Under the pieces are notes generated by a model. It was not told the DNA's origin. It saw only the letters and a program-made list of their open reading frames with translations, and made no database searches. A stretch of DNA of 55,810 nucleotides, filler included, from Platydemus manokwari (lineage: Eukaryota), in NCBI GenBank assembly GCA_037951405.1. It is 4 parts of 4 records of this genome, joined end to end, with 100 filler letters (N's around TTAATTAATTAA, not from the genome) between each part and the next. Parts side by side here need not be neighbours in the genome. Positions count along the whole stretch, not along the records: positions 40,716 to 55,810 come from JBBMOY011351426.1; 3 more parts are not named here. The stretch is one strand, 5' to 3'. How positions within the stretch are numbered: the first letter of the stretch is position 1; every line of letters starts with the position of its first letter. A program made the translations under genes and the position numbers. This document shows, one piece after another, positions 1 through 55,810 of the stretch.

Positions 1-92
1 AGCATGCTTTGGATTTGAAGCAAGGGTATAAACTTGCATATCTCGATGAGCTACAACAGATTCTACAACTCCGTGCTGGAAACTAGCTTCAG

Positions 93-3000
93 ATTTGTCA
101 GAACGAACCAGATAGGAGGCGATCTGTATCAGAAATGACTGCACATATTGAAAAGGTATGTTATAGGATTTACGTTGTGGAATTTTGTAGAATCATGAAT
201 GTATTTATTTACAAATTTGAGGTTTTGGTTTTATTTCTTAAATCAATTTGTTGATAAGTTTATGTTTTGGAATAATTATTGTAAGAGATCTGTTGATATG
301 GAATCAAAATGTAATTTCAGCAGGTTGTCATGGTTCATTGGTAGATTTAAATATAGTAGTGTTAATTGGTTGAAATTCGAATCTGCTGGTAAGCGAATTT
401 GAAATGATACATTAAGAATCCTAACTGAGTCTGATGAGTAGAAGGGATTACCAAACCGGTTGTCAATAGTTTGATCACTAACCCCGCATACGCCTTACAA
501 ACACGGTGTTATTGAATTTATAATGAAATATTGTTTTAAACCGAATTATAGAATTTCCAAATCGATATCCTTTTTTCTCATTTTATTGAATTCTCATTTC
601 TGTAGAGATAATTTTTCAACGTTGTGTTCGTTAATTATTGGCATTCCTTTGTCGTTAAAACACAAATCATTTAATTTCAATGTTTTATTTTTGAATATCC
701 CTAATATTAAGTTTTGAAATCAAAAAATTCAAAAATATTATTATTGTTTATATTATTATTATTATTATTTTAAAAACAATTACAATTTTAAATAATTATA
801 TTTATTATTATTGCCAGCTTTTTAAAAATAAAATAAAATATTAAGGTTTTATTATTAATCATTTTTTCGTTAAGGGATTCTTTACATGGCTCAGTTTCTT
901 CTACATTGTGAGGTACACTTTATTTTACTCTTTATGTTTTCATCGTTTCATACATATGAATTACTCATTTTATTAAATTGTATTCTAATTCGAATTTTTC
1001 ATTGTATGGAAAGCTGAATAACATGTGGCATTTTTTTACAACCGAAGATATTATGAAACATAATTATCAAAATAAAATCTGAGTAATTTCTATCATTATT
1101 GGCTGGTTTAATATAAATGATTTAATTTTATTGGAATTAATAGATTGTGTTCTATCGTTTAGTGCGTAGGTCTGATATTGTGATTTTTAATATTTCTGAT
1201 GAGTTAAACAGTTTATTAAAAATCAATAATGTTTAATTTATCGGCTTAGATTAGTTTTTGTGATAATTTATGATTTTTGTTTAATGTATAATTTCCAATT
1301 CTGTCTGATACCGTTTTGTTATTAGCAGTTCGTTTTTGTATTATGTATGTGGAGATCTAAACATGATATTAGTTTAGTATTAGCTCTACGTTTGCTATGT
1401 CCTTGTTATAGAATTGACACGTGCTTTAGCATCAAGATAATATTTTATATAAATTCAATTTGAAAATTGTCCTTTATGATAAAATTAAATTAGTTATTGG
1501 TACATAAGGGTTTTAGTTGAAGTATCTATTGAACTTCAAGAAGCAATTATTATTCAATTAATTTTTATTATTATTTGTGGACTAAGACTTATATAAGTCC
1601 AGGAAAAATCAGAGAGTATCACAATTGGTAAGGGAGATTTTAGTGGGTTATTGAGTGTTATTGATTTACAGTAAATATATGAATGATAAGTTATTTATGG
1701 ATTTTATTGTTGATAACAATTGATAACAAAATCAATCAAACTGAATATTAATCAATCATCTATTGAGATCAGAAAGTACCGATCGATATTCTTTTAATAA
1801 AATACATTCCGAAGTAAGAACTGCCTTTTGTTGATATTTTTTAATGCGTAATAAGTATTTAGTGTGGTAAATTGCGAATGAAAGTTTGTTAAGTGCTTGT
1901 TTCCTGATACTATTACGTAATATTATTGGTATTGTTGATATGCGTTTTCAAAAACTCAAAGCGTTTCTTTACTTTTCCAAACTTTTTGAATGTTTTCTTC
2001 GCTTCTAGAGATATCTTATTTTTCATAGCACCTGGTTTTAGTAAAGGCTAGCAATTTAATTGGGTTCGCTCTCTTTGTTTTGTAGGATATTTCTACCTAA
2101 GTACTTTGCATTGTCTAAGAGGCTTCCTATCTAATGATTAATGTTTTCTAAAGTCAGAGTTGGATTGCCTATGTTATTGAAGTTCACAAACAAACATATA
2201 CCTATTCTTGACGAAGCCTTTTCTGACTGTTATATTTCGAAAAGCACTGCTTTTACTATTTGTAACGAACCAGTCCATCATTTTTTCACAGTTCTTAAAT
2301 GAATCAAAGTTCTATTGTGATTACATTTCTTTGCATTACTATTGCTTTATTCGATAAATGAATCTTAAATTATCACTTTCCATCTGTTTTTTCGTTATTA
2401 TGTCCCATGTTCATTCCGTTAGTACATTTGGAACGGGTCCTTTTGTTAATGTTCTTATATCTGTATGAATTCTAAGTGCCAAAGTGTTATATGATTATAA
2501 ATAATGATTTCTCTGGAAATTTTTCTATGACCAAAGAATAAATTTGAGATTTAAAATCATAAATTAGTAATAAAAACATTCACGTCGAAAAATATGAATG
2601 TGAAACATTCATTCTTCCAGGAACCGATTGTATTTTAATGGCAATATTAAACATGATAAATATTTCAGTGACAAAGATATTCGCGAAAAAGCCGGCAGTG
2701 ATGCTTATCAATATTTATTATTTCAAAGATACCTTATTTTCGTCAATGTTGTCATAACTATTATTTCATTGACGGTTATTTTACCAATTAATATGTACGG
2801 TAACGGTACAAGTAAGTTATTATTAATCATCATGATCTAGATATATTATAATTGATAAATGATAGCAATTAAATATGATAATTTCGTGGCAACCACTATT
2901 TTGAATCTCAAATCAACATCATCCATGATATGGGTACATGCCATCCTATCATTTGTATTTTTCTTGGGCATTATATTGGTTATATGGCATTACGTGACTA

Positions 3001-3146
3001 GACTGCAAATCACCAACGTCCAAGAGGTGTATCTTTACTTAGTTCCCTTATATTTAACTTTATTCTGCTTAGATATCCAATACTCTATTAATTGATGGAA
3101 TACCGAAACAATACAGTTTCAGAAGTATTGTTTTAGATCATTTTAA
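93..3146 (+). CDS. TMEM63: TMEM63/CSC1/OSCA-family mechanosensitive channel, N-terminal exons only (partial)
   Basis: Phase-consistent GT-AG exons: ~93-155 (5' edge uncertain), 875-912, 2669-2811, 2866-3026, 3073-3146. They splice to ...AHIEK|GFFTWLSFFYIVS|DKDIREKAGSDAYQYLLFQRYLI...VILPINMYG...TTILNL...MIWVHAILSFVFF...|ISNTLLIDGIPK...VLDHF, matching the TMEM63 pattern GFxSWL..D.EI..KCG.DA..YL.FQR..LPVN..TTI.N..LW.H..TLFI.G.P. No downstream exons were found. Confidence 0.88.
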
Positions 3147-4989
3147 GTAGGTTTTCATTGTTGAATATGGTTTCACGATTTATTTTGGTGTGAATTTCTA
3201 AGGTATACATTTGAATAACAATTGTTTATAATTTTGAATATAATTGATTTTGACTGGTAAGAATAGGGCCGCATATTTGATATTTATATGTGTATGGATT
3301 CGAATTTTTCAGTTCCATTATTAGAATATAATGATAACTGATGAAAATCATAGATTCACATTATTTTCAAATTTCTATGACTGTATGAAATGCTGTACTT
3401 TTGGCATTCAAGGTCATCACTGAAAAATATTCAAATACTTATTTGAGAAGCACTATTTAAATCTCTAACGATATGATTGTTCGTTGCCAAAATTTCTTCG
3501 ATTTTAATTTTCACATCAAAAGTGATGTTTTCATAAGATAATTCTTCTTGTTTAATTTTAAAATATTTAAATATAAATGTTAATAATTTTAAAAGTGAGA
3601 TGTTAACAGTAATTTTTTTAAACAAGATCATTTTATAAATATCAATATGGTATATTTATTTTTAATATTATTTTTTAAAAATATCTTTTAACTCAAATTT
3701 TTATAATTTTAATCTTATGTAAATTTTAATTATTTATCGTATTTTAAAATAAACCCCACACACTGATTGCAGACTTATTATTTATTAAAGATTTTTTTTA
3801 AAATGTCAATTTTGGCCAGTATATCTAAGGGTAAAATCTAGATTGAAAGTTCAATTAACGGTTATAGTTTTGAAATTTTATTTGATATTTAAAACGTGAC
3901 AACACAAAAATGTTTTACAATTTTTTAAACAAATTATTTGTTCTATTAATTGTACATTATTTCGAATTGCACCCCATAATTAATAAAAATTAATAATTAA
4001 AATTATTATTATTCTGTAATTGTAATAAAATAATTTTACTTGATAATTATGGGCGATTTTAGCAACTTAATTTTAGCTTTTTTCTTTATAATGATAATAT
4101 CAACAGTTTTTTTTCTAATATGCTCCACATTTCCTTTGGTTATATGGTTACTATTGGTAACGAGAAATGAGAAACACAATGTCTTAATAAACTGCTTTCA
4201 AAAACACACCTTAGAAATACAATATGATAATTTTTTGTTTAATTTATTTTACAAGTTATATTTCTTACGAATAAATATTACGTTTTATACAATTTTCGAA
4301 TATTATCCGTCGTTGCCTTTTGTAATTTAATAAAACTGAAATTCCAATTAATTTTTATTATTTAAGCATCGAATTGAAAATAACATTCCTGTAATTTGCA
4401 CTGGATTAAATGTTGTGTGTATATAATAGTATAACACACCAGTAATTTAAAGAATTAAGAAAACAAAATATAAACTAACCAAACTCATTAAATTAAGTAA
4501 AATAATCTAAAATAAACACGTTTACGATTGCATAAACGAGGTTTCTTTGACAACAAAAATGATACCATGGTAATTATTTAAATATCCAATGAAAGAATAG
4601 TCTAATCAAAGCTCAATAATATCGAAAGATTAGGATTTAAAAATTTTAATTCTAAAATACCGTGAGGAAATTTTAATCATACGCAAAAACTATCTTCTGT
4701 TGAACATAAATCTTAATTCTTAATTAACCATCACGAAATTCTCGATTAACGGGAAAATATTTAATTTTTGTCGTAATTTTCGTCATTTAGAAAAGCTTCT
4801 GACCCTTGACGTCGAATCAGTAAATTTCTTCATAATTCTTGTATTGATCAATACACTAATTACAAAATCTCAGCCCAAACTTGGCTTTCAACTGGCAGTT
4901 GTTCATCTTTACATCGATTTTTATATTCGCGATCTGTTAGTATCTTTTGTGTCATGTTGCATCATATTTTGATAAGATATTTGTTTTTC

Positions 4990-5225
4990 TCTGTTTTTAT
5001 TGGATTTTTAAGTTTTTACATGAGTGGGATTGGTCAATCCCTGTGTGTGTGATGTTGTGTAGCTATGCCCCCTTTCCAATTGTAGTTCACCATCTAACTT
5101 CATTATGATTGGCTGATTGCTATGCCTGTATGGCTATGTATGCATGCAAATGTTTAAAGTTCCAAACCAATGCTTCCAATGTGCAATTTCGTTTTTCTTT
5201 TTGCAGAATTTCATCTCACTTAACA
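4990..5225 (-). repeat. Dispersed LTR-like repeat, copy 1
   Basis: The reverse complement begins TGTTAAGTGAGATGAAATT. 5181-5219 is a 39-bp exact reverse complement of 46119-46157, and 5021-5160 aligns with 50010-50150 (GGATTGACCAATCCCACTCA shared). The 3' boundary is approximate. Confidence 0.7.
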
Positions 5226-6325
5226 AATCTCATAATATCACTTAATCGACGTTCTTTGAAAGAGAAGAGTCAAACTTTAATACACAAAGTATAAATATTA
5301 AAACTTAACGTAGATGTTGTACTAAATAAGACTGCTAAATTTGAAAAATTATTTAACGCATATTTAGTGAATTAAATGAAATCGAAAATTAATCGACTTA
5401 AATTTTCAATAATTCCAGGGGCTCATTTTCCAAATAAAAATGCCTTATTAAGGAGTAGAAATTACAAAAATGTTAAATAATATTTGTTTATGTTTGATGA
5501 CATCATTTTATTCATTTATTTTTAAAATTACGAATTATCTTAATATCATTTAAAATATTTTTGTCTGAATTTGCATTTGAAATCATTTTTAATAAATAAT
5601 TTTACAAGGGCATAATTCGAGAATGTTGTCCAATATTCTTGAATTTTTGAGTTTTTTTATCAATCTATTTTTATTTTAAAATGATATCATGAATCAGATT
5701 GATCCAATTAATATTAAACTATGTTATAAATAAATATTGTGCGTTATACGTAATTAATCTTGCAATAGGTCATCATTTGAAAAAATTTCATCTGTTCAGA
5801 ATTCTCAAAAAAATTAAGGTCTAGTTTGTTGAGTTAGTTTTTTCAATTTATTCCAACTTCAAATATATTTTAATATGGACTTATTAATAATATGTCGAAT
5901 TTCTATTAACTCAGTATGTCAGGATTATAAAGTTTTTGGTTAATTGTTTTAAGTAATTCAATGAAATAAAATATAAATATACGAGAAACCATGTAGTTTG
6001 TTTGAATAATGTGACTGAATATACTTTTGTTGGTTCAACTTCTTAATTCGTGTTCAATTCCTATTTAATAAAATGGTAACAACTAGCATATCTAATAAAT
6101 TATAATTTTTAACTAAATTTCACTAATTTGTTTATCAAGTTAAGAAGTTTTGTTTTGTAATATATGCAGTAGAGTGACGTAAATATATGCCCATATATTT
6201 TAATATAATTTTACTATAGTAATTTATATTTATAATCTTATAGCAATGGAACTTTTATCAATTAAATATTCTGATGTTACTCAATATTTTAGAAAACGAT
6301 GTTTTTAATAATGCTTATTAATCAG

Positions 6326-7181
6326 GCTTCATCACCAGATGAAAAAGCTTTCGTTGAAGCGAGTCGACGTTATGGTATTATTTATCATGGTGTAATAAAT
6401 GGGTCACATACTATTACCATTAATGGGAGAGTGATGACTTATAAAGTTCGTGAAATATTTGAGTTTGACTCGGATAGAAAACGCATGTCGTTAATAGTTG
6501 AATTTGCTGATGGTACAATAAGATTATACTGCAAAGGTGCTGAATCCAGTATGGTGTCAAAGGTAATTTATATTTTAGCTTTTCTTTGATAATCATTGAA
6601 ATAATCTTCGAGAATTTGGTTTAATGATATTATTATTCAAATTCTTGGAATGAAAATCAATTATTTATAATTAATATTTTGAAAGCTAATAAAACAAAGT
6701 TTGATTGATGTATATAAATACTAATATACCGATAAATCATTCAAATTTACAATAATCGTAAAATTTTACAGCTACAAAATGTTGATTATGTAATTTCAAA
6801 TAATTTGAGAATTTGCACTGTCGTAAAATGACTCTCTAAAATCATTGTCATTATTAATGATTAATATCAAATAAATTTCAAAATTTTTGACACTGTTGTA
6901 CTAAAATAATGATTTACGTTGTCATTTGTTTATGATCTTATGAGTTTCACAACACATACTTATTCAATCACCTACCTACTCAAGATATTTTCAATGACGA
7001 AATATCAAAACTATTTGATTTGAGATTCATTCCTAACAGTACTCGAAATTTTTATTCATTTTTGTGTTATTTGATTTTATTCGATTTTTATCTACACTTA
7101 CATATCAACTATTTTATTTTTATAACTCGAATGTTTGACGTTAAATGTGCGCAATATTTATTCCGTATTTTATTATTAATA

Positions 7182-7218
<37 letters not shown>

Positions 7219-10200
7219 TAATAATATTTTCATAAAATAAATCCAGCTATCTAACTGGGCTTAGTAGAGGTTCTCGCTTGTTTGTCTTCTATGTATATGC
7301 TGGATTTTTGGAGTCCATCCAAATGGTTTATGAAGTTCCTAATTCTAGTAATCCCAGGCTTCGAAACAATGTCCCTGGCTTTAGTATTTCTATTTCAAAA
7401 TTGAAATAAATGAAATAATTCACGAAACGGATACTTACAATAAACATGACATTATTATTATTCTTGTTATTATTATCACTTTATTATATTTTTCATGCAT
7501 TGAAATAACTTGACATAAACTTTGGCACATTCTATCATCATCAATCATAGATAAATAATAATTTTACTATGCTAAATATTTTCAAATTCCAAAATTATAA
7601 AAAATGAAACCCACTAAATAAATGCTGAAATAATTTTTTCATTCAAATAATCGAACTTTTATTTAATCTAAAAATTTTTTTGTTTGATACTATTTAAGTT
7701 GATGTGATTAATATAATTTCTAATAAAATTTTGCCATGTCTTTCACTTAAGCACCAATATCAATCCTACACGATCGAATGTAAAAGTCAACCAATGTGTT
7801 TATCTTTCAATTATGGATTACTGTTTGGTTCAAGGTCACTTTGTTGTTCTTTCACATTAACTATAATTTTACTTAAAATTTTATTATTAGTATTTTCTGT
7901 TGATTTAATTAATTTATGCATGACAGTCATATATGACTTTTCAGCTACTTCCTCCAATAGCCTTGGTGTCAATAAATATCTAGATTTACATATTTACATA
8001 CAACATTAAATAAATTCTCATTTTCTAATAATTAATAAAATTCGACAATTTCGAAGGCATCGTCCAGCATGGTATGTTATATTATTTTAATCTATTCCTT
8101 TGAAAGTTCAATAAATATATATATGAAATATTGATATGCCATTAATGTTTACAATTACCTGTAACATATCGTTGCGATCATATATGTTATAAGTGGATTT
8201 TTGCGGAATGTTTGATCAAAGACCTACATGTAACATTTCAGGTATGCCGGGGTTAAGCGTATTTGAAAAAATTCATGAAATAATTTGTTATAAAATGAGA
8301 ATTTTTCTATAAATATGTAAATAAACTACAGAAAGAAATGCCAATTTTTTTTAATTTACAAATTACTCGAACTATTGGGATAATAATAATTTGAGCTCGT
8401 GTATTTTTCGAGGTAGTACCAACTTAATTTTACATTTAATGATGATTTATTTTTATTTATATGAATAAAATATATATTGTATTGAATGCCGATTTTAAGT
8501 CGACTCGAACACTGCGATACAACTTCATATAAATAATCTTCGAAACTGAAATTTGTCAGTTTTATTTATGGATTAATCTATTAAAATATGAATTTATATA
8601 CAGCATGATTAATTTTCTCTTTGATTAACGTGAACAAAAACTTTCAAAAATAGTTGTTTTCTTTTATGATACTGTAATTTTATTGGTTGATTTTATTACA
8701 CACTCACACAATGACAAGTAATCAATAATTTAAATCGATTTGATATTTAATCTAGATTAACAATATTTAAACCAAAACTTCATAGAATTGAATCTTATAT
8801 TATTTTTATTTCTTATAATTAGATCAAATGTAAAGTTTTGTAAAATATAGTCACTAAAAATAATTACGTTAGTTTCAATGTCCTCAAATTGATAATGCAA
8901 CACTACTCAAATCACTAATATAAACAAATGGTATATGATTTTACAACCGTTCTCAATACACTTACATCTGTCAATATGTATGTACTCATTTCAAATCTGA
9001 CTTGGAGTAATTATATATACGTTTTTTAAAATTTTCTAAAAATCCGAGTGTTGTCATATTAATTTCCGATTGAAATTCGGCCACGGATGTAGGCAGGGTG
9101 AAAAATTGATGAGGTCTTCAAATGTCATGGAAACCAGTTGCAAAATTTTTTATCGAAAAATAAATAAATATTCTTGCAACCTAATTTTAAGCATTGTTTT
9201 AACTTTTAATTCTAATCTCACATAACGGATATTAAACTTTCTACTATTTGTTTTCAAATTATTCTATTTGTATTTACAGGCCTCAAAATCGTCAGAATGT
9301 GTATCACCTGATATTATAATGGAACATATCAATGAATACGCTAATTGTGGTTTACGAACATTAGTATTTGGTTATAAGGTGCTGTCAAGTGATGAAGCAA
9401 ATAACATCATTGAGCAAGTAAAGACTTGTAAAAAATCACTGCATAATTCCGATAACCTTATGGCTGAGTTGTATCAAAATGTTGAGTCGAATTTAATTTT
9501 AACTGGATGTTCTGGTGTAGAGGATCGATTGCAAGATGGCGTTAAAGAAACTCTAGTCGAATTACGTTTAGCGGGAATTAAGGTTAATATTTTATATATT
9601 TTCATACCTTGATTTGAAATGTACAATTTCTAATTATATGATAACAATTATTTAAGAATTATGAATATTTGATTAATTTATCATTATTGTTTGAAAATAT
9701 TATTGTCCTAAGGGTCTAACACAATAAGCGCATAATAAAATAATTGTATTTAGGAATTATTTTCCAATGCAACCCGTAAAGGAATAAATTCATTGTTAAT
9801 TTATCTCATCAGCTTTGTGATTGAAATAAAATTCATAAAAACAATCTTTTACAAATCTTTATCGTAGAATTACCCTTTAATTTACTTTTATCAAAATCCA
9901 TTTTCTTGTTTCTTAAAACCAAATACACTGAAAGTAATTATAATTTCGAAGTTCTATGTTGATTCAATGTGAGTTTTTTTTTAATACGAGTGTTTGAGTT
10001 CAAAGTTTTCTAATCTTCAACTGATCATGCCGGCACCTTCTTAAGGATTTAAAGGATTTTGATAATAATATAAATGACAAAAAGATTGTATTTACCACTA
10101 CAATTTATTTGTTAAAAATAATTTGAAATCAAATAGTAAATGATTAGGCATTTTAACAGTAAGAAACGATTACAATTTGATTTTATTATTCAATCGAAAA

Positions 10201-11247
10201 TAACTACAATCATTTGTCGAGATAATATGGCGATGAGTTGATATTATATTATAAAATATTTAGTGTTTCTCAGTAAATAAAATGAAATACTTCATTTTTA
10301 TTATAATATCTCGTTAGCTCGAGATCAAGATGATGCTACTTCTAATCACTTCTCTCCATTTATACTTTTGATAATTATTCCCAATTTTGAATAGGTTTGT
10401 TTAAATAACTTTTCTTGAAATCGCGAAAATATCTGTATAATTTTATTGAAAAAGTCATTCTTGTTTTGCCGATTATCTGTTTATCAAAATATCGAGACAA
10501 CTTGTAATAAATTAATGAAGTCCTTTGTAATTTAGAAAATAGTTATAAACTTCGTATTACAATGGAAAGTAATTTTATTAAAAATTTAGATTTTTGATGA
10601 ATGAGAATTAAAACACTCGATTAGTAGTGCATTTTTAAATGTCATTTTAAGTTAGAGCTCAATTTTGGTACAATTTTAAACTGCACCATCAATAGTATGG
10701 ATTTTTAGTTATATATTAAGATAAAAAAAATAATGCTTGTTGAACAATTTCCCAAAGGTTGTATCAATGAAGTTTCTTTGAATGAAAATATTTTATCGAA
10801 TAATAGTTATTAATAATTAATAAACTATAAAATCGTTTTCAAATAATTTATTTATGGGAATGATTTATAAAAAAAAGACTCAGATTATGTGGCTTAATAA
10901 ATATGAAAAATATTTTAATTACTTACTAGAGATAGTAAAAATATAATTATATTTCATGTCATTTGAATAATTGGTTATTTATAAGGATTTCAATATAAAT
11001 AAATCATTTGATTTAGGTGTGGGTTCTTACTGGCGATAAAGAAGAAACTGCTGTAAATATCAGTTATTCAGCTGGACATTTTGCTTCAAATATGCAAGAA
11101 ATGAGATTGACTAAATTGAAAAATCTAGATGAAGCTAGTAGGGCTCTTGAAAATCAATTGGAAAGATTAGAAAGAGCTAGTGCAATTCTTCCGGATGCTG
11201 CATACTGTTTGATTGTTGATGGAGCAGCATTGAAATTTCTTCTTGAG
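6326..11247 (+). CDS. ATP11: P4-type ATPase phospholipid flippase (ATP11-like), internal N/P-domain exons (partial)
   Basis: Three phase-0 exons: 6326-6562 (ASSPDEKAFVE, FEFDSDRKRMS, LYCKGAES), 9280-9582 (GLRTLVFGYK, GVEDRLQDGV, AGIK) and 11017-11247 (VWVLTGDKEETAVNISYS, LIVDG). These are diagnostic P4-ATPase motifs. Assignment to ATP11 rests on ASSPDEKA and CKGAES and is less certain than the family call. Confidence 0.9.
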
Positions 11248-12470
11248 GTGTAATATTGAAATTTGGAAATAATATTACTTAAATTATAATATATTAAAAA
11301 ATTAATAATAATAATAATAATAATGATAATATATTGCTTACTGTAAATAACATTAAAAAGCAACCTTTATTATTTCTGTTTCTGCTTTAATAAAGATAGC
11401 TAAAGAAAATGAAACATATTCGAAATAATAACTTCTCGGCTTTCCGTACATTAATTATTAAGATCAAAGACATAAAAATAAATTGTAAAAACAGCTATTG
11501 ATTTATATAGCTGATGAAAACAAGTTAGTTATCAATAAATAAAAGTCATCCACAACCCAAACCCAGTATTGCAATTTATATTTTATTTTAATTTATATAA
11601 AATTATAAACAATTCCTGAATTGAATTAGAAATTAAAAGCAACCAATTAATCAGGAAGCATTATTAATGTCTTATTCTTTGTCTAGAATGATATATTTTA
11701 CATAAATTGTCAAATCTTATTATATTTTAACTGACAGTTTTTTCTCTTAAACTAAATTCCTTGAACAATTTCTCGATTTTATCGTTTTGCAGTTTGTTTA
11801 AAAGAATTAATTTCATATTTATTTGGTAGTTTTACAATGAATTTTTGAAATCATATCTCATTGTTTCTAGATACTTTTAAGATGAGATTATAATTCAATT
11901 TTATTGTTTCCGAAATTTGTTAACTACATTACTCCACAGATTTTGTTTCAGATTTCAGTGCTCAACAATATTTTAGTAGATGTTATGCAAATTACCTTTC
12001 CGCAAATATATCTTCACCATATATCCTTTATATTCATTAAATCATTTTTAATTGATCACCTTTCATATATTTCTAAACAAGCCCTTCATTTCATTAAAAA
12101 AAAAGTGACTAAAATAAAATAAATATTTACTTAATTCTGATTTTATTTAATATTTCAATTTAAAAGGATACTTGCAGATGCTAATGTGTATTTAGAATTT
12201 CATGAAAGACTCAAACATAATTGTGGAGTTGTTTTTATCTTTCAATATTTAAAACAATTGATTTTCTCTCTATTTTTCTTTTTAATATATGTACTACTGA
12301 CAACATCTGGTTTATTTCTCTTTTAAATTATCCCTAGCATGGGACAAATAAATCAGACTGCTGTGACAGCATGAGCTATTATTTTAAAACAGTCTAACTT
12401 ATTGTTCATCAATGCAATTATCTTTTATTTTATTCAAATTTAATTCTTGGGTGCTAAAATTATATATATT

Positions 12471-12477
12471 CTCTCTT

Positions 12478-12509
<32 letters not shown>

Positions 12510-12548
12510 ATTTTTTTCCTATCTATCTTTCTCCTCTCAATGTCTCTC
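12471..12548. repeat. (CT)n microsatellite at scaffold end
   Basis: Imperfect CT dinucleotide run just before the N spacer. Confidence 0.85.
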
Positions 12549-12567
12549 ATTTTGTATACCCCAATTT

Positions 12568-12667
12568 NNNNNNNNNNNNNNNNNNNNNNNNNNNNNNNNN
12601 NNNNNNNNNNNTTAATTAATTAANNNNNNNNNNNNNNNNNNNNNNNNNNNNNNNNNNNNNNNNNNNN
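12568..12667. other. Artificial scaffold-joining spacer (44N-TTAATTAATTAA-44N)
   Basis: Exactly 100 bp. The 12-mer has stop codons in all six frames, and the structure is identical at 27756 and 40616. An ordinary N gap follows at 12675-12851. Confidence 0.95.
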
Positions 12668-15600
12668 TAATAATNNNNNNNNNNNNNNNNNNNNNNNNNN
12701 NNNNNNNNNNNNNNNNNNNNNNNNNNNNNNNNNNNNNNNNNNNNNNNNNNNNNNNNNNNNNNNNNNNNNNNNNNNNNNNNNNNNNNNNNNNNNNNNNNNN
12801 NNNNNNNNNNNNNNNNNNNNNNNNNNNNNNNNNNNNNNNNNNNNNNNNNNNACACTTGATTAATAGAATTATTCTGAGACCTTTGAATCAGTTACACCTA
12901 CAGGTTAATTATTTTAAACAAATCAGATAATGTTTTTAAAAATTGATTAAAAATTGAAGTTATTTTTTTCAATATTGGCACAATGAAATAACGGAATGTT
13001 TGCTTTATCAAATAAAAGAAATATTTAAATTAGAAAACGTAGAATATGGCAGAATTTTTGATGAATTTTAGAGTGTTGTTTCCAAACATATTAAATATAA
13101 AATTACGTCATTAAATGCCAGAAGGATGTTATTTATTTTTCTATAAACATATATGGGACCAAGATAACATCAGCAAACGCATTTACGATCCTGTGGTAGG
13201 TTAGAGATTGGACTTGGGCGAAATGATTCAAGTCCACCAATTAGAGAAATGCTATTTCGAGATCTTATTCAATGACTATAAATTATTGCTAAACTAATAA
13301 TAATAATAAAAATAAAAATAATTTCGATTAAAACTAACTAACTAATCTTTAATTTCTCAATAATCTGTTATAAAAATATTCTAATAGTACGAGCAAATAT
13401 AGCCTTGTTGTGTTATACTTAATGTTCGAGCTTCAAAATCGCAGCATCAAGTCTTGTATTTGGTACTGAATTTGATGTTGAATATGGCTGACTGTTAGTT
13501 GATGAAAAACTTTATAAATTCTCATGCGTCATTTTCACAACCAAATGAAATTTTACAATTCAGCATTGTAATGAATCAAACGGTAAACCAGCTATTTTCA
13601 TTGCGTACTTATCACTCAGAATCAGAGTTTTGAGTAGAATTAACAAGTCGTATTAGGCTTTTGTTTATTAGTTAATTTAATGTACGACATGAAATAATCG
13701 AAAGAAAATTAAATAGTTGTTAAAGAATTTATTTATCAAGCATGTCATTACATACGTTCTCTAGATGTCTTTATACGTGAGCCAGGAAGCTGTTTTTGAG
13801 TTCGTTAACATGAGATATATTTATCTCACGAAGAGAGTCGATAGGAAGTGATATTTCTATGATCTTTGTGATATTTCTATGAACAACTAGATATCCGCTA
13901 TGTTTATTGTATTGGAATGTTCAATAGGAAAATATCTTTCGAAATAAAAATAATTTCTCATGGAAATTATTTGAACAGCGGTTTAATTTATGAAAAAAAA
14001 AATTTCAAAAATCTTTTACTTTAACGCGGTTTTTCCATAAATAGATGAAGTGGATGATCAAGATTTCATCATGGTTTGAAATATCAAGAAGCATTTAAAG
14101 TAGATCTACTTTCCGATTTGGAAGTTGTAATTTGGGTAGTGACTAATTTTTGTTGAGGATAACTAAACATTAAATATAATTGTGAGATATTTATTATGAA
14201 TTAAATTTCAATTTAATTCAAAACAGTTTTAATTCACATTTTTTTCAAATTTTATTCTGATGTAACTTTATAAAAAATTTAATTAATGTAAAATTAGAAT
14301 TATTTGTTTAAATATTTGGATTTAAATAGATTGATTGTGTCTTGACTTTTCAGTTTGTTTTTAATAAAAGAGGTTAACAGTATTAATACAAAGCTATCGG
14401 TTAAGTAAAACAATTGATTAAGAATAAAAATACATGTGGGAGATGACCACAAGATGAAATTCACAAATTTTTTTTGGATGCCTACTAATTGATAGGAGCT
14501 AGCGATATTGTCTAAAATTTAGTATTCAAAAATTAAGAGACCGAAACCAAAGGATAAGGAAAGTTTTACAGGAAAGAAAGAAATAACTTGGACATTAAGA
14601 AAGGATACCACTCAGCCTTAAAAATGCTAAAACACGCAATCAAACCCAACAAAGATATTCAGCAATAATGCAACGGAAGAATCTCAGGAGTAAAGGAAAA
14701 GGAAAATAGCATCAGGAGTTTATTATCAAATAAACTTTAGAGTTAGAGAAACGTAGCAAGGAGTAGAAAGGTAAACAAATGATCAAAAACAGAAGACAAA
14801 GTTATGAGGAATTTTAGTAATTAGGAAATGCTAACGTATGGTCATGCTGGTTGTGATTACAAATTACTGGCTAATAACAGAGGACGACTTAGACGCAGTT
14901 GAAGGAAAAAGAGAAAACCCATAAACAAAATTAATGGTTGCTCAGTATATGGGTGCGGCACACATGGTAGTGTTGTGTTCTCGAGTTTAACTAAACATAG
15001 TGGCTGTACAAAACCGTTTTTGTTTAAGATATTTTGTTTGAATTTGTTTATTTTATTTGAAATCGATTTTATATTTATTTTCAGGAATCGAACAACTTAT
15101 ACCTAAACATTAATATGACTACATAAATGGTAATATTATAATAACGAATTGTCAAATGAACACTTCTTATACTTCATATGTCGATTAATGGATGTGATTT
15201 TTTGAAAGTTATATGTTATTATAAGATTTATAACAAACCAAAAATCAATAAAGAGAGAATGAATAAAAATATATTACCTTGATCTTCAAATACATATATT
15301 ACATAAATAGTGATGTCTCTGTTAAAGTCAAAATCTATTTAAGGGTCATAACAAAGACATGAGAAAAATCGTAAGGTAATTACATTTTAGTGATCATTAG
15401 AATAGCCATTATTATGGTTTGAGCTTGTTATTAATATCTCTGTTTATATCTGTATTTCGAATGTATTCTTTATTAATTGCGGAATTTAAGTGTTTGGTTT
15501 AAGTGCTTAGGTTTCATGCATATATTTATGATTTGGGATCTACTCATAGACCGTTTTATTTATGTTCAGATAGCTAATTAATGTATTTTCAATGTCGGCA

Positions 15601-16792
15601 TGGTGATTTGCAATGTTGCCATGACTACTATTTAAATTTGAAATTACTATGACTGCAACTATATAATTATCATGATTAAATCTGGATTTTTAGGAATTTT
15701 ATTATTCAAATTATTTGAGCCCACGACATGATTTTTACTTTAATCATTTTCAGATTTATTAGCCCTATAAGTCTTTATGAAGTTAAAAACAGCTAGAAAT
15801 AGCAATTAGGCACATTAATACAGTCTGTAAAAAGAATTAGATCTCGAAACCATGGCGGATAAATCCCGTGATTAGTATTGTGATTATGTTCCATCGTTTC
15901 TGTGATTTCCATGTTCTTGCATTTATCAGACACTATTATTGGATTAATCATAGTTTATTAATCTATTTTGGAGTAGCTTTCAACGCGACATAATTAATAA
16001 AAATGATATAATCTGTGTGAGCTTGTATTATTTGATAAAGAACGAATAGAAAACTAACTGAAAAGTCACGACAGATTTTAATCACAATTAAATAAAAAAA
16101 TGAATCTGATTTTAAAATTTTTCAAAATTCAATTCATACAAGTCCTCATTGCCGGAGAACGACACATAAGCAGACATTTATATTGAAAAAGTTTACAAAA
16201 ATATCAGTGGCATGACGTGTTGGTTAACAATTTTGAATTTTACCAGGCACGTTCCATTATATTAATATTGACTTTTATAATTCAGACTTGCTTGTATGTT
16301 TATTTTGTTAATTAAATAAATTAAAAGTCGAAAAACGTCGAGTTTTGTAATGTTAATTAACTCTACCTTTAGTACCTTTCCTAATTATTAATAGTCAAAA
16401 GTAATGCCGAATCAAAATGGGTAGCTAAAAATAAAATTTATCGTTTTTGCGCGATTATTAACGGACACTCGATGCTGAAAAATTTAATTTGAATCACAAT
16501 CAATCACAAACTGTATTAGTTATCAAATATAAACCAACAATAGCCATCACCCAAGATGGGATCAGCACCCGAAAATTGAATACAAAACACGAGACATTCA
16601 CGAAGATTGGCTTGATATATCAAAGGAATTTGATTGGCTTATCGAATCTATGTGTATCAACTCTTTGGGAGTTATTTCCAAGATTTCGTGAATATTTTGT
16701 GACTTACCCTACAGGTTGATCAATTTTAATTCCCTCAATTATTGATTTTAAATGTCTCGTAAATTAATTTCGATTTTCTTTCACATTTTCAG

Positions 16793-19700
16793 ATAAATCA
16801 AGGAGACACTGTTAAAAATTGCAGTCTATTGTCATTAAACCTTCCTACCAGAAGTAAAAGTTTCACTAAAGGTGAAAATCCATATCGTTTTGAATATAAT
16901 GAAAAGTCTCCGATCAGTAGTCCTGATGAAAATAATGCTGCTGGCCTTCTAGTTCCACAATCAATGAACGATAACAATAGTGAAGCAAAGATCGCTTATG
17001 AAATATTTGTAGTTGGAAAAACTGGTGTTGGAAAGACCGCTTTATGCGAGCAATTTTTAACTTCAGAAACTTGTGAATTCTACTCAATAGGTAAAATAAT
17101 TTATTAAGCTAATAAAAAGGCAATATTTATAAGTAGTATTTTATATGGCCAAGACAAGGTTTTCAAATTTGAGACGTGTTAGTATATCTAAGATTTTTGT
17201 GATATCTACTTTATATCATAATATTTATCCATCACTAAAATGATGATTTTAAAGGTCTCCCATGATTTTCAATTCTAATATCACCTTACTTGACATTAAT
17301 ACTCGTTTTATGTAACCATGATAGGTTATCGAAATTCTAAAACCTTAAACCGATAATGAAAAGGTTGAAAAACAGATTGAAACAGTATTTATTGATATAA
17401 TAAATGAAAATGTATATTTTATTTTTTATTAATAACCCAAATGACTTGATGGTAACTGATAACGTAGAGATGTAGAAAAATTCAAAATAATTTATGAAAT
17501 ATGTTTTTACCGATTTATTATCGTCAAAATTCCAAGAATAACATTAAATAAATCACAAATTTATAATAACTATTTCCGAATACTCTCAAAATATTCATGG
17601 TGAACGATACATTATGAACGCTAGATAGAAGTCGCTCAGTTCTTATTCATATTGTCCATACTGACATATAGATGATAGTTATTATCAATATTCATCATGG
17701 AAATCATCACATATTGCAATTCTTATACCAACAATCACAACAACTCTTATGTCTCATAATATCGATACATGGTAACCATTATTTAATGTCCTTTTCTCAA
17801 TATTTTACACAAAATTTTCTTATAATATTCTTATTTTTCCATATTTTTGTGAAAACAAATTAACATCAACATATTAATAATGATACAATTGGAGTCGAAC
17901 CCGGATTGAATGATTGTAAGGCATCCACGCTGAATGTTATACCAATGAACACTCGAACTAAATAGTTCATTTCTTATTTATATTTTCCATATAAAAACTG
18001 TTTTAATTATATTTTATGAAGTTTTATCATAATTAATGCATTATAATTTCATTTTCCAAAAACGTTTCACAGACAATCCCGGGAAAACTATACGACAAGT
18101 GGCAGTAGAGTTGGATGATAATGAGTGGAATTTAATATTTCATGATTACGATTTTCCCAAAGCGTTCGATTCAGCTGAGGTAAAAAATTAAATTAAATTT
18201 TTTTTCCATTAATTGATTTTAATTATTAAATTATTATAAATTCTGAATTTCTGTATTTTATAATGAAAATCTCGTAATTTGGATAAAATATAAATATCTC
18301 ATAAACATTATAAAATATCATTTTCAATTATAACGACTTAAAGAAGGGGTGTGCCGCGAATTAAGTAATTAGTAAGCGTTGTTATGCTTTATATCATCTT
18401 TATACCTCCTTCACAATATTAGCAGACTCTTTGCAGAAATTTCTTATTTAACATTTAGATGTTGTAATTTAAGGTTTAAGCAGGACGAATAAAAAAACAC
18501 GAATAAATATTCTAAAAACTCTCTTAGATTTATTTTCCTTAATTTTAAATTTAATTCACCTTTAAATGTGGACAAGTTTTTCAAAAGAAGAGGCGATAGT
18601 GACAAGAATGATTTTACAACTTCATTTAAAAAACCAAAGGTTCATCGGTTGTATAGTCTCTTTGCTTTTCAAATCGATGAATCCGCTGACATAAGTAACT
18701 ATTTACAGTTAATTGCATTTATACTTGTCGTCGATGAAGATGCCATAATTAATCAATTTCTATGCTGCAAATAGTTACCAACAACTATAAAAGGTGAAGA
18801 TATTTTTGATACAATCACAATATGCCTCGAAAAATATGTCTTATCGTCTGATTTATGTGTGGGAATATGAACCGATGGAGCACCATCAATTATTGGTTCT
18901 GTTAAAATTTTTGCATCTTTAGTGGAAAAACAGAATCCTAACATCGTGCCAAGCCATTGTTTTTTGCACATAGAAGTTTTAGTTTCAAAGATAACACAAA
19001 ATGAACTAAAACAGTCGTTGAATCAAGTAATCGAAATGGTAAATTTCATAAAACCTAGACCGTTGAAGTCCAGAATGTATGAGTTGCTTTGAAAGGATAT
19101 GGGTTATCATAATGTTCATTTACTATTGTACACAGACATAAGGTGGTTATCAATGGGAAAGATGCTATCTCGCGTTATTGAGCTTCAGAAAGAACTTTTT
19201 ATTTCTTTGAAAATGAGAAGCTTGATATATTTTATAAATTCCTTAAAAATGAATTGTGGATGTCCAAAATAGGGTACTTAAGTAAGATATTTGGACATCT
19301 CAATAGTCTGGATAGCAATATGCAAGGCAGAAATGAAAATATTCTTACGGAAACAGATAAATTAGTTACTTTTAAGAAAAAATTCCAATATAGAGAAAAG
19401 AATGATGGTAAAAGAGTTGGATACGAGATGATTCTCATAATTAGTGAGCATTTGACAATTTTTATCAAATAAAATTGAAGAATATTTCCCCTTAATCAGC
19501 ATTGAAGAATTTCATTTGATTCGCAATCATTTCCTAGATTTATCGATTTATTAATATTCCCAACATTCAGTTATGTGAAGAGGAAAAACCAGAGAGTCTT
19601 TCCGGTGATTAGAGACTCAAATTGAAGTGCGCACAGCTGCATTTGACGCCTTTTGGATTTCTGTTATGAACGAATATCCAACTCTTAGTAAAAGAGCCAT

Positions 19701-22700
19701 CAAAGACTTACTGTAATTCTCAACTTCGTACCTATGTGAACTAGGATTTTCTTACCTAAACAACATTAAAAATAAAAAACGAGAAAGAATTAAAAACATT
19801 GAAGAAGAGTTAAGAGTAAGTCTTTCTCAAAATTCAAAGAGCTGAATAGTGTGCCGCGATTTTAAAAAGACCGAGAAACACTGACTTAGAGTCTCGATAC
19901 ATTTGTTTTATACATTGATAATTATTATCGAAACTAAACAAAGCTAATATCTTGATTTCTTGAATATAAGCCAATTCAAAATGAAATATCATGAGTTTTA
20001 CTTTGTATTGCTGATAATTTAGTTGACAGAATAATGTTGCGGAAAGTTACCACCTTGAATTTTATGAAAGAAAAAATTGATTTCGAAAAAATAATAGGCT
20101 GATGGTCAATGGTTCACCGAATTCGAACTGTAAAAATCGTTCATTTCTATGACGAGTCGTCAAAATATTGACTTAACGAAACCGGGAAATAAAATTTTGC
20201 ATCAAATTAAATATAACAGTATCCATCAACTATGTAAAAATCAGTTAATGAATCTAGTGTCTATTCTAATATAAAAAGGTCGTCGAAATCCTTATAAAAG
20301 TTCCGCGATTTATGAGCACACTCTAGCATCCTACGTGGAGAAATGATTTTCATAGTTGACAGTTGAGTTTTAGAAATAGAGCGCAGTTATTCCTTGAATC
20401 ACAAATACTCGATTAAACACTGACAGTGTGCATATCCTTGGATTTCGTATTATTTTAATCGATATTAGACCAATAAACTCGATTATGATTATTAAATGGT
20501 CAATTAAATTAAATCTTGGTTGGATATATCTATTCAAACAATTTTTACCATAAATTGTGGAATTTATCTTAATAAAGCTTTGAAATATTCAGAGAACTCA
20601 TTAATCGATGAGGTTCGTCCTCATTAAGCCCTTTTACCAAATAAAAATGATAACTTTTGAGACCCAAGTTCATTTTAAGAATACTATGAACCGATGATTT
20701 TGAGGTGCTATATATGCGATGTCATCTAAGATATCATCCAACCCATTTGGATCGTAAGCACCTGCACCAACTTCATTGTCGTAATTATCATTAGAATATT
20801 TACCGTGTGATTTTTTGTCTATACTTCTAGCTGATTCAAATCTCTAAGTTAAAGAAAAACTCGACTTGTGATCAATTCATGTTCCGTAAAAATTTCAAAA
20901 TATTAAAGCAGTTCGGAGCAATTTTCTTTTTTGCACAAATTCTTCACACTACCAAGCCTTCAGTCTTTTCACGTTGTTTCTTCATTGAATTTGAATAGAA
21001 GCCCACTTATCAATGGAAACAATTTGAATTTTTAAAGTTAGTAGAATTTACTGTGGTAATCATTGAATTCCGGCAGATTTTGTTTGAAAGGGGTGCTTTT
21101 TAACTATTGTGCTTGCTAACATATTAAATCCTCTGATTTCGTGATAGACATAATGTAGGCATATGTTTGAAGTCTTTGTATGTGATTTTAACAGAAAGTC
21201 GATTGTGCTTATCAAACTTTACTTTTTCTAATGCTGAACATACAGAGTGAACAAATTATGAAGATTCACAATAAATCACATTATAAGGTTCAGAATCCGA
21301 AAGATAAGCAGAAAAATTAACCAATAAGCTGCAGACTAAATGACTGTTAATTCCGTAAGACTTGGTACAATTTATAGAGGTTAATTTGTGTTTGAATTTT
21401 CATTTGACACCAATGTACTAGATTTTATTGATTATTTTCCGTTTTATTTTCTCATTTTATCTTTTGCTCGTTGTATTAACATGCAGTGATATCTCTAATT
21501 TCCCATTGTTACAAGTATGTTCTTATCGGTATATTTACACAAAATAATGCATTATTCAATGAATTTGGACAAAGATTTGGATAGCTAGTCGTTTACTCTA
21601 AAAATAGTTGCAGATACAAATGATGGTAAGCATCTTGCAAGCAGAGGAATTCTAGAAAAGTTAATTTAATTTAATTATGAAACTTTTAAAAATACTTTGA
21701 TTTTTAATAAAATAAACAAGATAGTATTTATTTTAAAATGTGGCTGCCCTACTAATTATTAAAAGATGACGATATTAATTTTTTTGTACTGAAATAAATA
21801 AATTTTCCACAAAATCTCATTTTGAACAAGTTTAAATTGAATCTACTTCAACAGATATTATAAATGTTTATAAATTTAAAATACAAGTCACTCATAAAGC
21901 ACAAAATGACTTCTTTAAAAATGATCATTTTACCAGCTTTAAATCAGAATTTCAGTTATATTAATTCATTTGTAACTTACTTATACAGTATATACTTCTC
22001 GATTTATATATTTTTCCATTCTGTCCTAAATAATAGACAATATTCATAATAGAAAATATTTATCCTATCGATATTACAGAAAAATAATTTTAAAAATTGT
22101 TATAAAAATATTGATTTTAATATTTGAATAAAATGAAATATAGATCTTTATTATACTAAATAAAGTACTTGATATCCTCATCATAGAAATCCCCTGATGC
22201 TTACATATTAGTATATTCGATTGATGACAAAGATAGTTTTGATTGGTGCACAGAGATTCTTCAAGATCTTCTGGATTCTTATTCAACAGCTGCCATTTTT
22301 ATAGTAGCTAATAAATCAGATCTGGAACGTCTTCGACAAGTTTCAAGTGAAAGTAATTATTATTAAATTTTAGCAATCTGATTTTGTTTATTTTAAAACT
22401 AAAAATTTAGATAATAATTAAACGAACTACTTTAAAGTACCAAAAAAACAAAAAAAAATCAGGTAAATAAAACTAAAACATGACACTGACATTTTACAGA
22501 TTATGATGTTGTGTTAGTATTTTAGTTTCAGTTCTGTTAAACTATTTGTATCTAAATATTTATTTAAATTAAAATGTTAATTTACTTATACATTTAAATA
22601 GAAGGGAAACGATTGGCAAGTATCTACGATGCTGAATTTTTCGAAATTTCCACAATTTTAAATCATATGGTGGACAATCTATTAGTTCAAATAATTATGA

Positions 22701-22831
22701 AAATTCGTAGACACAAGAAAAAGTTAAGAAAGGCCAAAGATTCGAAAACCAAATATTCAATGAAACACAAAAGATCGACACCGGGCAATTTATTTATGGA
22801 TTTTTTTCGTAAACTTTCAAGAGCTTTCTAA
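16793..22831 (+). CDS. RGK-family (Rem/Rad/Gem-like) small GTPase
   Basis: Exons 16793-17090, 18073-18179, 22187-22352 and 22602-22831 are phase-consistent. Motifs: G1 VVGKTGVGKTALCEQFLTSE, VELDDNEWNLIFHD, PDAYILVYSIDDKDSF, IVANKSDLERLRQVS, GKRLASIYDAEFFEISTILNHMVDNLLVQI, then a basic tail. There is no DTAGQ G3 motif, which is typical of RGK proteins. The start codon is unresolved. Confidence 0.82.
17881..17952 (-). pseudogene. tRNA-Gly(TCC)-derived pseudogene or SINE head
   Basis: The minus strand reads GTGTTCATTGGTATAACATTCAGCGTGGATGCCTTACAATCATTCAATCCGGGTTCGACTCC: an intact B-box/T-loop and a Gly-TCC-like anticodon arm (GATGC CT TAC AA), but the D-loop GG is lost and the acceptor stem does not pair. 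It lies in an RGK intron. Confidence 0.55.
18344..19883 (+). mobile_element. Decayed hAT transposon, Buster/Charlie (ZBED5/SCAND3-like transposase), in an RGK intron
   Basis: Transposase remnants broken by stops and frameshifts: FAFQIDESADIS, TDGAPSIIG, HCFLHIEVL (CxxH), FIKPRPLKSR, IRWLSMGK, FSTSYLCELGFS..KNKKRER. The right terminus is ...GAGAAACACTG. The 8-bp TSD-like flanks ACTTAAAG (18336-18343) and ACTTAGAG (19884-19891) have a central TA. The subterminal motif GTGTGCCGCGA occurs at 18349 and 19849. Confidence 0.92.
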
Positions 22832-23448
22832 AGAAAACGGTGATAAATAATAATAAATATTTCTCATTTTATCATTTGAAAAATATATTCTCATAATTAC
22901 CAATAATTGGATTTATTGCAATCTTATCGAATTTTCAAAAAATGATTCCCAAATGATTCTGAAACAGACGATACTTAGTCATAGTAAATACATATATTTC
23001 TAAATTTCATAATTTGGCCGACTATAATATACAATTAATAACACAATTACCTGGCGAATAGCAAGTTGAAAATTGTTTAGAAATAATTAAAATATAATAT
23101 TTTACAACAATAATCTTTGATGAAACAACAAAATACAGATAAATAACATAACGAATAGTGATTATTGAAAAATCTATTCATACTGGTCGTTGAAACAAAC
23201 TGTTTATATACATTATAGTCATTTAGGATTCCAAAATGATTAACATAATTCCACTACACCGCATAATTATTGATTACCACTAATCATTATTTTTTTCAGA
23301 ATATATATCTGCAGCACATGAACTAAATCATTAAATGAATCAGGAATATCAATAACATATTGTCAATATTGTTCATTAACACAGCATAAAACACAACTGC
23401 AATCAGATAGTATTATTATATATGATAGAGAAATAAAATGAGATCAGG

Positions 23449-26895
<3,447 letters not shown>

Positions 26896-27755
26896 TTAAT
26901 TTCACGCTTCGATATTATCACAGTTGTTATGGAACCTATTAACTGTCAATAAAATTATGAAAACTTAAACTCGATACTGATAAGATACTAATATTTGTTT
27001 TAAAAATCACAATAATAGTAAAATTAAGGAATTATTAAACTCAATATCTTAAGGGGTTTTAGTTGGTAATAATCAATTATGGCAAAATAATATTCAGAAA
27101 TAAACCGGAAAAAATCAAACTTTAGGTCATTATAAAGCACAGTGTCCATAGGATATAAATAATTAGTTCATAAACTTTTCAATCACAATACTGGCCTATC
27201 GACTCGATAATAAATGAGATTTCATCGCCATTATTATTCAACTGGAAGTAGGTTTGAAACTAATGAATTTTCTCTCGACACAAAACCATTATTGCATTAT
27301 CTCGGTGCGCGATAGGCTTGTTATTTTTATTCCAATTTATTCACGAAATCTTTATCGAAATTGATGTCTCGTTATTATCAGATTGCGAATATCTTAATAC
27401 AAAAATAATATAAATATCTATAATGATAATGGACCTCGGTAGAGGTTTTATTACGATATTGTCATCATTATTATTATTATTTACAAATACCCTTATAGCT
27501 GCCATACATCTTGAATGTTATTGCGAGGATTTATTATAAATTGTATTTTAAAAATTAAATTTTTATAAAATAATTTAGTGTCATAACATTTCAGTTCGTT
27601 TTTAATTTATGCTTTATTAAGTAGTAGCGACCTGCAGTAATCGTGGTTTTCTTGATGATATTATAGATATTAAAATTATTGCTTGTTATTTCTATCATTG
27701 GTATTTTTATTACTGCTATTATAATCATTATTATTATTGGCATTATTTCTAATTA

Positions 27756-27855
27756 NNNNNNNNNNNNNNNNNNNNNNNNNNNNNNNNNNNNNNNNNNNNT
27801 TAATTAATTAANNNNNNNNNNNNNNNNNNNNNNNNNNNNNNNNNNNNNNNNNNNN
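27756..27855. other. Artificial scaffold-joining spacer (44N-TTAATTAATTAA-44N)
   Basis: Same 100-bp structure; the 12-mer is at 27800-27811. Confidence 0.95.
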
Positions 27856-28886
27856 AATACTTAAAGAATATAATTAAATAAACAATAAAGAATTATGCAA
27901 TACACTCAACAAATTTAAAATTTTGTTTTAGGACTCTTTTTTGAACTTTAGCCATTATATTTACTGCGAAATTATTCTACAAAACACTTTTTATTTCCAT
28001 GCGATAATAATGGTTAGTACAAAGAAAAACATTTTATAAAAATATTAATTAACACAATAGGTTACTTAGGTTGATAGTTCAATTTATTTTGCTGAAGATT
28101 TAAATCGGGTCCATTTAAAATATTCAAAAATTCCAACTATAATAACGCATTTTATGAAAATATTTTAACGAGTACTATATAATACTATCCAAACGAGAAT
28201 TAATAGTTAATCATTACTATAAAATTATGCAAAAAATAAAATTTAAATACTAAAACTATCTATGATAAGTTTAATTAAAAAACCCATTAAAATTGAAATA
28301 TCTGAATTAAATGAAAACATTATATAAAAATTGGAGTATGTTAACACAATCAAACTGTTATTATCGCATTTCATTCCAGGAAAAATTATAACATTAATCG
28401 AGCTAGCGAAACAATTAATAATAAATTGAAAAGTGATAAAAATCCGTTTACAAACTATGAATATTTTTAGATTCGCTTATAACTAAGAATGGTTTTGTCG
28501 CTAACATTACTTCAAATAATATATTAATCAGTTTTCTGTAAATTTGAAATAAAATTTTTATAAAATATATCAGATTTTACGACAAATTCAGCCTACTGTA
28601 TGAACTTACATTTGTAAAATATTAACTTGGTTATTTAAGAAAACAAAATTCAGATTTATTAATATATTAATTGATTAAACTATCGTGAATGTTGAATGGA
28701 TTTTCGATTTTAGTGATATTAACCGAGTTCGCCTATACTTGTATTGACAATATTTTTTAAATCTCGAATTTTAGTATCATTAATGAAAATATCGAAATGA
28801 CCATTTTTAGACAACAGTAATCTGAAAATTTTAAAATATGCAAATCGAAAAGATTATTTGAGACGAAAATTCATAAATCTACTCAC

Positions 28887-29359
28887 CGATGAGATATTTA
28901 CATATACATTTATCAGCATATACATTGATATCGCTAATCCACTTTTCCAAACTGTGAAAAGATTTCTTTTCGGTTATATCGTATACTAATATCAAAGCAG
29001 CTGCTGAACGGTAGTATGTCTTTGTGAGAGATCTGAATCTTTCCTGGCCAGCTGTATCCCATATTTGCAACTAATGAATTAGTCTTGTTTAAATCAGTCG
29101 AATTAAAATTGACAAATATTGTTTTTACCATTACTTTAATATCGTTTTTTAACAACACATTTTTCACCAAATAATCAACACCGATTGTCGGACATAAATT
29201 ATGAATAAACATTCCCTAAAACTGAAACGTAATTGATTTGAAATTTAAAATGGGAATTACCTTTGTAAATCTAAGAAGCAAACTAGATTTTCCAACACCG
29301 GCATCTCCAATTAATACAACTTTAAATTTGTAAAATGGTCTATAGTGTATATTTTGCAT
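28887..29359 (-). CDS. RAB30: Rab GTPase, Rab30-like (3' end missing)
   Basis: Exons 29359-29261 (MQNIHYRPFYKFKVVLIGDAGVGKSSLLLRFTK), 29215-29129 (GMF..PTIGVDYLVK) and 29070-28887 (LQIWDTAGQERFRSLTKTYYRSAAALILVYDIT..YLIG). The NKxD exon was not found before the spacer. Rab identity is certain; the Rab30/19/43 subfamily is inferred. Confidence 0.8.
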
Positions 29360-30411
29360 AATTATTTATCGACATATTGATTTGAATTAATATTAGATAT
29401 TGTTTTATTCATCTGAATGACTCACAAAATTTATATTTTTAGAAGTCAAATAGTAATTATTTATATAAATATATATTTATTTATTAGAAAGTCTTTTGTC
29501 AACATCCTCAATCCATTGGATGGATTTGTTTATATTCTTGATGTGGCCTAAGGTTTTAAAAATATATATTGGGATCCAATTTCAAAGAAAATAGCGATTT
29601 TGTTTTGATTATTCAGATATTTGATAAATATATTGACACAAAACTTGTAGGATAAAAATATATTCAACCAGCTATCATTATCATGGATTTTTAAATCACA
29701 TATTTTTACTTAAATAAAGATTGAACGTAAAATATTATCATGGAAATAATTTGTCGATTTTTCTTTTTATTTCTGACAAAAATTGCTTTTAAAATTTGAA
29801 ATGGTGTAATTAAATTAATACTAAACTAATAATTGGTTGTAAATAAGTATTTTATTTGAGTATTAGTTGCTACCATTTGAAATGCGCACTGGAGACGATT
29901 ATTAGAATTCAATATAATATTTAAACAAATTGTCGTTTTTTTAAATATATTTAAATTTCTTTAATTTGATTATTTAAGAATTAAATATCAAAACTTAAAA
30001 ATCTTCAAAGTACACTCTAGAGAAATTGTTTGTAAGGTTTTTATTTCTAATTCGGTAGAACTGTTTATTCTTTTAGATTGTACTGTCAATGGTACAGTCT
30101 TCTATAAAATGCCTTTATAAAATGCAGAACCAATCATTCTCCAGATTTGTAATAATAATAAATAATCAGATTGATGGTACCATGCATTAAAATTGTTTTT
30201 GATTTGTTAAACTAATTAATAATTTAAATCGAATAATCAACATTCAAATGTACCAGAGTTAGCGCTTCTTATTTATATAATAATTATTCCAACTAAAAGA
30301 ATGACTATCATTGACTCAAATCTGATTGGTTGACAATTTATTTTCATGTAACATACATTTTCTGTGTGTTTGTTTAGTATTTTTTCGAATATTTTTCTTT
30401 AATGAATTTTC

Positions 30412-31518
30412 ATGTCTACTACGGTGCATTTTAATCTCTATCCTAAACAAGATGATAATGAATATCAATTATTCGACGATGCAGATTTGAGAAACATTCA
30501 AAGGAAACGTTATCATAAAATTGAATTGAAACGAACCTTTTCTTTGGTACCCGAAAGATTCGATCCAACTTTAAATACTAATGTCTCCAATAAACAATTA
30601 ATTCTGATGTGTGAATATTTGTTGAAGGCTTCCATTTTAGTGTTGATTATCTTAACATTTCCTTTGTCTCTATTTGTATCTCTACGAGTAATTGCACAGT
30701 ATCAAAGAGCTGTTGTATTTAGGCTAGGTAGACTCGTATCCAAAGAACCATTAGGACCTGGATTAATCTTCGTAATTCCATGTTTGGACACAATGAAATG
30801 TATAGATTTACGTACTCTCACATTTGATGTTCCTACTCAGGAGGTTCTGACAAAAGATTCTGTAACTGTCGCAGTTGATGCGGTAGTTTATTATCGAATA
30901 TTTGATCCTGTTATGTCGGTAGTCAACGTGGAAGATTCAAGCAGATCAACCAGACTTTTAGCTCAAACGACACTGCGAAATGTTCTCGGCACTGTAGATC
31001 TGTGTTCTTTGCTCACCGATAGAGAAGATATTGCTGCTAGCATGCAAGAAACTCTCGATGCAGCTACCGATGCATGGGGAATGAAAGTTGAAAGAGTAGA
31101 AATTAAAGATGTTCGTTTGCCGACACAGCTTCAAAGAGCTATGGCAGCGGAAGCAGAAGCTACTCGAGAAGCCAAAGCGAAAATAATTGCTTCGGAAGGA
31201 GAGAAAAAATCAGCAAAAGCCTTAAGAGAAGCTGCTGAGGAAATTGAAAAATGTCCGATTGCCATTCAGTTGCGTTACCTACAAACATTAAGTAGCATAT
31301 CAATGGAAAAGAATTCAACGATTATTTTCCCATTGCCAATTGATATTTTAAACTTTTTCCATTCTTCTCGTCAAAATAACCGTGTTGAAACTCCATCTCG
31401 GACTAGTGAGGAAATTCCAATCCATATCCAAATGAAGAATTATACACAGTTTGTTATCGATGAAAGACCTCGCGTCGAGAATTTCTCATACCATTCTGAT
31501 TCGGATTTCACTGTATAA
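30412..31518 (+). CDS. Stomatin/MEC-2-like SPFH (band 7) membrane protein, intronless
   Basis: 368-aa uninterrupted ORF with the hydrophobic hairpin ..LIILTFPLS.., YQRAVVFRLGRL, GPGLIFVIPCLD, QEVLTKDSVTVAVDAVVYYRI, LLAQTTLRNVLGT, WGMKVERVEIKDVRLP, QLQRAMAAEAEA, LRYLQTL and NSTIIFPLPID. Confidence 0.97.
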   Translation: MSTTVHFNLYPKQDDNEYQLFDDADLRNIQRKRYHKIELKRTFSLVPERFDPTLNTNVSNKQLILMCEYLLKASILVLIILTFPLSLFVSLRVIAQYQRAVVFRLGRLVSKEPLGPGLIFVIPCLDTMKCIDLRTLTFDVPTQEVLTKDSVTVAVDAVVYYRIFDPVMSVVNVEDSSRSTRLLAQTTLRNVLGTVDLCSLLTDREDIAASMQETLDAATDAWGMKVERVEIKDVRLPTQLQRAMAAEAEATREAKAKIIASEGEKKSAKALREAAEEIEKCPIAIQLRYLQTLSSISMEKNSTIIFPLPIDILNFFHSSRQNNRVETPSRTSEEIPIHIQMKNYTQFVIDERPRVENFSYHSDSDFTV

Positions 31519-32760
31519 TTCCAAGAATTCAGTATCAAAATTAATATTACTCGTTAAAGATATTATTATTATTATTATTAAAACGATGCCTATCAATTAT
31601 TTATAATAGGTATTTCATAAAAATCTGGGTATTTTAGAGATATTAAATTTATTGTATTAATAAATATCTTTACCAATTGAATGCCTAGATGGTTCTTTTG
31701 TTTCTGAGACATAATGGTTAGCTTCCTTTTTGGTTAAATTATTTATTACGAGAATTTTTTGTTTCGTTTTTCAACAATATTTCGTAACGTATTTCTGTGT
31801 ATAGTAATACATATTCTTCATAAATTTGGCAACAAAAAACATCATAGCCAGGCGTTAAAAAACATCGATTGGGAATTTAACGAGATTTGATAATTTTCTT
31901 TAGATTGGCAAGTTGATGAGTCACACAGTGCTTCAAGAGTTAAGATAGGAGGTTATATCAGTTGAATCGAGCTTTTAGTAATACGTATTTCAATAAATTG
32001 CTGTGTTTCATTCTTGAATGATAATTGATAGAATTTCCGGTAAAGAAAAGAAAATTAATTATCAGAGTGTCTACTAAAGCGTTAATTGAACTGTAAATGG
32101 ACAGTTTATTAGAATTATTATTTTATCATTAACTATCAGAAACTTAATGGAGATTGGAATGGATTTTGAGTCATGACAAATGTACCAAATCAAAGCCAAA
32201 TATTCGGCTCCATACCCAATATGCCTTGTAAAAATTATAGATTATGTGTTTGCTAATAAAAATTTAATGCCAATATTGTTGATGTTTCAATCAATCGTCG
32301 AATGAGACAAACTTCTATAACAAAACTAAAATGATAATAAATCATAGAAATTATCTTGATCCATTTCATTGTTATCTCTAAATCTTTTCCAATAATTTCA
32401 TTCATATTTCTAAAATTTTTCGATATTTTTTGTTAAAAATTAATCAACGCTTTTAATCAACCATGCATTCTTTTTATTTTTCTATTTTTGGTCATAACAA
32501 TACTGAATCAGTTATATTGAATTTACTGTATATATATAGTAAAGGAAAATTTCCCATTGATAATTGAATTACGAGAAGAATTATTACAATTATCAATTTT
32601 CATGTTTAAAGTCTGATTTTGCCAAAATTCGTACAAAAGACAATTTGTGCTGGGCATCGTTTACTTCTTTACTATTATCAGGTTTAATTTAACAATAAAA
32701 ATTTAGAAGTTGATGATAACAAAAGAAAATGATTTACAAAATAGAATTATTTATTTGATT

Positions 32761-32931
32761 NNNNNNNNNNNNNNNNNNNNNNNNNNNNNNNNNNNNNNNN
32801 NNNNNNNNNNNNNNNNNNNNNNNNNNNNNNNNNNNNNNNNNNNNNNNNNNNNNNNNNNNNNNNNNNNNNNNNNNNNNNNNNNNNNNNNNNNNNNNNNNNN
32901 NNNNNNNNNNNNNNNNNNNNNNNNNNNNNNN
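32761..32931. other. Assembly gap (N run)
   Basis: 171 N with no linker sequence. Confidence 0.95.
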
Positions 32932-33763
32932 TTAATAATATATTAGTATAAACTATAATTAGGCTCTATAAAACCAAACAGAGAATAAATCACATAATAA
33001 AATCAATGTATATATAATAACGGATATTCTCAAGATATAGAAAGTAATATCAACTCATAAATAAAGATCGATAATAGTTATACACACACACAAGTGTAAA
33101 ATATTAAACCAATGTTTTTAAACCCTGATGTAGATATTGAACCCCTTTACGAAATTCAATGCCACTCATTCACCCGTGAATAGCGCTCGTAAATATGTTG
33201 ATAAATATTGGAATTCTTAACGATTAATTTATTTCCATCCAAGTACCGGCAAATGCTTGACCATATGTTTGACAATATTATGAATAACAATGTGCTTTCT
33301 GGCTTTAGTTTGACTATCAATTTCTATGGGCTTGACACAAGCAAACGTAAATGATTTTTGAATGAAAAGCTTAAATGACTTGTCATTGCGCACACAATCT
33401 ATTGTCGATACTGTGCCAGATTTGTTATTTTGTCTAACTGGAAATGAGTTGACCATAAATGGCTGCCAATCCCTTTATTCTCTCTCTGTAGAATCTTTTG
33501 CTTGAAAACCAAAATATTAAACTCTCCAACTGTGACAGATTTGTTCATGTTTCTGTTTAAAATTCTTAATTATTTTATGAAATCGATATTCATTCCGGGT
33601 ATATAATAAGGAATTTCCAAAATGCCATTATTATTAAATGAAAATCAAATATTTGAGTTGCGATGGCAATAATCATGGTGTTTGATTTCTAGCAACCCAA
33701 TAATAATTATCCTCGCTATGCACACACAAAACTGTAGAGCTAAAAATAATTCTGACGACCTAC

Positions 33764-34859
33764 TTTGGTTACTATGGCATTGGCACGAATTAGATCACAT
33801 TCAGACATGCGCATGGAAACCCGATGAGAATACGTTTCGCTGATTCTCGATATGCGATTTTTGTCCTCCAATCTGTACAACGAAATATTGATATCGATAT
33901 TTTCATCGACACATTGCGATCTTTCGAAATTGATTCGCAACAATTTCAGAAATATTGAAACATTGTCGATTGCCGGATCGTATTGGTTCTGTATGATCGT
34001 TTAACAATCGTTAACCAATAAGAAAACAATCTACCGAAACATTGCGATTGATTTCGTAATCTCTTTGATGTTGGACATACAATTCCAGAACGGAAACGCT
34101 TTTCAGATCGAATTTTTCGCCTTTATCATTGCGAGGTTCAATCGGTAAACCCAACAATCTAATATGTGCGGATTAATGAAATCGAATGTTAACAATAAAA
34201 TCAATTGCTTTTTTGCCATTTCCATTTTCTGAATTACTGCTCGCTTGTTCGATTCGGGCATCTTGAATGATTTTTTCATGAAATAAAAGCTGTTAACAAT
34301 GACAATTTACTTTATATTTTTCCATGTTATTATCGAAGCGTTTTTCGGCTAATGCCAATTGTACGGCTTCTATTATCTGATCGAAATCCTTGCTGTCAGT
34401 TTCCTAACAAAAGTGATTTATCCGATCAAATCAAAATAAATTGACTAAATGAATATATAAACCAAATAGATTTCACGAATTTTGTATATCCACGAATACA
34501 TTTCTGCCCATAGATCGGGATGGATTTCATTCGATAACAGTTTTATATGTGTTGAAGGAAATACCTTTAAAACACAAGGGTGTGAATATTTAAAGCCACG
34601 ATACCAGCCTTTTAATAGAAAATAAAAGACCTTAAATATAATTTGAAAATTTATATAAATAACCAGGATAATGTTCTCGAATATAAAGAAAATCACCGAC
34701 TCTTAAATTCATATGCTGAGTATGAGATGATTGATAATTATAAATTGCTAAAATATCAAAGTTAATTTAAGATTTAAAAAACTTTATCTGGTTTTAAAAA
34801 AATTAAAAATTATTACCTATTGCAAAGCAATCATTTTCCTCATATTTAAGCCACTTCAT
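33764..34859 (-). CDS. Divergent DOCK-A/B (DOCK1-5-like) Rac GEF N-terminus: SH3 plus helical ELMO-binding region; partial or possibly pseudogenic
   Basis: Exons 34859-34817, 34747-34664, 34608-34463, 34403-34311, 34261-34209, 34158-34035 and 33988-33764 splice to MKWLKYEENDCFAIAIYNYQSSHTQHMNLRVGDFLYIREHYPGWYRGF..VFPSTHIKL (SH3)..QKMEMAKKLLGLPIEPRNDKGEKFD..SVLELY..ISLY..ISETY. DOCK-like fragments (NKGIGSHLW, VRND) continue to about 33230 in broken frames. Confidence 0.75.
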
Positions 34860-37800
34860 AATTAATCCAATATTAAAATTTAAGTTTTCCGATGTTTGAT
34901 TTAACGTAGATTAGATTATTATAACAAATAATGCTACTTCGGTTTTCTTTTAATTTTATTTCTGAAACCTTAGTTCTTGAAAAAATTATAAATGTTTATC
35001 TTTTACACATTGAAAATTTAAAGTTTGAAAATCTTTATTTTTCAACTTTGGTAATGGAATTTTTAAAATTCTTTTTTCAAATAGTTTAATAATGATTTAA
35101 GGAATTAATTAATTTTTATTAAATTTAGAAAATTAAATAATGTCTTCAGGCATGAGGTTTAGAATAAAATTATCAATTAATGATTATGAAATTAAAAATT
35201 TATCCTTGATTCAAGTAATAAAAAATCAATTTAGAGATTTTTTAAACACTGTGAACATGGAAATATAAGTGAAGGTTTGTTAAATTCACAATTTATAGAG
35301 TTGAGGAATAATTGATTCCTTATTATGAGAAGAAAGAACAGTGAAACTTTTCAATCAGTGGATTTATCATTATCATTAGTTCAAAAATCAAAATAATTGA
35401 ACGCTTACCAAGCCACGACAATTCAGTTTAGAGTATTCTTTTAAAATATTAAAATAGTTGATAAGTGTTAAAATATAAATAACAACATTTATTAAAGACA
35501 TTCATGAATATTTAATTTATGGGAACTTTAGTGAATTGTGGTATGGATATTTAACCTTGTAATAGTGAGACAATTTTGTCTGATCGTCTCCTAATCTAAT
35601 GAAAAACAAAGAAATTATTAATTTAGCATTTCTAACAAAATATCAAATTAATTGAGACACAGCAATCATTTCAGAAAATTTAAAATTACAAAACTTGATA
35701 AACAACAATATGTCTCATTCATTTAAATCACTCTCTCTTTGGAATCTTAATCCAGCACACTCTGAGAGATTCAAAAAATATATCGATATCATATTTGACA
35801 TCACTACTGCCTCATAATCAAAAGTATGTTGGGTATAATTTTTAAAAAATTTTGTTTTCATTTTGTTGATATTTTATTACAGTATATATAGTTTAGAATT
35901 TGTTTTTGATTTGATATTATTTATCAAGTATCTTTACCTCATTGATCTTATAATAATAAATCATGTCAAGTTGCAATCAAACTCAACTTAAACCATTTTA
36001 GTTCTTGCGCAATCATTATTGGAATCAGGTAGTCCTAGAGACTCACTGTTAGACATTAAATAACCAGTCCATAAATAGTAGCATATTTTTTATTAATATC
36101 AATATTTGGTGATTTTCAATGCATTAAGCTTCGAATTTTTTTAATTCTGAAAAAATGCCAAGAAAGTATATTAATAAATCAGATTTGTGCCACCAAATTG
36201 TAGTGGAGTGATATTTAAACCTCAAGGAAAAAAGTTAACCTTTTCATCAGAAAGCACTATTAATGCAAATATGTGGGATGTTGTTGATTTTATTTCTGGT
36301 TTTATGGGAACTTTAGAAGCAAGTGTTGAAGACTATTCTAGCGTAATTTATCTAAAGGATTTTTAATTTATATTATAAGACAACTAAGCGCAGGTCAAAC
36401 TGAGCATTATTTTGACACGATAGTTATTTAGCTTTAAAATTTGATATAACTTGAAATGGTTAAAGAAACACTCTTTAATAAATAATTGCAATGCTTAATT
36501 ATGATTTGACCGATTAAGAGGGCGATTTCTGTTTAATAATGTCTATTCTCGAAATGAAAAAAAATTAAGAGCAAAAGATAACAAAAAAATAATTCAAAAT
36601 TACCGATACACTGCAAAAGTAATTAACTGGCAAGTCCAAGCGCGCGGAATAGATGAAGAGAACAAAATTAATTTGATTAATACATAATGGAAAATATTAA
36701 TTATAAAATATTATGAACTGGCGAATTATCAATTAAAATAGACAATGAAAGTTTTATCACTCGTTAGCCTCCTCACAAATAAAACTCCGATAAATCGTTG
36801 ATTAATAATTAACTTTCAATCGTCAAATTCAAAAATTTAAATGTTTTACTTGTCTTCAAAAAAACTGCTTTCGACAACTGTGTTTTTCAAAAAGAGATTT
36901 CTTGAAAAGTATCCACTTGAAAATGGTGGTCTTCAATTACGTCGTTTGGTACATAAATTCGTATTTTACGTAGGGTGCTACCGGTGGCTTTATCACCATT
37001 GTTAATTTTCACTTATTTTATTTTCTTACTGTGAGAATATTTTGGTCTAATTAAGACTTAGATACTATTTTTGAGCTTTTAATTATTATTAAGACTTAAT
37101 AATTATTAAAGTTTTATTATTTCTCATCTTATTATTTTATTATTTAATATTTACTTTTTCTATTATTTTCTTATTGCTTTATTATAAATAATTATTGATA
37201 ATAATAATTATTATTAATTATTGATGAGGATAGTGAGCATTTCAAGCCGAGAATTTTAAGATTGGAAAAGCGTTATCAGAGTGAGTGAAGTCCAAATATG
37301 CTCTTAATGGACTCTTAAAGGAGAACCCCGTTATGTAAAACAGCAGGAAATCCAATTTCTACATTTTAATGTAAAATTTCCAACATTTTACATGTGCATA
37401 CACGTGTTATGCACTGACAAGCCATACGTAATAGAAAAAATTTCTAAAGCCATATCAGAAATCGAATAAAAAATGCATAATAATGATTCACTTTCATTAA
37501 ATAAAGATTGTTTGTTTCCCAGTGTAATATTGAAAATGAACTTTAACAATATGTTTAATTATGATTTTATTTGCATCAATAAAAACTACGAAATAATCAT
37601 AAAATTTAACAGTAGTTTTAACTATATTTTTCTTATTAATAGAAAAAATATTTCACTGGAATTTCAAATGTGTATAATATTTGAGAATCGTTGTATAAGC
37701 TATCAATATGAATTATGCATTAAATTCTTTCTTTTTTGTTTTAGTTTTCTTTATTTTTGAAGTACGGGATAATCTCTTGTTAATATATGAGTCTAGTTAC

Positions 37801-38118
37801 ATAATTTTTCAAATTGGTCATACCATTATCCTTTCTTTGCGTAAATAAAATTTTAATATTCAAATTAAATTATGACAATTTTCTGGAACAATGAAACACC
37901 CACAATTTAATTATTTATTAATTTAGTTTTTTGAATCTAGAAATATTGAATAACACATTATTATTTATAAATTTAAATCAGGTCAAGATTAAATCGAAAT
38001 TTCAATTTAAATTACCCATGTGTGTTTCTTTTAATTCGTCAAATTTTCAAATCGAATTTATATTATAAAATAATAAAATACAATTTATTTTAAGAAAAAT
38101 TATTACTTTAACTGTAGA

Positions 38119-38859
38119 ATGCTAAGATTTTTTCAGTCAAATCTAGTTAATCACAAAAGTAAAAGTCATCTAATGAATATTTAAATTTATGATTAACAAT
38201 TATAGCTATTCAATCATTAACATCGTTATGTAATAAATTCTATTCCTCTGAAAATAATTCAGAAACACTTCCCCAAACCACTGAAGTCGAAACCCTTGAC
38301 CAAGCTACTGCACGCTTTAAACATTTAAGCGTGTAAATAAATTGCCATTTGAAATCATGTGGGTTTATTTTTAAATTATTTAGAAATGGTTCGCCTATGG
38401 TTACAGAAAATGTGCTAAACAGTATGGTTGGCAATAAATTATTTCGAGAACTTCCGATCTTACATGTACATGGATGTAAAAACAATACTAAAGCTCATTT
38501 AGTGGAATATAATGGTCGTTCTATCATTTACTGTTCTTGTGGTAGTATTGGATTTAAAAATTCCAAAAAGTCAACATCCGTCGCTGGTCAAGCTTTAGGA
38601 TTAACTGTTGGATTTAAAGCTAAAAAGCTTGGCATTAGTACGGTTCGAGTGATGTTATATGGTGTTTCAAGCAGAAGATTGGTAAATATTCCTAATAGAC
38701 TTCAATTTTAGATTCAGCATCAATATGATGAATTATTTTTTATTTCAGGAATGTTTGAAGGGACTGGTTCAAGCTGGTGTCAAAGTAATTTCATTGACAG
38801 ATAACACCCCAATTCATCATGGTCTCGGTCGGAGACCTCGGAAAACACCTCGTGGCTAA
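38119..38859 (+). CDS. MRPS11: Mitochondrial ribosomal protein uS11m (complete, 4 exons)
   Basis: Exons 38119-38158, 38206-38332, 38384-38681 and 38749-38859. Presequence-like N-terminus MLRFFQS, then LPILHVHGCKNNT, SCGSIGFKNSKKSTSVAGQ, VRVMLYG, KGLVQAGVKVISLTDNTPIHHG..RPRK, stop. Confidence 0.92.
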
Positions 38860-40615
38860 AATTTATTGTTTTATTTTACATTTAATATGTATATAAATGG
38901 GATGTGAGGAGAATTGTTGTTTGGCTGCAGCAAATTTAATTTTTCAATTAATTTAGATAATTTTTTAATGATGTATTTTTTTTATAAATTTAGTTAGGGT
39001 GTTACTGAGTATTGTTTTTAAGTAAAACATGTGTTGTAAAGCATTACGTAGGGTATAATTTGGTCGATTTGTTTGTTATTCTCGATTTGAGTGGTTTAGA
39101 AATAATGAAATTGAGTTTATTTAAAATACCGGATCTGCTGATTGAATAGGAATACGAACTGCATACTTTTAGCTTCATTAAAAAATAATTTTAATAATGA
39201 ATTTTCGTATGTTTGTTTAAGTAATCAAAATGCCATGGCAACCATTGATTTATACCTTAATTTTAGTTCGTTTATATTTTGAAGATTTAAAAGTTGAACC
39301 TAAGAAAGAAAATTAATTTTATAAAGCATGTTTGTCAAGGTATGTAGCTAAAAACTGGTCTCCAAAATATTTATAAATTTAAAATGAAACAATTTTTATA
39401 TTTTACAAATGATAGATGTCGACTTAATCTTAATCAATAATCCAACTACTAAAATTATTTTCAAAATGATTCTATAATTCTCTTATTTGGAATATTTTTT
39501 ATAATTCTTATTAAAAATTCTAACATTATTTTTAAGCTTTTTGATTAGAAATGAATAGTGACAGATGCAACTATTTCATAAAATACGCATTGAAAACGAA
39601 CTGAAGTTACAATACCAAAGTATGTTTAACCAAATTATTTAAACAAATCAAATTGATAATTCATTTTTTTAAGATAAATTTTGATTATAAATATTTTTAA
39701 TTCATTTTAAACAGTATACGCAGATTATAAATGAAAAAAACCTGAGTTAACTAGTGGTCTAAATTTAAAAAGGAGTTTTTTAAATCTACAGACCTATTTT
39801 ATATTTTACAAGAGCACAGAAACACGGTAGAATTATTTATTTACTAATCGGTTTGAAAAATAACTTTATTTTCATATCAAATAAGTGTTTATCATATACT
39901 AGATTTGCTTATGTTCACTATAAATTTTTATAAATTTAATGTTAATTGTATTACTCGTCAAACTAATAACTAATTAATCTTCTTGGATCAATCCAGTAGT
40001 GACCAAAATAATCCTTATCTAAAGTTTTATGAGATCTCGTATAGTTTTTAGAAATTCAGTGAGAAACGAATGGATACCATTCTTTCATTATGCTTAATAC
40101 TTTTTAAATAGATACATATTGTTAATCATTCTATTGTTAATGTGCATAGGTAGTTATAAAATAGGACACGGTAATGGAAAACATTAATCGATGTTTTGAC
40201 ACCACCATTACTAATCAATTTATTAAATATATGTTGTAGTGCGATATTTTATATTACCTATCAGTGGTTGAAACAAGATTTTAGCTCTAGCTACACTCTA
40301 TTAATATTGAGTGTAGCTTCACTCAACTGAAATAAAATTTGTAATACAATGTCTAAGTACAGATGACTATGTACTAGTCTCAGATAAATCATGAACAGTT
40401 GAACAATTAAAAAGAATAAAAGAAAAATTATCAAGATGCGTCGTAGCCCTCGGAGCAATATATTTTATAAAAATTATTAGGTGTATTAGTATGATTCCGG
40501 CTTTTTTTTTAAAAAACAAAAACATTTTTTAAAATATATATTTAATGAAATTCAATCAAAATATTTTCTATTTGCAGATATGACATTGGCCCATCTTTTA
40601 GGCAACGATTGAATT

Positions 40616-40715
40616 NNNNNNNNNNNNNNNNNNNNNNNNNNNNNNNNNNNNNNNNNNNNTTAATTAATTAANNNNNNNNNNNNNNNNNNNNNNNNNNNNN
40701 NNNNNNNNNNNNNNN
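40616..40715. other. Artificial scaffold-joining spacer (44N-TTAATTAATTAA-44N)
   Basis: Same 100-bp structure; the 12-mer is at 40660-40671. Confidence 0.95.
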
Positions 40716-41444
40716 TTGTAAAAATAATAATAATAATAATAATAATAATATTTATAGACAATGTTCATTATCATAATTATTTATATTATTGTCAATATTA
40801 TTAGTCATAAAAACATAATTATTATAAATATACTTATTAATATTAATAATTATAATTGCTGCACACTGTGCTCATAATATAATTCCTAATATTAATTTTA
40901 TCGATTTCGTGTTCAAATTGTAAATCAAAAGTCGAATCTGTTTGTTGTTGAACATTTTATACAATTGAAATGCTATAGAGATTATATTGAATAAATTATT
41001 ATTATTATGATAATATATGCATATTTCATCATTTCTTTATGATAGATTTTTTAATTATTATGTAAAATATTATGAATTTATTATTATCATTATTATTATT
41101 AAATACAATTATTATTTTTCAAATGAATATAATTGTATGTATCGTTATTATTTGTTATTATTATTATCGATATTATTACTTGAATCAATTTTATAAGTAA
41201 TATAATAATAATTATTAATTTTAATAATAATGATAATCATGATATTTATTAATATCATTTATATCCATCAATATTATTATCTTTATTATTATTATATATT
41301 ACTATTATATTATCATCCAATTCTCGTCATTATATTCAATATTATCATAAGAATCATTTTCTTGTTTTTCCAAACTCATGAGAACATTCGATTTTTAATT
41401 TCCATGATTCTAATCAATAATCTACAATTTGAATTATTAATCAG

Positions 41445-44400
41445 ATAACAGCGGCTCATGGGGAAGTGGGGGATTGTTTTCATTGTTTGATCAAATAAAT
41501 CCCAACCTATCGATTGAATATTTGAAAGCCAGTGAAATGGAAAATCTCAAGCTAGGCGATTGTCATATGTTTCCATTGAAACCAAATATTCAAGTATATA
41601 TTTTGGAAATAATAATAATAGTAGATGTTCTAGTTATCAGGTTGTGTTAATGGTTGCTCAATCAAGAGATGATAATGGCCGTATATCACCAGTGAGAATG
41701 AACCATTTGGAAACATGTTTTATTACAATTCGAAAATATGCTATCGATAAAAATGGTTAGTTAATGAATATTTTGATAATTAGAATCATTATTATTATTA
41801 TCATTATTATTATTATTCATTATTATTTATTATTGTTATTTATTATTATTATTCATTATTATTATTGTTATTATATATTACTATTATTATCATTATTTAT
41901 TATTATTATTGTTATTGTTATTTATTATTATTATTATTCATTATTATAATTGTTATTCATTATTATTATACATTATTATTATTATTGTTAATATTATATG
42001 TTATTATTTTTATTATTATTATATTAATAATTATCAATTACTTAAGGTCATTACTATACATATGCATGTAACTTATCTCACTAACAATTCTTGTAAGACC
42101 TCCACTGGTATACCGATTTTCTTGGTCATTCTTACTCTTGATTATTTGTTTGGATCAATTCAATTATTCGCTGATTGGTAGATTTGAATCTATAGCTAAT
42201 TTTCCAAATAGCCGCACACATTTATTCTAATTCCAAATTGATTTCAAATCAGCATAACCCTTGCACACATATATTTTTACTTCACATGTAACTTCATCGT
42301 TCTCTTCTGATGAATAAATGAGCCCCATAAGTGCTTATTAATTTATATAAATAATTAATTTGTTTATGAATTAATAATAATTATTTTATTAATTAAATGA
42401 ATTAAATTTATTATTGTCATCATTATTTTCGATTACCCCTTTAAGGGGCCAGTGGTATTTAATAAAATATTAAACAAATTTCTTAAAACGCTGAGACATA
42501 GAATTGATATTTGACGTTTTCAGCTTCAATTCATTTGACACGACTGGGATATAAAACCCCTCAATTCAATTGGTATGGAATAGAAAAACTTATTGAAAAA
42601 CATTTTACCGAAAAGGGTGTGCCAACATTCATGTGAGTTTGATTTTATTAATTTCATTTGTTTTGTTATGTAAATATTTTATAGTTATTCTGATGAGATT
42701 TTATTTCGTTGTAAATTATTTATCTCTTGATACAATTTTCAATGTGCTTCATTGATATTTTGTTGAAGTTTATTTTGATTTTTTCTAGAAATTTCTCGGT
42801 TTTGTTGTTTTTATTTTTTCATTATATCATACGGAGGTTATAATCAGTTGCTAAGAGACCCGTGAAAATAGATGTTTAGATCGATTTTAGAATATTCATA
42901 TTGTTTTAAATTTCAATTCACAGAAAACTGTGAAAAATTGAAGCGGGGCTGGTGGATCAAACGAGTTCTGCTTGCAAGGGTCCGATTATTATTTTCATAA
43001 TATTCTGCATTATCGTAAAACTTATGTTATTTTAAATAAAATTAAACAAGAACAGAAACAAAAATAGCAATGCAAGTATGTAAACACACACACACACATA
43101 TATTGCCTCTTCAGAAAGTGGTGTATAAAATCGTCAGTCAGTTAATTTGAAACCGTTTAATTTAATGATGAACTCTAATGTAACTTTGTCGCTGTTTTAG
43201 TAAGTTATTGGATGATTGTAAATTAACAAGCTGCCATAAAATCAAATTGTTTTCCCATTTCGTTTTAATTGAATGAGGGTCTCCGATCAATTAAATGGGT
43301 CACGCTCGATATTGTTTTCCTTGAGGTCCCTATGTTGGACTACAATTATGACATAAACTGAGTGTTTGTCAAACAAGAATGTTCATTTTATTCTTATTAT
43401 ATAGTTTCTTGTCCTATATAAATGTCATCATTTATATATTATTGATTACTTCTATAATTTAAATAGAATTTACCAGCATAAAATAAGGATCGCAGCCTTT
43501 ATAAAATAGATTCACATCAAATTGAGATTTTATTTGAATTCAAACTACACATTTCAGGAATATTTCTGTTTACTTCATATACAAACTAGATGCAATTATT
43601 ATCGATATTATTTTTTGCAGCTATTATTTTCGTCGGGGATTAATGAGTTCCAATTCAAATGTCAGCAATAAGAGTAATTTGTGATTGATTGTCGACCTAT
43701 AATCTATTATCTATCTGTCCAGAATTATCCGACACTTATTGGAGATCTATATTGACCAATGTTGTCGTTTATTTCGACAAATCTGTCAGTAAGGACATTG
43801 TCCACCTCTTGACGAGGCACGTTTATGCATATCCTTTTATCGATAATTTCCTTGAAAAATGAAAGAATTCTTTGAATTATTAAATAATTTTTAATGCAGC
43901 ATTAATAATAAATGAAAAAAAATCAATATTTAATTCGCATAAACAAAAATCTGCACGACGCGGTTGAAAAGAACTGTCACGTCGACTTAAATCGATTTTC
44001 AATTTTTGGCCTTTTAAATTAGTTGACTGAGAACAGATAAAATATTTCGGTTCTGCAATGTGATTCTAAATTGATATTTATTATCAAAACGATTTTCTAG
44101 ATCAGGGCCTACTAACTCAAAGAGGTGTTCTAATAATAACGACAGTTTTATTTTTCAAAATTTCCTATAATTGTGGTCGCTATATCTGTAATTTAAAATT
44201 TCCGGACTTTTCATTGATATTGTTTATCTCGTTTGTAAGTGTTCGTGGAAAATATATTTCGAAATTCATTAATAATTCAGAAAAAAATATGCTCAAATTA
44301 CGGTATGGGTGCCAAATAACAATTTTTTGATCATCACAATTTAAGATTACCCTATGTAAAATCAATGACCTGTGTATCCATGGAAATCGTATATGATGTA

Positions 44401-45033
44401 TTAAGCAAGAATCAGAAGTAGTATAGAAATAAAATTTAAAAAATAATTTTTGGTTTGAAAAATGAGCTTACGTTGTCATCCATTATCACGGGACATTTTT
44501 GTGTAGTATTGGAATTACGTGCGGCTTAATTCCGCTCTACAAGAAGATCCCGATATAAAGTGGTTCAAATCATTTTCAAAATGATTTTCATCTGAGATAC
44601 TATCTATCCGAATATTCGTTATTATATAATAAATAACGATTAATTTTATTAAATCTCTTAATTGTTTTATAACGATTATGACAAAAGTTTCGCGAGAATG
44701 AGATAATAATCTAGATATCAACGTTATTGGACATGGTTTGAATCCCATTGAAATATTTAATTATTGAATCCATAATATTATTGATAATTTTATTATTAAT
44801 CATTATTTTAATAAATTACTTTAATATTTTTCTTAACCCATTTATATACTCTTGATGGTGAAGTGACAGATAATCCAATGAATGATACAATAACTCATAT
44901 CTTAATAAATGATAATGATCAGTTATCATTTAATAGAGAATCATTCCATCAAGCAATTTATTTGAAGCTAAGTTGGTTGAGAGAATGTATTCGAAAAAAT
45001 ATGATGGTTCCAGAAATAAATTTTATACTTTAA
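41445..45033 (+). CDS. CHD1L: CHD1L/ALC1 chromatin remodeller, 3' exons: macrodomain plus C-terminal BRCT (partial)
   Basis: Exons 41445-41593 (DNSGSWGSGGLF..KASEMENLKLGD), 41641-41755 (VVLMVAQSRD), 42524-42632 (ASIHLTRLGYKTPQFNWYGIEKLIEKHFTEKGVPTFI), 43621-43673 (YYFRRG), 43723-43828 and 44850-45033 (BRCT). The first four match the ALC1 macrodomain motifs DDSGxWGxGGLF, VAQxRD and SVHLPRIG..FNWYGTERLI..GIPTYIYYF. Confidence 0.9.
41780..42035. repeat. (ATT)n low-complexity tract
   Basis: Long imperfect ATT/TAT trinucleotide array inside a CHD1L intron. Confidence 0.9.
42065..42335 (-). mobile_element. Possible RTE-type LINE remnant in a CHD1L intron
   Basis: The minus strand gives DEVTCEVKIYVCKGYADLKSIWN*NKCVRLFGKLAI, reminiscent of the post-RT segment (..EI..RI.KA...F..L..IW.....L..K) of RTE LINEs. 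It is short and contains stops. Confidence 0.35.
43829..44849 (+). other. U12-type (minor spliceosome) AT-AC intron
   Basis: The 5' splice site is ATATCCTTTT at 43829, the branch site TTCTTAAC is at 44830-44837, and the terminal AC is at 44848-44849. The phase-2 join GC|T restores HVYA-LDGEV of the BRCT domain. Confidence 0.88.
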
Positions 45034-46112
45034 TAGTTGTTTTTATTTATGAATTTATTATGTTGATTTTTGTGCCTATGATATTTTATATCAAATTCTT
45101 GGTGAGATTGATTGATCCTATATACTCACTTATTTATCAAATTTTATTGTTGATTTCTAGATTTTTATTATAAAAAAATTGACGAGTTTTGTTCTACTTG
45201 AACTGTGATAAAATTATAAATGGGAAATGTGTTGATGTTGATTGATAAATCATTGTTTCATTGTGGTATAAAGCTTTATTGACTTTATCATATGATTTTT
45301 TTTGTTTTTATTTAATATCAATGGAAATCAAGCGATACAGTATAAATAATTATTTTCAAATAATTTTACACAAACTATATGAAAACATCAAACCCACGAT
45401 GAAGTGTAAAATTTCATTTTCTCAAACGTGTGCCATATAACCCTATCGATTCAAGTGTTGTGTAAGGAATTATATTGTGGTTCCGCAAGTTGTTCGTATA
45501 GAATGATTTTGAATACTTTGAGTATCAAACGGGAAATTTTTAAATTTTGTAATAAATCTTTGCTTCTTAACCATCACTATAAGGTTATTTAGTACATTGA
45601 AATCTTGTGAAATAATCTGGGTGTGTATAGTTCTACATTATAGCATGCGTGAACATGGATGATCATTTCTTCGACAAATAATGTAAAGGCCTGTATTATA
45701 CAATGATGATAGCATTAAATATTGAAGAATACCGAAATTCAGAAAAATTATTTAAATCTAATCTTTATTTTATTTATTTCTTTCAAGAAAACGACATTGT
45801 TACTGATTAACATCACATCTCAACTGTTATATCAAATACACCCGTAATCAATTGTATCGGAAAACGTTTTGTTTCCGTGCACATTGACATCTTTACTCAA
45901 CTCTGTAGCAATATCGGGTATTAAATAATTATTACAACAAAATGAAATTACTCCAATAATGATAATTATAAATCTAACATTAAAAAACAACAACTAATAA
46001 AACTCCATTAAAAATACTTGAATTAACAACCATTTAGTTAAAAATGAAGATATAAAATTGTAAATCATATTTAATAGTGAGTTTTAAATCACATTTCTCT
46101 ATTTAATTGGAG

Positions 46113-46157
46113 TGTTGGGTGAGATGAAATTCTGCAAAAAGAAAAACGAAATTGCAC
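46113..46157 (+). repeat. Dispersed LTR-like repeat, copy 2 (5' fragment)
   Basis: Starts TGTTGGGTGAGATGAAATT, with 39-bp identity to the reverse complement of 5181-5219. Confidence 0.7.
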
Positions 46158-46159
46158 CT

Positions 46160-46570
46160 GGAACCCTTGTTTTGGCGCTTTGAACATTCACAGGTCAAAA
46201 TACAATTAATTGAAAATTAGCTAGAACCCCTTTTAACATTAGAAGGAATTGGAATGCTACATAATATTTTTAGAGTTGTTTTACATAAAGTGACTTGGAC
46301 ATCATTGAGGATTGCCAAGAACTAGGTACTTGTATTTTATCTCAAAATAAGCATATCAATTTCTATTTAGTAGATTTGATGCATAGATCCAAAACATGTC
46401 GATTCTGTAATGAAATGAAGATATCATCCAAATCAAATAAATACTATGGGTGGAGACGCCACAAATGTATAAGAAGTTTCGGAATTCGAATAAGGACTTG
46501 GTTCAACAAATTCGGCCTTGTCTCTTCGAAATTCTGAACAAGATATTTGTGGTGCACTGGAATAACACAA
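46160..46570 (+). mobile_element. Possible Merlin (IS1595-like) transposon remnant
   Basis: ORF 46295-46537 contains CRFCNEMKI..YGWRRHKC..GIRIRTWF, resembling the CxxC..M....GxxWRC..C..SIRxxTWF N-terminus of Merlin transposases. It begins where LTR-like copy 2 breaks off (GGAACCC at 46160). No DDE core was seen. Confidence 0.45.
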
Positions 46571-48513
46571 AAGGTTTATAAGTAAAAATGACCTCGATAA
46601 GTTAACCGACATTCAGCAAGTGGTGACAAACTTTATTAAAACAAAGGAATTAAAAAAAATTTATTAATGTACTAAATTTTTGGATCCCGTGCATGGAAAT
46701 TAATTCGAGGCCAAATAATCGTAGAAATTGATAAGAGCCATTTTGCACGGGGCCAAATATATTAGCGGTATTTGAGTTATTGAAAGACTGGGGAGAAATA
46801 TTAAGAAAGAATCCCCAACGAAAGCGCAATGACTCTAAAAGCAATGAATACAAGTTAAATAGAAATTTTTTATTTAAAATTATGCTTTTATTTAATTGAG
46901 TTTGTGAAGCTATGATCCATAATATATACGGGTTGTTGAAGCTGGTTTTTCCTCTTTAATCTAAAAATGAATTTTATGTAAAAATAAATAAATAAATAAC
47001 CCACGAAAAATCAATACATAAAAATTGGGTCAAAGGATCCTTTTTCTTAACTTAAGCCCAATAATCAACTGGCAATAAACATCGAGATTCGACAATAGCA
47101 CGGAAAATACAAGAGAATTTGCTTATAGACCGACATTTAAGCGACTCTATCGAATGAAAAGTGAAGCTCTGAGACATTAAGTAAACACACATAATAAGCT
47201 TATATAAGGAGTTGGATTTCACTAGTATTTGCCATTCTTTTTGGTAGACAACTTCTACTCTGCGTAACTTTTACGTGATTATTCTGACATTCAGTGTTTT
47301 GGGTTGTCTTCTGCATTATTGTTTAATTTTGGATGCTGATCCCACCTTTGATTATCGATTGTTGATTTGGAGTGAGTCCGACAGTATTTAGTCATCTGTT
47401 GTGACTTAAAATTACAATTTTCAAAGTCAATTGATATCCTACCAATATGATATCTTGTTGCTTTTTTAGTAAGATACTGAACATATATGGAATTCTTATC
47501 TCCGACACAGAATGATCTTCTCTCTGTTGGAATGTAATCATAATGTTATTGTGTTCCTGGAATCAATTATCTTCGCATTATTCTTAATTGTTAATTGTGT
47601 CCTGATTCTGTATGTAGTAATTTTCCATGCAATAATAGTGAACACTGCCATTTAAGGCATCGATAAGTCACTCGTAGAAATTTCCTACTATTATTTATTT
47701 AATGAAATACATGTATGTTTTTCAAGAATGAATTTATTATGACAAAGAGATTATTATGTGATTATTTATTTATGCTGACAGAGAAATTTCCTATGATTAA
47801 ATTTATTTTCTGTGTGATAATTAATGACTGATATTTTTATGCCCTTATTTATTAAGCTTGTTAATATGTGACTATCAATTTGTTATAGTCATTTTACTGA
47901 AGTTTGTTTTAATGGGTTAGTTTATTCTAAACTAGACTTTATATATTTTAATCGAACTTTCTTCGTGGAATTTATAAAACTATTTTATAAAATATTACAA
48001 ATTTCCTTAATATAAATAATAATAATAATGATAATAATTTATCGAATGCTTTTATACATCGATACATTACAATTGTCAGATTATTGTATTTAATAAGTTC
48101 TTTTAAATGGTTCAGTCTTCAAATCCAAATAAAGTTTTCGCTGTGTAAATATGTTTCCAGTTATTTTGTCTAATTGGGTTTTTCAAATATCTGTGTTTTA
48201 TTTTACCTATTTCATCTAATTTCCTTAAAGAAAATAACTGCTTATAGTTTTGTTTTAATATACTTTTTAATAATACTTTTATAAATGTATCGATAGGATT
48301 GGCAGTGCTCAGTAATCCTTACATCGCGTGTATTTGTATGTGTGTCTGTACATGAATTCATATCAATTATTTATTGATTAATAAACTTAACTTAAAAGCT
48401 TATTCGTGTCTTACATTGGTAATATATTTATATTGATATATTAATTTCAATTCAAATTTTAAAATCCAGTTCCTTTGAATATACATTTGAGTAAAAACTT
48501 TTTACTGTAGAAA

Positions 48514-49746
48514 ATGTTCATATTATTCATGTTGGTTTTCTCGTGTCAAGCGGAAAACATTTTTGAAGGTCATCAATACAATGGAACCCATGTTCGTATT
48601 AATAATCGCACTTATTTGGTGGTGAATTGTGAATATAAAAACGATTCAAAAATCGATTCTGTAAATTTCACTGTTCCAGAAATTAATTATCGAAATATTT
48701 CCAACATTCAATCACTATTCCTCCATGAATCGGACAATAGATATGCTCGATACTCCTGTTCGAATAGCAATGTTACCTGTGATTGTTCGATAGACTGGAA
48801 AAGTGCTATTGGATATAAATGTAATTGTCCATATAAAACATCCGGCGTCAAGAAATATTTCAATGAAAGTAGCAGAAGATTTGTTAATAAATGTGAAACC
48901 TTCGAAACACTGTGCAACAAATGCCATCCCAGAAATACAGCGAAATGCTCAATCGCCAATAAGACTGAGGTTAGAATAGTGTTTTTACAATTTGCATTAT
49001 CGTCCATGAAATATTTAAAAACAAAACAAAACCATTAATAGTAATTTTCAACAACTAAAATTAGCCATACTTTTATACTCCAATAGGAATTTTAGGAATT
49101 TTTCTTTTATATTTAGCTTTCAAATCTAGGTTCGTTGTACTTGTATTACTGGTTATGATTCATCGACTATGTGCTATCAACTGTTCAATGCTTGCAACAA
49201 TCCACCTGAAGGCTCTTCGCTATCGGGCAATTCGGCATGTTTGATTCGTGACAAAAATGTGTGCATTCCATTTCTTGGTTATCAGAAATATCTTTGTCAA
49301 TGCTTTTATCCATCGAAAGAAAATGGAAATTTAGGATTTCCGAATTGTATGGGAAAAAAGGTAATTCATAACATGAGATTTAAAATTAAATAAAATGTTG
49401 AATTTCATTCATTTGTTTTAATAATAGCTTGTTGAAATTTTTTAAAAAAAAGTTGATTTAGATGGTAAGATGTGATTCAATTCTCTGTATAAATGGTGGT
49501 GTTTGTGACCCAACACCAGGTGAACGATGTATTTGTAAAAAGGGATTCTCAGGTCGTTATTGTGAAATAGTTCACTATCGATACACGGGATTGTGGGCTC
49601 TGTGGTCGTCTTGTTATCCGGATTGTGGTAATTTTGGGGTACGATCTTCTGAATCCGTATGTGATGGACCGAGTAGTATATTTTGCAGTGGTGTTATTCG
49701 GAAATGGGAGCGATGTGCAGCTATTAGTTGTGATTTAAAATTTCTG
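48514..49746 (+). CDS. Secreted or cell-surface cysteine-rich protein with EGF-like repeats and a thrombospondin type-1 repeat (3' end unresolved)
   Basis: Phase-0 exons 48514-48969, 49130-49360 and 49462-49746. Signal-peptide-like MFILFMLVFSCQA, several N-glycosylation sequons, EGF motifs (CNCP, CTCITGY, CINGGVCD..CICKKGFSGRYCE), then TSP1 WALWSSCYPDCG..GVRSSESVC. Confidence 0.85.
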
Positions 49747-49946
49747 GTGAGTACTAAAATTAATGGAGACATTTTAATTGAATATTTGTTACGCATTTTC
49801 GTTGATTTCTGTGTTGGACTTTTCCAAAATAGAATCGACATTTTCATTTTAAAATTTTTTTATTTTCAAAACAACAATTTATCTGATCCATTTTAATAAT
49901 AGCTCTCGTGGAAAGGTGACCTACCGTTTTGCAGATTTATTCATAT

Positions 49947-50200
49947 TGTTGAGTGAGTTGAAATTCTTTAAAATAAAAATGGATTTGGACATTGGAACTC
50001 TTTTTAGCACTTTAAGTATTTGCATGCTTACACAATCATACAGGCATAGCAACCAACCAATTACAGTGAAGCTTTAAGGTAAATGACAATTGGTAAAAGG
50101 ACACAGCTATAACACAATACACACATATGAGGATTGACCAATCCCACTCAAGCTCAATAGGAACATGGAGATGTAAAGATCGAATCAAAATGTGATGCAA
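49947..50200 (+). repeat. Dispersed LTR-like repeat, copy 3
   Basis: Starts TGTTGAGTGAGTTGAAATT and aligns, with divergence, to the reverse complement of 5021-5225. Confidence 0.65.
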
Positions 50201-50487
50201 TGCTTCATTTAATAATTAGCTTATTTGTTGATTTAACCTATCATCATTTCATTCTAATTCATTATCACTTATAACATGAGTTTGAAATATGCTCTAATTG
50301 AATTTTAGTTTCCAATCACCAAAAACATTTAAATTATAAAATTATTACATATTTTTATTCATAAGCACTTTTAAATAAAATTTATTACAACAAATAGCTT
50401 CAAATGAATTGCGATTAAATAAATGTTCTTCTATAGCAGCCAAGATTTCGGATTTTAAATCTGATTATGAAATCGATAAAATTAATA

Positions 50488-51290
50488 TTGGGTTGGTGCA
50501 TAAATTTTTGCGATTTTATTTGTTGCAAGGAACACACATAAACTTCTTGTTTTAACTGATTTGAGTTATATTCATTCAGCTGACTTACCTATTTAAATAA
50601 TTTTAAACTAACTTTCACTTTCATTACCCTCATTAAAATAGTGTCAGGTAGATAAAAATGAACATTTCCGCCATTTACTTCTTTTTTATTTTAATCAACA
50701 TTTAAACGCTGCGGAAACCAAGAATGATTGTTGCATTTATAGAGAAAAGGCAGCCATTGAAAAAACAGCACAAAAGTGGTTTTCGAAATTTAACAGTGTA
50801 CATTTTGATTTAAAAGATGTACCTAGGTCGACCTAGTGACTTTAATGAAGATTATTTGAACTAATAGATTCATGATGATCTACGTCAATAGACACGTGCG
50901 CTTGGACGAGCCATGGATTGTGATCACACCACTATTTCTCGACATCTCAAGAAAATGGGAAAAGTTCAAAAGCTTGGATCAAAGAAAGTCACAAAAATCA
51001 ACATGTTTCCATTTCTGCATCTTTACTCGTTCGCCATCAATCTGCTGTGCAACAACATCAATATTTTATTTCCAGGATCGTAACAGATGATGAGAAATGG
51101 AGCCTGTGTGTAAATTTGAAACAATAAAAGCTAGGGTAAGTCCTCAAAAGCAACCACAACCTCCATATTCGCTCGACTTAGCCCCAACAAATTTTCATCT
51201 TTCCTGCTTCATGTCGGACCATCTTTCTGGTCTCACTTTTGAAAACGAAGAACCAATAACAAAGTAGATTGACGAAATTTCGACCAAAAA
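50488..51290 (+). mobile_element. Decayed, internally deleted mariner transposon (cecropia/Hsmar1-like)
   Basis: TA followed by the TIR-like TTGGGTTGGTGCATAAATTTTTGCG. Transposase remnants: EHFRHLLLFYFN..NAAET, TAQKWFSKF, CDHTTISRHLKKMGKVQKLG, SRIVTDDEKW and PPYSLDLAPTNFHL (the YSPDLAP motif). The right TIR was not found. Confidence 0.88.
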
Positions 51291-54200
51291 TTATTCATTT
51301 TAAATTAATAGACGTTTCATAAATAAATTAATATAAATCACTTATTGAAAAAATCAATTCGTATTAATTCACCTTAAAGAAATGGTAAAAAAATTCATTT
51401 TAATTTTATCGGGTCAAATAAGGTGAATATAAAAATACCATTCGACATTTATTCAGATATTGCATTGATGAAATTTTTAGTTCAATAATTTCAGATTCAA
51501 GAACATTTTCTGGTTATAAATAAATAAATAAATAATTTTGGTGAAAATATTCTTATAATAGTTATTCCATATTTTAGAATCAAATCATTATTTTCTTTTA
51601 AAATATAAAATAGTATGCTGAACAAATTTATCACCTTCATCTAACTGAATGTGATTAAATGAAAAACAATCAATCTGAATTGATCAGGCAATAATTTGAG
51701 ATATTTTAAAGACCAGTTTAACACAAGTGTGAAATAAAATAATAAATAAAATATTGGAAAATAATTTTTTTTCAAAATTATATTTCTAGTCTCGAATTGA
51801 AAACAAAACAATACAAGGACTAAGATTTGAACTGGCCAAGATGTTGTCATTAACTCCAAATGAGTCTAGTGCTTTATTCTTGATAATAATATTAGGAGGA
51901 CTCACAACTGGGCTTATTTATATATTTATGATTGAATTAATCAGGTGGACCTAATGTTTGAATGAATTGTTTGGTTGTATATGAATTAAATAAATAAATC
52001 ATTATATTTCTATCGGTGATATTTTAATTATATTATATTTATAAACAATTTACAGAAATTATTAGTACCTAAAAGTAGTAAATGGTATCGTAATAAATTA
52101 ATATTGATAATCTAAAATAATTATTTTTCTATTTTATTACAAATTGAATTGTTTTGTTTGAATTAAAATGAGTAAAAATTGTATTTTAACTTCAATATGA
52201 TCTTCAAGAAAATTTTCAAATTAAGCAATTATTTGATAGTTATATCACTATTATCACTGTTTGTCTGAATTTTCTTATGAGATAAATTTCTCTATGAAAG
52301 GTTTACGATGAAATGCAATGATGTGTTTATTGAAAGCTCTATGACCGACATATCATTGACACTAACTTCATTCTCATTCGCTAACTTCAATATACTAGCA
52401 AAAATTGCAGTTCCCATTCTACTTATTCCCATCTTATTCCAAGTCAATAAGCGCAACTTTAGAAACATTTCGCAAATATGAAATATCAATCTACTTATAG
52501 TAACTATCGAAAGATCCTCAAATTATTTAAATCATTAGCTATCAAATTCCGAAGCCTAATTTCAAAATTTCGACTTGATTTCTGTCAATATATTCGGATT
52601 AATGTTTTAAAATTTTGATTATCTTTTTAAAAATAACAAGTCTTGATTATTTTTGTTTACTAATATATGAGATTGTTATATGTGTTTGGTTCGTGGGGGG
52701 GGGGGGGTTTCGAGAGCAAGCATTGATGACTATCGGCACTAGTTATTTAAAGGTCTTTTATAATTTAAAAATAATATTATGAGCTCGTAAAGTTCTAAAC
52801 AGGATTTTATTAACCATTCGTTTAAATGTGGTTATGATTTAAATTTTATCATAGTTATTGATGAATTAACTACCAATTCAATATCTATTTATATTTTTTT
52901 ATTTTTGAAGACATGAAATTAGAAATATATCAAATAATAAACAATAATACAAAAAGAAATTCAATTCCCGACGCCCCTCAGAAGTGAATTAACCTTAACT
53001 TTCGGAGATCATACTGCTTTGCATTGAATATTCAGTGTGATTTAGGTTGTGGTTACTAACGATATGGGTTTTGTGATTTTAAATTATGATTTTTGGTACT
53101 TAGCATCAATTGATATCGTAACATATTTGTAATAAATTACAAGTTAAATAACGTAGTGAATTGCACCATGGAAACAAAAATGTAAATAATACTAAGAGAC
53201 CCTAGACTTCAAAGAACAATAAATAATCGATATTCTACTGACAAATCGGCTTATTTGAAATCATTCAAAATTCCAATCGTCAGTGAAACCTCCAAGAGGA
53301 AATCAATAATCAAAGAATTCTATAAAATCAAAAAAATCATATATTCGAAATCAACTCAGCCACATTCAAGATGCAGATAGCAAACACAACTGTTATTCAG
53401 TAAATATAACATGTACACTTTTATTGTCGCAGAACCCCCCGTTATCATGAAATTCATTATACATACGTATTCATTTGAATTCTTTTATTTGTCGACTTCT
53501 TTATTACATATACTCTAATCGTAGCAGTTTTTCATAACTTAGTTTTTGTGCTCAGTTATAAGTCTCCATGGAAAAGAACCATTATCCAGAAATTGTCTCA
53601 TAATGCTCACTAACATAATAGGTAACTACTTCATTTCACTAAATTAATCTACAGATAATAATACAATACTATAATAATAATATAGCTGGCAAACAAAGGT
53701 GAACGAATATTATTTTTAAAAATAAAATTCCAAAACAATATGATTCCTAATGATAAATTTTCATTTAACCTATTAAAAATATTATACAATACCATGTTAC
53801 TTTCTCAATACTTACTCAAGTTTGTGACGGATTCTTAAGTAGAGAAAATATACCAGAATTTTCCTTCTTTAATTCAAAAAATGTATAGTTTTTGAGCTTT
53901 TTATCACAACATTTATTTTTGTATATCTTATAGTTTGACGATAAACATTTTTACGGATTCTGACAGCAGTGAGTTTTTTGAGTGTGTAACAAAACAACAA
54001 AGATACCTACAAAGACCAGCACCAGTGTCAAAAGCCAATCAAATGCCTCCAAAATATTAATCCATTAATATAATTCGATAATCAATTGATGCATATCAAT
54101 AACTGGAAACAAGCAATAGCATGAGAGATAGAAGAGAATCCATTAATAAACTACTATATGTGTTATCAACTAATAAAAAAGATAAAGATGCAAGACAACA

Positions 54201-55810
54201 AGTAAACACGCAGGACAAGTCTATAAAAGGAGTTGAATCTCTCTAACAACTGGTAGTCTTTCATGGTCAGTTACTTTTTGTCTTATTCTTTTATGTAATA
54301 ATTCTAATGACCAATTTTTTATGATCGTTATTTCTGTCTCTATTTAATATTTCGGGTATCGATTTCGTTATGGATCGATTATTGACTTTTGTTAGAAAAT
54401 GTATTTACAAATTTATTTAAAATTGTTATTCGTGATTATAATTATACATTTGAATATTTAAGGTTAGTGGATATTTAACAAGTTGATAACCAAATATTTA
54501 CTGATTGATCGCTCGTGCTGCTTATTAAAAATACTAATACCTGTGAAAGCATTTTTCTATTCTGCTTGTGTATGTTGGATGTCCTCAACTTCCATGGGAA
54601 TTTATGATTTCCAAAATACAGATTGGAGTTGTAGATTTATGTCAATTTGATTATGCGTTGTCATGTAACCAAATATTTGTTCAAATTGAAATCTTTGTTC
54701 TATGCTGGCTCTATTGGTATATTCAAAAGTGGGAATGATTATTATTTTGTTTGTGATTTCTTTATATTCTACACTTTTAAAGTTATATTGTTGGGGTCAT
54801 CCTACCAATAAAATCAACAACAACTCACCAACATCACCCATCAACACCACGAACAATTTATAAACGTTGTAAATATTAAATGTTATCCCACCAACATTCA
54901 CACAGAACATTGTAAATATGGTAACACATTGAAAAACAAACTACCCATAACACCGGCCCGTGCAGTATAATAACATGGTATTTACCTGGTTCTTCCCAAA
55001 CTATGGATGAAGAAGTAGAACAAATCAGATAATAACTGTTGGATGGTTGATGTCGGTTAACTAACAATGTATAAAGACATTAATAATAAATAACAATTTT
55101 GAATAATTTGATTTGCGAGACTTTGATGGTATTGATTTAATAATAATCGATAGTGTTATTTTTTGATTTATTTGGTTATTATTTTGTTGTAATAATATAT
55201 ATATTGTTGGGTTGTGGTTGATGTTAATTTGTTTGCTGTTAGAAACAACTCAACAGCGTGAGTCCCTTTATTTTTATCTGTATATATCAACAACAAATAA
55301 TTCACAACAAATTTTATTCAAATTACTAAATGATAAACAATATAACAAGTGTCACGCAGGTTAGCTCGTTCAAAAAATTAATAAAACAAATTGACTGTGG
55401 TTATCTCACAGAGACCGTGAGAACCTTTGTGTAAGCCTTAACAGTTTATTATTGATTTTAATATATTAATATGACTCCAAAGGGAGATTCTTTAGAGCAA
55501 AACAAACAATGTCTTCGATTCAAATAAAACAAATTATTACTCGCTCTATTTCAATTCTCCGTAATGCAAATTTTAGAAGTTAGATTTTTAAGAGTGAATT
55601 GTGATGGAAATCCCTCAACTTATATAGCCGTTGAAATCCGGTACTTTGTACCCGGGAATTTCCATCACGTTTATGAATTTTAAACTATTTTCTAACTTTT
55701 GATCTTTAATATTTATAATTACAAAAGTTCAAGACCTTAAATATTCTTTATAGTTTTCCTAACCTTACAAATTTTATTATTAAAATTACTGACATTACTT
55801 ATTAATTATT

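What the first reader, a model, noticed from the sequence alone, without database searches (positions are those of the whole stretch)
43829..44849. U12-type AT-AC minor-spliceosome intron hidden in CHD1L
Seen in sequence: ATATCCTTTT directly follows ..CAC GTT TAT GC, and 1021 nt later TTCTTAAC-CCATTTATAT-AC precedes an open frame that reads as the second half of a BRCT domain. The phase and amino-acid continuity are exact (HVYA|LDGEV). Established knowledge: this matches the U12 5' splice site RTATCCTT and the branch site TYCTTAAC lying 10-20 nt from the AC. Inference: the organism has a working minor spliceosome (U11/U12/U4atac/U6atac), and GT-AG-only gene finders will truncate this protein at AYPF.
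Basis: partly seen in the sequence, partly recalled or inferred. Interest (0 to 1): 0.75.

Follow-up and report, generated by a model that had tools for sequence, protein, structure and literature searches.

The report
Likely minor-spliceosome AT-AC intron in CHD1L
A 1021-base intron with textbook signals of the rare "minor" (U12-type) splicing machinery splits the last protein domain of a CHD1L-like DNA-repair gene in an AT-rich animal-like genome. It is well supported by sequence but unconfirmed by RNA, and it is an ordinary kind of feature for most animals.

Summary
ATATCCTTTT starts at 43829, straight after ...CAC GTT TAT GC. TTCTTAAC lies at 44830-44837, ten bases before the terminal AC (44848-49). 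The frame resumes at 44850 (HVYA|LDGEV).

The gene is a CHD1L-type macro-domain gene: exon 3 matches human CHD1L at E=8e-9. The last exon is the second half of a BRCT domain (TopBP1 BRCT E=2e-5; sub-threshold Pfam BRCT matches to profile positions 31-78).

Three points favour a real U12-type AT-AC intron:
- The 5' motif occurs only once in the window, at this exon edge.
- The chance expectation of an in-frame donor plus branch-site/AC pair here is about 7e-5.
- BRCT homology begins 3-8 bases after 44850, yet no AG lies between 44715 and 44862, so no GT-AG intron can deliver that sequence.

Not shown: the splicing itself (no RNA run exists), minor snRNAs (only 15 kb is available, and it holds none), and conservation in relatives (none found). 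The organism is unidentified.

Minor introns occur in nearly all animal groups, so this is a new member of a known kind. Confidence is about 0.85; interest is low to moderate. The BRCT appended to CHD1L is a side observation worth a look.

The parts
41445..41593 (+). Exon 1 of the piece: CHD1L-type macro domain, middle part (..NSGSWGSGGLF..). Enters in phase 1 after a CAG acceptor; the upstream exons lie beyond the piece's edge.
   Evidence: sequence; matches human CHD1L residues 729-771 / 743-785 (E=0.056, weak on its own but collinear with exon 3).
41594..41640 (+). 47-nt GT-AG intron (GTATAT...TATCAG), phase 0
   Evidence: inferred from frame continuity and CHD1L collinearity.
41641..41755 (+). 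Exon 2: macro domain (VVLMVAQSRDDNGR...AIDKN)
   Evidence: No independent PDB hit. It lies collinearly between the exon 1 and exon 3 matches to CHD1L.
41756..42523 (+). 768-nt GT-AG intron (GTTAGT...TTTTCAG), phase 1, with a long (ATT)n-like low-complexity run
42524..42632 (+). Exon 3: end of the CHD1L macro domain (SIHLTRLGYKTPQFNWYGIEKLIEKHFTEKGVPTF)
   Evidence: human CHD1L residues 823-857 / 837-871, E=8.4e-9
42633..43620 (+). 988-nt GT-AG intron (GTGAGT...TTTGCAG), phase 2
   Evidence: The split codon AT|C gives Ile, so the junction reads F-I-YYF. From my memory of the human protein, not checked here with a tool, that matches its IYYF.
43621..43673 (+). Exon 4: (I)YYFRRGLMSSNSNVSNK, linker after the macro domain
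43674..43722 (+). 49-nt GT-AG intron (GTAATT...TGTCCAG), phase 1. If retained, the frame stops at TGA 43682-43684, giving a CHD1L without a BRCT.
   Evidence: inferred from matching phases. Exon 5 has no ATG of its own.
43723..43828 (+). Exon 5: proposed first half of the BRCT domain (..SILTNVVVYFDKSVSKDIVHLLTRHVYA)
   Evidence: No family or PDB hit on its own. Its length (about 30 residues before the junction) equals the missing profile positions 1-30.
43829..43837 (+). U12-type 5' splice site ATATCCTTT
   Evidence: the only RTATCCTY in the window, both strands
43829..44849 (+). Proposed U12-type AT-AC intron, 1021 nt, phase 2
44830..44837 (+). U12-type branch-site motif TTCTTAAC. The candidate branch adenosines at 44835/44836 lie 13-14 nt before the last intron base. 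No polypyrimidine tract follows and no AG is nearby.
   Evidence: The same TTCTTAAC branch region is listed for a rice U12-type intron in PMC7367187.
44850..45035 (+). Exon 6: second half of the BRCT domain (LDGEVTDNPMNDTITHILI...SWLRECIRKNMMVPEINFIL), stop TAA at 45033-45035
   Evidence: LIG3_BRCT profile positions 31-77 of 78 (E=1.1e-4), BRCT 33-78 of 78, BRCT_2 31-82 of 86, all below the curated cut-offs. TopBP1 BRCT 8ok2 E=2e-5, 1wf6 E=1e-4; nearest Atlas clusters are BRCT.

Best explanation
Positions 43829-44849 are a genuine U12-type (minor-spliceosome) AT-AC intron, phase 2. It is the last intron of a CHD1L-like gene whose macro domain is followed by a C-terminal BRCT domain. Shown: the motifs, their positions, the frame, the domain halves, and the absence of any AG acceptor that could serve instead. 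Inferred from the established mechanism: U11 and later U6atac pair with ATATCCTTT at the 5' end. U12 pairs with TTCTTAAC and bulges a branch adenosine 13-14 nt before the terminal AC. Splicing then joins 43828 to 44850, fusing beta1/alpha1 of the BRCT (exon 5) to its G-turn/beta2 through alpha3 (exon 6). If the intron stays in, the frame runs on as AYPFIDNFLEK and stops at 43860, giving a protein with half a BRCT.
For: 1. The 5' splice site ATATCCTTT matches the U12 AT-AC consensus at every position and is the only RTATCCTY in the window.
2. TTCTTAAC lies 10 nt before the terminal AC. This is a branch motif and spacing of the kind seen in curated U12 introns (PMC7367187; PMC1557818).
3. The expected number of chance in-frame donor plus branch/AC pairs in these zones is 7e-5, or 4e-6 with the exact motifs.
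4. Exon 6 aligns to BRCT profiles from position 31-33 to the end, starting at its residue 2-3, and to the TopBP1 BRCT from its residue 3. Coding sequence therefore reaches to within 3-8 nt of 44850.
5. No AG lies between 44715 and 44862, and the exon 6 frame opens only at 44815. No GT-AG or GC-AG intron can deliver the DGEV motif.
6. Exon 5 supplies about 30 residues before the junction, the number of profile positions missing from exon 6. It has a beta-strand/helix pattern (VVVYF, then SKDIVHLLTRHVYA; by eye).
7. The other four introns of the gene are ordinary GT-AG introns with matching phases, so this one stands out as a separate class.
8. Phase 2 fits the known bias of minor introns away from phase 0 (PMC10639083).
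Against: No transcript evidence exists. The only public run holding this DNA is a DNA run, stored as contigs. No minor snRNA could be looked for beyond 15 kb, and none is in the piece. No relative of exon 6 turned up in 1.84 billion representative proteins or in JGI metagenomes, so conservation of the intron is untested. Exon 5 has no significant family hit of its own. The branch motif differs from TCCTTAAC at one position (T for C, which would leave a G-U pair with U12). The organism is unidentified, and some animal lineages (nematodes, myxozoans, oikopleurids, tardigrades) have lost minor splicing. The 47-49-nt introns and the one exact TTTTCAG acceptor are nematode-like. The link of the BRCT exons to CHD1L rests on an inferred 49-nt intron.
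Confidence: 0.85

Rival explanations
1. The exons are joined by an ordinary U2-type GT-AG intron, from donor 43789 (TCA|GTAAGG) to acceptor 44869 (GTGACAG|A) or 44863. The U12-like motifs are coincidental.
For:: these pairs keep the frame open, and the donor GTAAGG is a good U2 5' splice site.
Against: The join would delete 21-23 residues (SKDIVHLLTRHVYALDGEVT..), that is helix alpha1 and the G-turn/beta2 that match the BRCT profiles and TopBP1. The acceptors have no pyrimidine tract, unlike the four real acceptors of this gene. The coincidence of the two U12 motifs has an expectation of about 1e-5 to 1e-4.
Confidence: 0.04
2. CHD1L ends at the TGA at 43682-43684 with the 49-nt 'intron' retained, as in vertebrate CHD1L, which has no BRCT. 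The BRCT exons are then an unexpressed relic, or part of a separate or alternative transcript. The U12 intron may be a fossil that is no longer spliced.
For: Reading through 43674 gives a stop after 3 codons. From memory, human CHD1L ends about 25 residues after the equivalent IYYF. No CHD1L-plus-BRCT architecture turned up in the one literature search made for the two names together, which returned only general reviews. Exon 6 has no relatives in the large protein libraries.
Against: Exons 5 and 6 keep open frames with the conserved BRCT residues (G-turn, THILI strand, W in SWLRECI). Exon 5 has no ATG and opens just after a good CAG acceptor whose phase (1) matches the GTAATT donor of exon 4. 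The 49-nt size matches the gene's other short intron of 47 nt. Intact U12 signals on both sides argue for continued use.
Confidence: 0.08
3. Pure chance: an AT-rich sequence happens to contain both motifs, and the BRCT-like ORF is spurious.
For: Each 8-mer alone is expected about once per window. TTCTTAAC occurs three times in the window.
Against: The joint in-frame expectation is 7e-5 or less. Exon 6 has an independent match to solved TopBP1 BRCT structures at E=2e-5.
Confidence: 0.03

Closest known systems
U12-type (minor-spliceosome) AT-AC introns, e.g. the human/dog SMYD2 intron |ATATCCTTTA...TTTCCTTGAC...AC| and the rice U12 intron with branch region TTTTTCTTAACT, both listed in the intronIC/IAOD paper (PMC7367187)
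   Same: The 5' splice site ATATCCTTT is identical. [quoted passage not shown] The termini are AT-AC, there is no polypyrimidine tract, and the phase is not 0.
   Different: Splicing is not observed here. The branch motif has T instead of C at its second position. The host gene and domain (a BRCT appended to CHD1L) are not a known minor-intron position as far as I could check. The organism is unknown.
U2-type AT-AC introns ('AT-AC II', e.g. SCN4A/SCN5A; PMC1557818)
   Same: AT-AC termini.
   Different: Those have a U2-like 5' splice site (AT followed by a U2 consensus) and a pyrimidine tract. This one has the U12 consensus ATATCCTT and a U12 branch motif, and no tract.
CHD1L / ALC1 (PDB 7otq, 7epu, 7enn)
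   Same: The C-terminal macro-domain sequence is clearly related (exon 3 E=8e-9, exon 1 collinear).
   Different: The human protein in those entries ends shortly after the macro domain (chain length 872-897, match up to residue 871). Here the gene model continues into a BRCT domain. The Snf2 ATPase part lies outside the available piece.
TopBP1 BRCT domain (PDB 8ok2_E, 1wf6_A)
   Same: Exon 6 aligns over 56 residues from the G-turn to the C-terminal helix, with the conserved Trp (E=2e-5 and 1e-4).
   Different: This is a single BRCT at the end of a remodeller-type gene, not a multi-BRCT scaffold. Similarity is modest and the first half is not detectable on its own.

Membership tests
U12-type (minor) intron, AT-AC subtype | 5' splice site /RTATCCTT at intron positions +1 to +8 | tested here: met
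   ATATCCTTT at 43829-43837; the only such site in the window
U12-type (minor) intron, AT-AC subtype | Branch-site motif of the TCCTTRAY class close to the 3' end (roughly 10-20 nt before it), with no need for a polypyrimidine tract | tested here: met
   TTCTTAAC at 44830-44837, with branch A 13-14 nt before the last base. It matches 7 of 8 positions of TCCTTAAC, and the mismatch is compatible with a G-U pair.
U12-type (minor) intron, AT-AC subtype | Terminal dinucleotides AT...AC (or GT...AG) that keep the reading frame | tested here: met
   AT at 43829-30 and AC at 44848-49. Phase 2 gives an open frame of 95 codons from 43725 to the stop.
U12-type (minor) intron, AT-AC subtype | The junction is actually used in RNA | not testable with these tools
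   No RNA run holds this locus. The only holder, X1, is DNA contigs.
U12-type (minor) intron, AT-AC subtype | The genome encodes U11, U12, U4atac and U6atac snRNAs and the minor-specific proteins | not testable with these tools
   Only 15,095 bases of the genome are available. Rfam finds no snRNA in them, which says nothing about the rest.
U12-type (minor) intron, AT-AC subtype | Intron position or type conserved in orthologues | tested here: inconclusive
   No relatives of exon 6 in 1.84 billion representatives or in JGI metagenomes
CHD1L / ALC1 | C-terminal macro domain of the CHD1L type | tested here: met
   Exon 3 against human CHD1L E=8.4e-9; exon 1 E=0.056, collinear; exon 2 has no hit of its own
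CHD1L / ALC1 | N-terminal Snf2-type ATPase | not testable with these tools
   It would lie upstream of 40716, beyond the piece's edge.
BRCT domain | Full-length match to a BRCT profile above the curated threshold | tested here: inconclusive
Exon 6 alone matches positions 31-78 with 18-23 bits, against cut-offs of 21-27. Exon 5 alone gives nothing.
BRCT domain | Conserved G-turn after helix alpha1 and conserved Trp in helix alpha3 | tested here: met
   LDGEV and SWLRECI align to GGGV and KWLLECF of TopBP1

The most novel reading that the evidence does not exclude
The unidentified AT-rich host may belong to an animal lineage thought to have lost or nearly lost minor splicing. The gene's 47- and 49-nt introns and its TTTTCAG-type acceptor are nematode-like, and nematodes, tardigrades, myxozoans and oikopleurids are reported as losses. 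An intact consensus AT-AC intron in an open BRCT frame would then point to a retained minor spliceosome in that lineage.
Probability: 0.05. Interest if true: 0.7.

Novelty: new member of a known kind. Interest (0 to 1): 0.3.

Why it matters
If real, the intron is a marker that this organism keeps a working minor spliceosome. It is also a concrete case where GT-AG-only annotation would lose or garble the last domain of a DNA-repair chromatin remodeller. For most animals that is expected, not surprising. It would matter more if the host lies in a lineage reported to have lost minor splicing. The by-product is the more unusual item biologically: a CHD1L whose macro domain (a poly-ADP-ribose reader) is followed by a BRCT domain. 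That would give the remodeller a second damage-signalling module, but it rests on an inferred 49-nt intron and needs transcripts.

Tried and rejected
- RNA evidence: the look-up of sequencing runs gave one DNA holder only. Laying it showed an identical DNA contig, and one joint (43619 to 44772) with only 21 letters on the shorter side, under the tool's own 30-letter caution.
- Relatives of exon 6: there were no hits in 1.84 billion representative proteins or in JGI metagenomes.
- Organism identity through the neighbouring gene: the 174-aa and 144-aa ORFs are not on record. The 174-aa ORF has no homologues and no Pfam family.
- Rfam on the piece gave only two chance-level matches and no snRNA.
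- Exon 5 alone gave nothing against Pfam or the PDB.
- Protein Atlas look-ups only confirmed BRCT-like and macro-like features.
- Known minor introns in CHD1L or TOPBP1: the literature search found nothing, and no supplements are held for the two papers tried.
- All 52 frame-keeping GT-AG, GC-AG and AT-AC junctions were listed. I rejected all but the proposed one because they delete or add residues inside the BRCT core.
- The AC acceptors at 44819 and 44837 are also in frame with donor 43829. The first lies upstream of the branch motif and the second lies inside it, so I rejected both.
Full report
**The observation**

Exon sequence ...ACG AGG CAC GTT TAT GC is followed at 43829 by ATATCCTTTTATCG. 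At the other end, TTCTTAAC (44830-44837) is followed by CCATTTATAT and then AC (44848-49), and the exon resumes at 44850 with T CTT GAT GGT GAA GTG. The interval is 1021 nt. The split codon GC|T is Ala (phase 2), and the junction reads HVYA|LDGEV.

**The gene**

I worked out the + strand model from the sequence and checked splice-site contexts and frames by script.

| Feature | Coordinates | Notes |
|---|---|---|
| Exon 1 | 41445-41593 | macro domain |
| Intron | 41594-41640 | 47 nt, GTATAT..CAG |
| Exon 2 | 41641-41755 | macro domain |
| Intron | 41756-42523 | 768 nt, GTTAGT..TTTTCAG |
| Exon 3 | 42524-42632 | end of macro domain |
| Intron | 42633-43620 | 988 nt, GTGAGT..TTTGCAG |
| Exon 4 | 43621-43673 | linker |
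| Intron | 43674-43722 | 49 nt, GTAATT..TGTCCAG |
| Exon 5 | 43723-43828 | proposed BRCT first half |
| Candidate intron | 43829-44849 | 1021 nt, AT-AC |
| Exon 6 | 44850-45035 | BRCT second half, TAA stop |

All phases match across the introns.

Exon 3 matches the end of the macro domain of human CHD1L at E=8.4e-9 (residues 823-857 of 7otq_K). Exon 1 matches residues 729-771 of the same chain weakly but collinearly (E=0.056). Exon 2 has no hit of its own but lies between them.

The Snf2 ATPase would lie upstream of the piece's edge.

Exon 6 (60 aa) matches several BRCT profiles, all below the curated cut-offs:
- LIG3_BRCT, profile positions 31-77 of 78 (E=1.1e-4)
- BRCT, positions 33-78 of 78 (E=3.4e-3)
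- BRCT_2, positions 31-82 of 86

It also matches solved TopBP1 BRCT structures (8ok2_E E=2e-5, 1wf6_A E=1e-4). Its nearest Atlas clusters are BRCT. The alignments start at residue 2-3 of exon 6, with LDGEV on the G-turn, and include the conserved Trp (SWLRECI).

Exon 5 (34 full codons) has no hit of its own. It does supply about 30 residues before the junction, the number of profile positions missing from exon 6. By eye it shows a strand-then-helix pattern (VVVYF, then SKDIVHLLTRHVYA).

**Is it more than chance?**

- Each 8-mer alone is expected about once per window, so a single motif proves nothing.
- ATATCCTT, and the looser RTATCCTY, occur once in the whole window on both strands, at this exon edge.
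- I took a first-order Markov model of the piece. I counted U12-type donors in the 123-nt zone where exon 5's frame is open. I paired them with branch-site-like motifs 9-16 nt before an AC in the zone where exon 6's frame is open, and required the frame to be kept. The expected number of such pairs is 7e-5 with degenerate motifs and 4e-6 with the exact ones.

**Can a GT-AG intron do the job?**

I listed all 52 GT-AG, GC-AG and AT-AC pairs that keep the frame open. No AG lies between 44715 and 44862, and exon 6's frame opens only at 44815. BRCT homology nevertheless starts 3-8 nt after 44850. No AG acceptor can therefore include the DGEV turn.

The only respectable U2-type alternative runs from donor 43789 (TCA|GTAAGG) to acceptor 44863 or 44869. 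It would delete 21-23 residues, namely helix alpha1 and the G-turn/beta2. Its acceptors also lack the pyrimidine tract seen at the gene's four real acceptors.

Among AC acceptors in frame with donor 43829, 44819 lies upstream of the branch motif and 44837 lies inside it. Only 44849 sits at the usual distance, with branch A 13-14 nt before the end.

**Comparison with what is known**

The 5' site equals the AT-AC U12 consensus. For example, the SMYD2 introns are listed as |ATATCCTTTA...TTTCCTTGAC...AC|, and a rice U12 intron has the branch region TTTTTCTTAACT (intronIC paper PMC7367187). U12-type 5' sites and branch sites are highly conserved, lie close to the 3' end and lack a pyrimidine tract (PMC1557818). 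U2-type AT-AC introns instead have a U2-like 5' site, which this one does not.

The pairing of the 5' site with U11/U6atac, and of the branch site with U12, is established knowledge that I apply here by inference.

**What could not be shown**

- No RNA run holds the locus. The one holder, X1, is a DNA run kept as contigs. Its 4186-nt contig matches 42038-45300 without a difference, apart from a repeat stretch (43021-43110) that the tool skipped. Its one 'joint' has only 21 letters on the shorter side, under the tool's own 30-letter caution.
- Rfam finds no snRNA in the 15 kb, which says nothing about the rest of the genome.
- Exon 6 has no relatives in 1.84 billion representative proteins or in JGI metagenomes. 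The neighbouring ORFs are not on record and have no homologues. I could therefore test neither conservation of the intron nor the identity of the organism.
- In one search the exons were joined inside a script only to test for stop codons.

**The host**

The piece has 27.5% G+C. Three things suggest an animal:
- a CHD1L gene
- a cysteine-rich secreted-protein gene with sub-threshold EGF matches
- a decayed mariner transposase related to SETMAR/Hsmar1 (E=2e-4)

Minor introns are present in nearly all animal groups. Complete losses are reported for nematodes, myxozoans, oikopleurids and tardigrades, and extreme reduction for Diptera, bdelloid rotifers, springtails and mites (PMC10639083; also PMC2846911). 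The 47- and 49-nt introns and the TTTTCAG-type acceptor are reminiscent of nematodes, so a small chance remains that the host is in a 'loss' lineage. That would raise the interest.

**Verdict**

The interpretation as a U12-type AT-AC intron is very likely right (about 0.85) on sequence grounds, but it is not observed in RNA. The inference of a working minor spliceosome is reasonable but untested. As a kind of feature it is known, so this is a new member of a known kind and the interest is low to moderate (0.3).

The side observation may deserve more attention than the intron: this CHD1L appears to carry a C-terminal BRCT domain, joined through an inferred 49-nt intron whose retention would instead end the protein at 43684, as in vertebrate CHD1L.

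Noticed in passing
window 41445-45035 (+): The gene model puts a BRCT domain after the CHD1L macro domain. The solved human CHD1L chains end just after the macro domain (match up to residue 871 of 897). The one literature search made for CHD1L, BRCT and macro domain together returned only general reviews. The link depends on an inferred 49-nt intron.
   Followed up: partly
window 43674-43722 and 43682-43684: If the 49-nt intron is retained, the frame stops after three codons (..NKSNL, TGA at 43682-84). That gives a CHD1L of the usual vertebrate-like length, so short and BRCT-bearing isoforms are both conceivable.
   Followed up: no
window 50872-51267 (+): Decayed mariner-type transposase, split over shifted frames. 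The piece 51148-51252 matches the SETMAR/Hsmar1 transposase domain (E=2e-4) and Mos1 weakly. Pfam gave nothing on the fragments.
   Followed up: partly
window 48514-49896 (+): Probable secreted cysteine-rich protein gene. It has an ATG plus a signal-peptide-like start, many N-x-S/T sites, sub-threshold EGF matches and a W..W..C..C pattern reminiscent of a thrombospondin type 1 repeat (by eye only). It has no homologues in the big protein search.
   Followed up: partly
window 41764-42030 and 40716-41330: Long (ATT)n-like low-complexity runs inside introns, with G+C down to 15%. The reads tool skipped 41774-42037 as a repeat.
   Followed up: no
window 41594-41640 and 43674-43722: The gene has two very short introns (47 and 49 nt) beside three of about 0.8-1 kb. 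The bimodal intron sizes and the TTTTCAG-type acceptor may help to place the unidentified host.
   Followed up: no
window 43823-43886 (-) and 45673-45741 (+): Chance-level Rfam matches: a Streptococcus sRNA SpR14 (E=0.12), overlapping the 5' splice site on the opposite strand, and SNORD45 (E=0.96). Both are far below their gathering scores.
   Followed up: no
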